In this document: one piece after another, positions 1 to 64,000 of the stretch
How positions within the stretch are numbered: the first letter of the stretch is position 1
Layout: each line of letters opens with the position of its first letter
Assembly: GCF_053078305.1 (NCBI RefSeq)
Contig: NZ_CP166879.1
Length of the DNA: 64,000 bases
Reading direction: 5' to 3' (one strand)
Notes under the pieces: model-generated
Told to the model about the DNA's origin: nothing
What the model saw: only the letters and a program-made list of their open reading frames with translations
Databases searched by the model: none
Program-made: the position numbers and the translations under genes

Positions 1-3000
1 ATCCCTCTTCTGTCCGCCTGCTGATTCAGCTTGAGCGTAACGGGCACTGGGTGACGGAGAAGGATATCACCATTAACGGCAAGACCACCTCGCAGTACCT
101 GACGTCTGTGATTCTGAATAATCTCCCTGAGCGCCCCTTTAACATCCGGATGGTCAGGGAGACGGCGGACAGCACCACGGACCAGCTGCAGAACAGAACG
201 CTGTGGTCGTCATACACCGAAATCATCGATGTGAAACAGTGCTACCCGAACACGGCCATTGTGGGGCTGCAGGTGGATGCGGAGCAGTTTGGTGGCCAGC
301 AGCTGACGGTGAACTACCATATCCGTGGTCGCATCATTCAGGTGCCGTCAAACTATGACCCGGAAAAACGCACCTACAGCGGTATCTGGGACGGGAGTCT
401 GAAACCGGCATACAGCAATAACCCGGCCTGGTGCCTGTGGGACATGCTGACCCACCCGCGCTACGGCATGGGAAAACGCCTGGGGGCCGCGGATGTGGAC
501 AAGTGGGCACTGTATGCCATCGGGCAGTACTGCGACCAGACGGTCCCGGATGGTTTCGGGGGAACAGAGCCGCGGATGACTTTCAATGCGTACCTGTCAC
601 AGCAGCGTAAGGTGTGGGATGTCCTGGGGGATTTCTGCTCGGCGATGCGCTGTATGCCGGTATGGAACGGCCAGACGCTGACGTTCGTTCAGGACCGTCC
701 GTCGGATGTGGTGTGGCCGTACACCAACAGCGATGTGGTGGTGGATGATAACGGCGTGGGGTTCCGCTACAGCTTCAGTGCCCTGAAGGACCGGCACACG
801 GCGGTGGAGGTGAATTACACCGACCCGCAGAACGGCTGGCAGACCTCCACGGAACTGGTGGAAGACCCGGACGCCATCCTGCGCTACGGACGCAACCTGC
901 TGAAGATGGATGCGTTTGGCTGTACCAGCCGCGGTCAGGCCCACCGTGCCGGACTGTGGGTGATAAAGACCGAACTGCTGGAAACGCAGACGGTGGATTT
1001 CACGCTCGGGTCACAGGGGCTGCGGCATACGCCCGGTGACATCATTGAAATCTGTGATAACGACTATGCCGGGACCCTGACCGGCGGACGCATCCTGTCC
1101 ATTGATGCCGCCAGCCGCACACTGACGCTGGACCGTGAGGTGACACTGCCGGAAGCAGGGACATCGACGGTGAACCTGATTAACGGCAGCGGTAAGCCGG
1201 TGCGCGTGGACATCACTGCACACCCCGCGCCGGACCGGATACAGGTCAGCGCCCTGCCGGATGGCGTGGAGACATACGGTGTGTGGGGACTCTCCCTGCC
1301 GTCACTGCGTCGTCGCCTGTTCCGCTGTGTTTCCATCCGGGAAAACACGGACGGCACTTTTGCCATCACGGCAGTGCAGCACGTACCGGAAAAAGAAGCC
1401 ATTGTGGATAACGGGGCTCGCTTTGAGCCGCTGTCCGGTTCACTGAACAGCGTTATCCCGCCGGCAGTGCAGCACCTCACGGTGGAGGTGAGTGCCTCAG
1501 ACGGCCAGTATCTGGCGCTGGCGAAATGGGACACGCCGCGGGTGGTGAAGGGCGTGCGCTTCAGTCTGCGCCTGACCAGCGGAAACGGTGAAAACAGCCG
1601 CCTGGTGACCACCGCCATCACTGCCGACACGGAGCACCGTTTCAGTGGCCTGCCTCTGGGGGAATACACCCTGACGGTCAGGGCGATAAACAGCTACGGC
1701 CAGCAGGGCGAACCTGCCACCACCGCGTTCCGGATTAATGCGCCTGCAGCACCGGCCAGCATTGAGCTGACGCCGGGGTATTATCAGATAACAGCAGTAC
1801 CGGTGCTGGCGGTGTATGACCCGACGGTACAGTTTGAGTTCTGGTTCTCGGAGGCAAAAATCGCAGACACATCTCAGGTGGAAACCTCTGCCCGTTATCT
1901 GGGGACAGGCAGCCAGTGGAGCGTCTCCGGCCCGCACATCAAGCCGGGGAAGGATTTCTGGTTTTATGTGCGCAGCGTTAACCTGGTGGGGAAATCTGCG
2001 TTTGTGGAAGCCAGTGGCCGGGCGAGCAATGATGCAGAAGGGTATCTGGGGCTGTTTCGGGAAAAGATAGGAAAACTGCATCTGGCACAGGGGATGTGGG
2101 AGCTGATTGATAACAGCCAGCTTGACAATGAGATGGCGGAGATGAAGACCACCATCACCGAAACCCGCAATGAAATCACGCAGACGGTCAGTAAAACCCT
2201 GGAAGACCAGAGCGCCACCATACAGCAGATACAGCGGGTGCAGACAGACACAAATAACGACCTGGCTGCGCTGTACATGCTGAAGGTGCAGAAAACAAAA
2301 AACGGCATTCCGTATGTTGCCGGTATAGGTGCGGGGATTGAGGATGCTGATGGCCAGCCCCTGAGCAATATTCTGCTGCAGGCGGACCGTATCGCGATGA
2401 TTAACCCGGAGAACGGCAACACCACGCCGCTGTTTGTGGCGCAGGGGAATCAGCTGTTCATGAACGATGTGTTCCTGAAGCGGTTGTTTGCAGTGAGCAT
2501 CACCTCGTCCGGCAATCCCCCGACGTTTTCCCTGACGCCGGACGGGAAACTGACGGCCCGCAATGCTGATATCAGCGGACATATCAGTGCGAACTCGGGC
2601 ACGCTGAATAATGTCGTGATAGCGGAGAACTGTACGATAAATGGCACGCTGAAAGCGGAGAACATTATTGGTGATCTTGTGAAATGTGCAGGGGTGGCTT
2701 TTCCGGTGGATGGTAGTTACCTTGCGAACGGTACACGAACGCTGACGGTATATGACGATCACAGCTTTGACCGGCAGATTATAATCCCGCCGATAATCTA
2801 TGTCGGGTCAAAACAGGAATCCCGTACCAGTAATGACATCTGGACAGAGTGCTTCCTGCATGTTGATCAGAACGGACGCCGGATTTATTCAGGCAGGTCA
2901 GTGACAGAGCCGGGAATTTTCAGCGGGATCATCGATATGCCAGCCGGAGGTGGTCATATCACCCTGAGTTTTACCGTAAGTTCACGACGTCAGAACGGGA

Positions 3001-3077
3001 GTTTTGGCAGTTCACGTATCAGTAACCTTCAGGCGATAGTGGTGAAGAAAAACAGCGCGGGGATCAGTATCCGCTGA
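1..3077 (+). CDS. Phage tail host-specificity protein (lambda gpJ-like), C-terminal ~1000 aa; reading frame is open to the window start, so 5' partial
   Basis: ORF 51..3077 continues in frame without a stop back to position 3; size and sequence style match lambda J-type tail tip proteins; followed by a tail-fibre gene. Confidence 0.85.
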
Positions 3078-3275
3078 ACATCGCGCCCCGGGATTGCCGG
3101 AAGGAGACAAAAACCGTACAGTATGCGCGGGTGCCTTTGGCTGATGGCCGGAGGGAACACCTGAAGGCCGGAAAGACGAAGGCCCCGGACAAACATTCAT
3201 GTTTAACCCGAGGCCTGACTTTCGATCTTCAGCAAATTGAAGGTTAGCGCCTCTCCGTAAAAGGAGCAAGCGTTT

Positions 3276-3416
3276 ATGTCGCAAAAACCGTTAAAAACCA
3301 CCGTGATTTGTACCACGGTAGTGCTCATTATCTGGATCACCCACACTTCACTGTGCGAGTTCCGGTTCCGGATAGCGGGCGCGGAGATTGCGGCGTTCTT
3401 ACAGTGTAAGCAGTAA
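3276..3416 (+). CDS. Hok/Gef-family type I toxin-like small membrane protein (46 aa: MSQKPLKTTVICTTVVLIIWITHTSLCEFRFRIAGAEIAAFLQCKQ)
   Basis: Read directly; below the ORF-track size cutoff. AAGGAG RBS 9 nt upstream of the ATG; basic N-terminus, one TM segment, C-terminal S-L-C-E-x-R/H ... A-A-F-L-x-C-K pattern as in HokA/HokB/Gef. Confidence 0.6.
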   Translation: MSQKPLKTTVICTTVVLIIWITHTSLCEFRFRIAGAEIAAFLQCKQ

Positions 3417-3558
3417 GAAACCGTGGCGTGGGAGAATATCCCCCGCCGACCGGTTGCTGAGGGTGGTCAGCCGGATGGCACCGTTTTAACACCAACAAAC
3501 CACAAATATTACCGCAGGCCGGGAAACCGGTACTGCGGTTTTTTTATGGGGGAAATCC

Positions 3559-5292
3559 ATGACAGTCAGAATATCGGGTGTGCTGAAGGATGGTACGGGA
3601 AAAGCGGTACCGGGATGCACGATAGAGCTGAAAGCGCGCCGCACAACGGAGACGGTGATTGTCACCACGGTGGCGTATGGTCAGCCGGGGGAAACCGGCA
3701 GTTACAGTATGGATGTTGAGCCGGGGTTGTACCGGGTGACGCTGAACACGGAAGGGTACGCGCCGTCATATGTGGGTGACATTCTGGTGAAGGCGGATTC
3801 TGCACCGGGAACGCTGAATAAATTTCTGATGGACCTGGAAGACGCACAGTATTACCCGAAAGCCCTTGCAGAGCTGGAAGCGGTGGCAGCGGAAATCCTG
3901 AAGCGTGCAGAAGCGTCAGCGGCCAGTGCAGAGGAAGCGAAGAAACGGGCAGAGAATGCGCGGGGACCGAAGGGGGATAAGGGAGACACCGGGCCACAGG
4001 GGATTCCCGGGCCAAAAGGCGATACCGGCGAGCGGGGGCCAAAGGGTGAGCGTGGTGAGACAGGGCCACAGGGGCTTCAGGGTGTGAAAGGTGAACGGGG
4101 AGAGAAGGGCGAAAAAGGCGAGCCGGGAGGGCCGGATGCGACGACGGCACAGAAGGGAATTGTGCAGTTAAGCAGCGCAACGGACAGTGATGATGAAACG
4201 AAGGCAGCCACGCCGAAAGCGGTGAAAGCGGCAATGGACAAAGCGGACGGATGCCTGGAGAAAGCGAAAAACGGTGACGATATCCCGGATAAGGTGAAGT
4301 TTCTGAACACCGTGGGAGCAGCCAGAGTATACGGGCGGGACATTCATACGGGGGCCGGTGAATGGACCACGAGTGAGTTTGTCGCCTGGCTGAAAGAAAA
4401 AGGGGCATTTGACCAGCCTTACTGGATGATGAAGGCATCACTGCTTGCGTCAATGAATAAAGTCATCACAGATGTCGGACCGGGAAAACTCAATCTGGGT
4501 GGCTGTGTCATTGAGGTGATGGGAACGTATGAGGCTGCCATAGTCCGGGTCACCATTGGCGAATACGGTGCAACGGGGTTTATTAATGGCACGGTCTGTA
4601 CCTGTACGGTTTACGGCGACACACAGTATTTCCACTGGCGGGTGGATTACAGCACAAAAAACAAACCGGATACGGTCAGCCAGCGGGATGCCAGTACGAC
4701 GCAGAAAGGTGTGGTGCAGTTAAGCAGTGATACTGGCAGTAATGACGAAACAAAGGCAGCCACGCCGAAGGCCGTGAAGGCGGCAATGGATGTGGCAAAT
4801 GAAGCGAAAACAAAGGCAGAAGAGGCTGCAGCAGGAGGTGGTGTTCCCGGTCCGAAAGGAGAGAAAGGTGACCCCGGAGCACAGGGTCCGAAAGGTGAAA
4901 CGGGAGCAACAGGCCCCGCTGGTCCGCGGGGAGCGCAGGGACCGAAAGGGGAGAAAGGCGACCCCGGTCCCAGAGGTGAGCGTGGAGAAACCGGGCCGAT
5001 GGGGCCGCCGGGGGCATCAGGAGATGACGGGAAGAGTCGTGTCATGGGCTTCAGGCTGGGGAATCCGGTAACGTATGAGTTGCAGGAGGGGGACCATGGC
5101 TGGTCAGTTAATCTGGCTGATGGTTCAGTCATTACAGGGCTTTCGGGGAACACTCAGGGCGGCGTCAGCCGTGTTACAACGATTTACTACAGGCCGCTGC
5201 AGATGACGTTTGATGGCTCTCACTGGCGCACCGTTGGTGTTGGTGAGTATGTGTCGTCAGGAGCGCCGGGGCGTGAGTATTTTTCATTATAA
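3559..5292 (+). CDS. Phage tail fibre protein with two collagen-like Gly-X-Y tracts and duplicated phage tail-fibre repeat motif
   Basis: 577-aa ORF after [14 protein letters not shown]... tracts; motif [32 protein letters not shown] present twice. Confidence 0.85.
3964..4131 (+). repeat. Collagen-like Gly-X-Y tract 1 inside tail-fibre CDS
   Basis: About 56 codons of uninterrupted G-X-Y triplets. Confidence 0.85.
4141..4238 (+). repeat. Phage tail-fibre repeat motif, copy 1 (direct repeat with 4696..4790)
   Basis: About 100 bp segment re-occurring about 555 bp downstream at both nucleotide and protein level. Confidence 0.75.
4696..4790 (+). repeat. Phage tail-fibre repeat motif, copy 2
   Basis: Direct repeat of 4141..4238. 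Confidence 0.75.
4834..5025 (+). repeat. Collagen-like Gly-X-Y tract 2 inside tail-fibre CDS
   Basis: About 64 codons of G-X-Y triplets. Confidence 0.85.
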
Positions 5293-5333
5293 AGCGCATC
5301 ACTTGTCAGACATGTAACCGGGAGGACTTACAG

Positions 5334-6005
5334 ATGCACATAAAGAATTTCAGACAATACACGCCGGAAAATCCGGATGTGCCGGGTGCGATGTACCTGA
5401 AATCAGAGGATGGTCAGGACTGGTATGAGTGTCAGTCGTTATTTTCAGCAGAGACGCTGAAGGTGGTTTATAACAGTGCCGGGGTCATTACCGGCATCAG
5501 CAGGGTGGCATCAGTTCTGTGGCCTGTGAATCAGAGTGTGGTGGAGGTGGCGGATACGGAAGAAAACCGCAAAGCTGACATCTCCGGGCGCTGGGGTTTT
5601 GACGGGGAGAAAATCACGGACCTGCTGACCGCGGAGAAAGCGCGAGGGATGAAGGGCGATGAAATTAACGCCTGGCGTAATGCGATGGAAGCGGCGAACT
5701 ACACGTTTGAGCACAATGGGCGTAAATGGGACTACGGGAAGTCAACGCAGACGCGTCTTGAGCCGTCGGTGGCGGCAGCGAAAGCGGGGAAACTGCCGGA
5801 GGCGTTTTTCTGGACGGATGCGGAAAACAATGATGTGCCGGTGACAGCAGACGAGCTTATTGCGCTGAGTGAAGCGGCAGAGCAGGCGATGTTTACCAAA
5901 GGGATGGAAATCCACGTCCGGCAGCGCACCATGAAGAAAGAGCTGGAAAAGCTGACCAGTGAGGATGAGATACTGGCATACAGGGTTGGCTGGGCACAGG
6001 AATAA
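5334..6005 (+). CDS. Tail-fibre assembly/chaperone-like protein (Tfa-like)
   Basis: 223-aa ORF immediately downstream of the tail fibre with GGAGG-type RBS; C-terminal region resembles tail-fibre assembly proteins. Confidence 0.5.
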   Translation: MHIKNFRQYTPENPDVPGAMYLKSEDGQDWYECQSLFSAETLKVVYNSAGVITGISRVASVLWPVNQSVVEVADTEENRKADISGRWGFDGEKITDLLTAEKARGMKGDEINAWRNAMEAANYTFEHNGRKWDYGKSTQTRLEPSVAAAKAGKLPEAFFWTDAENNDVPVTADELIALSEAAEQAMFTKGMEIHVRQRTMKKELEKLTSEDEILAYRVGWAQE

Positions 6006-6016
6006 CAGACAAAAAG

Positions 6017-6040
6017 ATGGGGGACCATCACCTCCCCCAT
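6017..6040 (+). terminator. Stem-loop (GGGGGA ... TCCCCC) after the phage tail-fibre genes; weak T-tract
   Basis: Inverted repeat seen in sequence. Confidence 0.35.
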
Positions 6041-6317
6041 GAACTGCGTTGACTATGTAATTATTGTGAAGAGACCTTACCTACACAGATAAAGAGTGCC
6101 ACGGAAAAGTTAATTCCGGAAGTGATGGAGCTCTCATTTTTGCGTGCTTTTTGTTCATGGGATTTACATGGGGCATCTTGGGGCATATATGGGACAAAAG
6201 AAGTCCTCAGATAAACAGAGAAATCGAGTTCAGGATTCTTATTGAAAAATGTAATTATCTGAAAAAACTTAGAAAACGCAAATAAGGCCACAGAATGTTA
6301 GAAAACATCTATGAATT

Positions 6318-7601
6318 ATGGATTTCCAGTTATATTCGCTCGGCGCAGCGTTAGTGTTTCATGAAATATTTTTTCCTGAATCATCAACGGCAATGGCGTT
6401 AATTTTGGCAATGGGAACCTACGGTGCAGGTTATGTGGCGCGTATTGTCGGAGCATTTATTTTCGGCAAAATGGGCGACAGAATAGGGCGTAAAAAAGTG
6501 CTCTTTATTACCATCACCATGATGGGGATCTGTACCACCTTAATTGGTGTGTTACCGACCTATGCACAGATTGGTGTTTTTGCCCCCATCTTGCTGGTGA
6601 CGCTGCGTATTATTCAGGGGTTGGGTGCAGGTGCGGAAATTTCCGGTGCCGGTACGATGCTGGCGGAATATGCGCCAAAAGGTAAGCGCGGAATTATCTC
6701 CTCATTTGTAGCTATGGGAACTAACTGCGGAACCTTGAGCGCAACGGCAATCTGGGCCTTTATGTTCTTCATTCTCAGTAAAGAGGAACTGCTGGCGTGG
6801 GGATGGCGTATACCGTTCCTGGCGAGCGTTGTCGTGATGGTCTTTGCTATCTGGTTGCGTATGAATCTGAAAGAAAGCCCGGTCTTTGAGAAGGTTAACG
6901 ACAGCAACCAACCGACAGCAAAACCTGCACCTGCTGGTAGCATGTTCCAGAGCAAATCCTTCTGGCTGGCAACAGGGCTGCGTTTTGGTCAGGCAGGTAA
7001 CTCCGGGTTAATTCAGACTTTCCTTGCAGGCTATTTAGTACAGACGTTATTGTTTAACAAAGCAATTCCAACAGATGCATTGATGATCAGTTCGATTCTC
7101 GGCTTTATGACCATTCCGTTCCTTGGTTGGTTATCCGATAAAATTGGTCGCCGGATCCCGTATATTATTATGAATACCTCTGCGATTGTGCTGGCATGGC
7201 CAATGCTTTCTATCATCGTAGATAAAAGCTATGCCCCGAGCACCATTATGGTTGCACTGATTGTGATTCATAACTGTGCGGTGCTGGGATTATTTGCTCT
7301 GGAAAACATTACCATGGCAGAAATGTTCGGCTGTAAAAACCGCTTTACCCGGATGGCTATTTCTAAAGAAATTGGTGGTCTTATCGCTTCCGGTTTTGGT
7401 CCTATCCTTGCGGGTATTTTCTGCACCATGACGGAATCCTGGTATCCGATCGCCATTATGATCATGGCATATTCAGTGATTGGTTTAATCTCTGCGCTGA
7501 AAATGCCAGAAGTGAAAGACCGTGATTTAAGTGCGCTGGAAGACGCTGCGGAGGATCAACCGCGTGTTGTAAGAGCTGCGCAACCTTCCAGAAGTCTGTA
7601 A
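6318..7601 (+). pseudogene. ydfJ: ydfJ, 5'-truncated MFS (metabolite:H+ symporter family) transporter; N-terminal TM segments replaced by prophage DNA
   Basis: 427-aa ORF starts inside the conserved G-x-x-x-R-P-x-G ... GDRIGRKK loop-2/3 motif; in-frame stop 2 codons upstream; prophage genes directly upstream. Confidence 0.8.
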
Positions 7602-7689
7602 ATCCTCAATCCCTTCTCTTACCGGAGAGGGGATTTTTATTCATATAACAAAACATGTAGCTTGCCATATTTAAATTTAAGGAATTGTT

Positions 7690-9150
7690 ATGGGAAATAA
7701 TTTGTTATCAGCAAAAGCGACACTCCCTGTTTATGATCGTTATAACCTGGCCCCAAGAATTGTTCATTTAGGCTTTGGTGCATTTCACCGTGCGCATCAG
7801 GGCGTGTATGCCGATATTCTTGCTACAGAACATTTCAGTGACTGGGGATATTATGAGGTCAACTTAATCGGCGGCGAACAGCAAATTGCCGATTTACAAC
7901 AGCAAGATAATCTTTATACCGTTGCGGAAATGTCGGCCGATGCGTGGACGGCTCGCGTCGTTGGCGTCGTTAAAAAAGCCTTGCACGTACAGATAGATGG
8001 CTTAGAAACCGTGTTGGCTGCGATGTGTGAACCGCAAATCGCGATTGTCTCTCTGACAATCACCGAAAAAGGGTATTTCCACTCTCCGGCGACCGGACAG
8101 TTAATGCTCGATCACCCGATGGTCGTTGCCGATGTACAAAATCCCCACCAGCCGAAAACTGCAACAGGGGTGATAGTCGAGGCGCTGGCTCGCCGTAAAG
8201 CGGCAGGACTTCCCGCATTTACCGTCATGTCATGTGACAACATGCCAGAAAACGGTCATGTTATGCGTGACGTTGTCACTTCCTACGCGCAAGCTGTTGA
8301 TGTAAAATTGGCACAATGGATCGAAGAAAACGTGACTTTCCCATCAACAATGGTGGACCGTATTGTGCCCGCAGTGACAGAGGATACGCTGGCGAAAATC
8401 GAACAACTTACCGGTGTGCGCGATCCTGCGGGCGTTGCCTGTGAACCTTTCCGCCAGTGGGTTATCGAAGATAACTTTGTTGCCGGACGTCCGGAATGGG
8501 AAAAAGCGGGAGCCGAACTGGTTAGTGATGTGCTGCCTTATGAAGAGATGAAGTTGCGCATGCTCAACGGCAGTCATTCATTCCTGGCGTATTTGGGTTA
8601 TCTTGCTGGATATCAGCACATTAATGACTGTATGGAAGATGAACATTATCGTTATGCGGCGTATGGCTTGATGTTGCAGGAACAAGCGCCGACGCTGAAA
8701 GTGCAGGGCGTTGATTTGCAAGATTACGCTAACCGATTAATTGAACGCTATAGCAACCCGGCGTTACGTCATCGAACCTGGCAGATTGCGATGGATGGCA
8801 GCCAGAAATTGCCACAGCGGATGTTGGATTCTGTTCGCTGGCATCTGGCGCATGACAGCAAGTTCGATCTGCTGGCGCTGGGCGTCGCGGGTTGGATGCG
8901 TTATGTCGGTGGTGTTGATGAACAGGGAAATCCGATAGAAATCAGTGACCCACTGTTACCTGTTATTCAGAAGGCTGTACAAAGTAGTGCCGAAGGGAAA
9001 GCGCGCGTCCAGTCATTGCTGGCGATTAAGGCAATCTTTGGTGATGATTTGCCAGACAATTGCTTGTTTACTGCAAAAGTGACGGAAGCGTACTTGTCTT
9101 TATTAGCGCATGGCGCGAAAGCGACCGTGGCGAAATATTCCGTGAAGTAA
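7690..9150 (+). CDS. ydfI: Mannitol dehydrogenase-family oxidoreductase
   Basis: 486-aa ORF, long-chain mannitol/mannonate dehydrogenase family. Confidence 0.9.
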
Positions 9151-9178
9151 AAAAAGCAATGCCGCCATCGGCGGCATT
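9150..9178 (-). terminator. Rho-independent terminator of ydfZ (hairpin AATGCCGCC/GGCGGCATT plus T-tract on minus strand)
   Basis: Inverted repeat followed by run of T on the minus strand. Confidence 0.55.
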
Positions 9179-9185
9179 CACACGC

Positions 9186-9389
9186 TTAGTTCATGCCGAG
9201 ACGAATCAGGTCCAGTGGTGCCAGTTTCTCTTCACAACCTTCAACAACTACGGTTTTTCCGCGGCGGATTTGCTCAGCGGTCAGACCTTCAGTATCAATC
9301 GACAGGATCTTGCCAGTGTGACCGGTGCCGCTAACCATAACACGGCTGCCAGTGGTGATTGCGTTACGGTTACGATCGTAGGTCGTCAT
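9186..9389 (-). CDS. ydfZ: Small 67-aa protein YdfZ (putative selenium-binding protein)
   Basis: 67-aa ORF in the ydfI-rspR interval. Confidence 0.85.
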
Positions 9390-9470
9390 AGGTGTTTTCT
9401 CCTTTCTGATTTACAGTCGAAGCCCACGTAACGGGCGCAATATAAATACTCCTGTCGAGTGAAATATTTT

Positions 9471-9484
9471 TTGTTTTTGATCAA
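9471..9484. promoter_or_regulatory. FNR-like site TTGTT-N4-ATCAA upstream of ydfZ
   Basis: One mismatch to TTGAT-N4-ATCAA; centred about 88 bp upstream of the ydfZ start. Confidence 0.3.
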
Positions 9485-9565
9485 GCTCACATCTTTTTTG
9501 ATGCATGCATGAGCCATAAGGCGGGGGAAAAGACTCTCACCCCGGATGGGATGAGAGGAAATGAA

Positions 9566-10252
9566 TTACTCTTCGCTAAACCAGTCGCTATTTTCCTGGC
9601 GGATCTGGCGCACGGATTCGCTGATTTCCTGCAAATGTTGCGTCATTGCACGTTCTACCGCATCGCCATCACGTTTTTGCAGGGCAGAGAAAATATCAAG
9701 ATGCTGGCGTAACAGCATTTCTGGTGGTGAAACGTGGTCGAAACTCATATAGCGCACGCGATCAACGGTCGCTTTCAGGTTCTCAATGGTATCCCACGCC
9801 AGTTGACAGTCGGCAATCTGCGTCAGGAGTTGATGGAAGTTGTCATCAAGTTCAAAAAAATCATCCAGTTGCTTGCGCTCAATGGCAATGCGTTGCTGGT
9901 GAAGATTTTGTTCCAGTTGGTAGCACTGGCTTTCGGTAATCATGCTCGCCGCCCGACGCGCCACCGCGCACTCAATGGCCTGACGGATAAAACTGCCGTT
10001 GCGCACCTGGGCCATGGAAATTTTGTTGACGTAGCTGCCACGCTGTGGACGAATTTGAATCAGGCCGTTTTCCGCCAGTTTAATAAAGGCTTCACGAACC
10101 GGCTGGCGAGACACATTGAAACGAACAGAAACTTCTTTTTCCGACAACGGTGTGCCTGGGGCAATCAGGCAATGGACAATGTCGCGACGAAGGATACGAT
10201 AAATCTGCTGATTGACAGGCTGTGTGGGATTAAGTTGCGTTTCGACGGTCAT
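9566..10252 (-). CDS. rspR: GntR/FadR-family transcriptional regulator
   Basis: 228-aa ORF; N-terminal GntR wHTH, FadR-type C-domain (ydfH). Confidence 0.9.
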
Positions 10253-10340
10253 TCGTTCTTGCTTGTGAGTGAGTTAACTGCATGAGTCTACCACTTTTTT
10301 ATGACAAGCAATAACCCGGCAGTTACGCCGGGTATAAAAA

Positions 10341-11087
10341 TTACTGACGGTGGACATTCAGCCCGGCATAGCTTTGGGTAACCGGCATCATTTCCAGGGT
10401 ATTGATATTGACGTGAGCAGGCAGCGTTGACACCCACCAGACGGCTTCGCTGACATCTTCCGGCGTTAATGCAACGGTATTTTGATAGGTTTTTTCCGCT
10501 TTACCGTCATCGCCTTTAAAGCGGACATTGGAAAACTCGGTGCCACCCACCAGACCCGGTTCGATGTCGGTGACGCGCACCGCCGTACCATGCAGGTCCG
10601 TACGCAGATTCAGGCTAAACTGACGAACAAAGGCTTTCGTCGCACCGTAAACGTTACCACCGGCATACGGCCAGCTGCCTGCCGTTGAGCCAATGTTAAT
10701 AATATGACCATGATTACGTTCAACCATACCCGGTAAGACGGCGCGCGTCATATATACCAGGCCTTTGTTGTTGGTATCAATCATCGTTTCCCAGTCTTCA
10801 ATGCTGGCTTTATGCGCAGGCTCCATGCCCAACGCCAGGCCGGCATTATTTACCAGGATATCAATATTGCTCCACTCGGCAGGGAGCGATGCCAGCATCT
10901 CTTCAATAGCGGCGCGGTTGCGAACGTCCAGTTGGGCGATGTACAGATTATCTCCCAGTTCGTCTTTTAACTCCTGCAACCGTTCCTGGCGACGGCCAGT
11001 GGCGATAACTTTATGCCCTTGTTGAATAAAACGACGAGTAATGCATTCACCAAAACCTGCCGTTGCTCCAGTTACTAAAACGATCAT
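10341..11087 (-). CDS. ydfG: NADP-dependent 3-hydroxy acid (malonic semialdehyde) dehydrogenase, SDR family
   Basis: Start taken at MIVLVTGATAGFG (248 aa); ORF track extends 5 codons further upstream. Confidence 0.9.
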   Translation of the reverse strand: MIVLVTGATAGFGECITRRFIQQGHKVIATGRRQERLQELKDELGDNLYIAQLDVRNRAAIEEMLASLPAEWSNIDILVNNAGLALGMEPAHKASIEDWETMIDTNNKGLVYMTRAVLPGMVERNHGHIINIGSTAGSWPYAGGNVYGATKAFVRQFSLNLRTDLHGTAVRVTDIEPGLVGGTEFSNVRFKGDDGKAEKTYQNTVALTPEDVSEAVWWVSTLPAHVNINTLEMMPVTQSYAGLNVHRQ

Positions 11088-11223
11088 CTCACTGTTCCTC
11101 AACGCTTTTGTGTGTCAATAACATAGCACGTGATGCTTAAGAGCGGGTAATACTGGTTTGCAAGATTGCACTCCGTTATCAGTAAGCCTACGCTATGGAA
11201 CACCTCGCGTTCAGGAGAACAAA

Positions 11224-13269
11224 ATGACAACAATGAATCCTTTCCTTGTGCAAAGCACACTGCCGTATCTGGCTCCCCATTTTGATCAAATTGCCAATCA
11301 TCACTATCGCCCGGCATTCGATGAGGGAATGCTGCAAAAGCGGGCAGAAATTGCTGCCATTGCGCTTAACCCGCAAACACCTGATTTCAACAATACTATT
11401 CTGGCACTGGAACAAAGCGGAGAATTACTTACCCGCGTTACCAGCGTCTTTTTTGCGATGACTGCGGCGCATACCAATGATGAATTACAGCGTCTTGACG
11501 AGCAGTTTTCCGCTGAACTGGCGGAACTGGCTAATGATATCTATCTGAATGGTGAATTATTCGCGCGGGTAGATGCTGTCTGGCAGCGCCGTGAATCTCT
11601 TGGGCTTGATAGTGAATCCATCCGCCTGGTGGAGGTGATTCATCAACGTTTTGTCCTTGCCGGAGCCAAACTTGCGCAAGCTGATAAAGCAAAATTAAAA
11701 GTATTGAATACAGAAGCTGCGACCCTGACCAGCCAGTTTAACCAGCGATTACTGGCAGCAAATAAATCCGGCGGTCTGGTTGTGAACGATATCGCGCAGC
11801 TGGCAGGAATGAGTGAGCAAGAGATTGCGCTGGCGGCAGAGGCGGCTCGCGAGAAAGGTCTGGATAACAAATGGCTGATTCCGCTGCTGAATACCACCCA
11901 ACAACCGGCGCTTGCCGAAATGCGCGATCGTGCGACGCGTGACAAACTGTTTATTGCGGGCTGGACGCGAGCGGAAAAAAATGATGCCAATGATACCCGC
12001 GCTATCATTCAACGTCTGGTGGAGATCCGTGCACAACAGGCAACACTACTTGGTTTTCCTCATTATGCCGCATGGAAAATCGCCGATCAGATGGCAAAAA
12101 CACCTGAAGCAGCACTTAACTTTATGCGGGAAATTGTTCCAGCGGCGCGTCAACGTGCGAGCGATGAATTAGCCTCCATACAGGCGGTTATCGATAAGCA
12201 GCAAGGCGGGTTTAGCGCGCAGCCGTGGGACTGGGCATTTTATGCCGAACAGGTCCGGCGGGAGAAATTTGATCTTGATGAGGCGCAGCTCAAGCCATAT
12301 TTTGAATTAAACACGGTGTTGAATGAAGGTGTATTCTGGACCGCGAATCAGCTCTTCGGTATTAAGTTTGTCGAACGTTTTGATATTCCTGTCTACCATC
12401 CTGACGTTCGTGTGTGGGAAATTTTTGATCATAATGGCGTGGGACTGGCGTTATTTTACGGTGATTTCTTCGCCCGTGATTCAAAAAGCGGCGGTGCATG
12501 GATGGGCAATTTTGTTGAGCAATCAACGCTTAATGAAACGCATCCGGTAATTTATAACGTCTGCAATTATCAGAAACCCGCTGCCGGTGAGCCTGCGTTG
12601 TTACTCTGGGATGATGTCATAACCTTATTCCATGAATTTGGTCATACGCTGCACGGCCTTTTTGCCCGCCAGCGTTATGCCACGCTCTCCGGCACCAACA
12701 CGCCGCGTGATTTTGTCGAATTTCCGTCGCAAATCAACGAACACTGGGCAACGCATCCGCAGGTATTCGCTCGCTACGCCCGGCATTATCAGAGCGGGGC
12801 AGCAATGCCTGACGAACTGCAACAGAAAATGCGTAATGCCAGCCTGTTCAATAAAGGGTATGAGATGAGCGAACTGCTTAGCGCCGCACTTCTCGATATG
12901 CGCTGGCATTGCCTGGAAGAAAACGAAGCAATGCAGGATGTCGATGAATTTGAATTGCGGGCGCTGGTGGCGGAAAATATGGATCTTCCTGCTATACCGC
13001 CACGCTATCGCAGCAGTTATTTCGCCCATATTTTTGGTGGCGGATATGCCGCAGGTTATTACGCTTATCTGTGGACGCAAATGTTGGCCGATGATGGTTA
13101 TCAGTGGTTTGTTGAGCAGGGCGGATTAACGCGTGAAAATGGGCTGCGTTTTCGCGAGGCGATCCTTTCCAGAGGTAACAGCGAAGATCTGGAACGCCTG
13201 TATCGACAATGGCGCGGTAAGGCTCCTCAGATTATGCCGATGCTGCAACATCGTGGCTTGAACATATAA
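11224..13269 (+). CDS. dcp: Dipeptidyl carboxypeptidase II (M3 metallopeptidase, HEFGH motif)
   Basis: Start at MTTMNPFL with AGGAG RBS (681 aa); HEFGHTLH zinc motif present. Confidence 0.95.
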   Translation: MTTMNPFLVQSTLPYLAPHFDQIANHHYRPAFDEGMLQKRAEIAAIALNPQTPDFNNTILALEQSGELLTRVTSVFFAMTAAHTNDELQRLDEQFSAELAELANDIYLNGELFARVDAVWQRRESLGLDSESIRLVEVIHQRFVLAGAKLAQADKAKLKVLNTEAATLTSQFNQRLLAANKSGGLVVNDIAQLAGMSEQEIALAAEAAREKGLDNKWLIPLLNTTQQPALAEMRDRATRDKLFIAGWTRAEKNDANDTRAIIQRLVEIRAQQATLLGFPHYAAWKIADQMAKTPEAALNFMREIVPAARQRASDELASIQAVIDKQQGGFSAQPWDWAFYAEQVRREKFDLDEAQLKPYFELNTVLNEGVFWTANQLFGIKFVERFDIPVYHPDVRVWEIFDHNGVGLALFYGDFFARDSKSGGAWMGNFVEQSTLNETHPVIYNVCNYQKPAAGEPALLLWDDVITLFHEFGHTLHGLFARQRYATLSGTNTPRDFVEFPSQINEHWATHPQVFARYARHYQSGAAMPDELQQKMRNASLFNKGYEMSELLSAALLDMRWHCLEENEAMQDVDEFELRALVAENMDLPAIPPRYRSSYFAHIFGGGYAAGYYAYLWTQMLADDGYQWFVEQGGLTRENGLRFREAILSRGNSEDLERLYRQWRGKAPQIMPMLQHRGLNI

Positions 13270-13280
13270 ACACCACCAAT

Positions 13281-13310
13281 GGCTGTCCTGGAGATATCGC
13301 CAGGACAGCC
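13281..13310. terminator. Stem-loop between convergent dcp and ydeJ
   Basis: 11-bp perfect inverted repeat GGCTGTCCTGG/CCAGGACAGCC; no strong T-tract. Confidence 0.35.
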
Positions 13311-13313
13311 TGG

Positions 13314-13832
13314 TTATAGCAGTAACTGCAGCAGCTGGGCGAGGGCAAACCTCACCGCTAAAGCTAATACCGTTTCGCAGTCGCCAGCAAAATGCATAAC
13401 CGCAGTGTAGTTCTGGCCTTTAATATGCCACGCGAACCAGACGGTACCCGCAGGCGTACCATCTTCACCGCCCTCCGGTCCGCCGTAGCCGGTAATGGCA
13501 ATACTGACATCAGCATCCGCACGCTCTATGGCACCGGTTGCCATTTCTGCTGCCACTTTCTCACTCACCGCAGAATATCGTTCAAGAGATTGCTGGCTTA
13601 CGCTGAGGATTTTCATCTTTGCCTGATCGGTGAAAGTAACAAAGCCTGCACCGTAAAATTTGGGTGTATCTTCAGCTGCACACAGGGCGCTAGCCAACTT
13701 ACCGCCGGTGCATGATTCGGCGGTAGTTAAGCGTAATTGATCCGCGATAAGTCTTTGACTCAACGCGGATGTCAGGTTTTCAATAGTGTCGGTATCTGCA
13801 AGTTGTACAATTTTATCTTTATTAATGTTCAC
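13314..13832 (-). CDS. ydeJ: CinA-family (competence/damage-inducible protein C-terminal domain) protein
   Basis: 172-aa ORF. Confidence 0.85.
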   Translation of the reverse strand: MNINKDKIVQLADTDTIENLTSALSQRLIADQLRLTTAESCTGGKLASALCAAEDTPKFYGAGFVTFTDQAKMKILSVSQQSLERYSAVSEKVAAEMATGAIERADADVSIAITGYGGPEGGEDGTPAGTVWFAWHIKGQNYTAVMHFAGDCETVLALAVRFALAQLLQLLL

Positions 13833-14107
13833 TGTTTTTTGTCCACGCTATTATATGTAAAGGTGATTTGCTTTTTCTGTATGCTCGTCCAATATAATAA
13901 TTTTCAAACATATAAATCCGATTATTCTGAAAATATGTTTAAGACTCTTCAATCTTCTTAACTTTAGTGAGTTAAATTCTCTGAATATTTGACAGCTAGT
14001 TGGCTGATTTTAAATGCCTTATAACAATTGGCAGTATTCTTATTTGGCAATTATAAAAATAGCAACCAGACTTAATAAGTCAAACCAAACGCAATTAAGG
14101 AGTTAGT

Positions 14108-14500
14108 ATGAAATTTCAGGCCATTGTATTAGCAAGTTTTCTTGTCATGCCTTATGCGTTGGCAGATGACCAGGGCGGTTTAAAACAGGATGCAGCGCCA
14201 CCGCCGCCTCATGCAATAGAAGATGGCTATCGCGGAACCGATGATGCAAAAAAAATGACCGTTGATTTCGCAAAAACCATGCACGATGGCGCTTCGGTTT
14301 CACTACGCGGTAATTTGATTTCTCACAAAGGAGAAGACCGTTACGTTTTTCGAGATAAGAGCGGTGAAATTAATGTCGTTATTCCTGCGGCCGTTTTTGA
14401 TGGACGAGAAGTTCAGCCGGACCAGATGATCAACATTAGCGGCAGTCTGGATAAGAAAAGCGCGCCGGCCATTGTTCGGGTCACTCATTTGCAGAAATAA
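14108..14500 (+). CDS. ydeI: YgiW/BOF-family periplasmic OB-fold stress protein
   Basis: 130-aa ORF with signal peptide. Confidence 0.85.
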
Positions 14501-14754
14501 AAATAAATTAGCCTGATGGCCTGAACTACTGGGCCATTAGGGTATTGGGTTATGCTTTTTGTCATCCTTTTATTTACGATAATGCAGAGGTAATTTACAG
14601 AATTAAACACTTTTTTATCCGCTGATTTTGTTTTAAATCACAATGTTATCTCAGAGATGACTCATAACTTCGGATTTCTATGAAAATATTGACGTAATTT
14701 TGCTTTTCTCTCGTTAGAATAGCGCGCACAAGGAACTGTGAAAAAGGAGTGGCA

Positions 14755-15645
14755 ATGATCAAGAAGACAACGGAAATTGATGCCATCTTGTTAAATCTCA
14801 ATAAGGCTATCGATGCCCACTACCAGTGGCTGGTGAGTATGTTTCACAGCGTGGTCGCGAGAGATGCCAGTAAGCCAGAAATAACGGATAACCATTCTTA
14901 TGGACTGTGCCAGTTTGGTCGGTGGATTGATCATCTGGGGCCACTCGATAACGATGAATTACCTTACGTTCGGCTAATGGATTCTGCCCATCAACATATG
15001 CATAACTGTGGTCGGGAATTAATGCTGGCTATTGTTGAAAATCACTGGCAGGACGCGCATTTCGCCGCTTTTCAGGAAGGGTTACTTTCTTTTACTGCGG
15101 CATTAACCGATTACAAAATTTATTTGCTGACAATCCGTAGCAATATGGATGTTTTGACGGGATTGCCGGGGCGTCGGGTTCTTGATGAATCCTTTGATCA
15201 TCAGTTACGCAACACTGAGCCTCTGAATCTTTATTTAATGTTGTTGGATATTGACCGATTTAAATTGGTTAATGATACCTACGGGCATTTAATCGGCGAT
15301 GTAGTATTACGCACCCTGGCAACTTACTTAGCCAGTTGGACGCGTGATTACGAAACGGTTTATCGCTACGGGGGCGAAGAATTTATCATTATTGTCAAAG
15401 CGGCTAATGATGAAGAAGCATGTCGTGCAGGTGTCAGAATTTGCCAGTTAGTCGATAACCATGCCATCACACATTCTGAAGGGCATATCAACATTACCGT
15501 GACAGCTGGTGTCAGTCGCGCATATCCTGAAGAGCCTCTGGATGTGGTCATTGGAAGAGCAGACCGGGCAATGTATGAGGGTAAGCAAACCGGAAGAAAT
15601 CGCTGCATGTTTATTGACGAACAAAATGTGATTAACCGAGTTTAA
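14755..15645 (+). CDS. dgcZ: Zinc-sensing diguanylate cyclase (CZB domain + GGEEF)
   Basis: 296 aa from MIKKTTE; RYGGEEF motif. Confidence 0.9.
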   Translation: MIKKTTEIDAILLNLNKAIDAHYQWLVSMFHSVVARDASKPEITDNHSYGLCQFGRWIDHLGPLDNDELPYVRLMDSAHQHMHNCGRELMLAIVENHWQDAHFAAFQEGLLSFTAALTDYKIYLLTIRSNMDVLTGLPGRRVLDESFDHQLRNTEPLNLYLMLLDIDRFKLVNDTYGHLIGDVVLRTLATYLASWTRDYETVYRYGGEEFIIIVKAANDEEACRAGVRICQLVDNHAITHSEGHINITVTAGVSRAYPEEPLDVVIGRADRAMYEGKQTGRNRCMFIDEQNVINRV

Positions 15646-15656
15646 GCTCCGTTTAA
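15639..15656 (+). promoter_or_regulatory. PhoP-box-like direct repeat (aGTTTA-agctc-cGTTTA) overlapping the dgcZ stop codon
   Basis: Direct hexamer repeat with 5-nt spacer, located about 35-45 bp upstream of the inferred sRNA start. Confidence 0.45.
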
Positions 15657-15679
15657 CATTCATTGAGAAAACTGATGCT

Positions 15680-15790
15680 ACTGTGTCAACGATCCGTTAT
15701 CAGTGCAGGAAAATGCCTGTTAGCGTAAAAGCAAAACACAAATCTATCCATGCAAGCATTCACCGCCGGTTTACTGGCGGTTTTTTTTTT
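15680..15790 (+). ncRNA. mgrR: Putative PhoP-dependent Hfq sRNA MgrR (about 100 nt), ending at hairpin CCGCCGG/CTGGCGG plus T10
   Basis: Strong intrinsic terminator at 15763..15790 with no coding ORF, PhoP-box upstream; 5' end approximate. Confidence 0.5.
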
Positions 15791-15807
15791 CGCCGTCATA
15801 AAAATCA

Positions 15808-15838
15808 GGCCCCTTGTACACAACTGTAACAAGGGGCC
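15808..15838 (-). terminator. Terminator hairpin of mgtS (GGCCCCTTGT ... ACAAGGGGCC, T-rich on minus strand)
   Basis: 10-bp inverted repeat just 3' of the mgtS stop on the minus strand. Confidence 0.5.
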
Positions 15839-15865
15839 GGTTAGGTGAGGGATTATCTCCGTTCA

Positions 15866-15961
15866 TTAGTCATCCCATTTGTGGCTGAAATACGCGGCCA
15901 GAAAACCAGAAAATAAAATTATTCCCAGTACGGCCATAAAAACATTCATATTACCCAGCAT
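15866..15961 (-). CDS. mgtS: 31-aa inner-membrane small protein MgtS (YneM): MLGNMNVFMAVLGIILFSGFLAAYFSHKWDD
   Basis: Translated by hand from the minus strand; not in the ORF track because of size. Confidence 0.85.
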   Translation of the reverse strand: MLGNMNVFMAVLGIILFSGFLAAYFSHKWDD

Positions 15962-16068
15962 TATTTGCCTCCGTTTATGGTGTGGTGTGTTTCCTCGCTT
16001 ACCTTAATTTTCATCTCAATGAGAAAGATATTAGCAGAGGTTATCTAAACAAAGGCTGAATCAGGCGA

Positions 16069-17065
16069 TTATTGTGATGGGGAACGGCTGTTTTTGCGAT
16101 ATTGCGAAGGAGATAATAAAAAACGTTGGTGAAAGTGATGACGCAATAACGCTGAATTGCCAAAACCCGTCAGCTCGGCAATTTTCTCGATGTTAAAAAC
16201 CGAATTTTGCAGATAATCCTGTACTCGTATTAAGCGCTCATTGAGCAGCCAGCGGGCGGGCGTCATGCCAGTTAACGCCTCAAAACGTCTTAAAAAAGTG
16301 CGCGGACTCATATTTACCCGTTCGGCGAGGGAAGACACAGTATGTGTTTGTGCCAGATTCTGCTGCAAAAAGTCGAATAAGGCACCTAACGTCTGGCTTT
16401 CACGCGGTGAGGCCATTGGGCGCGTCAGATTTTGTGGTTGATCCCCCTGGCGATGTGGCTGAATGACCAGTCGCCGGGCGACATTATTAGCAATCTCATG
16501 ACCAAAATCTTTGCGCACGATATGTAAACACAGATCGATCCCCGCGGCGCTTCCGGCGGAGGTCATCACTTGTCCTTCATCCTGATATAACACATTGTCA
16601 CTTACGCTGATTGAAGGGTAACGGTGCTGGAGTTGTTCAGTGTAGCGCCAGTGGGTGGTTGCTTTTCGCTGATGAAGAAGGCCCGCAGCAAGCAGCAAGG
16701 ACAAACACGCCAGAGCATATTGATACCAGGCGAGTACCGCGCTGGTGTGCCTCGCGCAATGACTGGCATAGCATCTCCGGCACTTTGGCATCTATTCCGC
16801 GCCAGCCAGGAATAATAATCATATCGGCGTTGGGCAATAACTCCAGTCCACCATCTGCAACCACGTGGATCCCCCCGGTGGCTTGTAGCGCACCAGGTTC
16901 TACCGCAGCAACAGCAAAACGATACCAATTATCGCCCAGTTCCGGTCGTGGCAGGCCGAATATTTCAACGGCAACGCCAAATTCAAAAGTACATAGCCCG
17001 TCATATGCCAGTGCAATGACCAGCGGACGTTGTAACGTTGTCATCATTTTGCTCATTTCTGGCAT
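16069..17065 (-). pseudogene. GlxA-family regulator (DJ-1/PfpI domain + AraC HTH) disrupted by a frameshift
   Basis: N-terminal DJ-1/PfpI ORF (16637..17065) and C-terminal AraC-HTH ORF (16069..16791) overlap in different frames; a perfect 7-bp tandem duplication GCAGCAA at 16685..16698 sits exactly at the frame break. Confidence 0.8.
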
Positions 17066-17138
17066 ATCGAGAGGCGGTCAGTGAAAGGTAGATTAGTTAC
17101 ATTATTGTTAACACAACAAACCAAAAGGACAAAGCAAT

Positions 17139-17534
17139 ATGCGTTATGTCACTGAATTTACCACAGCGAAGCCAGAAGTTGCTGAGGCGCATTTTCTCGC
17201 GCGCTTGAGTGTCGAAACAGATTGCGCCGATGTTCATGACTCTCTGGCTTATATTGGCGATGATTTCGTTTTACTTCATGTGGTTGGACGTGAAGAGGAC
17301 TTCGCGCGTCGGCATATCCCAGGCGCTCTCCATTTACCCCATAAGCAAATGACCGCAGAAAGAATGGCCGAATGGCCCGACGATACGCTATTTGTGGTGT
17401 ATTGCGCGGGGCCACATTGTAACGGTGCAGACCGTGCGGCACTCAAACTGGCTCGACTCGGAAAGCCGGTTAAAATCATGCTCGGCGGGATAACCGGCTG
17501 GGAAGATGAAGGCTATGCCTTTGCCTCAGAATAA
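17139..17534 (+). CDS. Single-domain rhodanese-like sulfurtransferase
   Basis: 131-aa ORF with Cys-containing loop VVYCAGPHCNGADR; divergent from the GlxA-type regulator. Confidence 0.75.
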   Translation: MRYVTEFTTAKPEVAEAHFLARLSVETDCADVHDSLAYIGDDFVLLHVVGREEDFARRHIPGALHLPHKQMTAERMAEWPDDTLFVVYCAGPHCNGADRAALKLARLGKPVKIMLGGITGWEDEGYAFASE

Positions 17535-17574
17535 TGATTAGCGAAGCCGTGCCAGTAGTGGAACGGCACGAACG

Positions 17575-18762
17575 TCAACAGAGTGCTGGTTGCCTCTGGG
17601 GTCTGGCGTTAATACCTTTTAACATCAGCGCCCACGCGGCAATGATGACTAACGCCAGAATGATAAACAGCGAAGACGACGGGAGAGTGGTAAGTACAAC
17701 ACCACTCACTAATGGATTTACCGCTGCGCCCAACCAGCCTAAAGACTGGGCGGAAAAATAGCTGGCTTTCATTCCTGGCGGCGCAATATGGTCAATCAAC
17801 ATATACTCGCCCGGCGCATAAATGATTTCACCGACAGTAAATACCGCAGCTGACATACCCCACAATAGCAGGCTGTTGCCGGAAAAAATAAAACCGACCA
17901 GACCGATGACGAAACAGAGGGTGCCAGCTGTCATCAGCGCGCGGATGTTAGCCGGGTTAAGGCGGCGGCCCACGGAATATTGCAACGTAACCACCATGGC
18001 AGCATTCACCGGAAGAACAACCGCGACCACCTTTTCGGCAAAATCCCCATCAGCAATCACCATCACATATTGTGAGATGCATGAAGCAAATGCGCCACTA
18101 ACAAAAGAAGCCAGAAAGCCAGAGCAGGTAAACCACAACAGTGCTTTATCTTGTAATAAAACTTTCGGCGACCAGACACTGTCTGTTTCCGTGGCGATGA
18201 TTTTCTCGCTGCGCTTTACCCAAATTTGAATGAAAAGCATGGGAAACGCGGAACAGATAGCTGCCAGCCAAAAGGGCAGATTGATGCTCTGCATCACCAA
18301 CAGCGTGCCGAGCGGCGGGCCGACGGTCCAGCCAATATTGAGCATGGTGTAGTTGATCGAGAAGATCTTCGTTTTGCTGGTGGATGAAAGATTGTCGGCA
18401 AACCAGGCTTTCAACACTGTGGCAAAAACGGAATAGGCGCAGTTGATGAGTGCGAAAAAAAGTACCACCAGCGTGACGCTGTCCACCAGGGGAATAGCAA
18501 TAAAACCGCTGGCGAAGGCCGTAATTGCCAGTAACATATAGCGTTTCTTGTCGAACTTATCCGCCAGGATACCAAAACCGAGGCTAAAAACGACGCCAAT
18601 AGTGAGCGCAATTGTCATCGCATAACCAATGAGATCGACACTCAGGCTGTACTGACGACTTAAGTAAATAGTCATAAATGGCAGCGTGGCGCCGCGTCCG
18701 ATAGTTAATAACAATGACGAGGCGAGAAGGGCGCAAGTAGAGCGTCTCAGAGATAAGTTCAT
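17575..18762 (-). CDS. ydeE: MFS efflux transporter
   Basis: 395-aa 12-TM ORF. Confidence 0.85.
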   Translation of the reverse strand: MNLSLRRSTCALLASSLLLTIGRGATLPFMTIYLSRQYSLSVDLIGYAMTIALTIGVVFSLGFGILADKFDKKRYMLLAITAFASGFIAIPLVDSVTLVVLFFALINCAYSVFATVLKAWFADNLSSTSKTKIFSINYTMLNIGWTVGPPLGTLLVMQSINLPFWLAAICSAFPMLFIQIWVKRSEKIIATETDSVWSPKVLLQDKALLWFTCSGFLASFVSGAFASCISQYVMVIADGDFAEKVVAVVLPVNAAMVVTLQYSVGRRLNPANIRALMTAGTLCFVIGLVGFIFSGNSLLLWGMSAAVFTVGEIIYAPGEYMLIDHIAPPGMKASYFSAQSLGWLGAAVNPLVSGVVLTTLPSSSLFIILALVIIAAWALMLKGINARPQRQPALC

Positions 18763-18955
18763 TTGGCTGTCCGACAGTGCATTTCGTTATGTTTTGTTTT
18801 GGAGATGTAAAGAAATAGCATGGCAAAAATCCGAAGTATAGCGACTTATTTGCCATTAATGCTGTGGTAAACGGTGATTAATGAATGAACTGTTAAATAA
18901 AAGTAAATTCAGCTAAGTTGATTGCTGACAAAAAATGAAATTCAGAGGCGGGAAA

Positions 18956-19855
18956 ATGTCGCGGAAAGATGGGTTGTTGGCGCTACTAGTCGTCGTTGTA
19001 TGGGGGCTTAATTTTGTGGTCATCAAAGTGGGGCTTCATAACATGCCACCGCTGATGCTGGCCGGTTTGCGCTTTATGCTGGTCGCCTTCCCGGCAATCT
19101 TTTTCGTGGCACGACCAAAAGTACCGCTGAATTTACTGCTGGGGTATGGTTTAACCATCAGTTTTGCACAGTTTGCCTTTCTCTTCTGCGCCATTAACTT
19201 CGGTATGCCGGCTGGACTGGCCTCGCTGGTCTTACAGGCTCAGGCGTTTTTTACTATCGTGCTCGGTGCTTTTACTTTTGGCGAACGGCTGCACGGTAAG
19301 CAACTGGCGGGGATTGCGTTAGCGATTTTTGGCGTACTGGTGTTAATCGAAGATAGCTTTAACGGTCAGCATGTGGCGATGCTCGGTTTTATGTTGACTC
19401 TGGCAGCGGCATTTAGTTGGGCGAGTGGCAATATCTTCAACAAAAAGATCATGTCTCATTCATCCCGTCCGGCGGTAATGTCTCTGGTCGTCTGGAGCGC
19501 ATTAATCCCGATAATTCCGTTTTTTGTCGCCTCGCTCATTCTCGATGGCTCCGGAAAAATGATTCACAGTCTGGTCACTATCGACATGACCACCATTCTG
19601 GCGTTGATGTATCTGGCATTTGTAGCGACGATAGTTGGCTACGGGATTTGGGGTACGCTGCTTGGACGCTATGAAACATGGCGTGTCGCACCATTATCAT
19701 TACTGGTGCCGGTAGTCGGTCTGGCAAGTGCAGCGTTACTGCTGGATGAACGCTTAACGGGTCTGCAATTTTTCGGCGCGGTGCTCATTATGACCGGGCT
19801 GTATATCAATGTATTTGGTTTGCAGTGGCGTAAAGCGGTGAAGGTAAGAGGTTAA
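18956..19855 (+). CDS. eamA: Cysteine/O-acetylserine exporter (DMT family)
   Basis: 299 aa from MSRKDGLLALLVVVVWGLNFVV. Confidence 0.9.
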   Translation: MSRKDGLLALLVVVVWGLNFVVIKVGLHNMPPLMLAGLRFMLVAFPAIFFVARPKVPLNLLLGYGLTISFAQFAFLFCAINFGMPAGLASLVLQAQAFFTIVLGAFTFGERLHGKQLAGIALAIFGVLVLIEDSFNGQHVAMLGFMLTLAAAFSWASGNIFNKKIMSHSSRPAVMSLVVWSALIPIIPFFVASLILDGSGKMIHSLVTIDMTTILALMYLAFVATIVGYGIWGTLLGRYETWRVAPLSLLVPVVGLASAALLLDERLTGLQFFGAVLIMTGLYINVFGLQWRKAVKVRG

Positions 19856-19885
19856 CAAGCCCCGATATGCCGGGGCCTGAATATA

Positions 19886-20104
19886 CTACATGGCTTGTTG
19901 GTTATAATAGGGCACGCCCAGCGCATCCGATTTGTCACTGCCTGTACCCATGTGATTTAAATCGAACGGTGGTTGTTCCTGCGATGGGGGAACAACCACC
20001 ACATCGCCACAGGAAGTAACGAGCGGTTGCTGGGTTTGTTCCGCAACGCCCTGCGCGGAAAAGAGAATAAGCGCAGCTGCTATTGCGGATAAAAGCGGTT
20101 TCAT
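19886..20104 (-). CDS. marB: Multiple antibiotic resistance protein MarB (periplasmic)
   Basis: 72-aa ORF with signal peptide. Confidence 0.9.
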   Translation of the reverse strand: MKPLLSAIAAALILFSAQGVAEQTQQPLVTSCGDVVVVPPSQEQPPFDLNHMGTGSDKSDALGVPYYNQQAM

Positions 20105-20135
20105 AATTGCCTCAGTGACGTTGTCACGTTTTCAA

Positions 20136-20519
20136 CTAGCTGTTGTAATGATTTAATGGATGTAAAAAGCGCGATTCGCCCTGCATATTGGTCATCCGGT
20201 ATTTATGTGGCGGGACATCAAAGTAATTTTTGAAGGTTCGGGTCAGAGTTTGTTGCGACTCGAAGCCATATCGTTCTGCCAGATAGAGTATTGGCTCGTT
20301 ACTTTCCTTCAGCTTTTGCGCGATTTCCGTCATCTTACGGCTGCGGATGTATTGGCCTAATGAATGACCGGTTTCTTTTTTAAACATCCGTTGCAGGTGC
20401 CATTTGGAGTAACCCGAACGCTCTGACACTTTCTCCAGTGACAGTGGCGATTCCAGGTTGTCCTCGATCCAGTCCAAAATGCTATGAATGGTAATAGCGT
20501 CAGTATTGCGTCTGGACAT
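20136..20519 (-). CDS. marA: AraC-family transcriptional activator MarA
   Basis: 127 aa from [22 protein letters not shown]. Confidence 0.95.
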
Positions 20520-20538
20520 CGTCATACCTCTTTTTTGT

Positions 20539-20973
20539 TTACGGCAGGACTTTCTTAAGCAAATGCTCAAGTGTTGCCACTTCGTCCGCCGTCAGGTTTT
20601 TTGTTAATTCTTGATGCAGGTCCTGGCCAACTAATTGATGGCATTGTTCACATATTGCCGCGCCGCTGGTGGTAAGTTTTACCAGTACGCCGCGCTTATC
20701 ATTCGGGTTCGGCAACCTTTCCACCCAGCCTTTACAGACCAGGCGATCCAGCATACGGGTCAGTGCTCCCAGGTCGACCGACAACACTTTTTTCAGTTCA
20801 ACCGGAGTAATACACGCCGCGCAGCGGATAGAGCAGAGCACCTTAAACTGTGCCGCAGTAATATCCAGCGGAGACAGATACTCGTTAAGCAGACGATCTT
20901 TCTTCTGATTAACCATATGGATTAAGCGACCCAATGGAATAATTTCATTGAACAGATCGCTGGTACTTTTCAC
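20539..20973 (-). CDS. marR: MarR repressor (winged helix), GTG start
   Basis: 144-aa ORF. Confidence 0.95.
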
Positions 20974-20978
20974 ATTAG

Positions 20979-21071
20979 TTGCCCTGGCAAGTAATTAGTT
21001 GCAGGGGATAATATTGCCCAGGCAAGTATAAGTCAAATGAATGAATTGACCGATGCCACGTTTTGCTAAAT
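20979..21071 (-). promoter_or_regulatory. marO: MarR operator palindromes (20979..20990 and 21014..21025), -10 TATTAT (21008..21013), -35 TTGACT (21031..21036), marbox (21052..21071)
   Basis: TTGCC-N-GGCAA palindromes and promoter hexamers read on the minus strand; matches the known marO organisation. Confidence 0.8.
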
Positions 21072-21184
21072 CGGTTCAAGTTTTGGTCAATGCGATGCAA
21101 GGTTAGCTAAAGAGTGACACTTTATCCTTGTTTACCCCTTATACTTTTCGCTGATAACCCAGATACACAGGATAACAACCACCA

Positions 21185-21850
21185 ATGTTAGATTTGTTTA
21201 AAGCAATTGGCCTGGGGCTGGTGGTGTTACTGCCGTTAGCTAACCCATTAACAACTGTCGCGTTATTTCTTGGCCTGGCAGGCAACATGAACAGTGCCGA
21301 ACGTAATCGTCAGTCGTTGATGGCCTCGGTGTACGTCTTTGCCATCATGATGGTGGCGTATTACGCCGGGCAACTGGTGATGGATACATTTGGCATTTCG
21401 ATTCCCGGTCTGCGAATTGCAGGCGGCTTAATCGTCGCGTTTATCGGTTTTCGGATGCTCTTTCCGCAACAGAAAGCGATTGATTCACCGGAAGCGAAAA
21501 GCAAGTCGGAAGAGCTGGAAGATGAACCCAGCGCCAATATTGCTTTTGTACCACTGGCAATGCCAAGTACCGCCGGTCCGGGAACCATTGCGATGATTAT
21601 TAGCTCGGCGTCCACAGTGCGTCAGAGTTCAACCTTCGCTGATTGGGTACTGATGGTTGCGCCGCCGCTGATCTTTTTCCTGGTGGCGGTTATTTTGTGG
21701 GGAAGTCTACGCAGCTCTGGCGCAATTATGCGGCTGGTGGGCAAGGGTGGCATTGAAGCGATCTCCCGCCTGATGGGGTTCCTGCTGGTATGTATGGGTG
21801 TGCAGTTTATTATTAACGGCATCCTGGAAATCATTAAAACGTACCATTAA
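21185..21850 (+). CDS. marC: MarC-family inner membrane protein
   Basis: 221-aa ORF divergent from marRAB. Confidence 0.9.
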
Positions 21851-21872
21851 AAAAGGCCCGAATGGGCCTTTC
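21851..21872. terminator. Bidirectional terminator between marC and sotB (AAAAGGCCCgaatGGGCCTTTC)
   Basis: Hairpin flanked by A-run and T-run. Confidence 0.6.
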
Positions 21873-21874
21873 AA

Positions 21875-23065
21875 CTATTGCGTCTGTTCTTCGAGTGTCA
21901 CTGGCCAGCGGCGAAATATAATGATTGACCATATTAACGCGGCAAAAGCAGGCACCGCGCCCACATAACCAATCATCGACATTGACCAGTGCAGACTCAC
22001 CTGATTACCTACCAACGCACCCGCCCCGATTCCAATATTAAATATCCCGGAGAATAGCGCCATCGCGACGTCGGTAGCATCTGGTGCCAGCGCCAGCACT
22101 TTAACCTGCATACCAAGCCCGATGATCATCATCGCGATCCCCCAGAAAATACTCAGCATCCCGAGGTGTATTTCACTGTTCGCCGCAGGTAGCAGCAGTG
22201 CCAGGCACACCAGCAACAGCGCAATCGCCGTACTTACCAACGCAGACGCATACTGATTACCCAGTTTACCGAAAATCACGCTGCCAATAATGCCCGCACC
22301 ACCGAGTAATAACAGTAATGCCGTGGCAAAGTTGGCGCTGAATCCCGCAATGTTTTGCACAAAAGGCTCAATATAGCTGTATGCCGTGTAATGGGCGGTG
22401 ACAACCACCACAGTTAACAAATAAATGCTCATCAATGCCGGGCGGCGGAACAATAGCGGGAGGCTTTTCAATGAACCGGAATGCTCACTGGGCAGTAAGG
22501 GAAGTAACTTAATCAGGCACAAAAGGGTAATAAGCGCCCCGATACCAATCGCGAAGAAGGTCATTCGCCAACCGAAATACTGCCCCACAATGCGCCCGAG
22601 AGGTAATCCTAATACCATTGCCAGTGCTGTACCTGTGGCAATTAAACTCAATGCCTGTGCTCGCTTCCCGGCCGGAGCCATACGGATCGCCAGGGACGCC
22701 GTAATCGACCAGAAAATCGCATGTGCAAAAGCCACACCAATGCGACTGATCACCAGGACGGTAAAGCTCCACGATAAAAACGACAGTACGTGGCTGGCAA
22801 TAAACACCACAAACAGGCAGATCAGTAATTTGCGCCGTTCAACCTGGCTGGTCATTAACATAAAAGGCAATGACATTAGCGCTACTACCCATGCGTAAAT
22901 GGTCAACATGATGCCGACCTGAGCGGTTTGCATGTGAAAACTTTGCGCAATGTCAGAGAGCAGGCCAACAGGGACAAATTCGGTGGTGTTGAAGATGAAG
23001 GCGGCGACTGCCAGCGTAACGACCCGTAGCCACGCCACTTTGCGGGAAACAGTGTTTGTTGTCAT
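21875..23065 (-). CDS. sotB: MFS sugar efflux transporter
   Basis: 396-aa ORF (ydeA). Confidence 0.85.
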
Positions 23066-23215
23066 AACAGATTATCGGGTGAGTTGCGAAAAAGTGATGA
23101 AATGATCTTAAAACGGTTAATGATGTGAATACAATGCATTTGTGATCTGGATCGCGTTTTCCGTTTCTCTGACGCTGATTCTTTCACGCGTCAGAGAGAC
23201 GGTAAACATCACGGT

Positions 23216-24331
23216 TTAATGACGATCAGGAATGTCTGGCGTTTTGGAGGTTGCGGGTATAGGTGGTCTGACAGGGGAGCGAGGCCTGTTTTTCACCAGG
23301 TCTTCATGAGTAACTTTTGGCGGTGTTTCATTTTTTACAAACAGTTTGAGGGTCTTGCGCGCCATATGTTTGATAATTTTATCATCACTTAATGATGCTG
23401 GCATCAACACGTCATTCAAATCACTTTCATTGGGATTCATAAATTGGTGATAGTGTAACAACATATTGGCGAAAAATAAAAACAAGTCCTGAAAATGAGG
23501 AGATTCTTGTTCTGCTAAAAGGGATAAAAAACAGATGCAGACTTCGGGTAGTACATGTTTGTTAGAACCTAATGAATCCATCAGGCTTTGCAATAAATCC
23601 TCTTTTAATTCGCTGTCCGTTATGTCGAGAATGGCGGTGATCAAGTTAGGATCTTTATTGACGAACCATCTGTGAACCTCAGAGTTATTCCATAATCGGG
23701 GGAGTATGACAAAATTACCGCGAGAGATAAAATTCAGGACAAGCAAATCAAACTGGCGTAAGTAATCTGCAGCGGTATGGTGATCCGGAGGCAGGGGTTC
23801 AATATGTGGTGTATGCGCTCTTTTGATGGGAACGCCAGGGTTGATCATTGGGAATTGTTCAATAAAATCATTCAGAAACAGAAAGAGCACACGCTCGACG
23901 CCGGTCTGAAATACGCGCCCCATAGTAACAGGCTTTGGGTTGGGAGCGCAAAAAATATTAATTTCTCCATCATGGCGGAAATTATCTAAATAAATAGGGC
24001 TTAAATTTATTACTACCTGAAATTCAATATTTTCTTTGTGTCTTCCATTCCTGGCGGGATAAGTGAGTTTAAACTGAACCTTTTCATTGTATAGCGTGTC
24101 GTTACCCCGAAAAGAAGTCCTCTGAATATATGATAAGTTGTCAAGATTATTAAATATCTTTTTTGTGGCTGAGTTGATGTTTAAAGACGTGCGCCACTCT
24201 TCATTACATATTATTGTACTAAGTGCATCAATAAAATCCTTTAAAACTTCTTTTACCTGCTGTGCAATATTACGAACGGGAAAATCATCAGGAAGAGATA
24301 TGTAATTGCTGATGCTTACTGGCGTAACCAT
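23216..24331 (-). CDS. yneK: Uncharacterized protein YneK
   Basis: 371-aa ORF, AT-rich. Confidence 0.7.
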   Translation of the reverse strand: MVTPVSISNYISLPDDFPVRNIAQQVKEVLKDFIDALSTIICNEEWRTSLNINSATKKIFNNLDNLSYIQRTSFRGNDTLYNEKVQFKLTYPARNGRHKENIEFQVVINLSPIYLDNFRHDGEINIFCAPNPKPVTMGRVFQTGVERVLFLFLNDFIEQFPMINPGVPIKRAHTPHIEPLPPDHHTAADYLRQFDLLVLNFISRGNFVILPRLWNNSEVHRWFVNKDPNLITAILDITDSELKEDLLQSLMDSLGSNKHVLPEVCICFLSLLAEQESPHFQDLFLFFANMLLHYHQFMNPNESDLNDVLMPASLSDDKIIKHMARKTLKLFVKNETPPKVTHEDLVKNRPRSPVRPPIPATSKTPDIPDRH

Positions 24332-24408
24332 ATTTGCCCCATATAGTCATAAGTCATCGGAACATCACTATATAGAGCATATTAGCCGCAAGAACTATCA
24401 AAAATAGC

Positions 24409-25290
24409 TCATTGATATCCCTGTCTTGCCGAGTCAGGCACATCCAGCAGTTGAATAAATGCCTCGAGCGGACGTGTTTTCGCACCACGACGCCAGACCA
24501 GCCAGGTTGTTAACCAACGCCATTGCTCAGCTAACGGCCACGCTTCAACCTGGTGATGCCCCGGCATACTTTCCAGCATAGAGCGCGGAATAAGCGCAAT
24601 GCCTGCTCCTGCGACTACACAGGCCAACATTCCGTGATAAGACTCCATCTCATGGATAGTTCCCGGAGCGGCACCGTCAGCATGAAACCAGCTCTCGAAG
24701 TGGCGACGATACGAACAATTGGCGCGGAAGGCATAAATGTTACTGCCATTAACCTGACTGGCACGGATTACTGGCGCATTACCTTGTGGCGTGACGATCA
24801 TCAGCTCCTCGCGGTATACCGGTATCCCGTCAATGGCAGTATGGTTAATGGGTCCATCAATAAACGCCGCGGTAAGTTTTCCCTCCAGCACACCTTCCAG
24901 CATAGTGCCGGAAGGGCCGGTGGAAAGTGAAAACTGAATTTTGGGATAACGACGGTTGAATTCCGCCAGCGTGGCCGGAATGCGAACTGCTGCGGTGCTT
25001 TCCAGCGAACCCAGAGAAAATAAACCTTGCGGCTCATCGCCAGCGACAACGCTCCGCGCTTCATCCACTAACGCGAGAATTTGTTGGCTATAGCGTAAAA
25101 AGTTATGCCCGGCAGGAGATAGACGTAAACGCTGATTCTCGCGAATAAACAGATCTACCCCCAGTTCTGTTTCCAGCTGGCGTAGACGGGTAGTGAGATT
25201 CGACGGCACGCGATGCACTATTGATGCAGCCTGCGTAATGCTGCCAGCTTCGGCAACCGCGTTGAACATCTCCAGTTGGGTCAGATCCAT
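24409..25290 (-). CDS. yneJ: LysR-family transcriptional regulator, divergent from sad
   Basis: 293-aa ORF with N-terminal HTH. Confidence 0.85.
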
Positions 25291-25390
25291 AATATTCTCG
25301 ATTCGTGAATAAGTGGCTTAATATTATTCATTTTAAAGCAAGAGTAAATCTGCGTATCTTCATACCATGACTCATAAAGGAGATACCCCG

Positions 25391-26779
25391 ATGACCATTA
25401 CTCCGGCAACTCATGCAATTTCGATAAATCCTGCCACGGGTGAACAACTTTCTGTGTTGCCGTGGGCTGGCGCTGATGATATCGAAAACGCACTTCAGCT
25501 GGCGGCAGCAGGCTTTCGTGACTGGCGCGAGACAAATATAGATTATCGTGCTGAAAAACTGCGTGATATCGGTAAGGCTCTGCGCGCCCGTAGCGAAGAA
25601 ATGGCGCAAATGATCACCCGCGAAATGGGCAAACCAATCAACCAGGCGCGCGCTGAAGTGGCGAAATCGGCGAATTTGTGTGACTGGTATGCAGAACATG
25701 GTCCGGCAATGCTGAAGGCGGAACCTACGCTGGTGGAAAATCAGCAGGCAGTTATTGAGTATCGACCGTTGGGGACGATTCTGGCGATTATGCCGTGGAA
25801 TTTTCCGTTATGGCAGGTGATGCGTGGCGCTGTTCCCATCATTCTTGCTGGTAACGGATACTTACTTAAACATGCGCCGAATGTGATGGGCTGTGTTCAG
25901 CTCATTGCCCAGGTGTTTAAAGATGCGGGAATCCCACAAGGCGTATATGGCTGGCTGAATGCCGACAATGACGGTGTCACTCAGATGATTAAAGACTCGC
26001 GCATTGCTGCTATCACGGTGACCGGAAGTGTTCGTGCTGGAGCGGCTATTGGTGCACAGGCTGGAGCGGCACTGAAAAAATGCGTACTGGAACTGGGCGG
26101 TTCGGATCCATTTATTGTGCTTAACGATGCCGATCTGGAACTGGCGGTTAAAGCGGCGGTAGCCGGACGTTATCAGAATACCGGACAGGTTTGTGCAGCG
26201 GCAAAACGCTTTATTATCGAAGAGGGAATTGCTTCGGCATTTACCGAACGTTTTGTGGCAGCTGCGGCAGCCTTGAAAATGGGCGATCCCCGTGACGAAG
26301 AGAACGCTCTCGGACCAATGGCTCGTTTCGATTTACGTGATGAGCTGCATCATCAGGTGGAGAAAACCCTGGCGCAGGGTGCGCGTTTGTTACTGGGCGG
26401 GGAAAAGATGGCTGGGGCAGGTAACTACTATCCGCCAACGGTTCTGGCGAATGTTACCCCAGAAATGACCGCTTTTCGGGAAGAAATGTTTGGCCCCGTT
26501 GCGGCAATCACCATTGCGAAAGATGCAGAACATGCGCTGGAACTGGCTAATGATAGTGAGTTCGGCCTTTCAGCGACCATTTTTACCACCGACGAAACAC
26601 AGGCCAGACAGATGGCGGCACGTCTGGAATGCGGTGGGGTGTTTATCAATGGTTATTGTGCCAGCGACGCGCGAGTGGCCTTTGGTGGCGTGAAAAAGAG
26701 TGGCTTTGGTCGTGAGCTTTCCCATTTCGGATTACACGAATTCTGTAATATCCAGACGGTGTGGAAAGACCGGATCTGA
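25391..26779 (+). CDS. sad: NAD+-dependent succinate-semialdehyde dehydrogenase
   Basis: 462 aa from MTITPATHA; aldehyde dehydrogenase family (yneI). Confidence 0.9.
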
Positions 26780-26842
26780 CGCGACATATTCAGCTCTGAT
26801 ATACTCGCAGGTCTTTTCAGACCTGCGGTCCAGGAGTAGAAA

Positions 26843-27769
26843 GTGGCAGTCGCCATGGATAATGCAATTTTAGAAAACATCTTGCGGCAAGTGCGGCCGC
26901 TCATTGGTCAGGGTAAAGTCGCGGATTATATTCCGGCGCTGGCTACAGTAGACGGTTCCCGATTGGGCATTGCTATCTGTACCGTTGACGGACAGCTTTT
27001 TCAGGCCGGAGACGCGCAAGAACGTTTTTCCATTCAGTCTATTTCTAAAGTGCTGAGTCTCGTTGTCGCCATGCGTCATTACTCCGAAGAGGAAATCTGG
27101 CAACGCGTCGGCAAAGATCCGTCTGGATCACCGTTCAATTCTTTAGTGCAACTGGAAATGGAGCAGGGTATTCCGCGTAATCCGTTTATTAATGCTGGTG
27201 CGCTGGTGGTCTGCGATATGTTGCAAGGGCGATTAAGCGCACCACGGCAACGTATGCTGGAAGTCGTGCGCGGCTTAAGCGGTGCGTCTGATATTTCCTA
27301 CGATACGGTGGTAGCGCGTTCCGAATTTGAACATTCCGCGCGAAATGCGGCTATCGCCTGGCTGATGAAGTCGTTTGGCAATTTCCATCATGACGTGACA
27401 ACCGTTCTGCAAAACTATTTTCATTACTGCGCTCTGAAAATGAGCTGTGTAGAGCTGGCCCGGACGTTTGTCTTTCTGGCTAATCAGGGGAAAGCTATTC
27501 ATATTGATGAACCTGTGGTGACGCCAATGCAGGCACGGCAAATTAACGCGCTGATGGCGACCAGTGGTATGTACCAGAACGCGGGGGAGTTTGCCTGGCG
27601 GGTGGGACTACCGGCGAAATCTGGCGTTGGTGGCGGTATTGTGGCGATTGTTCCGCATGAAATGGCCATCGCAGTCTGGAGTCCGGAACTGGATGATGCA
27701 GGTAACTCGCTTGCGGGTATCGCCGTCCTTGAACAATTGACGAAACAGTTAGGGCGTTCGGTTTATTAA
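26843..27769 (+). CDS. glsB: Glutaminase 2
   Basis: 308-aa ORF (yneH), serine-dependent glutaminase family. Confidence 0.9.
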
Positions 27770-28128
27770 TGCAGTCTCTCGATCCACTCTTCGCGCGTTT
27801 ATCCCGTTCAAAATTTCGATCTCGCTTTCGTTTGGGCATGAAAGAGCGTCAGTATTGTCTGGAGAAAGGCGCGCCAGTCATCGAACAACATGCGGCGGAT
27901 TTTGTCGCTAAACGTCTTGCTCCGGCATTACCGGCTAATGACGGTAAACAAACCCCCATGCGCGGGCATCCGGTGTTTATCGCTCAGCACGCCACCGCGA
28001 CCTGCTGTCGCGGTTGTCTGGCTAAGTGGCATAACATTCCGCAGGGTGTTTCGTTAAGCGAAGAACAACAACGTTATATCGTGGCGGTAATCTATCACTG
28101 GCTGGTTGTACAGATGAATCAGCCATGA
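27769..28128 (+). CDS. yneG: Uncharacterized protein YneG
   Basis: 119-aa ORF overlapping the glsB stop. Confidence 0.7.
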   Translation: MQSLDPLFARLSRSKFRSRFRLGMKERQYCLEKGAPVIEQHAADFVAKRLAPALPANDGKQTPMRGHPVFIAQHATATCCRGCLAKWHNIPQGVSLSEEQQRYIVAVIYHWLVVQMNQP

Positions 28129-28266
28129 GAATTGCGGAAAACGATAAAATAGCATTCCCAGGGTACCTTTATTTGCCGCCGCTGTCAGCGAACATGCTAT
28201 CCTTTATGAGAATTTACTTATTACGTTGAGATAATTGCCACCCGCAATTGTATGGACAGATAATTA

Positions 28267-29685
28267 ATGCATGTACACCCCATTTCAACTTTCCGTTTGT
28301 TCCAGGAAGGTCATCTGCTACGTAATAGCATCGCTATTTTTGCGCTAACCACGCTGTTCTATTTTATTGGTGCAGAGTTACGGCTGGTTCACGAACTTTC
28401 TCTTTTCTGGCCGCTGAATGGCGTAATGGCGGGGGTGTTTGCCCGCTATGTCTGGCTTAATCGACTGCATTACTATGCGATCAGTTATGTGGCGATGCTG
28501 GTTTATGATGCCATAACCACCGAATGGGGACTGGTTTCACTGGCTATCAATTTCTCCAATATGATGTTTATTGTTACCGTCGCCTTACTGGTCGTGCGGG
28601 ATAAGCGTTTGGGGAAAAATAAGTATGAGCCAGTAAGTGCCTTACGGCTATTTAATTACTGTCTGATTGCCGCATTATTATGCGCTATTGTCGGGGCGAT
28701 TGGTTCGGTCAGTATTGATAGTCTGGATTTCTGGCCTTTGCTTGCGGACTGGTTCAGTGAGCAATTCTCAACGGGCGTGTTGATCGTGCCTTGTATGCTG
28801 ACGTTGGCTATTCCTGGAGTGCTGCCGCGCTTTAAAGCAGAACAGATGATGCCCGCCATCGCGCTTATTGTGTCGGTTATTGCCTCGGTAGTCATTGGTG
28901 GAGCGGGGAGTCTGGCGTTCCCGCTGCCTGCATTAATCTGGTGTGCAGTGCGCTATACGCCGCAGGTAACATGTCTGTTGACCTTTGTCACCGGTGCGGT
29001 GGAAATCGTACTGGTGGCTAATTCGGTGATTGATATCTCGGTCGGTTCGCCGTTCTCCATTCCGGAAATGTTCTCCGCACGTCTCGGTATTGCCACGATG
29101 GCGATATGCCCAATTATGGTTTCTTTTAGCGTGGCAGCGATCAATTCGCTAATGAAGCAAGTTGCGCTGCGAGCCGACTTTGATTTTCTGACTCAGGTTT
29201 ACTCACGGTCCGGTCTTTATGAGGCGCTGAAAAGTCCATCGCTGAAACAGACACAACATCTGACTGTCATGCTGCTTGATATCGACTATTTCAAAAGTAT
29301 TAACGATAACTATGGACATGAATGTGGCGATAAAGTGTTAAGCGTGTTTGCCCGGCATATCCAGAAGATTGTCGGTGATAAGGGGCTGGTGGCGCGAATG
29401 GGCGGCGAAGAATTTGCTGTTGCAGTGCCGTCGGTGAATCCTGTCGATGGTCTGCTAATGGCGGAAAAAATCCGTAAAGGCGTTGAACTGCAACCATTCA
29501 CCTGGCAACAAAAAACGCTTTATCTCACGGTAAGTATTGGCGTCGGTAGTGGTCGCGCATCGTACCGAACGCTGACCGATGACTTTAATAAATTGATGGT
29601 CGAAGCCGATACGTGTCTGTATCGCTCGAAGAAAGATGGGCGCAACCGTACCAGCACTATGCGTTACGGTGAGGAAGTTGTCTGA
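28267..29685 (+). CDS. dgcF: Membrane diguanylate cyclase (N-terminal multi-TM sensor + GGEEF)
   Basis: 472-aa ORF with RMGGEEF motif (yneF); true start may lie downstream. Confidence 0.8.
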   Translation: MHVHPISTFRLFQEGHLLRNSIAIFALTTLFYFIGAELRLVHELSLFWPLNGVMAGVFARYVWLNRLHYYAISYVAMLVYDAITTEWGLVSLAINFSNMMFIVTVALLVVRDKRLGKNKYEPVSALRLFNYCLIAALLCAIVGAIGSVSIDSLDFWPLLADWFSEQFSTGVLIVPCMLTLAIPGVLPRFKAEQMMPAIALIVSVIASVVIGGAGSLAFPLPALIWCAVRYTPQVTCLLTFVTGAVEIVLVANSVIDISVGSPFSIPEMFSARLGIATMAICPIMVSFSVAAINSLMKQVALRADFDFLTQVYSRSGLYEALKSPSLKQTQHLTVMLLDIDYFKSINDNYGHECGDKVLSVFARHIQKIVGDKGLVARMGGEEFAVAVPSVNPVDGLLMAEKIRKGVELQPFTWQQKTLYLTVSIGVGSGRASYRTLTDDFNKLMVEADTCLYRSKKDGRNRTSTMRYGEEVV

Positions 29686-29911
29686 CATCTTTATTCATTC
29701 AGAGTGATTTGAATGCAATGTGTTCTACCACTTTATGATCCAGGAAAAGGCGTATTTCCTCGATTAAACCATGATCCGCGCCACACTTTTCTCATAAAAC
29801 TGCTCATTAATCATCAGGAGTTGATCAAAACAGGGGTTCGGCGTATTAAAGTTTGCTAACCTGTCGTACCAATTCAAACAGGTTGTATGACTAATCAGAA
29901 GGGAACCCATT

Positions 29912-31363
29912 GTGAAAACACTAAATCGTCGCGATTTTCCCGGTGCACAGTATCCAGAACGTATCATTCAGTTTGGTGAAGGTAACTTCCTGCGCGCCTT
30001 TGTTGACTGGCAAATCGATCTCCTGAATGAGCACACCGATCTGAATTCTGGTGTGGTCGTTGTTCGTCCGATTGAAACTTCATTCCCGCCGTCACTGAGC
30101 ACGCAGGATGGTCTGTACACCACCATTATCCGTGGCCTGAATGAGAAGGGGGAAGCGGTCAGCGACGCGCGTCTGATTCGCTCTGTTAATCGTGAAATCA
30201 GCGTCTACAGTGAATACGATGAATTCCTGAAACTGGCGCACAACCCGGAAATGCGCTTTGTTTTCTCTAACACCACCGAAGCGGGTATCAGCTACCATGC
30301 GGGCGATAAATTCGATGACGCGCCAGCGGTAAGTTATCCGGCAAAACTGACTCGTCTACTGTTCGAACGTTTCAGTCATTTCAACGGCGCGCAGGATAAA
30401 GGTTGGATCATCATCCCTTGTGAACTGATCGACTATAACGGCGATGCGCTGCGTGAACTGGTTCTGCGCTACGCACAAGAGTGGGCGCTACCAGAAGCAT
30501 TTATTCAATGGCTGGATCAGGCTAACAGCTTCTGCTCTACGCTGGTGGATCGTATCGTTACCGGTTATCCGCGTGATGAAGTGGCGAAACTGGAAGAAGA
30601 ACTGGGTTATCACGATGGTTTCCTCGACACCGCGGAACACTTTTACCTGTTTGTGATTCAGGGGCCGAAATCCTTAGCGACTGAACTGCGGCTGGACAAA
30701 TATCCGCTCAACGTGCTGATTGTTGACGATATTAAACCGTATAAAGAGCGCAAAGTGGCAATCCTCAACGGTGCGCACACCGCGCTGGTGCCGGTGGCGT
30801 TCCAGGCAGGGCTGGATACCGTAGGTGAAGCGATGAACGATGCTGAAATTTGCGCATTCGTTGAAAACGCTATCTACGAAGAGATTATTCCGGTACTGGA
30901 TTTGCCACGCGATGAGCTGGAATCTTTTGCCAGTGCAGTCACCGGGCGTTTCCGTAACCCGTACATTAAGCATCAGCTGCTGTCTATCGCGCTCAACGGT
31001 ATGACCAAGTTCCGCACCCGCATCCTGCCGCAGCTACTGGCAGGGCAGAAGGCAAACGGCACACTTCCGGCGCGCCTTACTTTCGCATTAGCGGCATTGA
31101 TTGCGTTCTATCGCGGTGAGCGTAACGGAGAAACATATCCGGTACAGGACGATGCACACTGGCTGGAACGTTATCAGCAACTCTGGAGCCAGCATCGTGA
31201 CCGTGTTATCGGTACCCAGGAACTGGTTGCGATTGTGTTGGCAGAAAAAGACCACTGGGAGCAGGACCTGACGCAAGTGCCTGGTCTGGTCGAGCAGGTT
31301 GCTAATGACCTGGATGCGATTCTTGAAAAAGGGATGCGCGAAGCTGTACGTCCGTTGTGCTAA
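29912..31363 (+). CDS. uxaB: Altronate oxidoreductase (tagaturonate reductase), GTG start
   Basis: 483-aa ORF. Confidence 0.95.
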
Positions 31364-31370
31364 TACTCTG

Positions 31371-31399
31371 AACCCGGTTTCGACCGGGTTTCTTATTTC
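31371..31399 (+). terminator. Rho-independent terminator of uxaB
   Basis: AACCCGGT/ACCGGGTT hairpin plus T-rich tail. Confidence 0.6.
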
Positions 31400-31559
31400 A
31401 TTATATTAGTTACAACATCCTATGAGCCTTTATCATTAACAGGTGCCACATGCAGCGCCTGTTAATGTTGTAATTTTGTAGGTAATTTGTAAGTAGCGTC
31501 TTGAGAATGTGATCGTAATCACGTTTAATAGGGCGACTTTTCCACGCCTGAAGATAACC

Positions 31560-32474
31560 ATGATTGTTCGTCCACAACAACACTGGCTGCGCCGTATTTT
31601 TGTCTGGCACGGTTCAGTATTATCCAAGATATCCTCGCGCTTACTACTCAATTTTCTCTTTTCTATCGCTGTTATTTTCATGCTGCCCTGGTACACGCAT
31701 TTGGGCATTAAATTCACCCTCGCACCGTTCAGCATTCTCGGTGTCGCCATCGCCATTTTTCTTGGTTTTCGTAATAATGCCGGTTACGCCCGTTACGTTG
31801 AAGCGCGAAAACTTTGGGGGCAGTTGATGATTGCCTCGCGGTCGTTACTGCGCGAGGTAATAACGACATTGCCGGATTCGGCAAGTGTAAGGGAGTTTGC
31901 CCGGCTGCAAATCGCCTTCGCTCACTGTTTACGCATGACATTACGCAAACAGCCACAGGCGGAAGTGCTGGCTCATTATCTCAAGACTGAAGATCTTCAG
32001 CGTGTACTGGCTTCGAACTCTCCAGCTAACCGTATCTTGTTAATAATGGGAGAATGGTTGGCGGTTCAGCGCCGCAATGGACAGCTTTCAGATATCCTGT
32101 TTATTAGCCTCAACGATCGGCTTAACGATATTTCAGCGGTTCTGGCAGGCTGCGAGCGCATTGCCTACACGCCAATTCCCTTTGCCTACACCCTGATTTT
32201 GCATCGTACCGTTTATCTGTTTTGTATCATGCTGCCGTTCGCGCTGGTCGTGGACCTGCATTACATGACGCCTTTTATCTCTGTGCTGATTTCCTACACT
32301 TTTATTTCGCTGGATTGTCTGGCGGAAGAACTGGAAGATCCGTTCGGTACTGAAAACAATGATTTACCGCTGGATGCCATCTGCAACGCTATTGAAATTG
32401 ACCTCTTACAGATGAACGATGAAGCCGAAATTCCAGCAAAAATTCTTCCCGATCGCCATTACCAACTGACGTGA
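31560..32474 (+). CDS. yneE: Bestrophin-family putative anion channel
   Basis: 304 aa from MIVRPQQHWLRR; ORF track begins 17 codons upstream. Confidence 0.8.
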   Translation: MIVRPQQHWLRRIFVWHGSVLSKISSRLLLNFLFSIAVIFMLPWYTHLGIKFTLAPFSILGVAIAIFLGFRNNAGYARYVEARKLWGQLMIASRSLLREVITTLPDSASVREFARLQIAFAHCLRMTLRKQPQAEVLAHYLKTEDLQRVLASNSPANRILLIMGEWLAVQRRNGQLSDILFISLNDRLNDISAVLAGCERIAYTPIPFAYTLILHRTVYLFCIMLPFALVVDLHYMTPFISVLISYTFISLDCLAEELEDPFGTENNDLPLDAICNAIEIDLLQMNDEAEIPAKILPDRHYQLT

Positions 32475-32477
32475 TAT

Positions 32478-33236
32478 TTACTCCGTACGGCGGGCAACAA
32501 TAAACAGACGCGGAAATGCCAGCAGTATCTGTCCGTTCTCTTGCAGTGGATACTGCTCTTCCAACATCTGATGGTAGCGCGTAAGAAAAAGCTGCTGTTC
32601 GCTCTCGGTCAGATCCTGTAACCACGGACGTAATCCAGTGGCTGTTACCCAATCGATAATCGCCTGGTGCGAAGGCATCTGGTGATAGTAAGTGGTTCGC
32701 CAGATATCGACCTCACATCCGGCTTCGCTCAAAATATCGTAGTAAGCATGAACACCAGCCAGCGGCTCACGCCCGCGATCCGGGTAGTTTTGTTCCCAGG
32801 CAACTTCGCGCATGAGCACATGGGTCGGCTCCAGCCAGTTATCTGGCATCTGTACTGCCAGCACGCCCTGCGGATTAAGTAAAGAAACCAAGTGAGGAAA
32901 CAATTCGTAGTGGTCGGGCAGCCATTGCAGTGAGGCATTAGCAAAAATCAGATCGAGTGCCTGTTCCGGTTGCCAGTTGCGGATGTCTGCTTCCACGAAC
33001 TGGCAGTCTGGCAAAGCACTGCGCGCTTCAGCAATCATCGCCGGAGACGAGTCGATGCCCGTTATCCTTGCAGCAGGCCAACGTTGATGCAGCAGGGCGG
33101 TGCTGTTACCTGGGCCACAGCCAAGATCGGCAACATATTCGACATTCTCCAGCGGCACTCTGGCAAGCAGCTCCACCGCCGGACGCGATCGTTCAGCGGC
33201 AAAGTGCAGATATAAAGAGGGGTTCCAGTCAGACAT
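32478..33236 (-). CDS. tam: trans-Aconitate 2-methyltransferase
   Basis: 252-aa ORF with SAM-binding DLGCGPG motif. Confidence 0.9.
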
Positions 33237-33292
33237 TTATTTACTCCCGTCAGCGCGTTACCCCAATTGTAGATAAAACTGATAAATTCGCC

Positions 33293-33583
33293 TCACGGCA
33301 TCAACCCATTGAACAGACGTTTTTTACGCGGCCCGGTCATTAAAGATTCCAGTTTCGCGACACAGGTTTTGTAGTGGGGCGTGGTTTTATGGAATGCCAC
33401 TGCGTCTTCATCTTTATAGGCTTCGTAGATATAAAAGCGCGAATTCACTTCCGGGTCCTGTAAGACATCGAAGCGCAAATTGCCTTCTTCCTGTACAGAG
33501 CCCAGGTGGTTCTGGCGAAAAACTTCGATAAACTCGTCAACCTTGTCTTCATGAACGTTAATTTCAACCAGTGTGACGTGCAT
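33293..33583 (-). CDS. lsrG: Phospho-AI-2 (P-DPD) isomerase
   Basis: 96 aa from [10 protein letters not shown]. Confidence 0.9.
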
Positions 33584-33605
33584 GTTTCTTCTCCTTAATC
33601 CGCAG

Positions 33606-34481
33606 TTACTGTTTTTCACTCAGATAGAGTTCATATGCCCGATCAGCCGTTTCGTTATGGTGTACCACCGCCTGTACGGCTTTCATCATTGCCACCGGAT
33701 GGTCAGACTGGAAAATATTACGCCCCATATCCACACCAGAAGCGCCCTGATCGATAGCCTGCCAGCACATTTCCAGCGCCTCGCGCTCCGGTAATTTTTT
33801 ACCGCCAGCAATAACAATGGGTACCGGACATCCGGCAACAATCCGTTCAAAACCTTTTTCGACATAATAGGTTTTGATAATTTGCGCCCCCATTTCAGCG
33901 GCTATTCGAGTCGCGAGCGAGAAATAACGCTGATCGCGCACCATATCTTTGCCCACGCCTGTCACGGCCATGGTCGGCATTCCCACTTTCATTCCGGCAT
34001 CGACCAGCTGAATAATATTTTTGATCGACTGATGTTCATATTCGCTGCCGATATAAACCTGCGCCGCCACCGCGCAACTGTTCAGGCGCACGGCGTCATC
34101 CATCGATAACGCCACGGCTTCATTGCTTAATTCCGCCAGAATAGAGTTCGCACCTGACGCCCGCAGTACCACCGGCTTATTGGTCGCTGGGGGGACTACG
34201 CTGCGCAAAATACCGCGCGTACACATTAATACATCGGCATGTTCAAACAGCGGGGCGATATTTATATCAATGCGTTCAAGTCCGGTAGTCGGCCCCTGAA
34301 AATAACCATGGTCAAAGGCCAGCATCACGGTTTTACCCGTTTTCGGATTAAATATCCGCGATAACCGTGACTGCATTCCCCAATCCAGCGCACCGCAACC
34401 TTTCAGGGTAAAAGGGATATTTTTTTGCGGTTGATCGGTACGAAAATCTTTACCATCTTTAATATCGTCTAAATCTGCCAT
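33606..34481 (-). CDS. lsrF: 3-hydroxy-5-phosphonooxypentane-2,4-dione thiolase (aldolase-like)
   Basis: 291-aa ORF. Confidence 0.9.
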
Positions 34482-34507
34482 AACTTACTCCGGTTAAGTA
34501 ATGCACA

Positions 34508-35530
34508 TCAGAAATCGTATTTGCCGATATTCTCTTTGTTGAATATCACGCGCTCCGGTAACAGTACGATGCCATTACCATCCGCTTCGTAGTCATAGCC
34601 CTGAACGCTGTTTGGCGAGACTTCCACCTGACCTACGCCCTGGATATCCAGCTTGTCGCCCGTTTTCATTGATCCTTTTTTCAATAATGCATCCGCGACA
34701 TACACTGAAATTTTGCCTTGCTGAACCACATCCCACAGGCCAAATTCTTTCACCGTGCCGCGCTCTACATACGGGCGCATCACATTTGGCGTACTGAATC
34801 CGACAATCGCTACTTTGTCATTTTTCAGGTTTTCTGCGGCTTGTGCGGCAGCGGGCAGGGCGTTGGCATCGGGGGCGATAATGGCGTCGAGATCGCTATA
34901 CGCTTTTAATATTCCTTCTGCGGTTTGTAACGATTTAGTGGCATCGTTATAGCCAAACTGCGTAGTGACAATTTCCCAGCCAGGATGCTCTTTGGCGATT
35001 TTCGCTTTCGCTTCTTTCACCCACTGGTTTTGGTCCGTAACGGTGGGGCTTGAGTAGAAAAACGCGACTTTGGCTTTGTCTTTATTCACCTGACGCGCCG
35101 CCATATCCACCAACATACCTCCCAACTGGGCGGGCGTTCCCTGATTAATGTAGTAAGAGCGGCACTCCGGTTTAGTATCAGAGTCCCAGGTCAGCACTCT
35201 CACACCACGTTGCATGGCGCGTTTCAGTGCCGGACACAAGCCATCAGGCGAAACCGCAGAAACGATAATGGCGTTATAACCCTGATTGACGAAGTTATTA
35301 ATCAACTGTACCTGACCAGAAACACTGGGTTCTGTCGGCCCGTCGTAGGTCACATCAACGCCCAGCTCTTTACCCGCTTGTTGTGCGCCGTTGCCACCGC
35401 TGGTAAAAAATCCCACGCCAACCAGTTTGGGAATAAATGCAATACGCTCTGCGGCCTGCACATTCATAGAGATTGCGGCAATGCCAAGAGCGCTAAGTAA
35501 GGCGATTTTCTTAAAGCGATGAAGTGTCAT
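34508..35530 (-). CDS. lsrB: AI-2 periplasmic binding protein
   Basis: 340-aa ORF with signal peptide. Confidence 0.9.
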
Positions 35531-35541
35531 GAAGATATCCT

Positions 35542-36534
35542 TTATGGCAATGGGTTATTGGCCCGACGCGCCAGCCACTCTTTAATTTGCTGGCGATGCA
35601 GGCTAACGGAACGACCTACGACAACGACGATAAGTAGCGCACCGGAAAGGGCGCTGGACACCTGATTTGGCACTCCTGCCATTTGCAAACCTTGTTGCAA
35701 ATATCCCACTAATAAAACTGCAATGGCGGTGCCGATAATGGAACCGGAACCACCATAAATATTGGCACCGCCAAGCACCACGGCGGTGATGGCGGGCATC
35801 AGAAACGACGCACCGAGATCGGAACGTGCTGAACCAAAATACGACACCAGCAGCACAGCGGCGACCGCAGACGCCAGCCCCGTCATGGCATAGAGCGCAC
35901 ATAAGGTACGGTTAACTGGAATCGCGCTATAAAGCGCCACGCGCGGGCTTTGCCCAATCAAAAACACATTACGTCCGGCATGGGTTTTATGCAGCCAGAG
36001 CCAGAAAACGAGGAGACATATCAGGAAGATAATCAGCGGAACGGGGAGTCCCAGCACATCCAGGTTAGCGAAATCTGTAAACGCCATCGGGAATCCACCA
36101 ATACCTTCGTACCCCGTCGCTCCGGCCATCCCGGAAAGCAGCAGAGCGCTTCCAGCAAACAGATACAGCGTGCCAAGCGTAATCACCAGCGGGTTAACTT
36201 TGGTATAGATAATTAATCCGGCGTTGATCAGCCCGCACAATGCGCCGAGCAGTAAGGTCAGGAGTATCGCCAGCGGCATCGGCACACCACTTTGAAACAG
36301 CACGCCCAATGCAATGGCGCAGAGGCCGATGGTCGAACCAAACGAAATATCGATCCCGCCACTGACAATCACCATCGTCAACGGTAGGGCGACAATGCCA
36401 ATGCAGATAAAATCACTGGTGCTGAACAGCAACATATTGAGGTCTAACATCCGCGGGTTAATTGCACCAAATGCGACAATCTCAATTACGAGCAGTGCGG
36501 CAAGAGCCAGTTCCCAACCGTAGCGAATACGCAT
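35542..36534 (-). CDS. lsrD: AI-2 ABC transporter permease
   Basis: 330-aa ORF. Confidence 0.9.
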
Positions 36535-37562
36535 TATGCGGCCTCCCGTTTTTTACCTGACGAAGCGGGTTTAACGGATGGCGGTGGCGTCATAAAGCGG
36601 GCATATTTTTGCCGCCGTAGATTACGTTCCAGCGCACAACGCAGGCGTCCATCAAACACCAGCACCGCCAGCAGCACGAGGCCCGCGATAAAATCGTTCC
36701 ACCATGCCGGAATGCGCAACAGCACCAGTACGCTATCGATCTGCGTCAGGAACCATGCGCCGAGTACCGCACCGATGATCGCACCGGAACCGCCGAGCAA
36801 ACTAATGCCGCCCAGCACGCAGGCTGCAATTGCTTTCATCTCCAGCCCAGTACCGGTCTGGTTGGGGATAAAACCAATCTGCGAAGCAAACACAATCCCC
36901 GCCAGTGCCGCCATGCAGCCGTTCAACGAAAATGCCACAATGCGAATGGCTTCCGTACGAACGCCCAGTTGACGAGCGCCCTGTAAATTATCGCCCGTGG
37001 CATAAAAACTGCGTCCAAACGCCGTCTTCGCCAGCAGCCAGGCCATAAATGCCACCAGAATTATCGTCAACCAACCAATTGCTGAAACGCCAAGCAGCAG
37101 CGGGGCGGAGAGCTGTTTCAGTTCGGCGGGTAACCCTTCAATCCATTTGCCGCCAGTCCACAGCAACATGATGCCTCTGTACAACCCTAACGTGCCAAGG
37201 GTGGCAACAATGGCAGGGATCTTTAGCCACGCGACCAGGACACCGTTGAAAAATCCCGCGAGCAAACCAAGCAGTAAAGTCGCGACACAAGCAACAGGTA
37301 GTGAATACCCCGCGTTCAGTAACATCCCCAACAGCACCGCGCACATTCCGGTAATCGAACCCACTGAAACATCAATATTGCGCGTAAGCATTACCAGCGT
37401 CGCGCCCATTGCCAGCAGGATCAGGATTTGCGCGCTGCTATAAACCATGGTCAGCGTTTGCACACTTAAATACTGGCGGTCGAGAAAACCGGGTAATACA
37501 AACAGCAGCACCACCGCCAGCAGTGCCGTGATTTCACGGTTGTTCTGAATAAACTTCAGCAT
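36534..37562 (-). CDS. lsrC: AI-2 ABC transporter permease
   Basis: 342-aa ORF. Confidence 0.9.
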
Positions 37563-39091
37563 GACGCCTCCTGACGCTGACTATCGCCGAAGGCAACGCG
37601 CATAATAGTCTCGACATTAATATCGCGCCCGGTCAGTGCAGAGTGGGTAATTTCGCCCTGATGCATCACATACACACGATCTGCCATCAGTTCGATCTCT
37701 TCCAGATCAGAGGAGATAAGCAGCACTGCCACATTCTGTGCGGCGATGCTGCGCAACAGCTGGTAGATATCATTACGGGCCGAGACATCCACGCCGCGCG
37801 TCGGCTCATCGACAATCAATGCTTGCGGCGAAGCTTCCAGGCATTTGGCAATGAGGATTTTTTGCTGGTTGCCACCGGATAATGTCCGTGCAGCTTGTTC
37901 CGGTTGGTTAAATTTAATATTCAGCGCCCGACGATATCGTTCCAGGGTGGCATTATCTTTCGCTGTTTTCGCCCAGAATCCACGAAGGTTATGAGTAAGG
38001 GCGCAGACGTTCCAGGCCAGCGAAGCATCGAGATTCAGTCCGGATGACTGGCGATCTTCCGGCAGATAAACGAGACCGCGCAGTAAACGTTCTCCAGTGG
38101 ATAATCTATTGATCTCTTTATCATTCAGCATAATGCGTCCGCCACGCAAAGTACGTAGACCATAGAGCGTCTCGGCCAGTTCTGTGCGTCCAGCACCCAC
38201 CAGCCCAGCCAGACCCAGAATTTCTCCGGCATTTAGCGTCATGCTGACATTCCTGAAACCTTCGCCAGTCAGATTTTCCAGTGTCAGCACCGACGTTCCT
38301 GCGGCATGTTGTGGGCGGTTGCCAGGTAACTCCAGCCATAATTTTTGGCTGGCAGAGAGCGATTTTTCCCGTACCGCTGGGGTGATGGCCTGAATAATGT
38401 CGTCGGTAGACAGTTCGCTGGTTTTGCCGCTTAAGGCGATGGTTCCGTCGCGCATCACGCTAATTCGATCGGCAATCTGGCGAATTTCCGGCAGCTTATG
38501 CGAGATAAAAACAATACCCACGCCAGTAGCAAGCAGCTCTTGCAAGCGAGTAAACAAGCGTTCGGTTTCCGCAGGGGTAAGCGAGGCGGTAGGTTCATCG
38601 AGGATCAGAATCCGCGAGTCGCGCATCAGCCCGCGGAGGATTTCCACCATTTGGCGATCGGCGACATCCAGCGATCCTGCCAGACTATGCAGATCAAACT
38701 GGCAGCCCAGCGCCGCCAGCAAGTTCTTCATTTTCTGCATGGAGAGCTGTTTTTTTGCCAGCCCAAACAGGATGTTTTCTTTTATCGACAGGCTTGGGAA
38801 AAGCAGCGGTTCCTGGGGAACGAGATAAATGCCCAACTGATGAGCATGAACTGGCGTTAATCTAGTGTAATTATTGCCCCCAATCTCCAGCGTACCGCTA
38901 TCAGCAGGGGTAATACCGGCAATAATCTTCATTAACGTCGATTTACCGGCACCATTGCCGCCGAGCAGGGCGTGGACCTCCCCCTGATGCAACGTAAAAT
39001 CGATGCCTTTCAGGACATTGACCCCTGAATACTGTTTATAAACCGAGCGGGCGCAAAGTAGCGGTAACGCGCGGGTATCACTCGTTTGCAT
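37556..39091 (-). CDS. lsrA: AI-2 ABC transporter ATP-binding protein (two ATPase domains)
   Basis: 511-aa ORF with duplicated Walker A motifs. Confidence 0.9.
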
Positions 39092-39122
39092 ATTTCCCCC
39101 GTTCAGTTTTGCAGGTGAGTTT

Positions 39123-39155
39123 TGAACAAATGTATTTCTGCTTTTAATTTGTTCA
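39123..39155. promoter_or_regulatory. Inverted repeat TGAACAAAT-N15-ATTTGTTCA in the lsrA/lsrR divergent promoter (candidate LsrR operator)
   Basis: Perfect 9-bp inverted repeat seen in sequence. Confidence 0.45.
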
Positions 39156-39251
39156 TAACCTTAGGTGGACATTGCACATATTTCCGACGAATAGATCACA
39201 ATTTATGCTATTTTGATTTTTACGGTTGCGTTTGTTCATACTTGTAGAGTC

Positions 39252-39275
39252 AAACTGTGGTTGCCATCACAGATA
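39252..39275. promoter_or_regulatory. CRP-like site cTGTGg-N6-TCACA in the lsr intergenic region
   Basis: Match to TGTGA-N6-TCACA. Confidence 0.5.
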
Positions 39276-39339
39276 TAAATGCGCAAGAACTGAACAATTG
39301 CATTAAAGATTTAAATATGTTCAAAGTGAAGAATGAATT

Positions 39340-40293
39340 ATGACAATCAACGATTCGGCAATTTCAGAACAGGGAATGTGTGAAGAAGAACAGGTCGCGC
39401 GGATCGCGTGGTTTTACTACCACGACGGGCTGACCCAGAGTGAGATCAGCGATCGTCTCGGCCTGACCCGTTTGAAAGTGTCGCGATTACTGGAGAAAGG
39501 GCATCAGTCCGGCATCATTCGCGTGCAGATTAATTCTCGCTTTGAAGGCTGTCTGGAATATGAAACACAATTACGTAGTCAGTTTTCGCTGCAACATGTC
39601 CGGGTGATCCCTGGGCTTGCGGATGCTGATGTCGGCGGGCGACTGGGGATAGGCGCGGCGCATATGTTGATGAGTTTACTTCAACCACAACAGATGCTGG
39701 CGATTGGTTTTGGCGAGGCAACCATGAATACGCTGCAACGCTTAAGTGGTTTTATTTCGTCACAGCAAATTCGCCTGGTCACGCTCTCCGGTGGCGTCGG
39801 TTCTTATATGACGGGTATCGGACAGCTTAACGCGGCGTGCAGTGTGAATATTATTCCGGCTCCGTTGCGGGCATCCTCCGCTGACATTGCCCGTACGCTA
39901 AAAAATGAAAATTGCGTCAAAGATGTTCTGTTAGCCGCGCAAGCAGCGGATGTGGCGATTGTCGGCATTGGGGCCGTGAGTCAACAAGACGACGCGACGA
40001 TCATTCGCTCCGGTTATATCAGCCAGGGCGAACAGTTAATGATTGGCCGAAAAGGGGCAGTTGGCGACATTTTAGGCTACTTTTTTGATGCAAAAGGTGA
40101 CGTTGTCACGGACATTAAAATACATAACGAACTGATTGGCTTACCTTTAAGCGCGCTGAAGACCATACCCGTCCGGGTTGGCGTGGCAGGGGGAGAAAAT
40201 AAAGCCGAAGCAATTGCCGCTGCAATGAAAGGCGGTTATATCAACGCACTGGTTACCGATCAGGACACAGCAGCGGCGATTTTACGTAATTAA
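39340..40293 (+). CDS. lsrR: lsr operon repressor (SorC family)
   Basis: 317-aa ORF. Confidence 0.9.
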
Positions 40294-40371
40294 ATTTGCA
40301 TGACCTTATTACCGGGAATGATGGAGAACGTATAGAGGAACAGACAGAACGCATAAGCCGAGGATAATCTA

Positions 40372-41964
40372 ATGGCTCGACTCTTTACCCCTTCAGAATC
40401 AAAGTACTACCTGATGGCGCTGGATGCAGGCACCGGAAGTATTCGGGCTGTGATATTCGACCTGGAAGGCAATCAAATAGCAGTGGGACAGGCGGAGTGG
40501 CGGCATCTGGCAGTACCGGACGTTCCTGGTTCTATGGAATTTGATCTCAACAAAAACTGGCAACTGGCGTGTGAGTGTATGCGTCAGGCGTTGCACAACG
40601 CCTGCATAGCCCCGGAGTATATCGCTGCCGTTTCGGCATGTTCGATGCGTGAAGGCATTGTTTTATATAACAATGAAGGAACACCGATCTGGGCCTGCGC
40701 CAATGTGGATGCCAGAGCGGCGCGCGAAGTTAGCGAACTTAAAGAACTGCACAACAATACCTTTGAAAACGAAGTTTATCGCGCGACCGGACAAACACTG
40801 GCTTTAAGTGCCATCCCCAGATTACTTTGGCTGGCGCACCATCGTTCCGATATTTACCGTCAGGCATCAACCATCACCATGATCAGCGACTGGCTGGCCT
40901 ATATGCTCAGCGGCGAACTTGCGGTGGATCCCTCTAACGCTGGCACCACGGGACTTCTTGATCTAACCATCCGTGACTGGAAACCTGCATTGCTGGATAT
41001 GGCTGGCCTGCGTGCCGATATTCTTTCTCCTGTCAAAGAAACCGGCACATTGCTGGGCGTGGTAAGTTCACAAGCGGCGGAACTCTGCGGTCTGAAGGTG
41101 GGCACTCCGGTGGTCGTTGGAGGAGGCGACGTGCAGCTTGGTTGCCTGGGGTTAGGCGTTGTGCGTCCGGCACAAACCGCGGTTCTTGGCGGCACATTCT
41201 GGCAGCAAGTTGTAAATTTAGCCGCGCCGGTGACAGACCCAGAAATGAACGTGCGCGTTAATCCTCATGTTATTCCTGGCATGGTACAAGCTGAATCTAT
41301 AAGCTTTTTTACCGGACTCACCATGCGCTGGTTCCGCGATGCTTTCTGTGCCGAAGAAAAACTGATTGCCGAACGTTTAGGCATCGACACCTATACGCTG
41401 CTGGAAGAGATGGCCAGTCGGGTGCCGCCTGGGTCGTGGGGCGTAATGCCGATCTTCTCCGACAGAATGCGCTTTAAAACCTGGTATCACGCTGCGCCTT
41501 CCTTTATTAATTTGTCCATTGACCCGGATAAATGTAACAAAGCGACATTGTTCCGTGCGCTGGAAGAAAATGCGGCGATTGTATCAGCGTGTAACTTGCA
41601 GCAAATTGCTGATTTTTCGAATATTCATCCTTCATCGTTAGTCTTTGCAGGCGGAGGTTCAAAAGGGAAATTATGGAGTCAAATTCTCGCTGATGTCTCG
41701 GGATTACCCGTCAATATTCCGGTGGTCAAAGAAGCCACTGCATTAGGATGTGCCATTGCAGCTGGCGTCGGTGCCGGAATTTTTTCATCAATGGCAGAAA
41801 CCGGAGAACGCCTGGTTCGCTGGGAACGGACGCACACACCAGACCCGGAAAAGCATGAACTTTATCAGGATTCACGCGATAAGTGGCAGGCAGTTTATCA
41901 GGATCAGCTGGGGCTGGTTGATCATGGACTGACGACGTCGTTATGGAAAGCGCCTGGGTTATAG
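40372..41964 (+). CDS. lsrK: Autoinducer-2 kinase (FGGY family)
   Basis: 530-aa ORF. Confidence 0.9.
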
Positions 41965-41972
41965 TTTCATTG

Positions 41973-42008
41973 ACAGCCACATCATGATGACCGTGGCTGT
42001 TAGTTTTT
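41973..42008 (+). terminator. Rho-independent terminator of lsrK
   Basis: ACAGCCAC/GTGGCTGT hairpin followed by TAGTTTTTG. Confidence 0.6.
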
Positions 42009-42494
42009 GAGTATAGTTATTCTTATTTCCCTTCTTTTAGAACTGGCTTGTTAAATGCCAGCTTGCAGATTCATCGTTCCATCACCAGTAATATATTCAA
42101 GGGAAAATTGCTATTTTTCTTAAAGCATTAAGCATAACCCTTATTTTATAACGAATATTCCTAAAGGCATTAATGGATGAAGAAGGGGTTTAATAAACCT
42201 CGTTTTTTAGCAATTAGTGCTATTCTTTGTTAAATATGATGATGATAATTTTCTTATTGAAAGAAACAGTTTTCTTATTAAGCAGCAATAACTCATGATT
42301 CATTTTTAAATAAAATAAGAACTATGCAATTTTTAATCTATCAATTCGAAAGCATTAGCAAATTAGCCAAATTGACACCTTCCCACCTCCAACTAACACT
42401 CAATACAGACCTCTGACAATTTAATAAGTTTCATTTTTAATGTCTGGCGACTCATCTCTTTCGTGGCTGTATTGTTTGTATATGGAGCGTTTAT

Positions 42495-45400
42495 ATGAAT
42501 AGAATCTATCGCGTGATATGGAATTGCACTCTACAGGTATTTCAGGCCTGCTCTGAATTAACTCGCAGGGTAGGTAAAACATCAACGGTTAATTTGCGTA
42601 AATCCTCTGGACTGACAACGAAATTCAGTAGATTGACGCTGGGTGTTTTGCTGGCACTAAGCGGTTCAGTGTCTGGTGCGAGTCTGGAAGTTGATAATGG
42701 TCAGATTACCAATATTGATACTGATGTTGCTTATGATGCCTACCTGGTTGGCTGGTATGGCACTGGAGTGCTTAATATTTTGGCTGGCGGTAATGCCGCC
42801 TTAACCACTATTACTACCAGCGTCATTGGCGGTAATGAGGATTCGGAGGGTACCGTTAATGTTTTGGGTGGCACCTGGCGATTGTATGATAGTGGAAATA
42901 ATGCAAGGCCTTTAAATGTGGGTCAATCCGGAACGGGGACGCTGAATATTAAACAGAAGGGTCACGTCGATGGAGGCTATTTAAGATTAGGTACACAAGC
43001 TGCAGGCGTCGGGACGGTTAATGTTGAGGGAGAGGACTCGGTTTTGACGACCGAATTATTCGAAATAGGGAGTTACGGTACGGGCTCATTAAATATTACG
43101 GATAAGGGTTACGTCACGAGTTCAATAGTCGCCATTTTAGGATATCAAGCGAACAGTAATGGTAAGGTTGTCGTTGAAAAGGGTGGCGAGTGGCTAATAA
43201 AAAATAATGATTCCTCAATTGAATTTCAAATTGGTAATCAAGGAACTGGGGAGGCGACTATTCGCGAGGGTGGGCTGATTACGGCTGAAAATACGATTAT
43301 CGGTGGCAATGCCACCGGTATCGGAACCCTGAATGTGGAGGATCAAGACTCTGTCATCACGGTACGCAGACTCTATAATGGATATTTCGGTAATGGCACA
43401 GTCAATATTTCCAATAATGGACTGATTAATAACAAAGAATATTCATTGGTGGGCGTTCAGGACGGTTCCCACGGTGTCGTCAACGTGACCGATAAAGGGC
43501 ATTGGAATTTCCTCGGAACGGGCGAAGCTTTCCGCTATATCTATATCGGTGATGCTGGCGACGGTGAACTTAATGTCTCGAGTGAAGGCAAAGTAGATTC
43601 GGGAATTATCACTGCGGGGATGAAAGAAACAGGCACAGGCAACATTACTGTTAAGGATAAGAACTCCGTTATCACTAATCTCGGAACTAATCTTGGTTAT
43701 GACGGCCACGGCGAAATGAATATCAGTAATCAGGGGCTTGTTGTCAGCAACGGAGGAAGTTCACTCGGTTATGGAGAAACCGGCGTCGGGAATGTCAGCA
43801 TCACCACGGGGGGAATGTGGGAGGTCAATAAGAATGTCTATACCACCATTGGTGTTGCGGGCGTCGGAAACCTCAATATTAGCGATGGCGGTAAGTTCGT
43901 ATCGCAAAATATTACTTTTTTGGGTGATAAAGCAAGCGGTATCGGCACATTGAACCTGATGGATGCGACATCGTCGTTCGATACTGTGGGTATCAATGTC
44001 GGTAATTTTGGTAGCGGTATCGTAAATGTCAGTAATGGTGCCACCCTTAATTCAACGGGCTATGGATTTATCGGAGGAAATGCCTCCGGTAAGGGAATAG
44101 TTAATATTTCAACGGATAGTCTCTGGAATTTAAAGACGTCTTCTACTAACGCCCAATTGCTACAGGTCGGTGTATTAGGCACGGGTGAACTGAATATTAC
44201 CACCGGAGGTATAGTTAAAGCGCGTGATACACAGATAGCTCTCAATGACAAAAGTAAGGGCGACGTGAGGGTGGATGGGCAGAACTCTCTTCTTGAAACA
44301 TTCAATATGTACGTAGGGACATCTGGTACGGGTACGTTAACCCTGACGAATAGCGGCACGCTGAATGTCGAAGGTGGAGAAGTTTACTTAGGTGTTTTTG
44401 AACCTGCTGTAGGAACGCTAAACATTGGTGCAGCTCACGGTGAGGCGGCGGCAGATGCCGGATTTATCACTAACGCGACGAAAGTAGAGTTTGGCTCTGG
44501 CGAAGGTGTTTTTGTCTTTAATCATACCAATAACAGTGATGCCGGCTACCAGGTCGATATGCTGATTACAGGTGACGATAAAGACGGAAAAGTGATCCAT
44601 GATGCAGGCCATACGGTGTTCAATGCAGGGAATACTTATAGCGGTAAAACGCTGGTCAATGACGGCCTCCTGACCATTGCGTCTCATACGGCAGATGGGG
44701 TAACGGGCATGGGGTCGAGTGAAGTAACCATTGCAAACCCCGGTACGCTCGACATTCTCGCATCAACGAACAGTGCAGGAGATTACACGCTGACCAATGC
44801 GCTCAAAGGCGATGGCTTGATGCGAGTGCAGCTGTCATCCTCCGACAAGATGTTTGGCTTTACCCATGCAACAGGGACTGAATTCGCCGGTGTTGCCCAA
44901 TTTAAAGACAGTACCTTCACTTTGGAACGCGACAACACCACAGCGCTTACTCACGCGATGTTGCAGTCTGACAGTGAAAATACCACATCGGTAAAAGTTG
45001 GAGAGCAATCCATTGGTGGACTGGCCATGAATGGAGGTACCCTCATTTTCGATACGGATATTCCTGCTGCGACGCTTGCCGAGGGATATATCAGCGTCGA
45101 TACGCTGGTTGTCGGCGCGGGTGACTACACCTGGAAAGGCCGTAACTATCAGGTAAACGGGACGGGTGACGTGCTTATCGACGTGCCTAAACCGTGGAAT
45201 GATCCCATGGCGAATAACCCTCTGACGACGCTCAATTTGCTGGAACACGATGATAGCCATGTCGGCGTTCAACTGGTGAAGGCGCAAACGGTTATTGGGT
45301 CAGGTGGCTCATTAACGTTACGTGATTTACAGGGCGACGAGGTGGAAGCGGACAAAACGTTACACATTGCGCAAAACGGAACGGTGGTCGCCGAGGGTGA

Positions 45401-64000: not shown

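What the first reader, a model, noticed from the sequence alone, without database searches (positions are those of the whole stretch)
1..6317. Lambdoid prophage tail module ending at a truncated ydfJ
J, the Hok-like ORF, the tail fibre and the Tfa-like gene are all on the + strand and stop at a weak stem-loop (6017..6040). They are followed by about 280 bp of AT-rich DNA and then ydfJ, which lacks its first TM segments. This is the signature of a prophage integrated within ydfJ, at the position where K-12 carries the defective Qin prophage, but with a different tail gene set. The phage/host junction should lie in 6041..6317.
Basis: partly seen in the sequence, partly recalled or inferred. Interest (0 to 1): 0.45.

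Follow-up and report, generated by a model that had tools for sequence, protein, structure and literature searches.

The report
Lambdoid prophage end inside ydfJ
This is the right-hand end of a lambda-like prophage inserted into the E. coli transporter gene ydfJ, at the same attachment site as the K-12 Qin prophage; this site is documented and occupied in more than half of complete E. coli genomes, so the finding is correct but ordinary.

Summary
Window 1-6005 carries, on the + strand:
- the C-terminal ~1024 codons of tail-tip protein J
- a hok/sok-type toxin cassette
- a collagen-repeat side tail fibre
- a DUF4376 "Tfa-like" gene

ydfJ (6318-7601) is residues 29-455 of the intact 455-aa protein. 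It lacks 28 residues (the N-terminal tail and roughly the first third of TM1), not several TM segments.

A four-way comparison defines the core TGAATT(T)ATGGATTTC at window 6312-6326. It used attB from an empty-site genome, attP of phage mEp460, attL of the closest relative and of K-12, and attR of the window and of K-12 Qin. The apparent ydfJ start codon lies inside this core.

The AT-rich spacer is all phage DNA:
- 6006-6147 travels with the tail module.
- ~6170-6311 is the attP "P" arm, ~82% identical to Qin's.

Of 5426 complete E. coli genomes, 2010 have the empty site and 3167 carry this type of attR. This tail module next to ydfJ occurs in only 9. Integration into ydfJ and the 28-codon loss are already published. 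Novelty: already known. Interest is low.

The parts
3..3077 (+). C-terminal ~1024 codons of the lambda-type tail tip/host-specificity protein J. The gene runs off the left end of the window.
   Evidence: The frame is open from position 3. Pfam hits FNIII-A_GpJ, Phage-tail_3, Ig_J, Ig_J_second, Phage_Tail_Tip and Ig_GpJ_C. It is 96% identical to gpJ of FHI_NMBU_10 up to 2611. The receptor-binding end 2612-3090 differs from FHI_NMBU_10 but matches phage 1720a-02.
3129..3287 (+). hok mRNA leader / sok antisense region of a type I toxin-antitoxin cassette.
   Evidence: Rfam RF01794 (sok), 63.5 bits against a gathering score of 59, E=1e-12, full-length model match.
3276..3416 (+). Hok/Gef-family toxin gene (46 aa), in the position that lom occupies in lambda.
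   Evidence: Pfam HOK_GEF E=7.4e-10. PHROG 251 'MokW-like host killing' E=4e-20. 30-35% identical to HokD and R1 Hok, with the conserved C..LCE.R.R..E.A.F pattern. Annotated 'Hok/Gef family protein' in relatives.
3511..3545 (+). Strong intrinsic terminator closing the hok cassette.
   Evidence: 12-bp GC-rich stem plus U7, -25.6 kcal/mol, z=-5.93, 0 of 200 shuffles fold as well.
3559..5292 (+). Side tail fibre (577 aa) with collagen-like triplet repeats and two phage-fibre repeats.
   Evidence: Pfam phage_tail_N, Collagen, Phage_fiber_2. PHROG 366 tail fiber E=1e-121.
5334..6005 (+). 223-aa tail-fibre-associated protein (the 'Tfa-like' gene). N-terminus resembles tail-fibre assembly proteins; C-terminus is DUF4376.
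   Evidence: Pfam DUF4376 E=5e-18, with no Caudo_TAP hit. PHROG 11571 E=1e-149. PHROG 136 'tail fiber assembly protein' matches residues 1-98 only.
6006..6147 (.). Non-coding trailer that travels with the tail module, including the 6017-6040 stem-loop.
   Evidence: Homology to phage 1720a-02 and to prophages at other chromosomal sites (for example next to tRNA-Ser/hyaA in STEC434) runs through 6139-6147 and then stops. Stem-loop.
6165..6311 (.). attP-derived 'P' arm of attR. Carries tandem TGGGGCA motifs at 6169 and 6179 and a TGGGACA variant at 6190, which are candidate arm-type integrase sites.
   Evidence: ~80-83% identical to the corresponding arm of K-12 Qin, phage mEp460, Tritos, HannyBb and ydfJ-integrated Stx2a phages. 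The same motif occurs in tandem in the other arm. It occurs only 8 times on both strands of the 64-kb window. The two small ORFs here have no PHROG match.
6312..6326 (.). att core TGAATTATGGATTTC, where the phage/host crossover occurred.
   Evidence: Four-way comparison of attB, attP, attL and attR. Empty-site genomes align to the window starting exactly at 6312. A TT/TTT difference at 6316-6317 places the exchange within ATGGATTTC (6318-6326).
6318..7601 (+). ydfJ', codons 29-455 of the MHS-family MFS transporter gene ydfJ, lacking the first 28 codons and its promoter.
   Evidence: 427/427 aa identical to residues 29-455 of the intact YdfJ of NZ_CP148289. PGAP flags the same ORF in relatives as 'missing N-terminus'. 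An in-frame TGA at 6312-6314 blocks any upstream extension.
7690..9150 (+). ydfI (mannitol-dehydrogenase family), the host gene downstream. Included for context only.
   Evidence: Pfam Mannitol_dh and Mannitol_dh_C. Annotation in relatives.

Best explanation
The window starts inside the late (tail) region of a lambda-like prophage and crosses its right attachment site, attR, into the host gene ydfJ.

How the structure arose: a circular phage genome carried attP between its tail-fibre genes and its integrase gene. A lambda-type tyrosine integrase with an arm-binding domain recombined attP with a 15-16 bp matching sequence in codons ~25-31 of ydfJ. That split ydfJ in two. The first 28 codons and the promoter stayed next to rspB, beside int-xis at attL, which lies outside the window. 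Codons 29-455 lie here, next to the phage P arm.

Shown directly:
- the gene identities
- the position of the core
- the attB/attP/attL/attR relationship
- use of the same site and arm type as K-12 Qin

Inferred:
- The TGGGGCA repeats are the arm-type integrase sites.
- Strand exchange occurred within ATGGATTTC.
- ydfJ' is silent or non-functional.
- This prophage has the same int end as its closest relatives.

The prophage is a mosaic. An int/att module of the Qin/mEp460 type is joined at ~6148-6169 to a J-hok-stf-DUF4376 tail module. In most other genomes that tail module sits in prophages at different sites.
For: Gene content.

Junctions:
- Closest relative FHI_NMBU_10 (97.8% identity): rspB, then the ydfJ 5' fragment, then int-xis, then ~52 kb of lambdoid genes, then J-hok-stf-DUF4376, then ydfJ'.
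- Empty site: rspB followed by a 455-aa ydfJ, 801/801 match to the reconstructed attB.
- attP of the free phage mEp460 equals the left half of attR plus the right half of attL.
- K-12 Qin has the identical core and a homologous arm.
- Empty-site genomes align from window 6312 onward.

Integrase: the relative's integrase has Arm-DNA-bind_2 plus Phage_integrase domains and is 95% identical to mEp460 Int.

Literature:
- PMC6379469 describes Qin integration at the 5' end of ydfJ, with promoter loss and loss of 28 N-terminal codons.
Against: The window does not contain attL, the integrase or the early region, so this particular prophage's completeness and its int type are extrapolated from relatives. 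No genome in the collection is identical to the window (best 97.8% over 94%). No binding or recombination assay supports the proposed arm sites. The prophage could have entered this strain by homologous recombination of the flanks rather than by a fresh integration event: identical ydfJ' alleles occur in occupied and empty genomes.
Confidence: 0.95

Rival explanations
1. What lies left of the window is not one complete inducible prophage. It is either a decayed remnant like Qin or a tandem prophage cluster at ydfJ, and the tail module seen here is only its right-hand piece.
For: K-12 Qin is a 20-kb remnant at this site. The literature reports ydfJ-site elements from 11 to 97 kb and clusters of 2-4 prophages. 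Even the 52-kb relative carries pseudogenes: recE fragment, frameshifted DUF968, truncated DUF1327.
Against: All four genes in the window are intact and full length compared with relatives and with phage 1720a-02. The closest relatives carry a full set of head, tail, lysis and int genes.
Confidence: 0.3
2. ydfJ was truncated by an event unrelated to phage integration (a deletion, an IS element or an illegitimate recombination), and the phage DNA merely lies next to the break.
For: None specific. IS629 does interrupt ydfJ' further downstream in one Stx2a-phage record.
Against: The break is at the same base in the window, K-12, FHI_NMBU_10 and Stx2_499. It coincides with a core shared with the attP of a free phage. 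3167 genomes share this junction type.
Confidence: 0.02
3. The ~280-bp AT-rich stretch is host DNA (a remnant ydfJ upstream region), so the junction lies near 6041 rather than at 6312-6326.
For: Its low GC (0.39) resembles the start of ydfJ more than the phage genes.
Against: Empty-site genomes have no homology left of 6312. 6006-6147 is found in phage 1720a-02 and in prophages at other loci. 6170-6311 is found in free phages next to their integrase gene.
Confidence: 0.01

Closest known systems
Cryptic prophage Qin of E. coli K-12 (attR side: ydfJ'-ynfT-ydfK-pinQ-tfaQ-stfQ)
   Same: Same integration site, and the same core (TGAATTATGGATTTC at attR). The same 427-codon ydfJ' remains. The P arm is homologous (~82% over ~130 bp). 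The relative's prophage also shares dicB, hokD, DUF1391 and other Qin-type early genes.
   Different: Qin is a 20-kb remnant with a broken intQ. It ends in an invertible stfQ/tfaQ/pinQ fibre segment plus ydfK. Here the arm is joined directly to a J-hok-stf-DUF4376 module, and the relatives' prophages are ~50 kb with full morphogenesis genes.
Phage mEp460 (and Tritos, HannyBb, PhiR42_1): free lambdoid phages with the Qin-type int/attP
   Same: Their attP carries the window's P arm (~80% identity) and the same core, next to an integrase 95% identical to that of the window's closest relative.
   Different: Their attP is preceded by stf-tfa-pin-ydfK, as in Qin, not by this tail module.
'PPydfJ' prophages and ydfJ-integrated Stx2a phages of STEC (Stx2_499; the O178:H19 2012C-4431 prophage)
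   Same: Lambdoid prophages at the ydfJ attB. The 2012C-4431 prophage ends with the same J-hok-stf-DUF4376-attR arrangement (95.7% identity, 82% coverage) and carries stx2a.
   Different: Many PPydfJ carry effector genes (nleC, nleG) or a dinI-like gene next to the arm. Whether the window's prophage carries stx cannot be seen from the window.
Escherichia phage 1720a-02 (KF030445)
   Same: The same tail module, J through the 140-bp trailer: 94.9% identity over window 1-6147.
   Different: It has a different integrase and att module. Prophages with this module usually sit at other sites, for example tRNA-Ser/hyaA.
Phage lambda J-lom-stf-tfa region and attP
   Same: The same gene order and logic: the tip protein, then a moron with its own terminator, then a side tail fibre with its partner, then attP, then int. 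The integrase is heterobivalent, with arm sites on both sides of a short core.
   Different: A hok/sok cassette replaces lom. The fibre partner is DUF4376 rather than the Tfa family. The core sequence and the host target differ (ydfJ instead of the gal-bio intergenic attB).

Membership tests
Prophages integrated at the ydfJ attB (Qin / PPydfJ type) | ydfJ is interrupted after codon 28, with the remaining ORF starting MDFQLYSL | tested here: met
   Window 6318-7601 equals residues 29-455 of the intact YdfJ, 427/427 identical. Same ORF as K-12 b1543.
Prophages integrated at the ydfJ attB (Qin / PPydfJ type) | The att core TGAATT(T)ATGGATTTC lies at the junction and is shared with attB, attP and attL | tested here: met
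   Empty-site homology starts at 6312.
Prophages integrated at the ydfJ attB (Qin / PPydfJ type) | The phage arm next to the core is homologous to the Qin/mEp460 attP arm | tested here: met
   ~80-83% identity over ~6170-6311. 3167 of 5426 genomes carry this junction type.
Prophages integrated at the ydfJ attB (Qin / PPydfJ type) | A cognate IntQ-type tyrosine integrase and the ydfJ 5' fragment (ynfP) lie at the other end, next to rspB | not testable with these tools
   This lies outside the window (one search finds no 5' fragment in the 64 kb). It is present in the relatives FHI_NMBU_10 and 2012C-4431 and in K-12.
Lambda-type tail tip and side-fibre module | A J protein with the FNIII/Ig/tip/C-terminal receptor-binding domain series | tested here: met
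   Six J-specific Pfam domains, E=1e-17 to 1e-41.
Lambda-type tail tip and side-fibre module | A side tail fibre with the prophage tail-fibre N-terminal domain | tested here: met
   PF08400 matched 1-134 of 134, E=4e-40.
Lambda-type tail tip and side-fibre module | A Tfa-family tail-fibre assembly chaperone (Pfam Caudo_TAP) follows the fibre gene | tested here: not met
   Only DUF4376 is found by Pfam. The N-terminal 98 residues match PHROG 136 'tail fiber assembly protein'. The gene is therefore Tfa-like by position and in part by sequence, but it is not a family member by Pfam.
hok/sok type I toxin-antitoxin loci | A small Hok/Gef-family membrane toxin ORF | tested here: met
   PF01848 at 38.7 bits against a cutoff of 22. 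Conserved residues shown.
hok/sok type I toxin-antitoxin loci | A conserved structured leader / sok region upstream of and overlapping the hok start | tested here: met
   RF01794 at 63.5 bits against a gathering score of 59.
hok/sok type I toxin-antitoxin loci | An overlapping mok reading frame that couples hok translation | tested here: not met
   No + strand ORF of 20 aa or more overlaps the hok start. The only upstream ORF (3131-3247) ends before it.
Functional MHS-family MFS transporter | A complete 12-TM MFS fold, including TM1, with its own promoter | tested here: not met
   The MFS_1 profile begins at residue 21 of the intact protein and the truncation removes residues 1-28. No promoter-like site was found on the + strand in 6000-6317.

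The most novel reading that the evidence does not exclude
The att core regenerates an in-frame ATG. Carriers of ydfJ-site prophages might therefore still make a 427-aa YdfJ lacking part of TM1, and that product might be kept by selection, making the insertion not a simple knock-out.

In favour: ydfJ' is intact in 11 of 11 occupied genomes sampled. It shows 55 synonymous against 7 nonsynonymous polymorphisms (mean pairwise dN/dS ~0.024). That is no worse than the 34 against 2 seen in 7 empty-site genomes.

Against: identical alleles are shared between occupied and empty genomes (K-12 = AR202.2; War = Z1323PEC0008). Occupancy therefore turns over faster than the gene mutates, so the low dN/dS says little about selection on the truncated gene. 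There is also no Shine-Dalgarno sequence or promoter upstream of the ATG.
Probability: 0.06. Interest if true: 0.3.

Novelty: already known. Interest (0 to 1): 0.07.

Why it matters
It matters mainly for annotation. The result fixes the prophage's right boundary to the base (core 6312-6326). It shows that the ORF called ydfJ here is a 5'-truncated fragment whose 'start codon' is part of the att core. It also shows that the AT-rich spacer is phage attachment-arm DNA, not host promoter DNA.

The ydfJ site is one of the busiest prophage landing sites in E. coli, occupied in about 58% of complete genomes. It can hold Stx2a-converting phages, and one of the closest relatives of this tail end is such a phage. 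The unseen left part of this prophage would therefore be worth checking for stx or effector genes. Nothing here is mechanistically new.

Tried and rejected
1. The ydfJ 5' fragment was searched for in the 64-kb window with 20-mers on both strands.
2. The two small ORFs in the AT-rich stretch (6061-6291 on the - strand, 6151-6285 on the + strand) have no PHROG match. They are treated as non-coding arm DNA.
3. The 6017-6040 stem-loop was tested as a + strand terminator and rejected as a convincing one. It has no downstream T-run and z is only -1.8. It looks more like a - strand or bidirectional terminator.
4. No promoter was found for ydfJ' in the phage arm.
5. Rfam at E<=1 over 1-8000 found only the sok match.
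6. Selection on the truncated ydfJ' was tested by comparing 11 occupied and 7 empty genomes. The result is uninformative, because alleles are shared between the two states.
7. Two literature searches for a YdfJ substrate or an L-gulonate pathway link found nothing usable, so no claim is made about the substrate.
8. The source genome is not in the complete-genome collection at 100% identity. The prophage's left part could not be recovered.
Full report
**What is in the sequence**

The + strand of window 1-6005 carries four genes in a row.

- The first is open from position 3 to the stop at 3077. It carries the full series of J-specific Pfam domains: FNIII-A_GpJ, Phage-tail_3, Ig_J, Ig_J_second, Phage_Tail_Tip and Ig_GpJ_C. 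It is the C-terminal ~1024 codons of a lambda-type tip protein J whose start lies left of the window.
- The 46-codon ORF at 3276-3416 is a Hok/Gef-family toxin. Pfam gives 38.7 bits against a cutoff of 22 and PHROG 251 gives E=4e-20. It is 30-35% identical to HokD and R1 Hok and keeps the conserved residues.
- This ORF is preceded by a full-length match to Rfam RF01794 (sok) at 3129-3287, scoring 63.5 bits against a gathering score of 59.
- It is followed by a strong terminator at 3511-3545 (-25.6 kcal/mol, z=-5.9, U7). The hok unit is therefore a self-contained cassette, sitting where lambda has lom.
- No mok-like overlapping ORF is present.
- 3559-5292 is a 577-aa side tail fibre with phage_tail_N, collagen repeats and two Phage_fiber_2 repeats.
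- 5334-6005 is a 223-aa protein that Pfam calls DUF4376. Only its first ~98 residues resemble tail-fibre assembly proteins.
- The 6017-6040 stem-loop is real but weak (z=-1.8). Its T-run is on the - strand.
- GC drops to 0.39 over 6001-6400.

**The ydfJ truncation**

The ORF at 6318-7601 (427 aa) is an MFS transporter. In a genome without a prophage at this locus (NZ_CP148289), rspB is followed directly by a 455-aa ydfJ. The window's ORF equals residues 29-455 of that protein, 427/427 identical.

The missing part is MTIEKHERSTKDLVKAAVSGWLGTALEF. In the intact protein the MFS_1 profile begins at residue 21. The loss is therefore the cytoplasmic N-terminal tail plus roughly the first third of TM1, together with the promoter. 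It is not several TM segments. An in-frame TGA at 6312-6314 blocks any upstream extension. PGAP marks the same ORF in relatives as 'missing N-terminus'.

**The junction**

The closest complete genome is FHI_NMBU_10 (97.8% identity over 94% of window 1-8000). From left to right it has:

- rspB
- the 84-bp ydfJ 5' fragment
- int and xis
- about 52 kb of lambdoid early, lysis, head and tail genes
- J-hok-stf-DUF4376
- ydfJ'

Lining up the four site types gives one consistent picture. The sequences compared were attB (empty site), attP of the free phage mEp460, attL (FHI_NMBU_10 and K-12) and attR (window, FHI_NMBU_10, K-12 Qin and Stx2_499).

- attB is ...GCGCTTGAATTT ATGGATTTC CAGTTATATTC...
- attP is ...CACCTGTGAATT ATGGATTTC AAGAGTCATAC...
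- attL has the attB left side and the attP right side; attR has the reverse.

The shared core is TGAATT(T)ATGGATTTC, at window 6312-6326. attR keeps the phage's TT where attB and attL have TTT. Strand exchange must therefore have taken place to the right of 6317, within ATGGATTTC (6318-6326). The ATG that appears to start ydfJ' is thus part of the core.

Two independent checks agree:

- A synthetic attB, made from the relative's attL left half and the window's attR right half, matches an empty-site genome 801/801.
- Empty-site genomes align to the window from exactly 6312 onward.

**The AT-rich spacer is two pieces of phage DNA**

- Homology to phage 1720a-02 (94.9% over window 1-6147) ends at 6139-6147. 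The same holds for prophages at unrelated sites, such as next to tRNA-Ser/hyaA in STEC434. So 6006-6147 belongs to the tail module.
- From ~6170 to 6311 the sequence is 80-83% identical to DNA beside the integrase gene of mEp460, Tritos, HannyBb and PhiR42_1. It is similarly close to the ydfJ-proximal arm of K-12 Qin and of ydfJ-integrated Stx2a phages. This is the P arm of attP.
- The arm carries TGGGGCA at 6169 and 6179 and TGGGACA at 6190, spaced 10-11 bp apart. The same motif occurs in tandem in the other arm, in mEp460, K-12 and FHI_NMBU_10. It occurs only 8 times on both strands of the whole 64 kb.
- The relative's integrase has an arm-DNA-binding domain and a tyrosine-recombinase domain and is 95% identical to mEp460 Int. 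I infer, without direct evidence, that the repeats are arm-type Int sites.
- The joint between the two modules lies in 6148-6169.

**Comparison with Qin and frequency of the site**

K-12 Qin is annotated from the same core (1632277) to ynfP, the orphan ydfJ 5' fragment next to rspB. It leaves the same 427-codon ydfJ'.

Of 5426 complete E. coli genomes:

- 2010 (37%) have the uninterrupted rspB-ydfJ junction.
- 3167 (58%) have a P arm + core + ydfJ' junction of this type.
- Only 9 combine it with this tail module.

One of those 9, O178:H19 strain 2012C-4431, carries stx2a in the prophage.

**Literature**

[quoted passage not shown] It reports Qin-site prophages in 48% of 638 genomes, with sizes from 11 to 97 kb.
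- PMC8112680 defines an 18-19 bp att for 'PPydfJ' prophages. It notes that phages occupy ydfJ in many strains including K-12, and describes prophage clusters there.

The phenomenon, the site and the size of the truncation are therefore all published.

**A side test: is the truncated gene still under selection?**

ydfJ' is intact in all 11 occupied genomes examined. It shows 55 synonymous and 7 nonsynonymous polymorphisms (mean pairwise dN/dS ~0.024). In 7 empty-site genomes the counts are 34 and 2.

However, identical alleles occur in both states: K-12 matches AR202.2, and War matches Z1323PEC0008. Occupancy therefore changes faster than the gene accumulates substitutions. The low dN/dS gives no evidence for selection on the truncated form. 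No promoter or Shine-Dalgarno sequence precedes the ATG.

**Verdict**

- 28 codons are lost, not several TM segments.
- The junction is at 6312-6326, inside the apparent start codon, not somewhere within the AT-rich DNA.
- The 'Tfa-like' gene is a DUF4376 protein.

The completeness of the prophage and its cargo cannot be judged, because the window begins in J. This is an already known kind of feature at a well-documented site, so interest is low.

Noticed in passing
window 3129-3545: The hok unit between J and the tail fibre is a complete cassette: an Rfam sok/leader match, the hok ORF with a strong AAGGAG Shine-Dalgarno sequence, and a very stable terminator at 3511-3545. It has no mok-like overlapping ORF, unlike classical hok/sok loci.
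   Followed up: partly
window 2612-3090: The receptor-binding C-terminal end of J differs from the otherwise closest genome (FHI_NMBU_10) but matches phage 1720a-02. Many Stx phages match J only up to ~2615-2633. This indicates a mosaic joint inside J.
   Followed up: partly
window 6148-6169: This is the recombination joint between the tail-module trailer (shared with prophages at other att sites) and the Qin-type attP P arm.
   Followed up: yes
L010 (NZ_CP024289) 31056-32296: The ydfJ-site prophage of O178:H19 strain 2012C-4431 ends with the same J-hok-stf-DUF4376-attR arrangement and encodes Stx2a. In FHI_NMBU_10 the equivalent position, after tRNA-Ile/Arg/Arg, holds two small hypothetical ORFs instead.
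   Followed up: partly
window 16062-17574: The window has about 1.5 kb between mgtS and ydeE that is absent from FHI_NMBU_10. It holds a GlxA/AraC-type regulator split into two overlapping - strand ORFs (16637-17065 and 16069-16791), probably a frameshift, plus a rhodanese-like ORF at 17139-17534.
   Followed up: no
window 19855-19875: The window lacks the ~6.2-kb GntR/PTS-IIBCA/porin/6-phospho-beta-glucosidase cluster that FHI_NMBU_10 has between eamA and marB.
   Followed up: no
window 49920-50932 and 53105-53106: Downstream of hipBA the window differs from FHI_NMBU_10. It has ~1 kb with an AraC-like fragment (50000-50254) and an intact fimbrial subunit ORF (50640-51251), where the relative has truncated fragments. 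It also lacks ~650 bp of the fimbrial usher gene.
   Followed up: no
L003/L020 and L015/L004 (ydfJ' alleles): The ydfJ codons 29-455 of K-12 (site occupied by Qin) are identical at the nucleotide level to those of an empty-site strain (AR202.2). The same holds for strain War (occupied) and Z1323PEC0008 (empty). This implies recent gain or loss, or recombinational exchange of the whole locus.
   Followed up: partly
L015 (strain War) and L021 (strain LF4-1), ydfI: The downstream gene ydfI is flagged with an internal stop in one occupied-site genome and one empty-site genome. Decay of this gene cluster is therefore not tied to prophage occupancy.
   Followed up: no

Follow-up and report, generated by a model that had tools for sequence, protein, structure and literature searches.

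A putative hok/Sok-family toxin-antitoxin cassette lacking a mok leader frame between gene J and the tail-fibre gene of an Escherichia coli prophage

In a window of 64,000 nucleotides from NCBI RefSeq contig NZ_CP166879.1 (assembly GCF_053078305.1), by which we mean the whole stretch of DNA analysed here, positions 3094-3545 most probably constitute a type I toxin-antitoxin cassette of the hok/Sok family, a moron lying between gene J and the tail-fibre gene in a lambdoid E. coli prophage next to ydfJ. We put the probability of this reading at about 85%. The locus is already known, since it has a RefSeq name, a PHROG family and an entry for its peptide in a published Hok catalogue, and the discovery value is small for the same reasons. 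The cassette is ordinary except that it is without the usual mok leader frame, and only this mok-less state and a hypervariable Sok target make it mildly unusual. The toxin gene, its neighbours and the terminator behind it are placed as follows:

51..3077, plus strand: gene for the phage tail-tip attachment protein J, the upstream neighbour (open reading frame list; RefSeq "gpJ" on a 99.3%-identical locus).
3276..3416, plus strand: hok, a 46-aa Hok/Gef-family toxin gene (profile matches and an exact catalogue peptide).
3511..3545, plus strand: intrinsic terminator with a stem at 3511-3539 and a run of seven U (RNAfold -21.6 kcal/mol).
3559..5292, plus strand: prophage tail-fibre gene, the downstream neighbour (open reading frame list; RefSeq "prophage tail fiber N-terminal domain-containing protein").

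The open reading frame at 3276..3416 begins with ATG and comprises 46 codons, exactly as an earlier preliminary description of this DNA had reported, and its product is MSQKPLKTTVICTTVVLIIWITHTSLCEFRFRIAGAEIAAFLQCKQ (sequence and open reading frame list). AAGGAG, named there as the ribosome-binding site, occupies 3261-3266, and the ATG follows 9 nt further on. The proposal that the peptide belongs to the Hok family was borne out by profile searches. Pfam PF01848 (HOK_GEF) matches with an E value of 7.9e-10 and 38.6 bits, aligning residues 10-44 with model positions 8-42 of 42, and PHROG 251 ("MokW-like host killing", category "moron, auxiliary metabolic gene and host takeover") matches over the full length with an E value of 4.4e-20. 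The Kyte-Doolittle hydropathy maximum at about residues 5-23 is consistent with one transmembrane helix, which had likewise been proposed, and the two C-terminal cysteines claimed for the peptide are C27 and C44. By our own reading, made by eye and without alignment to the logo, the residues C12, T14, L26, C27, E28 and E37 of the peptide are C16, T18, L30, C31, E32 and E41 of the Hok catalogue logo, and its second cysteine, C44, is logo position 48 (Cys or Tyr). These matches identify 3276..3416 as a genuine gene of the Hok/Gef family, whose product is probably a membrane toxin.

The suggestion that the peptide is closest to HokA and HokB was loose. HokA is indeed the most similar of the K-12 Hok peptides compared (43% identity, against 35% for HokB and 33% for HokC) and provides the best NCBIfam model (E 2e-9, with the HokA and Hok models both at about 1e-9). 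However, the 46-aa Hok peptides of prophages are far closer: the identity is 96% to RefSeq WP_000078852.1 ("Hok/Gef family protein") and 65% to the 46-aa lom-adjacent peptide of 933W-type Stx phages. In addition, the peptide misses the cut-offs of both the HokA equivalog NF007290 (37.2 bits versus 89) and the Hok subfamily NF007279 (34.2 bits versus 73). It is a divergent Hok rather than HokA, and its nearest relatives are the 46-aa prophage Hok group.

Close relatives of the locus are widespread. A 601-bp query covering window positions 3000-3600 was found in full in at least 118 complete E. coli genomes, with 97-99% identity in the 20 best of these 118, and some match to the same region was obtained in 1,528 of 5,426 E. 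coli genomes (megablast in both cases). At near-identical loci RefSeq names the gene "Hok/Gef family protein" and places it between gpJ and the tail-fibre gene. The whole spacer is present in phage 1720a-02 (KF030445.1) at 95% identity, where the GenBank record labels the hok open reading frame "hypothetical protein". One IMG/VR prophage contig (L039) is identical to the window over 3088-3611; together with a second cassette copy (L038) it belongs to IMG genome 2617271340, and the Sok regions of the two copies are identical.

A recent catalogue contains 1,264 Hok peptides (Escalera-Maurer et al. 2026, bioRxiv 10.1101/2025.08.07.668861), and the exact window peptide is entry #1569 in its alignments. 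The 65% identity to peptide 72_1589 suggests that #1569 belongs to cluster 72. Peptides 72_1589, which is the lom-adjacent peptide of 933W, and 72_1621 were cloned in that study and are absent from its three non-toxic sequences; their toxicity was seen in drop assays on induction (bioRxiv 10.1101/2025.08.07.668861). The same authors describe hok as enriched in prophages, with a role there that is unknown (bioRxiv 10.1101/2025.08.07.668861). A literature search combining hok, tail fibre and prophage returned nothing specific to the position between J and the tail-fibre gene.

These data also bear on the idea that 3276..3416 is open merely by chance, in a spacer that does not code for protein, its likeness to Hok being superficial. 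The frame is short, with 46 aa, and its NCBIfam scores stay under the curated cut-offs, as such an accident would have it. Still, it is matched by profiles from three independent libraries and by an RNA covariance model, length and sequence of the frame are conserved over three prophage contexts with dN/dS below 1, and relatives are experimentally toxic. Because of the profile matches and the conservation we regard a chance frame as refuted, its probability being negligible.

The frame of J opens at GTG 51 in its longest form, and the true start of the gene may lie upstream of the window. The spacer between J and the tail-fibre gene, which holds the hok open reading frame, is 481 bp long and corresponds to the place where lambda carries lom; the end of the prophage adjoins ydfJ/ydfI of E. 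coli. The terminator at 3511..3545 closes the moron unit and ends 13 nt ahead of the tail-fibre ATG. Its sequence is kept in phage 1720a-02 but missing from the 933W-type locus. Prophages carry the 46-aa Hok type in three unrelated slots: every window-type copy lies between J and the tail-fibre gene, the 933W-type ones follow lom, and a third type follows a gpD-like open reading frame. The third slot was inspected in one locus only (L010), where we took the frame ahead of hok for a P2-like gpD tail gene; the remaining loci of this type gave no match to any context probe used. The preliminary description had regarded the gene as phage cargo, that is, a moron. This view gains support from the PHROG moron category, the insertion in the spacer between J and the tail-fibre gene, a putative promoter of its own, the strong terminator and the three prophage slots, all of which would be in keeping with a moron.

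The RNA that would express hok can be outlined from comparison with other hok loci and from predicted folds. Its proposed elements are:

3094..3122, plus strand: putative hok promoter with -35 TTGCCG (3094-3099), a 17-nt spacer and -10 TACAGT (3117-3122), as read from the sequence.
3129..3490, plus strand: predicted hok mRNA, with the 5' end taken from the start of the Rfam leader match and the 3' end at about 3490 after fbi, or else at the terminator at 3545.
3129..3287, plus strand: hok mRNA leader, a match to Rfam RF01794 (63.5 bits versus a gathering score of 59).
3130..3143, plus strand: tac element, for which minimum-free-energy folds predict pairing with fbi in the full-length RNA and, once the 3' end is removed, with 3177-3186.
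3177..3186, plus strand: ucb-like box, the predicted alternative partner of tac in 3'-truncated and nascent RNA.
3246..3275, plus strand: predicted hairpin sequestering the hok Shine-Dalgarno sequence (AAGGAG, 3261-3266), in which CUCC 3253-3256 pairs with GGAG 3263-3266.
3425..3447, plus strand: conserved hairpin in the 3'-UTR of the hok mRNA (3425-3433/3439-3447, 60 homologues).
3468..3482, plus strand: fbi, the 3' fold-back inhibitor element, pairing with tac in the folds.

The -10 hexamer TACAGT sits 7 nt before GGGUGCC (3129) and aligns with TATAAT of K-12 hokC and with TAAATT of the 933W-type locus. With 8 of 12 consensus positions for the hok promoter and 6 of 12 for the Sok promoter described below, both are weak. 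A consensus promoter and terminator scan of 2950-3650 reported none: the hok promoter with its 8/12 stayed under the threshold and the terminator at 3511..3545 was missed. We therefore propose the two promoters because of homology rather than consensus strength.

The leader match has an E value of 9e-12 over the whole 64-kb window. Although RF01794 is named "sok", reading the match as Sok itself had to be rejected. In a control with K-12 hokC the model matched the hokC-sense strand and ended at the hokC AUG, with the annotated sokC antisense to it. The match in the window is therefore the leader of the hok mRNA and not the antitoxin. More generally, this Rfam family marks the hok-sense leader, and the strand of such matches should not be taken as that of the antitoxin.

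RNA 3129-3495 is predicted to fold at -155.7 kcal/mol (z -6.3). For structure counts we used the 60 distinct rows over the mRNA region from a sample of 69 distinct cassettes taken from IMG/VR and phage records; the cassettes were gathered by an exact 24-nt DNA pattern from the hok 3' end, which biases the sample to close relatives. The tac/fbi core, GGUGCC/GGCACC, is kept in 99.7% of cells, and two-sided covariation of this core is absent among the 60 distinct homologues. The switch of tac to 3177-3186 is predicted in folds of 3129-3462, 3129-3447 and 3129-3300, and the 5' part of the Sok target (3227-3234) is single-stranded in these truncated and nascent forms. By contrast, the hairpin over the Shine-Dalgarno sequence occurs in every predicted fold, full-length as well as truncated, and its outer helix (3246-3250/3270-3275) is 100% canonical in the 60 homologues. 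Compensatory changes were found elsewhere: of the nine pairs of the 3'-UTR hairpin, which are 99.4% canonical in the 60 homologues, five show two-sided compensatory changes, and a long-range helix between 3227-3239 and 3450-3462 has three compensatory pairs. The 24-nt pattern forces invariance at 3388-3411, so that the helix 3276-3284/3388-3396 carries no covariation information. Among 66 cassette variants homology collapses after 3483, with a pairwise difference of 0.5 from 3484 on; since it is lost right after fbi, the conserved unit spans approximately 3094-3483. Fold-back elements, which the preliminary description had recommended looking for, are predicted in the form of tac and fbi, which would pair the two ends of an RNA whose leader passes the RF01794 threshold.

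The same description had found no confirmed antisense RNA. A minus-strand promoter was sought in the leader region and a candidate was found there, TTGCTC/17 nt/TAACCT, together with a terminator-like hairpin:

3241..3269, minus strand: putative Sok promoter with -35 TTGCTC (3269-3264), a 17-nt spacer and -10 TAACCT (3246-3241), proposed from its match to sokW.
3170..3234, minus strand: putative Sok-like antisense RNA of about 64 nt, with a 5' tail (3234-3217), a GC-rich hairpin (3216-3181) and a U-rich 3' tail, UUCGUCUUUCC.

The coordinates of K-12 sokC map to window 3231..3172. In 933W and Sp5, sokW is preceded by TTGCCT, 17 nt, TAACCT and a further 6 nt before its annotated 5' end. A promoter-less sokW construct abolishes the antitoxin effect (Takada et al. 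2021, PMC8621323), and the substitutions made there, as far as we judge from the primers, change exactly the TAACCT hexamer. Within the Sok promoter, GAGAGGCGCTAACCT is kept in at least 90% of 66 homologue rows representing 44 distinct leader variants. Positions 3236-3160 of the minus strand, the predicted Sok region, fold at -34.3 kcal/mol (z -4.35), and the hairpin of the window Sok folded alone at about -19 kcal/mol. Hairpins were folded variant by variant, because indels made an RNAalifold consensus on the MAFFT alignment meaningless. The 41 variants, 4 of which fell outside the extraction pattern, yielded 18 distinct hairpin sequences; these fold at -15 to -21 kcal/mol, and their inner stems pair in spite of differing in sequence. 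The common layout is a variable 5' tail of 18-20 nt, the GC-rich hairpin and a U-rich tail; the U-tract of the window Sok is interrupted (UUCGUCUUU) and poorer than in most relatives. Taken together, these features point to a Sok-like antitoxin gene from about 3234 to 3170. No part of the cassette varies more than the 5' tail of Sok and its target, with a pairwise difference of 0.37 compared to 0.1-0.2 elsewhere, which could mean that the specificity of the toxin-antitoxin pairs diversifies among co-resident prophages.

If these elements work as in characterised systems, the hok mRNA would start near 3129 and would stay silent as long as tac (3130-3143) pairs with fbi (3468-3482) and the local hairpin hides AAGGAG. 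Trimming of the 3' end would move tac to 3177-3186 and free the 5' part of the Sok target at 3227-3234. The minus-strand TTGCTC/17 nt/TAACCT promoter would meanwhile supply the Sok RNA of about 64 nt, which would pair with 3170-3234, block expression and trigger decay of the message, as in plasmid R1 and in hokW-sokW. Upon loss of Sok, Hok would enter the inner membrane and depolarise or lyse the cell.

The step at which the window copy departs from this scheme is the translation of mok. Only a remnant of such a frame is left in the leader:

3199..3240, plus strand: remnant of a mok-like leader open reading frame with an ATG, 13 codons and the stop TGA 3238-3240, recognised by comparison with the sister locus L031.

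In plasmid R1, mok begins 58 nt ahead of hok, and Hok is made only if mok is translated as far as the hok Shine-Dalgarno sequence (Le Rhun et al. 2022, PMC9841398). An overlapping mok frame, left unconfirmed by the preliminary description, is absent from the window copy. All three leader frames are closed, the hok frame by TAA 3258-3260 and the other two by TGA 3238-3240 and TAG 3245-3247, and none of the ATG, GTG or TTG open reading frames of the window leader reaches the hok Shine-Dalgarno sequence. In L031, which occupies the same position between J and the tail-fibre gene, the ATG matching window position 3199 opens a 69-codon frame that runs through the Shine-Dalgarno sequence into hok, in the same relative frame as mok of R1. 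Compared with L031, the mok-like frame of the window is broken by TGA 3238-3240 and by an extra T at 3273-3275. The window copy has no mok-like frame up to the Shine-Dalgarno sequence and therefore misses the coupling step needed in R1; its Hok could be made by direct translation, from other transcripts only, or not at all. Across the sample, a leader frame reaching the hok Shine-Dalgarno sequence occurs in 21 of the 69 distinct cassettes, whereas the 46-codon hok is intact in 68, counts that are phylogenetically non-independent. Long leader frames that start at -100 or -103 have no obvious Shine-Dalgarno sequence and are perhaps not real mok genes. By our own reading, mok does not appear to be a maintained feature of the 46-aa prophage Hok group.

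It is conceivable, if doubtful, that the window locus is decaying and translationally dead. Sok and hok mRNA might then be made but Hok never, the mok coupling frame having been destroyed; the locus would then be comparable to the chromosomal hok loci that are inactivated in E. coli K-12, and any function left to it would lie with Sok, which might for instance damp related hok mRNAs from co-resident prophages. Such decay would agree with the stop and the +1 frameshift relative to L031, with the dependence of R1 on mok translation up to the hok Shine-Dalgarno sequence, with the sequestration of this sequence in every predicted fold and with the annotation of K-12 mokA as a pseudogene. Within the clade found between J and the tail-fibre gene, moreover, the hok substitutions are four non-synonymous and no synonymous ones, so that purifying selection is unseen at that short timescale; a sister copy (L071) carries a frameshift in hok, and the identical Sok regions of L038 and L039 in IMG genome 2617271340 point in the same direction. 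Against a dead locus, no lesion is seen in the promoter, tac, fbi or Sok elements. In addition, the counts of intact hok and of leader frames given above, and the lom-adjacent type, in which dN is 0 versus a dS of 0.2 though 10 of its 12 cassettes are without a leader frame reaching the Shine-Dalgarno sequence, argue that hok is maintained without mok.

Between sub-types, dN/dS of hok (codons 1-37) ranges from 0.15 to 0.5. We tentatively suggest that in the 46-aa prophage Hok group purifying selection keeps the toxin gene though mok is usually broken, which would imply a mok-independent way of switching hok on, and that the variability of the Sok tail could reflect diversifying specificity. 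Hok synthesis might initiate directly at the strong Shine-Dalgarno sequence once the local hairpin opens, or late read-through transcripts might be translated during prophage induction.

The latter possibility leads to the question of whether the cassette serves the lytic cycle rather than addiction. On induction, Sok would be lost, or read-through from the J operon would yield hok without its silencing 5' end, and Hok would damage the inner membrane and so aid lysis and phage release. After mitomycin C, phage release is twice as high with the hokW-sokW system of Sp5, sokW is lost and HokW is synthesised in a RecA-dependent manner (Takada et al. 2021, PMC8621323). The cassette of the window lies inside the late tail operon, on the strand shared by J and the tail-fibre gene, and a transcript begun upstream would have no free tac 5' end. 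However, the hokW characterised there is a different, HokC-like gene of 51 aa at another position in the phage, and the read-through idea is pure conjecture on our part. We consider a lytic role in place of addiction unlikely. For the hok/Sok cassette as we propose it, prophage maintenance, abortive defence and help with lysis are all possible roles.

The value of the locus lies in what it offers for experiments. A common prophage Hok type supplies natural mok-less alleles, with which the universality of mok coupling in hok/Sok systems can be tested. Likewise, the role of hok in prophages, be it maintenance, defence or help with lysis, can conveniently be studied on the cassette in this slot next to J.

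Among known loci, the one encoding WP_000078852.1, that of phage 1720a-02 and catalogue entry #1569 all represent the gene described here, at the junction of J and the tail-fibre gene; the window peptide (T13, T24) differs from WP_000078852.1 (I13, S24) at residues 13 and 24. A further relative is the lom-adjacent locus of 933W/Sp5-type phages (933W L0129; phage 75/02 gp62, "MokW-like host killing"; peptide 72_1589), with 76% nucleotide identity to the window from the promoter to fbi. Like the window gene, its hok encodes 46 aa; leader, Sok promoter core and 3'-UTR elements agree as well, and a leader frame up to the Shine-Dalgarno sequence is again mostly missing. Unlike the window copy, it occupies the slot after lom in a short-tailed Stx phage, and the Sok 5'-tail and target sequence as well as the sequence behind fbi differ.

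We also considered whether this 76%-identical 933W locus is the published hokW and rejected the idea, as the primers and the 933W annotation place the HokC-like hokW elsewhere in the phage. The hokW-mokW-sokW locus (933W and Sakai prophage 5; PMC8621323) shares with the window Sok promoter the identical -10 TAACCT and the 17-nt spacing, with TTGCCT instead of TTGCTC at -35. In contrast to the window product, HokW is a 51-aa HokC-like peptide (MKQQKAM...), encoded elsewhere in the phage and accompanied by an annotated in-frame mokW. Despite the family label "MokW-like" in databases, the window gene is not hokW. The hokW-sokW system of Sp5 is the sole prophage Hok system with a tested function.

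With hok/mok/sok of plasmid R1 (Le Rhun et al. 2022, PMC9841398) the window shares, by prediction, the tac/fbi pairing, the tac/ucb switch, the sequestered Shine-Dalgarno sequence and the antisense Sok. R1 has mok and the window none, and the hok AUG lies at +174 in R1 but at +148 in the window, whose leader is shorter. K-12 HokA resembles the window peptide in its 43% identity, the C-terminal AAFL-x-CK motif and the two cysteines, and mokA of K-12, annotated as a pseudogene, is non-functional as mok appears to be in the window. On the other hand, K-12 hokA is disrupted by IS150 and lies outside any prophage tail region, whereas hok of the window is an intact frame within one.

The match to the Rfam model RF01794, named 'sok antitoxin', covers window 3129-3287 on the plus strand, that is, the leader on the hok strand as far as the hok AUG. 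In the K-12 hokC control, the same model matched at 902-1054 on the minus strand, which is the hokC strand and opposite to the annotated sokC. An RF01794 match marks the hok-sense leader, not the antisense Sok RNA.

Among the 66 homologue rows, no part of the cassette varies more than the target of the predicted Sok 5' tail (window 3217-3234): its pairwise difference is 0.37 vs 0.1-0.2 elsewhere, and it is flanked by nearly invariant blocks. This alignment pattern may reflect toxin-antitoxin pairs diversifying in specificity, although the Sok region is identical in L038 and L039, two copies that reside together in a single IMG genome.

The following features lie downstream of hok (window coordinates):

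3511-3545, predicted strong intrinsic terminator (folding at -21.6 kcal/mol, with a seven-U run)
3559-5292, tail-fibre ORF
5334-6005, DUF4376 tail-fibre-assembly-like gene, right end of the prophage
6318-7601, ydfJ, adjoining the right end of the prophage
7690-9150, ydfI, chromosomal flank beyond ydfJ

The tail-fibre start codon is located 13 nt downstream of the predicted terminator. This terminator lies within the presumed late tail operon. Passage of late transcription would require antitermination. Within the tail-fibre ORF there are collagen-like G-x-y runs, and an internal repeat, TTQKG[IV]VQLSS... (16 further residues not shown), occurs twice. In K-12, the Qin prophage lies in this ydfJ/ydfI neighbourhood. 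A full-length Rfam match to the Hfq-binding sRNA STnc560 (RF01407, 276 bits) was found at 15657-15872 on the plus strand.

On an IMG/VR contig (L012), the hok 3' motif is present twice (7835-7858 and 8331-8354, spaced 496 bp), suggesting that hok cassettes are arranged in tandem there. In 933W-type Stx phages, the annotated hokW/mokW/sokW is accompanied by a different hok locus, which encodes 46 aa and follows lom (hok loci of these phages: 58177-59106 in 933W, L129; 2671-2811 in comparison locus L003). The lom-adjacent locus corresponds to L0129, 'hypothetical' in the original 933W record and 'MokW-like' in some later records.

Follow-up and report, generated by a model that had tools for sequence, protein, structure and literature searches.

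The open reading frame at positions 3559-5292 of the window (the whole 64,000-nucleotide stretch of contig NZ_CP166879.1, RefSeq assembly GCF_053078305.1, that was analysed) is very probably an ordinary, intact stf, the side tail fibre gene of a lambda-like E. coli prophage. It runs as a single uninterrupted frame from an ATG at 3559 to a TAA at 5290-5292 and encodes 577 residues, and E. coli proteins 91-93% identical to its product are annotated as prophage tail fibres. Pfam searches with the product returned PF08400 (E 3.8e-40) together with two stretches each of PF01391 and PF03406, and its best PHROG match was the tail fiber protein family 366 (E 1e-121). The PF08400 match, the match to a solved side-fibre collar (PDB 9E7M, E 7.5e-28) and the position between J and tfa bear out the tail fibre assignment made in an earlier note on this DNA.

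The gene lies after the tail-tip gene J and before a tail-fibre assembly gene, and the order J, hok/sok, stf, tfa is the same in annotated relatives. The window opens inside J, which is cut by the window start, and the position of J fixes the place of the fibre gene in the tail module. Besides the match listed in Table 1, the tfa frame has a weak match to PF02413 (Caudo_TAP) and matches PHROG 11571 and PHROG 136 (tail fiber assembly protein, E 4.5e-33). Downstream of tfa, ydfJ without its N-terminus begins at 6318, and strain JNE120393 carries the same arrangement of stf, tfa and truncated ydfJ; this gene order, with the match in JNE120393, marks the locus as the right-hand end of a lambdoid prophage integrated at Qin/ydfJ, the site that Qin occupies in K-12. 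Two long frames on the other strand, 3662-4453 and 4647-5153, are not regarded as genes, since they translate into low-complexity sequence rich in Pro and Ser; they probably reflect the periodicity of collagen codons read in antisense.

Table 1. Genes around the fibre gene and domains of its product, in window coordinates (aa, residues of the 577-residue protein).
Feature	Position	Strand	Basis or remark
J, 3' part (tip attachment / central fibre gene)	51..3077	+	Pfam Ig_J, Phage-tail_3, Ig_GpJ_C and others
stf, side tail fibre gene (very probable)	3559..5292	+	577 aa, stop codon included; PHROG 366
Collar (virion-attachment) domain, aa 1-91, Ur-lambda gpStfN homologue	3559..3831	+	PDB 9e7m_Ta, E 7.5e-28
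Linker and short Ala/Glu/Lys-rich helix, aa 92-135	3832..3963	+	within the PF08400 match; sequence reading
Col1, 19 uninterrupted Gly-X-Y triplets, aa 136-192 (57 residues)	3964..4134	+	PF01391
Pf2-1, phage tail fibre repeat, aa 193-227	4135..4239	+	PF03406, best stretch aa 195-235; repeat copy 1
Linker and globular knob, aa 227-376	4237..4686	+	homologous to phage Mu(-) tail fibre S'
Pf2-2, second phage tail fibre repeat, aa 377-411	4687..4791	+	PF03406, second stretch; repeat copy 2
16-aa linker, aa 412-427	4792..4839	+	kept beside Pf2 in 933W; more diverged in P-EibA
Col2, 22 Gly-X-Y triplets, aa 428-493 (66 residues)	4840..5037	+	length-variable tract of the family
C-terminal knob, aa 494-577, divergent, Phage_fiber_C-like	5038..5289	+	PF06820, E 0.0087, below cutoff
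tfa, tail fibre assembly / chaperone gene, 223 aa	5334..6005	+	PF14301 (DUF4376), E 4.9e-18

From N- to C-terminus, the protein consists of a collar of the lambda Stf type, a short helix, a first collagen tract (Col1), a first phage tail fibre repeat (Pf2-1), a knob of the Mu(-) type, a second repeat (Pf2-2), a helical linker, a second collagen tract (Col2) and a variable C-terminal knob. The PF08400 match spans residues 1-134 and the full length of the model. The helix in residues 92-135 is predicted in a low-confidence model only, and this segment appears to be a much shortened counterpart, about 40 residues long, of the PCoil region of related fibres; the full-length AF2 model from the single sequence was unusable (pLDDT 38.5, pTM 0.21).

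Both collagen tracts are uninterrupted in their Gly-X-Y pattern (PF01391, E 1.1e-18). Glycine makes up 15% of the residues, and the probability of 19 glycines falling in register by chance is about 4e-16. The tracts are 41-53% charged and 21-27% proline at X/Y positions, a composition that fits the bacterial-collagen type; bacterial collagens are stabilised without hydroxyproline. That there are two such tracts had been noticed before, with 56 and 64 triplets assigned to them where we count 19 and 22. The figures 56 and 64 refer to residues. The motif singled out in the earlier note is Phage_fiber_2 (PF03406, here Pf2), which occurs in two copies (E 3.1e-35). The note had placed it ahead of each tract: there are indeed two copies and the second tract is preceded by one, but the first tract is followed by its copy. 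The globular domain between the two copies had been overlooked.

This middle domain (residues 227-376) matches residues 175-324 of the phage Mu G(-) tail fibre S' in sequence (PDB 8JU3, domain E 1.1e-30), a structure reportedly described by Mori et al. in 2024, and no Pfam model matches it. In an exhaustive HMMER search, the domain was found in 270 representative clusters at E<=1e-3, where it is nearly always followed by more sequence, commonly 90-170 residues, and rarely accompanied by collagen. This broad distribution identifies it as a compact α/β knob that serves in fibres of many kinds. The N-terminus of Mu S' is of the myovirus baseplate fibre type and the Mu fibre has no collagen, whereas the protein described here has collagen and a lambda Stf collar. 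In Mu, moreover, the distal part is switched by an invertase acting on the invertible G segment, whereas no invertase gene lies between tfa and ydfJ here. An inversion system of the Mu Gin/gix type was accordingly rejected for this locus: the repeats are direct rather than inverted, and tfa is the only frame between stf and ydfJ. A search of window positions 3000-6400 for a gix-like core found no AAACCNNGGTTT-type site with at most one mismatch.

With PF06820 (Phage_fiber_C), the last 84 residues give a weak match of 16.8 bits (E 0.0087), below the cutoff of 25, and they align with the PfC domain of phage 933W through the conserved RLG...ITG...LQ...W positions. A profile of this C-terminus containing no Mu-like row matched only the extreme C-terminal end of a short tail fibre (9cuy, E 6e-4); with one Mu-like intermediate row added, it matched residues 439-503 of Mu S (5yvq, E 3.5e-7), a match seen only with that row, and a relationship to the Mu S C-terminus is therefore suggestive only. 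At the DNA level, the C-terminal segment is 66-67% identical to three full-length relatives and every other segment 95-99%. Divergence confined to the C-terminus is the signature expected of a receptor-binding end, and these 84 residues are presumed to serve both receptor binding and trimerisation. A word-indexed search with an 86-residue C-terminal query returned only five proteins, all near-identical and partial.

The gene fits the family of EHEC prophage collagen-like proteins (EPclP), which has already been described. Excerpts of Ghosh et al. 2012 (PLoS One 7:e37872, PMC3368898) describe EPclA-D as built from PfN, PCoil, Col, Pf2 and PfC/PfC2 domains, with Col lengths differing in multiples of three residues; report that recombinant EPclA is trimeric and forms a thermostable collagen triple helix, PCoil and PfC each trimerising; and ascribe the modular architectures to recombination between prophages. 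According to the same excerpts, EPclB has two Col domains with Pf2 between them (933W L0121 and Sp5 ECs1228 are examples), and EPclC, exemplified by ORF-401 of P-EibA, often lacks PCoil. When translated, ORF-401 has a single Pf2 between its collagen tracts. Immuno-EM has placed the Sp5 EPclB protein ECs1228, which is essential, at the end of the tail (PMC5155283). In common with this family, the gene in the window is a prophage tail fibre gene by position; its product begins with PfN (PF08400), has Pf2 sequence between two Col domains, carries many charged residues in its collagen and ends in a PfC-like segment. It differs in having two Pf2 copies that bracket about 150 residues (the linker and Mu(-)-type knob), a knob not among the domain types named in the excerpts of Ghosh et al. 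2012. Its helix of about 40 residues stands where EPclA, EPclB and EPclD have a PCoil of 88-116 residues, which resembles the condition in EPclC; its collagen tracts, at 57 and 66 residues, are shorter; and its C-terminus scores below the PF06820 cutoff, whereas EPclA and EPclB have PfC. The architecture with two Pf2 copies is nevertheless not peculiar to this copy: it is common to more than 100 protein clusters (all 120 of the best homologue clusters) and is found in the sequenced phages 1720a-02, whose gene is 92.6% identical, P13771 and phiSTEC1589.

The collar ties the protein to phage lambda. Chain Ta of PDB 9E7M is the collar of Ur-lambda gpStf, which contacts gpV and gpM at the tail tip, and each virion carries four trimeric side fibres (PMC12617516). 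The likeness to Ur-lambda gpStf/Tfa extends from the collar domain to the place of the gene after J, the assembly gene next to it and a presumed role in speeding adsorption. The shaft of lambda Stf, however, is described as a coiled coil and its distal domain as T4 gp37-like and OmpC-binding, whereas here the shaft is collagen, with a Mu-type knob and a small PfC-like tip. No match to gp37 or to the lambda Stf distal domain was found in the PDB sequence search or in Pfam.

The two Pf2 copies are visible in the DNA as a direct repeat (4131-4238 and 4683-4790) of 108 nt, ungapped, 81% identical and 552 nt from start to start. When the codons of the gene were shuffled 200 times, no 108-nt window had more than 58 matches, against approximately 87 in the repeat. 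The repeat that the earlier note had drawn attention to is thus real, and it lies where it was placed (4141..4238 and 4696..4790) apart from a minor slip of register by 3 nt at 4696. Of the 35 codon pairs in the alignment, 18 match exactly, 11 show a synonymous and six a non-synonymous difference, and the longest identity is 17 nt. This short maximal identity, together with the 11 synonymous differences, gives no indication of recent exchange between the copies, which are old paralogues whose similarity is held by constraint on the protein. RecA-type recombination between them should be very inefficient. Col2 of this copy has no tandem repeat to offer in its place, the window's collagen tracts holding nothing beyond a weak 18-nt match of 2.3 copies; at 81% identity, with a longest match of 17 nt and such a Col2, the copy in the window is a poor substrate for intragenic rearrangement. 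There is no Chi site in window positions 3000-6400.

In the wider family, Pf2 copies have recombined. Phage 933W has a single Pf2, which is Pf2-1-like at every informative nucleotide up to ...GTGAAAGCGGCAATGGA and is identical from there on to the sequence 3' of Pf2-2. Up to this junction, 933W and P13771 are 98.9% identical without gaps over 2604 nt, after which P13771 has an extra 552 nt, and the crossover can be placed within 11 nt of identical sequence at the repeat's 3' end. The hybrid Pf2 of 933W and its 552-nt difference from P13771 indicate that a repeat-bounded indel occurred in the family. Both states are common: 324 complete-genome records contain the hybrid junction at >=95% identity, and 93 genomes contain the knob cassette, which reaches six copies in a single genome. 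Recombination mediated by the repeat, as proposed in the earlier note, is accordingly supported as family history and stays a conjecture for this copy. P-EibA has one diverged, Pf2-2-like copy of Pf2, and the myovirus-type fibre of P0129 has Pf2, knob and Pf2 but no collagen. A search with an artificial deletion-junction query found no deleted form in a PfN/Col1 background like that of the window. One candidate for a deleted form in a PfN-type gene, H63, was rejected, being only the Pf2-2 of a normal 575-residue gene aligned through at lower identity.

These observations allow a more ambitious reading, which we consider unlikely. The Pf2-bracketed 552-nt cassette (linker, Mu-type knob and Pf2) might be a portable module, inserted and deleted repeatedly by Pf2-Pf2 recombination across the otherwise unrelated fibres of siphoviruses, Stx podoviruses and myoviruses, and its knob could be a second receptor-binding site in mid-shaft, in which case its gain or loss would change host range. 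The idea arises because the indel and the distribution across phage families are real, and because the only solved relative of the knob is the Mu(-) fibre.

Most variation in fibre length lies elsewhere. Among the 120 best homologue clusters, Col1 has 19 triplets in 118, whereas the length of Col2 varies between 20 and 72, with clear modes at 36 (21 clusters), 48 (33) and 60 (19) and one case each at 24 and 72. In strain 99-3311, whose Col2 has 48 triplets, a 108-nt (12-triplet) unit recurs in tandem within that tract, in 3.0 copies at 98% identity. The spacing of the modes and this tandem array suggest that fibre length varies mainly by gain or loss of the 108-nt unit. The C-terminal type found in the window is accompanied by short Col2 tracts of 20-26 triplets. 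The length variants sought across relatives in the earlier note therefore exist, and the 552-nt indel does contribute to them, but the greater part arises in the second collagen tract by way of the 108-nt unit. Its further suggestion, that recombination at the Pf2 repeat could change the receptor-binding end, does not apply to the 552-nt indel, which adds or removes the knob and leaves that end as it is. Overall, the recombination idea is partly supported: it is right in spirit for the family, but was aimed at the less important recombination substrate.

Exchange of distal ends leaves its traces at other points. BLAST alignments with relatives break within Col1 at window position 4082, at the Col1/Pf2-1 boundary (4134/4135), within Col2 at about 4872, 4967 and 5025, just past Col2 at about 5064 and just inside tfa at 5358; swaps of the distal end thus break in or beside the collagen tracts or at the Col1/Pf2-1 boundary. 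From Pf2-1 onward, the short-tailed Stx phages phiSTEC1589 and P13771 are 91-95% identical to the window and have a different N-terminal half, and strain M18 has the knob without Pf2 or Col2. Mosaicism of tail fibres through exchange at conserved motifs was reportedly described by Haggard-Ljungquist in 1992 and by Sandmeier in 1994. The locus is alike in having fibre segments common to sipho-, podo- and myoviruses with sharp breakpoints alongside; there is no difference in principle, and it is one more example. In experiments, recombination across stf/tfa has been obtained between lambda and the prophages Rac and Qin, and Rad52-like phage recombinases act on DNA of about 78-88% identity (De Paepe 2014, PMC3945230).

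Might the Pf2 repeats nevertheless act as a recurrent switch in this very prophage, with the 552-nt cassette often lost and restored so that two fibre forms are mixed? The repeat-bounded indel between 933W and P13771 exists in nature, both forms are common, the P0129 fibre has the same arrangement of Pf2, knob and Pf2, and phage recombinases tolerate divergence of about 20%. But the two copies in the window differ at 11 of the 29 codons that specify the same amino acid and share at most 17 nt, which marks them as old paralogues that have not been homogenised; both copies hold fixed positions in all 120 best homologue clusters; and the location of the 933W junction in 11 nt of identity fits one rare event that was then inherited. 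We therefore give an active switch only a slight chance. A different doubt concerns the integrity of the gene, which looks like two fibres set end to end, a domain found near the distal end of Mu S' and of many other fibres being followed by another unit of Pf2, collagen and knob. Its closest copy in a complete genome is annotated by RefSeq as fragments, and the prophage occupies the site of Qin, a defective element, all of which could suit the view that two fibre genes of a defective prophage became fused through decay or accident and that no functional fibre is made. Such a fusion is very improbable, however: the frame is intact, as is the same frame in JNEC-KY171 when translated; the architecture is kept in more than 100 protein clusters and in phages 1720a-02, P13771 and phiSTEC1589; and the concentration of divergence in the C-terminal knob, the rest remaining 95-99% identical, fits selection on a working receptor-binding protein.

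The collagen-like tracts, rich in charged residues, also recall bacterial surface adhesins or virulence factors such as the streptococcal Scl proteins, and relatives of the locus have YadA/Eib adhesin genes just downstream of tfa. That the protein itself is such an adhesin, carried as prophage cargo and not as a part of the virion, is scarcely credible, as neither an anchor to cell wall or membrane nor an autotransporter domain was seen in it, its N-terminus is the lambda Stf collar, its gene lies within the tail module next to a fibre chaperone gene, and the Sp5 homologue is located on the phage tail.

With the gene taken as the intact stf of a lambda-like siphovirus, the fibre would be a homotrimer whose three N-terminal collar domains dock on the tail tube and tip ring. 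The short helix at the PCoil position, where PCoil trimerises in EPclA, may help to bring the chains together. Collagen rises by about 0.29 nm per residue, and on this basis the 19 triplets of Col1 would form a rigid triple-helical rod of about 16 nm, followed by a globular node made of Pf2-1 and the knob of Mu(-) fold, and then, beyond Pf2-2 and the helical linker, by Col2 as a second collagen rod of about 19 nm. At the far end, the 84-residue C-terminal knob, folded with the help of Tfa, would bind the host surface and speed adsorption, as lambda Stf does. The gene itself would represent one combination from a pool of interchangeable fibre modules. The conserved segments coding for collagen and Pf2 could serve as patches of homology at which phage (Rad52-like) and host recombination act, and recombination at these patches would swap distal ends, insert or excise the Pf2-bounded knob cassette, and make Col2 longer or shorter.

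Collagen-like modular prophage fibres of pathogenic E. coli are already described, partly characterised biochemically and routinely annotated; the locus adds little new biology and confirms a known kind. Within that frame, the pair of 933W and P13771 is a clean textbook case of a repeat-bounded module indel, and the series of 36, 48 and 60 triplets illustrates how a 108-nt tandem unit varies the length of a fibre. The domain map corrects the picture given in the earlier note and draws attention to a widespread knob domain of fibres, one that no Pfam model covers though a relative of it has been solved. More generally, fibres of this kind influence which strains are adsorbed by Stx and other lambdoid phages, and maps of their modules are useful for the prediction or engineering of host range.

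The closest copy of stf, the collagen-like side tail fibre gene of the window prophage, in a complete genome is that of E. coli JNEC-KY171 (NZ_AP045167.1, locus L001 6001-7734; 98.8% identical), whose prophage occupies a different chromosomal site, near zinT/yodB. In the RefSeq annotation this copy is split into two pseudogene fragments and one short CDS; on translation, its 1734-nt frame is free of internal stops, and the fragmented annotation looks like an artefact on a repetitive gene. The collagen tracts of the window copy have two long ORFs on the opposite strand, both of which we rejected as genes. Their translations are Pro/Ser-rich and of low complexity; the ORFs are most likely by-products of Gly-X-Y codon periodicity.

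Features of the window in the stf region and beyond
Feature	Position	Strand	Details
hok/sok-type toxin-antitoxin locus	3129-3416	+	between J and stf
sok (Rfam RF01794)	3129-3287	+	63.5 bits
Hok-family ORF, 46 aa	3276-3416	+	PHROG 251 MokW-like host killing, E 4.4e-20
GC-rich hairpin, then U7 run	3511-3546	+	dG -25.3 kcal/mol, z -5.4
Antisense ORF, 263 aa	3662-4453	-	opposite collagen tracts
Antisense ORF, 168 aa	4647-5153	-	opposite collagen tracts
STnc560 Hfq-binding sRNA (Rfam RF01407)	15657-15872	+	276 bits, full length, chromosomal part of window

The interval upstream of stf, which here holds a toxin-antitoxin locus, is occupied in relatives by hok/sok or else by a lom gene. Directly 5' of the stf start codon stands a strong hairpin, which a simple terminator scan did not pick up and which probably terminates transcription of hok. 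In that case, expressing stf would require read-through, for example by late-gene antitermination.

Beyond tfa, the gene downstream of stf, the junction between prophage and chromosome falls within 6006-6318. The ydfJ ORF begins at 6318 without its N-terminus, and the prophage end and ydfJ are arranged likewise in strain JNE120393. G+C content is 54-58% across J, stf and tfa, versus 48% in the flanking chromosome. Relatives carry genes for YadA-like or Eib immunoglobulin-binding adhesins just 3' of tfa (L003 5305-6500, L011 4720-5964 and L007 3918-4150, in coordinates local to each locus); the window prophage has no such adhesin gene 3' of tfa, where the gap to ydfJ is only ~300 nt.

A search for homologues of the knob, the Mu(-)-fibre-type globular domain that lies between the two copies of the Pf2 phage tail fibre repeat (PF03406) in stf, returned a 689-aa myovirus-type fibre, P0129, whose N-terminus looks, by eye, P2/Mu-type. 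This protein carries a Pf2-knob-Pf2 block as in the window stf, without collagen, followed by the Mu Sc-like linker FIQNVGLQE, which we take to be the counterpart of the Mu stretch encoding the gix crossover site. That correspondence hints that the boundary of the knob cassette (the Pf2-bounded 552 nt) coincides with an old invertible-segment boundary.

Collagen tract 2, the distal Gly-X-Y tract of stf, varies in length. Its lengths across the stf family peak at 36, 48 and 60 triplets, and in E. coli 99-3311 (L010 3845-4170) the tract contains a 108-nt (12-triplet) tandem repeat in 3.0 copies at 98% identity. Together, the tandem repeat and these peaks suggest that fibre length is driven mainly by unit-wise expansion and contraction of the 108-nt repeat in this tract.

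Follow-up and report, generated by a model that had tools for sequence, protein, structure and literature searches.

The FNR site of the Escherichia coli ydfZ promoter and the CRP site that overlaps it

The motif TTGAT-CAAA-AACAA at 9471..9484 (minus strand) is the already published FNR site of the known E. coli ydfZ promoter and is not a new element. We hold with very high confidence that it is the FNR operator of this promoter, and that the promoter is a simple class II FNR-dependent one. This assignment is carried by the position of the motif relative to a mapped transcription start, by published binding and expression data obtained with the identical sequence, and by the recurrence of the same arrangement upstream of ydfZ in other genera. 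A CRP site overlaps the operator, and its possible contribution to ydfZ control is weighed below. All positions count from the first letter of the window, which is the whole stretch of 64,000 nt analysed here (contig NZ_CP166879.1, assembly GCF_053078305.1).

The ydfZ locus and its promoter

The window derives from an E. coli strain, with 9100..10300 sharing 99.9% identity with its best hits in RefSeq. On the minus strand, ydfZ occupies 9186..9389, with the A of its ATG at 9389, and encodes a protein of 67 aa that matches the Pfam family YdfZ (E=7e-34) and is annotated as a putative selenium delivery protein. The gene upstream, rspR (ydfH, 9566..10252), lies on the same strand, so that the upstream region of ydfZ is the 176-bp rspR-ydfZ gap at 9390..9565. 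A strong intrinsic terminator of rspR at 9524..9557 (minus), consisting of a 10-bp stem (9557..9534) followed by TCTTTTCCCC, stands between rspR and the ydfZ promoter. Read along the ydfZ strand, the stop codon of rspR is followed by this terminator, an A-rich stretch, TGTGAGC, the FNR site (9484..9471), TATTTA, the transcription start, the leader and the ATG. A 43-aa open reading frame that runs across the promoter (9386..9517, minus) is a purely mechanical one and was discarded as unsupported, and an Rfam scan gave no match in the ydfZ region.

Several further features of the window and the locus were recorded. Elsewhere in the window, Rfam identified the Hfq-binding RNA STnc560 at 15657..15872 (plus strand; 276 bits, full length), which K-12 coordinates place in the mgrR / mgtS (yneM) region, as well as a sok antitoxin RNA at 3129..3287 (plus strand) that barely exceeds the gathering score (63.5 bits), indicating a hok/sok-type toxin-antitoxin locus, probably within prophage DNA. 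The convergent neighbour of ydfZ is ydfI (b1542; 7690..9150, plus strand). Of three transcriptome studies compared, a single one has ydfI as FNR-'Activated', and no FNR site of its own is noted for it (Myers et al., 2013; Table S8). The FNR effect on ydfI could be indirect or due to read-through. The ydfZ gene itself belongs to the ArcA iModulon. The 'ydfZ' that appears in a Salmonella FabR paper denotes the ddg/yfdZ region and has no bearing on the gene discussed here.

On the plus strand, 9471..9484 reads TTGTTTTTGATCAA, the sole exact match to TTGTT-N4-ATCAA in the 64-kb window, and the reading on the ydfZ strand agrees with the FNR consensus TTGAT-N4-ATCAA at nine of ten positions. The initial annotation had reported a half-site pair of this pattern, centred about 88 bp upstream of the ydfZ start codon; a pattern scan of the window recovered it at the same coordinates, and the distance from its centre (9477.5) to the ATG is 88.5 bp. 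The match itself is without significance on sequence alone, with the exact pattern being expected 0.28 times per window and arising at least once in 22 of 100 shuffles, and with two matches of at least 9/10 to the FNR consensus seen where 3.57 are expected. The site is significant because of its position, its conservation and the published experiments. The other 9/10 match in the window, ATGATCGCCATCAA at 57449..57462 (plus strand), falls within a 759-aa open reading frame (56732..59011) and is most likely a chance occurrence.

The 211 bp at 9370..9580 are 100% identical to E. coli K-12 MG1655 (NC_000913.3), so that published K-12 data transfer directly to the window. In a start-site map of K-12, transcription of ydfZ begins at NC_000913.2 1627192, the 5' UTR measures 47 nt, and the upstream 51-mer ends in ...TATATTGCG / ...GAGTATTTATATTGCG (Kim et al., 2012; PMC3415461, supplementary file 2). 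Mapped onto the window, this start is the G at 9436 (minus), so that the FNR site, with its centre at 9477.5, is located exactly at -41.5. The class II assignment of the initial annotation had been made open to refutation by the transcription start, and the mapped position does not conflict with it.

The probable -10 hexamer is TATTTA at 9443..9448 (minus; -12..-7), which follows the FNR site after 22 nt and was chosen by analogy with the class II paradigm. It is a poor hexamer, having A at -7 in place of the usual T. No -35 match was found at the ydfZ promoter, and a scan with the sigma-70 consensus returned no full promoter there, which is consistent with, though uninformative for, an activator-dependent promoter. 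TATATT at 9439..9444 was considered as an alternative -10 element, but although it is the better hexamer, it predicts a start at ~9432 and an FNR site at ~-45.5, with which the mapped start at 9436 disagrees; moreover, it is absent in Buttiauxella, which keeps TATTTA. The 47-nt leader (9390..9436, minus) contains the Shine-Dalgarno sequence AAGGAG at 9399..9404, and a small 5'-terminal hairpin formed by +1..+15 of the leader is not statistically distinctive (fold z = -0.79).

Two other short motifs are present in the gap. TACTCCT at 9447..9453 (plus strand), which overlaps the -10 region (-11..-17), matches the heptamer of NarL/NarP, TACYYMT, perfectly. It stands alone, with ~0.17 such heptamers expected by chance in the gap, and neither Citrobacter nor Buttiauxella shares it. 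Upstream of the promoter lies the 10-bp palindrome ATGCATGCAT (9501..9510), whose symmetry is lost in other Escherichia species (ATGCAAGCAT); it is probably due to chance.

FNR-dependent activation and its conservation

Genome-wide studies have placed ydfZ among the targets of FNR. FNR was found bound at ydfZ by ChIP-chip (Grainger et al., 2006), and a later ChIP-seq study, in which ydfZ has a peak, assigned the gene to category 1, directly FNR-activated, and predicted two FNR motifs there, the top one at -41.5 (Myers et al., 2013; PMC3688515). The supplement of the latter study gives PatSer scores of 13.58 for TTGATCAAAAACAA and 13.18 for the overlapping GTGAGCTTGATCAA. It also reports a sigma-70 ChIP signal at ydfZ of 63 under aerobic versus 3597 under anaerobic conditions (a ~57-fold rise) and a +O2/-O2 ratio of 0.0112 for ydfZ mRNA (~89-fold up without oxygen), and lists the gene as 'Activated' in all three transcriptome studies (Myers et al., 2013). 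In addition, FNR gel shifts have used the ydfZ promoter as their positive control, and PydfZ-lacZ, described as 'Activated; Class II promoter', is in standard use as a reporter of class II activation by FNR. Kang 2005 and Mettert 2008 are said, in later papers that cite them, to be among the descriptions of this K-12 promoter (PydfZ).

Published experiments on the identical sequence have thus shown where transcription starts, that FNR binds both in vivo and in vitro, and that expression is anaerobic and depends on FNR. The class II activation by FNR from -41.5 that the initial annotation had claimed for ydfZ is borne out by these data, and so is the dependence on FNR, for which the listing of ydfZ as directly FNR-activated goes together with the anaerobic increase in sigma-70 occupancy and mRNA. 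The features of a class II FNR promoter that can be tested from sequence are all present at ydfZ, and the experimental ones are found in the literature.

In the reading best supported by these data, [4Fe-4S]-FNR dimerises in the absence of oxygen and binds to TTGAT-CAAA-AACAA at -41.5, where the bound protein overlaps the place of the missing -35 element. FNR brings sigma-70 RNA polymerase to a weak -10 element, probably TATTTA, and transcription from 9436 yields the 47-nt leader followed by ydfZ. By the class II paradigm, the activating regions of FNR would contact the alpha and sigma subunits of the polymerase.

A scan for YdfZ, with one genome per species, yielded 17 ydfZ loci, 15 of which carry an FNR-like site (at least 8/10) located 77.5-102.5 nt upstream of the ATG. 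In Escherichia spp. this site is TTGATCAAAAACAA or TTGATCATAAACAA, at 88.5 nt from the ATG, and Citrobacter amalonaticus has TTGATCAAAAACAA at 102.5 nt. The site reads TTGATCGAGATTAA in two species of Franconibacter (79.5 nt), GTGATCGCGATCAA in isolate LSJC7 (78.5 nt), TTGACTTNGCTCAA or TTGATTTAGCTCAA in four Buttiauxella loci (84.5-85.5 nt) and TTGATCTGGGTTAA in Shimwellia (77.5 nt). In six lineages a -10-like hexamer (TATTTA, TAAAAT, CACAAT or TAGAAT) follows 21-22 nt after the FNR-like site, even though the flanking sequences cannot be aligned between genera. Within the alignment of Escherichia and Citrobacter, invariant blocks cover the FNR site and GTATTTATATT-CGCCCGTTACGT, and the TATTTAT block is likewise invariant and recurs with equal spacing in Buttiauxella. 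Within Escherichia, the FNR site varies only in its non-contacted N4 spacer (CAAA to CATA). By shuffling, the chance of an FNR-like site in a window of 75-105 nt amounts to 0.011-0.023 per lineage, and ~5 independent lineages with the site give a joint probability of ~1e-8, which is a rough figure since the distance window was picked after seeing the data. The orthologues lend independent support to the FNR site.

The two loci without any FNR-like site are those of Kluyvera sichuanensis and of the second Buttiauxella gaviniae copy (L012 and L013, 1350..1500). Both encode a second type of YdfZ, starting with MKTY..., and the 150 nt upstream are nearly identical between the two genera. These genes look like a separate paralogue, and the near-identity of their upstream regions hints either that the genes were recently transferred horizontally or that a control region of another kind has been conserved. 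Furthermore, a 265-bp contig (NZ_VLXZ01000251.1; locus L010, coverage 0.79) in the assembly of Alkalicoccobacillus porphyridii codes for residues 1-49 of E. coli YdfZ, at 100% identity, and has both FNR/CRP motifs at distances equal to those in E. coli; this contig is almost certainly an E. coli contamination of the A. porphyridii assembly.

Sites overlapping the FNR operator

A CRP site, TGTGA-gcttga-TCAAA (9/10), is found at 9476..9491 (minus) with its centre at 9483.5, which is 6 bp upstream of the FNR centre and corresponds to -47.5 from the mapped start at 9436. The CRP site and the FNR site have the palindromic core TTGATCAA in common, and the two proteins cannot occupy their overlapping ydfZ sites simultaneously. 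The element could therefore be seen as mainly a CRP operator, with CRP either competing with FNR for TTGATCAA or activating ydfZ, and with expression of the gene depending on the carbon source as a result. We regard this as less likely than not. In its favor, ydfZ is among the predicted targets of CRP in a genomic SELEX study (CRP genomic SELEX, 2011), and CRP binds to the site in vitro, where a Footprint-seq preprint lists ttTTTGAtcaagcTCACAtct, centred at NC_000913.3 1629120, as a 'novel' site with an estimated Kd of 5.2 nM (Footprint-seq preprint, 2026; Table 1). The CRP-like site is moreover conserved in Escherichia and Citrobacter. Against this, the CRP reading adds to control by FNR and does not replace it, leaving all of the evidence for FNR in place. 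The distance of -47.5 is not among the known activating positions of CRP (-41.5, -61.5, -71.5 etc.), no usable -10 element lies in the sequence at the distance required for CRP to act from -41.5 or -61.5, and no in vivo effect of CRP on ydfZ was found in the literature. In the Buttiauxella orthologues, in addition, the FNR site is not accompanied by any convincing CRP site.

Separate CRP sites are present in other genera. In Franconibacter pulveris and F. helveticus (L008 and L009, ~1385..1400) a 10/10 CRP site, TGTGATATTCATCACA, is positioned exactly 29 bp upstream of the FNR-like site, at ~-70.5, and in Shimwellia (L017, ~1387..1402) a near-perfect one, GGTGATATATGTCACA, stands at exactly the same distance and again at ~-70.5; in LSJC7 the site at -40.5 is itself an FNR/CRP hybrid. 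The sites of Franconibacter and Shimwellia, which also speak for an involvement of CRP at ydfZ, suggest a co-regulation by CRP and FNR with an architecture unlike that of E. coli, and CRP input to ydfZ may be widespread but wired differently. CRP is largely inactive in glucose medium. The FNR genomics on ydfZ were done in glucose medium.

From these observations a more specific proposal can be derived, in which TTGATCAA is common to mutually exclusive operators for FNR (-41.5) and CRP (-47.5), cAMP-CRP competes and thereby tunes the anaerobic induction of ydfZ by carbon source, and the CRP input is ancestral but rewired. We consider this rather doubtful as a whole. If it were true, the novelty would lie only in the regulatory effect of the CRP site and in the comparison across genera, the CRP site itself having been published (SELEX, 2011; Footprint-seq, 2026). 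If carbon-source signals do reach the 'FNR-only' reporter via CRP, PydfZ-lacZ assays in glucose-free media would need cautious interpretation.

Because TTGATCAA holds both TTGAT and ATCAA, it also allows for a second operator offset by 6 bp, and an FNR-like motif, GTGAG-CTTG-ATCAA (8/10), indeed overlaps the FNR site at 9477..9490 (minus), again 6 bp upstream and centred at -47.5. It is very improbable that FNR uses this motif and that the one at -41.5 is incidental. The site predicted from the ChIP-chip data is the -47.5 motif, given as a 24-mer (Grainger et al., 2006), its PWM score of 13.18 is near the 13.58 of the -41.5 motif, and the resolution of ChIP is too coarse for sites 6 bp apart. 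No site-directed mutation that separates the two overlapping ydfZ FNR motifs was found in the literature. However, given the mapped start, a centre at -47.5 is shifted by roughly half a helical turn from the phase of class II activation. By our count, the -47.5 motif also decreases to 7/10 in E. albertii, E. whittamii, E. coli SCPM-O-B-8794 and Escherichia sp. E1V33 and is without a counterpart in Buttiauxella, Franconibacter and Shimwellia, whereas all of them retain a site of the -41.5 type, along with its distance to the -10 element. Judged by the mapped start, by helical phase and by conservation, the -47.5 motif is unlikely to be the operative FNR site. That the FNR motif is nothing but a functionless chance match in an AT-rich intergenic region, as the 3.6 matches of 9/10 expected per window and the occurrence of the exact pattern in 22% of shuffles might suggest, can be virtually dismissed in view of the data published for the identical sequence (FNR binding, mapped start, expression dependent on FNR) and of the conservation of site and spacing across six lineages.

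Comparison with known FNR- and CRP-regulated promoters

The assignment of 9471..9484 as the class II FNR operator of ydfZ leads back to the K-12 promoter PydfZ, which is the same locus, 100% identical over 9370..9580, with the same FNR motif, start and leader and no promoter difference. The inference made in the initial annotation from sequence only was accurate to the base pair, and it carries little weight as a discovery, PydfZ being a standard FNR reporter.

Among other class II FNR promoters, those of dmsA, narG, nirB and nrfA (Myers et al., 2013; Table 1, PMC3688515) resemble ydfZ in having one FNR dimer site at -41.5 and no -35 element, as well as in their anaerobic induction with raised sigma-70 occupancy. 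They differ from ydfZ in two respects, since ydfZ is not known to need a co-regulator such as NarL, NarP, IHF or Fis, and since the FNR site of ydfZ is overlapped by a high-affinity CRP site. Overlapping or shared FNR/CRP sites, as at ydfZ, are known from uxaB, ptsH and guaB (Myers et al., 2013; Table 3, PMC3688515). The FNR motif TTGAT-N4-ATCAA and the CRP motif TGTGA-N6-TCACA are related inverted repeats, and at ydfZ both use one TTGATCAA core. Unlike at uxaB, ptsH and guaB, the two centres at ydfZ are offset by 6 bp and not coincident, and ydfZ responds strongly to FNR alone in glucose.

What the first reader, a model, noticed from the sequence alone, without database searches (positions are those of the whole stretch)
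15639..15961. Convergent PhoP-type small genes: MgrR-like sRNA and 31-aa MgtS, both missed by the ORF track
A direct repeat GTTTA-N6-GTTTA overlaps the dgcZ stop codon. About 100 nt downstream is a strong intrinsic terminator (CCGCCGG hairpin plus ten T) with no coding frame, as expected for MgrR. On the opposite strand, 15866..15961 encodes exactly MLGNMNVFMAVLGIILFSGFLAAYFSHKWDD (MgtS), with its own hairpin terminator and a TGTTTA half-site 12 bp upstream of a TAATAT -10 element.
Basis: partly seen in the sequence, partly recalled or inferred. Interest (0 to 1): 0.4.

Follow-up and report, generated by a model that had tools for sequence, protein, structure and literature searches.

The report
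Known mgrR–mgtS magnesium-stress small-gene pair

Summary

- **MgrR:** Window 15691-15790 (+) is the sRNA MgrR. It hits Rfam RF01407 at 276 bits. It differs from K-12 mgrR b4698 by one substitution and a longer terminal T-run.
- **MgtS:** 15866-15961 (-) encodes MgtS, with nucleotide sequence identical to K-12 b4599. It scores 80.6 bits against NCBIfam NF033842.
- **mgrR promoter:** GTTTA-N6-GTTTA at 15640-15655 overlaps the dgcZ stop codon. It coincides with the published PhoP box at -52..-36.
- **mgtS promoter:** TGTTTA lies exactly 12 nt upstream of the TAATAT -10 hexamer.

1. The region around the MgrR terminator is not free of coding sequence. mgtT (15771-15866, -) overlaps the mgtS stop and the last 20 nt of MgrR.
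2. The "mgtS terminator" hairpin lies inside mgtT.
3. A published 17-codon leader ORF (CDS58, 15961-16014, -) abuts the mgtS start.

Small extras:

- The window's ten-T run is rare; about 85% of E. coli records have eight. It changes the MgtT C-terminus.
- A third, degenerate PhoP half-site (CATTGA, 15661-15666) sits 12 nt from the -10 hexamer in all 33 distinct promoters compared.

The locus is already known, so interest is low.

The parts
15639..15655 (+). PhoP box of the mgrR promoter as published (AGTTTA-AGCTC-CGTTTA, -52..-36). It overlaps the dgcZ stop codon (15643-15645) and lies 23 nt upstream of the -10 hexamer.
   Evidence: The position -52..-36 is attributed to Moon and Gottesman 2009 in PMC8313858. 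The 23-nt spacing matches architecture III of Zwir 2012 (PMC3335776).
15650..15666 (+). Overlapping alternative PhoP box (CGTTTA-ACATT-CATTGA). It shares the invariant GTTTA arm, and its proximal arm ends 12 nt from the -10 hexamer.
   Evidence: in 33 of 33 distinct mgrR promoters from about 10 genera, the arm (C/T)ATTGA is 11 nt after (C/T)GTTTA and exactly 12 nt before TAnnnT. ATTGA-type arms occur in the PhoP boxes that Zwir 2012 tabulates, such as pipD. Function is inferred.
15676..15684 (+). Extended -10 element of mgrR (TGcTACTGT; hexamer 15679-15684).
   Evidence: TG-n-TAnnnT is conserved across genera. It lies 7 nt upstream of the K-12 annotated 5' end.
15691..15790 (+). MgrR small RNA. 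It comprises a 5' stem-loop (15695-15725), a single-stranded conserved target-pairing region (about 15731-15760) and an intrinsic terminator stem (15762-15781) with a U-tail (15781-15790).
   Evidence: Rfam RF01407 at 276 bits. K-12 mgrR b4698 mapped through alignment A1. Fold -25.9 kcal/mol, z -2.6. Terminator scan. Cross-genus conservation.
15771..15866 (-). mgtT small ORF, 31 aa here (MNGDNPSPNRPLVTVVYKGPDFYDGEKKNRQ). Its ATG overlaps the mgtS stop (TAATGA). Its last 20 nt are antisense to the MgrR terminator.
   Evidence: Annotated in K-12 (b4775, 34 aa) and in RefSeq E. coli genomes. Pfam PF23498 at 80.4 bits over residues 1-28. Translation shown in K-12 by Ribo-RET with tagging (10.1101/511675) and by PIRT-Seq (PMC12350097).
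15797..15838 (-). Hairpin (15808-15838) plus U-tract after mgtS. It is a likely intrinsic terminator or attenuator of the mgtS transcript and lies inside mgtT.
   Evidence: -22.6 kcal/mol, then UGAUUUUUAU. The scanner missed it because of a bulge. The GC-rich stem arms are retained wherever the region could be read as an mgtT-like ORF. Terminator function is inferred.
15866..15961 (-). mgtS (yneM), a 31-aa protein with a single hydrophobic helix. GGAGG lies 6 nt upstream of the ATG. The stop TAA is followed in frame by TGA.
   Evidence: ORF. (nucleotides identical to K-12). (NF033842 equivalog, 80.6 bits against a cut-off of 35). (PF22865, 88.2 bits). (conserved across genera).
15961..16014 (-). 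17-codon leader ORF (MKIKVSEETHHTINGGK). Its TAA overlaps the mgtS ATG (TAATG). It equals CDS58 of the PIRT-Seq study.
   Evidence: coordinates. (supplement of PMC12350097 gives the identical DNA and peptide for CDS58). (weak SPA-tag signal). Not conserved outside E. coli in the loci compared.
16028..16062 (-). mgtS promoter. The PhoP box GATTCA-GCCTT-TGTTTA (16062->16046) is followed by a 12-nt spacer and the -10 hexamer TAATAT (16033->16028).
   Evidence: The box and the 12-nt spacing are visible in the cross-genus upstream sequences. This is architecture I of Zwir 2012. PhoQ/PhoP dependence of mgtS/yneM was shown in K-12 (PMC3536696; PMC11429745).

Best explanation
This is the E. coli dgcZ / mgrR / mgtT-mgtS locus, a pair of convergent transcription units activated by PhoQ/PhoP when magnesium is low.

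+ strand. Phospho-PhoP binds phased GTTTA-type half-sites at 15639-15666 and activates an extended -10 promoter (TGcTACTGT). Transcription starts at 15691 and ends at the hairpin plus U-tail (15762-15790). The product is MgrR, an Hfq-dependent sRNA of about 98-100 nt. Its invariant single-stranded middle pairs with target mRNAs; published targets are eptB, ygdQ, soxS and pitA.

- strand. A PhoP box 12 nt upstream of TAATAT drives one short mRNA with three serially overlapping small ORFs.
- The leader ORF CDS58 has 17 codons.
- mgtS encodes a 31-aa inner-membrane protein. It protects the Mg2+ importer MgtA from FtsH and acts on the PitA phosphate symporter.
- mgtT has 31 codons here and 34 in K-12, and has no known phenotype.

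The hairpin plus U-tract after mgtS probably stops most transcripts. mgtT is read from those that continue into the antisense of the MgrR terminator.

Basis. Shown here: sequence identity, model matches, coordinates, spacings and conservation. Taken from the literature on K-12 and Salmonella: PhoP dependence, Hfq binding, targets and protein functions. Inferred: which half-site pair PhoP uses, and termination at the mgtS hairpin.
For: - Rfam RF01407 hit at 276 bits, full model length.
- K-12 annotation of mgrR, mgtS and mgtT in the same order and orientation. The window and K-12 are near-identical across the aligned locus as far as the mgtS PhoP box.
- 5,411 of 5,418 matching E. coli records carry the whole 601-nt region.
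- MgtS passes the NCBIfam equivalog and Pfam models. MgtT matches Pfam PF23498.
- The MgrR terminator was found by scan and by fold.
- The PhoP repeat is enriched over shuffles and coincides with the published -52..-36 site.
- The mgtS box-to-(-10) spacing of 12 nt equals architecture I.
- An MgtS ORF convergent with MgrR, 74-113 nt from its 3' end, was found at 29 of the 34 MgrR copies recovered from the species-representative genomes, about 10 genera.
- Literature: mgrR and yneM are directly PhoP-activated (PMC3536696). mgtS-mgtT is a PhoQP-dependent operon (PMC11429745). MgtS acts on MgtA and PitA (PMC10710835; PMC10117436). MgrR targets are eptB, soxS, ygdQ and pitA (PMC8313858).
Against: Nothing contradicts the identification.

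- No expression data exist for this strain.
- The T-run is 10 here against 8 in K-12. The exact 90-nt sequence with 10 T was found in only 1 of 5,416 matching records, so it may be a rare allele or a homopolymer sequencing error.
- The primary MgrR and MgtS papers (Moon and Gottesman 2009; Wang 2017; Yin 2019) are not held in the library. They are cited only through other papers.
Confidence: 0.96

Rival explanations
1. The functional, ancestral PhoP box of mgrR is CGTTTA-N5-CATTGA (15650-15666, 12 nt from the -10 hexamer, architecture I). It is not the reader's and the published AGTTTA-N5-CGTTTA (15639-15655, 23 nt from the -10 hexamer, architecture III). Alternatively, all three phased half-sites are used. 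This rival concerns the mechanism, not the identity of the locus.
For: -: across 33 distinct promoters the middle arm GTTTA is invariant.
- The proximal arm is nearly invariant: TT in 33/33, A at position 2 in 31/33, G at position 5 in 30/33. It is always exactly 12 nt from TAnnnT.
- The distal arm is variable. AGTTTA appears only in the window, K-12 and E. whittamii, and there is no recognisable arm in about 8 more distant loci.
- The mgtS promoter next door uses the 12-nt arrangement.
- Zwir 2012 lists ATTGA-type arms in its table of PhoP boxes and shows that 12-nt and 21-23-nt spacings are both used.
Against: - CATTGA matches only 3 of 6 consensus positions, whereas the published pair matches 10 of 12.
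- Both the distal and the proximal arm average 3.0/6 across taxa.
- Conservation of CATTGA could reflect RNA polymerase contacts rather than PhoP.
- No footprint was available to me.
Confidence: 0.4
2. mgtT is translated but is not a conserved functional protein. What is conserved under it is RNA-level signal: the tandem mgtS stops TAA-TGA, the mgtS terminator hairpin, and the MgrR terminator on the other strand.
For: -: the ORF starting at the conserved T(A/G)ATGA is 8-9 codons in 7 loci and 14 codons in 8 Citrobacter-type loci. It is 24-45 codons in others and 60-83 in three.
- Only Escherichia keeps about 30-34 codons.
- The conserved residues RPLV...KGP are the GC-rich arms of the hairpin.
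- The C-terminus changes with T-run length: KKPPVNRR with 8 T, KKNRQ with 10 T. With 9 T, PGAP calls the gene frameshifted.
- Deletion and overexpression of mgtT gave no phenotype (PMC11429745).
Against: - Ribosome profiling, SPA-tag immunoblots and PIRT-Seq all detect translation in K-12.
- About 85% of E. coli records keep the exact K-12 88-nt sequence.
- A Pfam family exists for it.
Confidence: 0.45
3. The 15691-15790 RNA is only the 3' untranslated tail and terminator of the dgcZ mRNA, not an independent gene.
For: No other terminator lies between the dgcZ stop (15645) and 15762. dgcZ transcripts probably do end at the same hairpin.
Against: - A conserved promoter with a PhoP box and an extended -10 element sits immediately upstream, at fixed spacing, in about 10 genera.
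- K-12 annotates a separate 98-nt ncRNA.
- The upstream flank differs between genera while the promoter and the sRNA are retained.
- mgrR-lacZ fusions and Northern blots show PhoP-dependent expression (PMC3536696).
Confidence: 0.02

Closest known systems
E. coli K-12 mgrR (b4698), equivalent to Rfam RF01407 STnc560, a PhoP-activated Hfq-dependent sRNA
   Same: Same position, strand and neighbours. Across the 98 nt there is a single substitution (C15695 in place of T). The terminator stem, the promoter elements and the PhoP box position are the same.
   Different: The T-run is 10 instead of 8. The Rfam model (214 positions) is much wider than the RNA: it starts 34 nt upstream of the start site and runs through mgtT to the mgtS stop codon, so the Rfam coordinates (15657-15872) overstate the gene.
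E. coli K-12 mgtS / yneM (b4599), equivalent to NCBIfam NF033842 and Pfam PF22865
   Same: Identical coding sequence, Shine-Dalgarno sequence, -10 hexamer and 12-nt box spacing.
   Different: The proximal PhoP arm is TGTTTA here and CGTTTA in K-12. Upstream, K-12 goes directly to ydeE, whereas the window carries ftrA and a rhodanese-domain gene. The two sequences diverge just beyond the distal arm of the box.
E. coli K-12 mgtT (b4775, Pfam PF23498) and the leader ORF CDS58 of PIRT-Seq
   Same: The first 28 residues of MgtT are identical, with the same ATGA overlap with mgtS. The CDS58 DNA is identical.
   Different: The MgtT C-terminus is KKNRQ (31 aa) instead of KKPPVNRR (34 aa), because of two extra A/T in the homopolymer shared with the MgrR terminator.
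PhoP-activated promoter architectures I and III (Zwir et al. 2012, Salmonella)
   Same: mgtS has a direct-orientation box 12 nt from the -10 hexamer, which is architecture I. The published mgrR box is 23 nt from the -10 hexamer, which is architecture III as in rstA.
   Different: mgrR additionally has a conserved degenerate arm at the architecture-I position, giving three phased half-sites. Neither promoter is among those analysed in that paper (no occurrence of yneM or STnc560).

Membership tests
MgrR sRNA (Rfam RF01407 STnc560 / E. coli mgrR) | Match to the covariance model above the curated gathering score | tested here: met
   276.1 bits against 55, E 4.6e-64, model positions 1-214 of 214.
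MgrR sRNA (Rfam RF01407 STnc560 / E. coli mgrR) | Orthologous position: downstream of dgcZ on the same strand, convergent with mgtS | tested here: met
   K-12 annotation and alignment A1. A convergent MgtS ORF was found at 29 of 34 recovered MgrR copies.
MgrR sRNA (Rfam RF01407 STnc560 / E. coli mgrR) | Rho-independent terminator with a long U-tail (3' module of Hfq-dependent sRNAs) | tested here: met
   Eight-pair stem with 6 GC pairs, followed by 10 T. The stem is kept across genera, with G-U changes and one compensatory pair.
MgrR sRNA (Rfam RF01407 STnc560 / E. coli mgrR) | Invariant single-stranded target-pairing region | tested here: met
   Columns around AAAACACAAATCTATCCATGCAAGC are identical in 23 aligned sequences and unpaired in the fold. 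Caveat: 19 of these bases were the search pattern, so only the flanking bases count as independent evidence.
MgrR sRNA (Rfam RF01407 STnc560 / E. coli mgrR) | PhoP-dependent induction in low Mg2+, Hfq binding and repression of eptB/pitA | not testable with these tools
   Known for K-12 and Salmonella from the literature only.
MgtS small protein (NCBIfam NF033842 equivalog, Pfam PF22865) | Profile match above the curated cut-off over the full length | tested here: met
   NF033842 at 80.6 bits (cut-off 35), residues 1-31 of 31. PF22865 at 88.2 bits (cut-off 27).
MgtS small protein (NCBIfam NF033842 equivalog, Pfam PF22865) | 31-aa ORF with a ribosome-binding site and one hydrophobic helix | tested here: met
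   ORF 15866-15961 with GGAGG 6 nt upstream of the ATG. The hydrophobic run VFMAVLGIILFSGFLAAYF is read directly from the sequence.
MgtS small protein (NCBIfam NF033842 equivalog, Pfam PF22865) | Stabilises MgtA against FtsH and interacts with PitA | not testable with these tools
   Literature only.
MgtT small protein (Pfam PF23498) | Profile match, and a start codon overlapping the mgtS stop | tested here: met
   80.4 bits (cut-off 27), but only profile positions 1-28 of 34. The ATGA overlap is present. The C-terminal 3-6 residues differ from K-12.
MgtT small protein (Pfam PF23498) | ORF conserved beyond Escherichia, as expected of a constrained protein | tested here: not met
   ORF length ranges from 8 to 83 codons across genera. 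NCBIfam has no model that matches it.
PhoP-activated promoter (PhoP box (T/G)GTTTA-N5-(T/G)GTTTA at a permitted distance from the -10 hexamer) | Direct-repeat box 12 nt or 21-23 nt upstream of a -10 hexamer | tested here: met
   mgrR: box 15639-15655, 23 nt from TACTGT, plus an overlapping box 15650-15666 at 12 nt. mgtS: box 16062-16046, 12 nt from TAATAT.
PhoP-activated promoter (PhoP box (T/G)GTTTA-N5-(T/G)GTTTA at a permitted distance from the -10 hexamer) | PhoP binding and PhoP-dependent transcription | not testable with these tools
   Reported for the K-12 mgrR and yneM fusions and for mgtS/mgtT reporters.

The most novel reading that the evidence does not exclude
Two modest refinements are not excluded.

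(a) The ancestral PhoP site of mgrR may be the CGTTTA-N5-CATTGA pair, fixed 12 nt from the -10 hexamer in every genus examined. The published upstream arm would then be an Escherichia-specific addition, and mgrR would be a three-half-site promoter.

(b) The MgtT C-terminus may be set by the length of a slippage-prone homopolymer that is also the Hfq-binding U-tail of MgrR on the other strand. One tract would then couple variation in an sRNA 3' end to variation in a small protein.
Probability: 0.35. Interest if true: 0.2.

Novelty: already known. Interest (0 to 1): 0.08.

Why it matters
It matters little beyond annotation quality. The locus is a textbook part of the enterobacterial low-magnesium response, with MgrR remodelling LPS and phosphate uptake and MgtS raising intracellular Mg2+.

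The useful outcome is a corrected map for this window. The span between dgcZ and ftrA holds one sRNA and three overlapping small ORFs, all below normal gene-caller thresholds. The Rfam hit boundaries should not be taken as the RNA boundaries.

The cross-genus comparison gives a testable suggestion about which PhoP half-sites drive mgrR. It also gives a reason to be cautious about MgtT as a conserved protein.

Tried and rejected
- I tried to read the primary papers: Moon and Gottesman 2009 (PMID 19889087, PMC2841474), Yin 2019 (PMC6351178), Wang 2017 (PMC5465934) and Kato 1999 (PMC94065). None is held. The published PhoP box position and the protein functions are therefore cited second-hand.
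- A literature search linking the name STnc560 to MgrR found nothing. The equivalence rests on the Rfam hit enclosing the K-12 mgrR coordinates.
- RNAalifold on 23 MgrR sequences recovered only the terminator stem. MAFFT misaligned the divergent 5' stem-loop, so I make no covariation claim for that stem.
- The simple terminator scan did not flag the mgtS hairpin because of a bulge. It was confirmed by folding instead.
- The MgrR terminator is probably not bidirectional. On the minus strand the stem is followed by GAAUGCUUGC, with no U-run.
- I read CATTGA as a possible -35 element and rejected this. TTGAGA lies only 10 nt from the -10 hexamer, which is too close.
- Counting T-run alleles from identity bands was confounded by 63 partial matches. 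I used the ranked list and an evenly spaced sample of 60 records instead.
Full report
**What is in the sequence**

- dgcZ ends with GTT TAA at 15640-15645. GTTTA-AGCTCC-GTTTA occupies 15640-15655.
- That pattern occurs three times in the 64-kb window, against 0.20 expected from dinucleotide-preserving shuffles.
- The hairpin ACCGCCGG/CTGGCGGT (15762-15781) is followed by exactly ten T (15781-15790). It is the only terminator-like site the scanner reports in 15400-16200.
- On the minus strand, 15866-15961 translates to MLGNMNVFMAVLGIILFSGFLAAYFSHKWDD.
- Upstream of that ORF, TGTTTA (16051->16046) is separated by 12 nt from TAATAT (16033->16028).

**Identity of the two genes**

MgrR:
- An Rfam search of 13000-19000 returns a single hit, RF01407 (STnc560, Hfq-binding RNA), at 15657-15872 (+). 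It scores 276 bits against a gathering score of 55.
- The K-12 MG1655 record annotates, in the same order and orientation, dgcZ, mgrR (b4698, ncRNA, 98 nt), mgtT (b4775) and mgtS (b4599).
- Aligned to the window, K-12 mgrR maps to 15691-15788 on the + strand. There is one substitution (C15695 for T) and eight T instead of ten.
- The candidate RNA folds into a 5' stem-loop, an open middle and the terminator (-25.9 kcal/mol, z -2.6).
- The Rfam model is much wider than the RNA. It begins 34 nt before the start site and runs to the mgtS stop codon, so its coordinates should not be used as gene boundaries.

MgtS:
- mgtS is identical in nucleotide sequence to K-12.
- It passes the NCBIfam equivalog NF033842 (80.6 bits, cut-off 35) and Pfam PF22865 (88.2 bits).

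Distribution: the 601-nt region is present nearly full-length in 5,411 of the 5,418 matching complete E. coli records. Identity is 95-99.7%.

- **mgtT.** The minus strand opposite the MgrR terminator is coding. mgtT starts at the ATG that overlaps the mgtS stop (TAATGA, 15866) and ends at 15771. Its last 20 nt are antisense to the MgrR 3' end. It matches Pfam PF23498 over residues 1-28.
- **Evidence that mgtT is translated.** In K-12, MgtT was found by ribosome profiling with stalled initiation complexes and confirmed by tagging (10.1101/511675). PIRT-Seq detected it again (PMC12350097). It is co-regulated with mgtS by PhoQP, but showed no deletion or overexpression phenotype (PMC11429745).
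- **The hairpin.** Full-length MgtT therefore requires read-through of this hairpin (inference).
- **The leader ORF.** The mgtS leader carries a 17-codon ORF (15961-16014, MKIKVSEETHHTINGGK) whose TAA overlaps the mgtS ATG. It is identical to CDS58 of the PIRT-Seq study, which gave a weak tagged signal.

The minus-strand unit is therefore three serially overlapping small ORFs.

**How it works**

From the literature:
- mgrR and yneM (mgtS) are directly PhoP-activated (PMC3536696).
- MgrR is one of the most abundant Hfq-bound sRNAs under PhoP-inducing conditions in Salmonella (PMC12721325).
- MgrR represses eptB, ygdQ, soxS and pitA (PMC8313858).
- MgtS protects MgtA from FtsH and acts on PitA, raising intracellular Mg2+ (PMC10710835; PMC10117436).

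From the sequence:
- The mgtS promoter has a direct-orientation box 12 nt from its -10 hexamer. This is Zwir's architecture I (PMC3335776).
- For mgrR, the published motif at -52..-36 (cited in PMC8313858) equals 15639-15655. It lies 23 nt from the -10 hexamer TACTGT, which is architecture III.

**Cross-genus comparison**

A scan of species-representative genomes with a 19-nt MgrR core found 34 stretches.

- **Synteny.** They come from Escherichia, Citrobacter, Salmonella, Enterobacter, Kosakonia, Phytobacter, Pluralibacter, Lelliottia, Huaxiibacter and unnamed Enterobacteriaceae. A convergent MgtS ORF, 74-113 nt from the MgrR 3' end, was found at 29 of the 34 MgrR copies.
- **mgrR promoter.** In 33 distinct promoters the middle arm GTTTA is invariant. 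A third arm, (C/T)ATTGA, follows at the 11-nt period and is always exactly 12 nt from a TAnnnT hexamer. The upstream arm used in the published box is variable and is AGTTTA only in some Escherichia. ATTGA-type arms occur in the PhoP boxes tabulated by Zwir 2012. It is therefore plausible (my estimate 0.4) that the conserved functional pair is 15650-15666, or that three phased half-sites are used. This is inference and needs a footprint.
- **mgtT.** The ORF is not conserved in length outside Escherichia. It is 8-9 codons in seven loci, 14 in eight Citrobacter-type loci, and up to 83 elsewhere. Its conserved residues coincide with the GC arms of the hairpin. The conserved T(A/G)ATGA is also a pair of in-frame mgtS stop codons.

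**The ten-T run**

- K-12 and 51 of 60 evenly sampled E. coli records have the exact 88-nt K-12 sequence with eight T. In all, 4,670 of 5,416 records are at least 99% identical to it.
- Nine T and seven T occur at a few percent.
- The window's 90-nt sequence with ten T is matched exactly and in full by only one record.
- The run is shared with mgtT on the other strand, so its length sets the MgtT C-terminus. Eight T gives KKPPVNRR. Ten T gives KKNRQ. With nine T, PGAP labels the gene frameshifted.
- One K-12 MG1655 assembly shows nine T (H22), so some of this variation is probably homopolymer sequencing error.

**Verdict**

The finding is a correct recognition of a known locus from raw sequence. 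It is already known, so interest is low. The added value is a corrected, complete map of the small genes and promoters, plus two minor testable refinements.

Noticed in passing
window 15961-16014 (-): A 17-codon leader ORF (MKIKVSEETHHTINGGK) abuts mgtS with a TAATG overlap. It is identical to the published PIRT-Seq CDS58. The ATG is absent in E. albertii and Citrobacter, so among the loci compared it looks specific to E. coli and its closest relatives.
   Followed up: yes
window 15993-16005 (-): A 13-nt motif AAGGTAAGnGAGG in the mgtS 5' leader is conserved across most of the genera compared, with Salmonella as the clear exception. The surrounding leader varies. It contains two Shine-Dalgarno-like elements about 30-45 nt upstream of the real start. 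Its function is unknown to me.
   Followed up: no
window about 16691-16694 (ftrA, minus strand; ORFs 16069-16791 and 16637-17065): ftrA carries a 4-bp TGCT tandem duplication relative to strain PapRG-06-5. This splits the 323-codon gene into two overlapping frames, so it is a likely pseudogene or a sequencing error.
   Followed up: partly
window 16063-17540, against K-12 L002 2520-2646: K-12 lacks ftrA and the rhodanese-domain gene that lie between mgtS and ydeE in the window. The two sequences diverge immediately beyond the distal arm of the mgtS PhoP box. The proximal arm is TGTTTA here and CGTTTA in K-12.
   Followed up: partly
window 50398-50413 (+) and 51401-51416 (-): Two further exact GTTTA-N6-GTTTA matches lie in AT-rich intergenic DNA of a fimbrial operon next to hipA. 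One is upstream of a fimA-like gene; the other is between that gene and the chaperone gene. They may be PhoP boxes or chance matches.
   Followed up: partly
window 15781-15790; H22 (NZ_CP032667.1): The MgrR terminator T-run varies from 7 to 10 among E. coli assemblies. A K-12 MG1655 assembly shows 9 T against 8 in the reference, which suggests that homopolymer sequencing errors contribute. PGAP then marks mgtT as frameshifted.
   Followed up: partly
L009 (Enterobacteriaceae bacterium RIT691), 1443-1461 and 3037-3055: This genome has two MgrR copies about 1.6 kb apart. They share the seed and terminator but have different 5' parts and promoters. Only one is paired with mgtS, and the other lacks the conserved GTTTA arm.
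   Followed up: no
L006 (Caldithrix MAG SMXE01000224.1) and L035 (Chryseobacterium sp. 18061): Contigs filed under non-enterobacterial names carry enterobacterial mgrR-mgtS sequence. L006 matches K-12 over the parts compared, and L035 resembles Citrobacter sp. 18056. This points to contamination or mis-binning in those assemblies.
   Followed up: no

Follow-up and report, generated by a model that had tools for sequence, protein, structure and literature searches.

Regulators in which an N-terminal DJ-1/PfpI-like sensor is followed by a C-terminal double helix-turn-helix (HTH) are known from Pseudomonas (GbdR) and Streptomyces (AdpA), and single-domain rhodaneses with a catalytic-loop cysteine are known from E. 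coli (GlpE and PspE). A gene pair that joins these two kinds of protein is already annotated in RefSeq: at the intact orthologous loci of E. coli PapRG-06-5 and O157:H7 Z852, its members are named 'transcriptional regulator FtrA' (WP_001310251.1, 323 aa) and 'rhodanese-like domain-containing protein' (WP_001271101.1). A literature search returned nothing on the E. coli FtrA protein or on the function of the FtrA-rhodanese pair.

We analysed this pair in a 64,000-nt stretch of contig NZ_CP166879.1 (assembly GCF_053078305.1; hereafter, the window), where the regulator gene is interrupted. The features referred to below are the following.

15866..15961, minus strand: mgtS, left neighbour of the ftrA-rhodanese pair.
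16062..17574: segment missing from K-12-type genomes (1513 bp, as compared with 26 bp in K-12, by BLAST against the K-12 locus L003).
16069..17044, minus strand: ftrA pseudogene, counted from the RefSeq start; DJ-1/PfpI sensor followed by an AraC-type HTH_18 domain.
16069..16566, minus strand: C-terminal frame with the HTH; 165-aa ORF (P0009) from Met159, as called by gene callers.
16637..17044, minus strand: N-terminal frame; 118 native and 17 aberrant residues (CCGPSSSAKSNHPLALH), then a stop; 135 aa (P0001), without the DNA-binding domain.
16685..16698: perfect GCAGCAA x2 repeat, GCAGCAAGCAGCAA, lying on the frame switch; a by-product of the 4-nt duplication in a GCA-rich context.
16687..16694: the lesion, AGCA-AGCA (coding strand TGCT-TGCT); 4-nt tandem duplication within GCT-GCT-GCG, the codons of Ala117-119.
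17045..17138: divergent intergenic region between ftrA and the rhodanese gene, 94 bp.
17139..17534, plus strand: rhodanese-like gene, 131 aa, intact, single-domain (WP_001271101.1), divergent from ftrA.
17575..18762, minus strand: ydeE, right neighbour of the pair.

As an earlier sequence-only reading of this DNA had stated, the regulator is split into two overlapping frames on the minus strand, 16637..17065 (142 aa) and 16069..16791 (240 aa), which jointly make up a DJ-1_PfpI + HTH_18 protein. Intact FtrA scores 555.1 bits on NCBIfam model NF006902 (cutoff 425) and carries, in the domain order of the family, DJ-1_PfpI at residues 39-176 (E 4.5e-18) and HTH_18 at residues 238-316 (E 3.7e-19). 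The repaired window sequence also passes the cutoff, whereas the unrepaired halves fall below it (211.4 bits over profile positions 7-123 and 331.1 bits over positions 119-324); the gene is therefore a member of the FtrA family, but a pseudogene here. Its 131-aa neighbour matches Pfam Rhodanese (PF00581, E 3.3e-11, residues 52-123) and displays an invariant active-site loop, YCAGPHCNGAD, with Cys89 conserved throughout an alignment of seven orthologues; the gene is identical to its counterparts in PapRG-06-5 and O157. The domains assigned to the pair in the sequence-only reading, DJ-1/PfpI + AraC-HTH for the regulator and a single rhodanese domain for its neighbour, are borne out by Pfam and NCBIfam. 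Upstream of the RefSeq start, an alternative ATG at 17065 gives a 330-aa form of FtrA with seven extra codons (MPEMSKM, 17045..17065). Counterparts of these codons precede the ftrA start in other genera (MPENSKM, MPKNARI, MPYILKI, MTATLKI), so that 17065 may be the true start or else the stretch at 17045..17065 may be a conserved DNA element.

Over 972 nt, the window ftrA differs from intact alleles by a single 4-nt insertion: on the plus strand, intact alleles read CCCGCAGCAGCAAGG and the window reads CCCGC-AGCA-AGCA-GCAAGG. When the four nucleotides are taken out, the translation is exactly WP_001310251.1, 323 aa. The sequence-only reading had called the lesion a 7-bp tandem duplication, having located, at exactly the right position, the perfect repeat that coincides with the frame break, and having found, correctly, that dropping one 7-mer opens a continuous frame reading ...VFVLAAGLLHQRKATTHW. 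Seven and four leave the same remainder on division by 3, so that this removal mends the frame as well. The resulting 322-aa protein has VLAAG in place of VLAAAG, that is, one Ala fewer at a site where the stretch FVLAA[A/T]G is invariant in length across seven aligned FtrA orthologues, from Escherichia to Alphaproteobacteria.

A genuine 7-bp duplication would account for the two perfect copies and for the frame restored by the loss of one, but it requires a VLAAG ancestor where all seven orthologues have FVLAA[A/T]G. Moreover, an exact-protein look-up among about 15 billion public proteins found no match to the 322-aa protein, as against at least 1000 contigs with the 323-aa form, and the remainder of ftrA is nucleotide-identical to the 323-aa allele. 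We consider the probability of a 7-bp event to be negligible. The comparison with orthologous loci that had been proposed as a check did find intact alleles, but these differ by 4 nt and not by one 7-mer; in the same way, the proposal of a slipped-strand inactivation stands as regards a small tandem duplication of the slippage type that would inactivate the regulator, but not as regards its unit, which is 4 nt. Perfect 7-mer tandem pairs are not enriched in the window (3 observed vs 3.0 +/- 2.0 expected from Markov shuffles): the repeat occurs at chance frequency. Only comparison with intact alleles reveals the lesion.

Other candidates at this site were discarded. Programmed ribosomal frameshifting was ruled out, as the mRNA (CUUGCUGCUUGCUGCGGG) holds no X-XXY-YYZ slippery heptamer and intact alleles are the norm. 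A hypervariable run of Ala codons was ruled out as well, the 324-, 327- and 330-aa members of the protein cluster differing in called start alone. Finally, the terminator-like matches at 16682..16699 are the repeat folding on itself.

The 4-nt duplication is not peculiar to the window. In public data (NCBI, Logan and ENA), 43 contigs have exactly the same 135-aa product and 46 the 165-aa ORF. We fetched two carrier loci, GCA_018683035.1 and SRR31847536 (L004), and both have the same 14-mer. Between the former and the window there are 4 differences in 8.4 kb; the latter shows two from dcp to ydeE (one in dgcZ, one change in the length of a T-run) and 105 differing sites across eamA-marB (74 in eamA, 31 in the marB region). 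Since the +4 allele is shared across this 105-site recombination tract, it predates at least one recombination event and has been inherited within the lineage. In the window the tract lies at 18935..~20200, where identity to K-12 is 84-92%, vs 98-100% in the left flank.

The sequence-only reading had also considered an assembly error, and two observations would suit extra bases introduced by sequencing or assembly of the window genome: none of the 380 module-bearing complete E. coli genomes has the +4 allele (the window's own genome being outside that collection), and a nearby T10 homopolymer (15781..15790) also differs in length between assemblies. Such an artefact would nevertheless have to recur in independent sources and with different assemblers to produce one and the same truncated protein on 43 contigs, and to give the same 14-mer in two fetched loci whose backgrounds are set apart by the recombination tract, while O157 genomes, with the same local context, never have the insertion. 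On this assembly-level evidence, from two sub-lineages, we regard an artefact as very improbable.

Several features of the surroundings may be mentioned here. The T-run at 15781..15790 belongs to the terminator of MgrR/STnc560 (Rfam RF01407, 15657..15872, plus strand) and also forms the 3' terminus of mgtT, which is encoded on the other strand. Its length varies: T10 in the window and in L005, T9 in L004 and PapRG-06-5, and T8 in K-12, O157 and E. ruysiae. The window MgtT ends in ...EKKNRQ* (31 aa) vs ...EKKPPVNRR* (34 aa), and mgtT is flagged as frameshifted by RefSeq in PapRG-06-5; the run may be either a truly hypervariable tract or a homopolymer sequencing error. Among complete genomes, the closest matches to the first 25 kb of the window are 97.3% identical and cover 92% of it; over the next 25 kb, PapRG-06-5 is 98.9% identical. 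The part least conserved across E. coli, 1..~6000, contains prophage tail genes, with matches to annotated tail tip protein J and tail fiber.

The same comparisons bear on the suggestion that changes in the repeat reversibly turn the regulator ON and OFF by phase variation. A tandem duplication can in principle revert by the precise loss of one copy, which would restore the frame. However, contingency loci so far known rely on long repeat tracts, and ftrA has just two copies of the 4-nt unit (or of its 7-nt by-product). Both carrier sub-lineages have the same length, all 380 other genomes are single-copy, and the FtrA cluster members of 324-330 aa are alternative start calls, with no length variant of the Ala run among them. 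A phase-variable switch, as the sequence-only reading had put it, is thus hardly credible. The ftrA frameshift could be used as a clonal marker of its lineage.

Replication slippage would be the simplest source of the TGCT tandem duplication (coding strand) in the codons of Ala117-119, which shifts the frame midway through the sensor domain. When begun at the usual start codon, translation is predicted to stop after the 118 native and 17 aberrant residues, leaving out the HTH domain, and ftrA would be a null pseudogene because its primary product lacks the DNA-binding domain. The +4 allele would then have been passed on vertically within the lineage, which would have lost the regulated expression of a rhodanese gene that is itself still intact. 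The undecayed state of that gene fits a recent ftrA event and, equally, its continued use without FtrA.

The +4 allele may be less than a complete null, as a 165-aa HTH fragment with a plausible Shine-Dalgarno sequence could be made: the Met159 ATG lies at 16564..16566, with GAAGGA 6 nt upstream. The regulator would in that case be split rather than lost, with the sensor-less fragment regulating the rhodanese gene independently of any ligand. The DNA-binding domain alone gives constitutive activity in several AraC-family activators, gene callers routinely call the 165-aa ORF (P0009, on 46 contigs), and the rhodanese ORF is wholly intact. Against this, the stretch that resembles a ribosome-binding site is ordinary coding sequence (QDEGQVM) found in intact alleles too, the fragment is without the N-terminal two thirds of the DJ-1 domain, and other lineages break ftrA elsewhere, by a stop just upstream of the HTH or by deletion of the whole module, which points to simple loss. 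We consider a functional sensor-less HTH fragment unlikely, although less so than either an artefact or a phase switch. The explanation that we judge to be best, with a high degree of confidence, is that the window carries a lineage-inherited 4-nt-duplication null of FtrA, the regulator of an old two-gene unit in which control of the rhodanese gene is presumed.

The pair is retained in 380 of 5426 complete E. coli genomes and lacking in 93%, in agreement with its earlier description as strain-variable. With a 191-nt probe, these carriers divide into 322 with the window-type allele (95-99% identity) and 58 with another haplotype (80-90%). The match between K-12 and the window breaks off after 16061 and resumes at 17575, and the dgcZ-ydeE spacing is 440 bp in K-12 vs 1929 bp in the window; the pair is thus absent from K-12, as the sequence-only reading had supposed, but the gap there is 440 bp and not ~0.6 kb.

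That reading had taken the module to be inserted. The order mgtS-ftrA-rhodanese-ydeE is also found in E. whittamii and E. ruysiae, and mgtS-ftrA-rhodanese in Citrobacter amalonaticus, Phytobacter and Pseudescherichia vulneris. The GC content of the module is 0.504, vs 0.482 for the window, no mobility genes were found near the ftrA-rhodanese pair, and at the K-12 junction a terminal remnant of ftrA, about 8 nt long, survives (TTATTGTG, the last ftrA codons and the stop). The characters of a horizontal island are missing here, since the pair stands at the same site in outgroups and has neither atypical composition nor mobility genes. Because of this outgroup synteny in five other taxa, the ordinary GC and the ftrA remnant, the module is ancestral at the site and the K-12 arrangement, rather than the window's, is the derived, deleted state.

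The K-12 deletion junction is nearer to a haplotype of the E. ruysiae/L006 type than to that of the window, and the last 200 nt of ydeE (17575..17774) are 80.5% identical to K-12 where the adjoining 400 nt are 98-99% identical. This suggests another haplotype as the background on which the K-12-type deletion originated or with which it spread.

Other lesions of ftrA are present in public E. coli. In an O157 sub-lineage, a nonsense mutation at Q198 leaves fragments of 204 and 115 aa, the 115-aa one being found on 270 contigs; there are in addition an in-frame deletion (250 aa) and three other frameshifts, all independent (the proteins that represent these lesions are P0033, P0011, P0013, P0002, P0005 and P0007). 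Because of these independent lesions and of the deletion in 93% of genomes, the distribution of ftrA in E. coli is the pattern of a gene under relaxed selection. The frameshift in the window would be a stage of a decay process whose end point, deletion of both genes, has been reached by most E. coli.

FtrA and rhodanese genes are divergent and 60-95 bp apart in all seven other genera sampled, mostly with different neighbours on either side. Four of these genera came from searches with the rhodanese (Lelliottia, C. amalonaticus, Ensifer adhaerens and Radicibacter daui) and three from searches with FtrA (Enterobacter cloacae, Phytobacter and Pseudescherichia). The rhodanese is unusually well conserved, being 72-74% identical between E. 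coli and alphaproteobacterial orthologues. The divergent pairing in 7/7 other genera points to the rhodanese gene as the target of FtrA. Most likely, FtrA exerts this control in response to a thiol-reactive or sulfur-related ligand, and the control would be abolished here; FtrA would normally bind the 94-bp intergenic region, with a small molecule of this kind as its ligand. In an alignment of eight taxa, the enteric intergenic regions share a block, GTTACATTATTGTTAACACAA, at 17096..17116, which directly precedes the ribosome-binding site of the rhodanese gene and which we regard as a candidate promoter/operator. A consensus scan of the 94-bp region found no consensus sigma-70 promoter, an absence in weak agreement with a promoter that depends on an activator.

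In five enteric genera (Lelliottia, Citrobacter, Enterobacter, Phytobacter and Pseudescherichia; L015-L017, L019-L021), the next gene after the rhodanese encodes a MetE-like protein of 367 aa (Pfam Meth_synt_2), and in four of the five a periplasmic-binding-protein ABC transporter gene comes after it; ydeE stands there in Escherichia. The Escherichia neighbours of the pair are ydeE and eamA, a cysteine/O-acetylserine exporter gene. The MetE-like and eamA/ydeE neighbours hint at sulfur metabolism, and there may have been a larger FtrA-controlled operon, related to sulfur or methionine, that was lost in Escherichia.

A pairing found in every genus of Gamma- and Alphaproteobacteria sampled, 72% rhodanese identity and an isonitrile-hydratase-like sensor lead us to propose, tentatively and as a possibility to which we give less than even weight, that FtrA and the rhodanese form a sensor-effector unit, so far uncharacterised, whose signal is a small molecule that reacts with thiols or is related to sulfur (such as cyanide, an isonitrile, sulfane sulfur or an electrophile). 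In a weaker variant of this proposal, the +4 allele would give a constitutively active HTH fragment and not a null. The +4 lineage, the O157 nonsense sub-lineage and the K-12 deletion provide natural knock-outs for putting the sensor-effector proposal to the test.

Taken by itself, the lesion is ordinary: a frameshift with predicted loss of function, fixed in one lineage, in a regulator-rhodanese pair that is ancestral and already annotated. E. coli is losing this accessory regulator, and the frameshift adds one more lineage-specific case, of little weight alone. In annotation, the allele deserves to be treated as a genuine pseudogene that arose from a 4-nt duplication, and not be 'repaired' as a 7-mer artefact. 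A wider, if modest, interest lies in the pair itself, which is strongly conserved and whose function is undescribed in the literature searched.

How the two genes stand to known systems can be summarised as follows. With simple-sequence contingency loci, ftrA has in common a short tandem repeat within the coding region at the frame break, but it differs in having two copies only and no length polymorphism, either within the lineage or in the 380 other genomes. The rhodanese resembles GlpE and PspE in being single-domain with a catalytic-loop cysteine; at the thresholds used, no NCBIfam or PDB sequence match linked it to either, and it therefore belongs to a different subfamily. Its nearest solved relative is Bacillus halodurans BH2092 (PDB 3o3w, 3nhv; E 1e-17), with which it has the C-x-G-P-x-C-N-G-A loop in common and which is itself uncharacterised. 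FtrA matches GbdR with an E value of 1e-37 and the DNA-binding domain of AdpA (3w6v) with one of 1e-16; however, it scores only 130 bits against a GbdR cutoff of 480, and therefore constitutes a separate family, one that adjoins a rhodanese gene. The best solved-structure sequence match to the FtrA sensor (residues 48-196, E 1e-17) is isonitrile hydratase InhA (PDB 6ni5, 3non), and the nucleophile-elbow cysteine of FtrA, Cys110 (SICSG), is invariant in seven orthologues; InhA is a free-standing enzyme, whereas the FtrA sensor is fused to an HTH. The closest likeness is to RefSeq FtrA (NF006902; WP_001310251.1; Z2164 in O157:H7 EDL933), to which the window copy is identical over 972 nt once the insertion is removed, and whose position between mgtS and the rhodanese gene it shares; it differs in being frameshifted after residue 118, so that neither half reaches the cutoff of the family.

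Follow-up and report, generated by a model that had tools for sequence, protein, structure and literature searches.

Divergent CRP-dependent control regions of sugar catabolism, in which CRP is paired with a repressor specific to the pathway, form a general class. The lsr control region resembles this class in having a local repressor that is released by its ligand, here a phosphorylated, sugar-like molecule, and that works jointly with the global activator CRP at a bidirectional promoter region, and in placing the repressor gene under the same control. It differs from the class in its ligand, a quorum-sensing signal, in its repressor, a member of the SorC family, and in its proposed operators, which are 33 bp long and lie ~83 bp apart.

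The closest described system is the lsrR-lsrA region of Escherichia coli K-12. Binding of LsrR in this region (to both promoter regions, according to secondary sources), repression of both operons and relief of that repression by phospho-AI-2 are documented in the literature. Repression of the two lsr operons has been attributed to two "boxes" in the lsrA-lsrR gap, within which the elements are drawn, from lsrR to lsrA, in the order p-lsrR-boxes, CRPII, then CRPI and finally p-lsrA-boxes, and mutations in the p-lsrR-box raise lsr expression (PMC5137460, Fig. 2 for the order). The motifs of the p-lsrR-box are AACAAT and AAGATTTAA, and those of the p-lsrA-box are AAAACT and AAAACTGAA, as quoted from Xue 2009 (PMC8487509). 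In its later papers the footprinting group characterises LsrR sites by a loose A/T-richness, not by a TGAACA-N21-TGTTCA palindrome. In the open literature consulted, the K-12 region is described by short A/T-rich LsrR motifs, with an lsrA-side box that stands beside the palindrome considered below. Deletion of crp abolishes lsr expression, lsrR is also CRP-dependent, and the CRP sites in the lsrA-lsrR gap are reported to be conserved in Enterobacteriaceae (bioRxiv 10.64898/2026.06.09.730415).

A second relevant system is Bacillus subtilis DeoR, whose effector is deoxyribose-5-phosphate where that of LsrR is phospho-AI-2. The LsrR palindrome and the DeoR operator, ATTGAACAAAATTTCAATTACCAATTTACATATGTTCAA, share their outer arms, and the base-specific contacts made by DeoR fall in 5'-TTGAACA-3' (PMC11229326). 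The full operator is bound by a DeoR tetramer, while half-operators alone bind poorly (PMC11229326).

The locus analysed here lies in a 64,000-nucleotide stretch of contig NZ_CP166879.1 (assembly GCF_053078305.1), referred to as the window. A preliminary description, made from the sequence alone, had placed the interval 39092..39339 between the divergent lsr operons. This gene assignment was upheld by the list of open reading frames, NCBIfam models and RefSeq annotation, and the interval is exactly the 248-bp intergenic region (33% G+C) between lsrA on the minus strand and lsrR on the plus strand:

37556..39091, minus strand: lsrA, 511-aa open reading frame, first gene of lsrACDBFG, encoding the AI-2 ABC transporter ATPase
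39340..40293, plus strand: lsrR, 317-aa open reading frame, encoding the SorC/DeoR-subfamily repressor
40372-41964: lsrK, 530-aa open reading frame, next after lsrR
39096..39100, minus strand: lsrA Shine-Dalgarno sequence, GGGGG here and GGAGG in other genera

All three gene products exceeded the cut-offs of their NCBIfam equivalog models (LsrR against NF011947, 618.8 bits with a cut-off of 486; LsrA against NF011967, 954 bits with a cut-off of 586; LsrK, 998 bits with a cut-off of 528). LsrR matched the solved LsrR structures 4GO1/4L5I with an E value of 1e-202, and the RefSeq annotation of near-identical E. coli records agrees on the identities of lsrA and lsrR. The same 601-bp stretch, annotated with lsrA and lsrR, is found in 4187 of 5426 complete E. 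coli genomes, and the neighbouring genes (tam, lsrGFBDCA, lsrRK, an autotransporter gene and hipBA) match those of the E. coli chromosome. The K-12 region is the same locus, with the same divergent lsrRK/lsrACDBFG layout and the same order of boxes as in Fig. 2 of PMC5137460. Only four intergenic positions distinguish it from the window (39221, 39240, 39243 and 39282), none of them within an operator arm or a CRP core, and there is no functional difference between the two. The interval is thus the already known E. coli control region between the AI-2 import genes and the gene for their repressor. As first filed, the finding identifies once more a textbook control region of quorum sensing and contains nothing new, LsrR repression and cAMP-CRP activation of the divergent lsr operons having already been published (PMC5137460; bioRxiv 10.64898/2026.06.09.730415).

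The preliminary description had also reported a perfect 9-bp inverted repeat with a 15-bp spacer at 39123..39155, and this is present exactly as claimed: TGAACAAAT (39123-39131) and ATTTGTTCA (39147-39155) are perfectly complementary across a 15-bp spacer. Pairing continues outward to give 13-nt arms in which 12 of 13 positions are paired (39119-39131 and 39147-39159). The repeat represents a 33-bp unit, TGAACA-N21-TGTTCA, that is found again upstream of lsrR, 17-49 bp from its start codon. The two copies are called O_A and O_R:

39123..39155, no strand assigned: O_A, TGAACAAATGTATTTCTGCTTTTAATTTGTTCA, proposed lsrA-side LsrR operator, with the extended palindrome at 39119-39159
39291..39323, no strand assigned: O_R, TGAACAATTGCATTAAAGATTTAAATATGTTCA, second copy of the 33-bp unit, lsrR-side LsrR operator

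Both copies contain TTGAACA...TGTTCA(T/A); they are 76% identical and their starts are 168 bp apart. TGAACA-N21-TGTTCA occurs twice in the 64 kb of the window, both times within the 248-bp gap, compared with an expectation of 0.01. Exact TGAACA/TGTTCA hexamers number five in the 248 bp, compared with 0.18 expected, and the fifth of these (39233-39238) forms the right arm of a third unit, now decayed, which spans 39206-39238.

Could the repeat, and the CRP-like match reported together with it, simply be chance features of an A/T-rich intergenic region? Taken singly, each is statistically unremarkable. Shuffling of the interval produced a perfect inverted repeat (9 bp or longer, loop of 3-40 bp) in 5% of cases, and one-mismatch CRP cores are common: with matches counted by consensus only, TGTGA-N6-TCACA with at most one mismatch occurs five times in the window, compared with 2.0 expected. 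The two elements nevertheless go beyond chance because the unit is duplicated, the hexamers are enriched and both elements are conserved across genera. With the 33-bp architecture present twice (0.01 expected) and conserved in more than 10 genera at fixed positions, a chance origin is refuted and its probability is negligible.

Conservation was assessed in 26 lsrR loci from a species-level genome collection and in six more obtained by protein look-up. The gap is 248-251 bp long and the alignment nearly gapless in Escherichia, Citrobacter, Kluyvera, Superficieibacter, Izhakiella, Serratia, Mangrovibacter and Edwardsiella. O_A is present in all 32 related loci examined, and its arms contain no mismatch in any locus except that of Enterobacter cancerogenus (AGAACA). 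O_A and O_R occur together at fixed positions, with zero or one arm mismatch, in the genera just listed and in Salmonella and Pantoea; O_A alone reaches this level in Photorhabdus, Morganella, Buttiauxella, Atlantibacter and Enterobacter. The clade farthest away, made up of Buttiauxella, Atlantibacter and Enterobacter cancerogenus and ~65% identical in LsrR, keeps O_A and has a weaker O_R (CGAACA...AGTTCA). Majority fractions and invariant columns, calculated over 12 genus-level representatives, were as follows:

O_A arms: majority fraction 0.97 (left) and 0.92 (right); invariant columns 8/12 and 8/10
O_R arms: majority fraction 0.90 and 0.90; invariant columns 9/12 and 9/14
Linkers: majority fraction 0.49-0.70; invariant columns 0-5 per linker
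Published p-lsrA-box span, 39102-39122: majority fraction 0.58; invariant columns 1/21

The p-lsrA-box span is the least conserved stretch adjoining the operators and is not recognisable outside Escherichia in the cross-genus alignment, in which the CCTCC block of the lsrA Shine-Dalgarno sequence is kept. Judged from this alignment, the conserved lsrA-side element is the palindrome and not the published p-lsrA-box motifs. As the operator arms do not vary, conservation alone cannot tell which protein reads them.

The published boxes relate differently to the two palindromes. On the lsrR side the box maps inside O_R, with AACAAT at 39293-39298 and AAGATTTAA at 39306-39314. On the lsrA side the motifs (39102-39123) touch only the first base of the O_A repeat:

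39118-39123, minus strand: AAAACT of the p-lsrA-box, between O_A and the lsrA ribosome-binding site
39102-39110, minus strand: AAAACTGAA of the p-lsrA-box, in the same stretch

Reading the inverted repeat as an LsrR site, as had been proposed, is in line with the published motifs to the extent that the lsrR-side box lies inside O_R, and departs from them in that the lsrA-side box lies beside O_A. Measured against the refuting condition named in the preliminary description, the literature thus fails to put the lsrA-side LsrR site cleanly on the repeat. The repeat remains best read as an LsrR operator, but the copy that has both motif and mutational support, O_R, had been overlooked. When the literature was searched for accounts of a palindrome or operator recognised by LsrR, only unrelated papers came up.

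LsrR is homologous to B. subtilis DeoR (8R7Y; E 3e-28), and the recognition helices of the two proteins are similar (TRLKVSRLL in LsrR, SRPTVSRLL in DeoR). The DeoR and lsr operators are both long composites with outer TTGAACA...TGTTCAA arms and an A/T-rich interior. They differ in the gap between the outer arms, which is 24 bp for DeoR and 21 bp for lsr, and in their inner elements: the left half of the DeoR operator is a clear palindrome, TTGAA-N6-TTCAA, whereas the inner elements of the LsrR sites are degenerate. DeoR also has a single operator, at -60..-21, whereas the lsr region has two or three, interleaved with CRP sites. Because of the homology with DeoR, the conservation, and the experimentally supported box held by O_R, O_A is the best candidate for the lsrA-side LsrR operator.

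A different view of the lsrA side is that LsrR makes contact only at the p-lsrA-box (39102-39123) and that the palindrome is kept for some other reason, perhaps because a different regulator binds there. The motifs are credited to the DNase I footprints and mutagenesis of Xue 2009 (quoted in PMC8487509), and AAAACT is reported by the same authors to matter for the binding of LsrR at ahpCF (PMC8487509), both of which speak for this view. However, it would place the operator in a poorly conserved span (0.58, 1/21 columns invariant) that is lost from recognition beyond Escherichia, while the neighbouring palindrome shares its architecture with O_R, the holder of the other published box, and matches the outer arms of the DeoR operator. 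We consider exclusive contact at the p-lsrA-box improbable, and an original footprint wider than the two motifs would allow both readings to hold.

Our main reading, to which we give a probability of about 0.8, is that the interval is a bidirectional lsr control region in which the LsrR operators O_A and O_R, together with a decayed copy O_C, are accompanied by two CRP sites between them. By analogy with B. subtilis DeoR, each operator would be bound by one LsrR tetramer (a dimer of dimers), whose conserved recognition helix would read the two strong outer arms while the inner DNA-binding domains read the A/T-rich centre. The promoter core of lsrR would be covered by O_R, and that of lsrA would either be covered by O_A or lie just upstream of it. 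Because the operators overlie or adjoin the promoter cores in this way, bound LsrR would block both transcription units. LsrR is released by phospho-AI-2, which LsrK makes.

A role for the inverted repeat in RNA, where it would form a hairpin in the leader of lsrA and influence stability or translation, was weighed against this operator reading. The 9-bp stem is present in the minimum-energy fold of the lsrA strand (-12.3 kcal/mol), but the fold is unexceptional (z = -1.17), with 27 of 200 shuffles folding at least as well, and it has a long, A/U-rich loop of 15 nt. In the alignment the arms do not vary and show no compensatory changes, and there was no Rfam match at E <= 1. Moreover, an equivalent unit lies upstream of lsrR and a third in non-transcribed spacer. 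Action as an RNA hairpin is accordingly very improbable. A terminator or structured RNA element was likewise rejected, there being no terminator-like site, no Rfam match and no covariation.

The second element of the preliminary description was a TGTGG-N6-TCACA CRP-like site at 39252..39275. The site is present, its 16-bp core (39256..39271) matching TGTGA-N6-TCACA at 9 of 10 core positions, although the 22-bp frame is 39253..39274 and the span first given was slightly wide. The order of boxes in Fig. 2 of PMC5137460 identifies it as CRPII. CRPI was assigned to 39182-39203 because PMC5137460 puts that site beside TGTGCAAT (39171-39178). The elements of this part of the interval, with the candidate promoter hexamers, are:

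39253..39274, no strand assigned: CRPII (by assignment), AACTGTGGTTGCCATCACAGAT, core 39256-39271, centre 39263.5; the site reported first
39182..39203, minus strand: CRPI (by assignment), AATTGTGATCTATTCGTCGGAA on the lsrA strand, centre 39192.5, matching 6 of 10 core positions
39171..39178, minus strand: TGTGCAAT, site of published promoter-up mutations, read as a CytR half-site (PMC5137460)
39158..39163, minus strand: candidate lsrA -10, TAAGGT (TAnnGT), with its T, A and T positions invariant in the alignment
39293..39298, plus strand: candidate lsrR -10, AACAAT in the left arm of O_R, proposed from geometry

The logic of cAMP-CRP activation put forward earlier matches the literature, but the site chosen for it is the lsrR-proximal one of two, is probably tied to lsrR rather than lsrA, and CRPI had been missed.

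Across genera, TCACAG of CRPII is invariant and TGTGG nearly so. In CRPI the distal half is perfect (AATTGTGATCTA) and the promoter-proximal half is poor, and conservation follows the same division: GATCAC is invariant, and 8 of 11 columns are invariant in the GATCAC(A/G)TTT half, compared with 1 of 11 in the other half. The distance from TCAC(A/G) of CRPII to the start of O_R is 24 bp and that from the start of O_A to GATCAC of CRPI is 71 bp, both fixed in E. coli, Salmonella and Buttiauxella. CRPII is 27.5 bp from O_R and CRPI 37.5 bp from O_A, and neither spacing changes across genera.

From the candidate -10 hexamers, lsrA is predicted to start near 39151, which would put CRPI at -41.5 and O_A at -4..+29. 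The predicted start of lsrR is near 39305, which would put CRPII at -41.5 and O_R at -14..+19. In the most economical reading, each CRP site would serve the nearer promoter as a class II-type site, near -41.5 of the predicted start. A scan with the sigma-70 consensus identified no promoter within the gap, as expected for weak, activator-dependent promoters, and the literature searched yielded nothing usable on mapped lsrA or lsrR transcription starts. For the candidate lsrR -10, AACAAT, conservation is inseparable from that of the O_R arm.

Alternatively, CRPII might be the main activator of lsrA, acting from far upstream, with CRPI minor or non-functional. CRPII is by far the better match to the consensus (9/10 compared with 6/10 for CRPI) and both of its halves are conserved; CRP is essential for expression of the lsr operon, and mutations as distant as O_R affect expression in the lsrA direction. 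Yet CRPII would stand at about -112.5 from the predicted lsrA start (39151), outside the standard positions for activation, and 71 bp (6.8 helical turns) separate it from CRPI. It keeps a fixed spacing to O_R (24 bp) and not to O_A, whereas GATCAC of CRPI is invariant and 71 bp from O_A in every genus examined. We regard activation of lsrA mainly from CRPII as unlikely, though deserving of consideration, and favour CRPI as the probable site for lsrA and CRPII as that for lsrR.

Between the two operators lies a third, central operator-like copy:

39206..39238, no strand assigned: O_C, TGCTAT...N21...TGTTCA, decayed, with only the right arm, TTTGTTCATA (39231-39240), intact here

The right arm of O_C is a 10-bp direct repeat of the right arm of O_A, 83 bp away, and O_C ends 2 bp from CRPI. 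Using a 39-bp operator matrix built from the O_A and O_R sites, O_C was the third-best match, at position 115-120, in every intergenic region of the three-operator clade, and it scored far above the fourth-best match. Its significance was estimated from shuffles of the central 125 bp, which gave p values from 0.0005 to 0.04:

Salmonella O_C: matrix score 20.3
Serratia O_C: matrix score 19.2, shuffle p 0.0005
Edwardsiella O_C: matrix score 15.9, shuffle p 0.0005
O_C of this window: matrix score -4.6, shuffle p 0.0135
K-12 O_C: matrix score -9.8, shuffle p 0.0375

Salmonella, Serratia and Edwardsiella carry a strong O_C, whereas that of E. coli has decayed. O_A and O_C are 83 bp apart in nine genera (82 bp in Pantoea), across intervening sequence that is poorly conserved, and O_C and O_R are 81-85 bp apart. 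No description of O_C was found in the open literature searched, and O_C may be a new detail. Literature searches on DNA looping by LsrR gave nothing usable.

These observations lead us to suggest, tentatively and at somewhat under even odds, that the true LsrR operator is a 33-35-bp palindrome, TTGAACA-N19-TGTTCAA, and not the short A/T-rich motifs, and that the ancestral region had three of these operators, all on the same face of the helix and with two CRP sites interspersed; in E. coli the central operator would have lost its left arm. If this is correct, LsrR at O_C could oppose CRP directly, because O_C abuts CRPI, or three tetramers could act cooperatively. The three-operator arrangement would also explain why lsrA promoter-up mutations cluster in O_R: 12 of 14 up-mutants in the lsrA direction were changed within O_R (39299-39305), 145 bp upstream of O_A (PMC5137460). 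These mutations may relate to the third operator, but they could equally create a new promoter.

Comparison across genera yields a sharper definition of the LsrR operator, one that can be tested. The recently proposed LsrR targets cysP, cysN, ahpCF, katG and fim were assigned by loose A/T-rich motifs, and a palindromic 33-bp consensus would provide a stricter filter for such claims. The possible third operator and the fixed spacing between operators and CRP sites are also relevant to engineering of the lsr promoter as a synthetic-biology switch.

Finally, the octamer TGTGCAAT beside CRPI is not conserved, with 0 of 8 columns invariant, and the reported changes TGTACAAT and TGTGTAAT both shift the hexamer TGCAAT toward TATAAT. 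Because the octamer is unconserved and both mutations approach TATAAT, the reading of this site as a CytR half-site seems less economical than improvement of a -10 element.

A third copy of the operator-like TGAACA-N21-TGTTCA unit is present in the gap between lsrA and lsrR, in addition to the two full 33-bp units proposed as LsrR operators (O_A nearer lsrA and O_R nearer lsrR). Central units were located as follows:

Window 39206-39238, E. coli: central third copy, 83 bp from O_A and abutting CRPI, the CRP-like site nearer lsrA
Locus 1364-1396, starting at intergenic position 119, Salmonella (L028): central 33-bp unit
Intergenic position 118, Serratia (L014): central unit
Intergenic position 120, Edwardsiella (L026): central unit

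The copies of Salmonella, Serratia and Edwardsiella are strong, and that of E. coli has a decayed left arm (TGCTAT). Across loci the distance from O_A to the central copy is kept, but the sequence of the linker between them is not. The central operator is absent from the gap in a clade with a divergent LsrR (~65% identity), comprising Buttiauxella, Enterobacter cancerogenus and Atlantibacter (L019-L025, L032, L033), where the gap itself is shorter. Here O_A lies 14 bp (Buttiauxella) or 15 bp (Atlantibacter) from the lsrA start codon and O_R is degenerate (CGAACA...AGTTCA). The spacings from CRP site to operator, measured in Buttiauxella, are unchanged.

Most of the published up-mutants of the lsrA-direction promoter (PlsrA) fall in 39299-39305, within O_R, at a distance of 145 bp upstream from O_A. 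There are two possible readings: O_R acts on PlsrA from afar, or the up-mutations make a new promoter in the lsrA direction, which for the changes at 39299-39305 would be TTGAAC-N17-GCAATT on the minus strand. Up-mutations have also been published at a site near CRPI:

39171-39178, lsrA strand: octamer TGTGCAAT

The changes TGTACAAT and TGTGTAAT of the lsr promoter were ascribed to a CytR half-site (PMC5137460). Each of them also brings the hexamer TGCAAT closer to the -10 consensus TATAAT, and GTGATC, located 17 bp upstream of this hexamer, is a possible -35 element. The octamer is not conserved, with none of its eight columns invariant across genera.

Only 4187 of the 5426 complete E. coli genomes carry the region 38900-39500. 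None holds an identical copy and the highest identity is 99.5%, indicating that the lineage of the window is not exactly represented in this collection. The closest complete genome is that of E. coli strain 720632 (L034), in which the end of the lsr operon carries an inserted IS4 transposase, located between tam and lsrG (L034 12908-14236).

Downstream of lsrK, the window contains an autotransporter gene, annotated in strain 720632 as an ECSE_1600 family autotransporter:

42495-47915: intact autotransporter ORF, 1806 aa

The gene at the same position in K-12 is annotated as a frameshifted pseudogene. Elsewhere in the window, four further matches to TGTGA-N6-TCACA with one mismatch were observed:

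9476-9491: CRP-like core
31508-31523: CRP-like core, TGTGATCGTAATCACG
60399-60414: CRP-like core
60613-60628: CRP-like core
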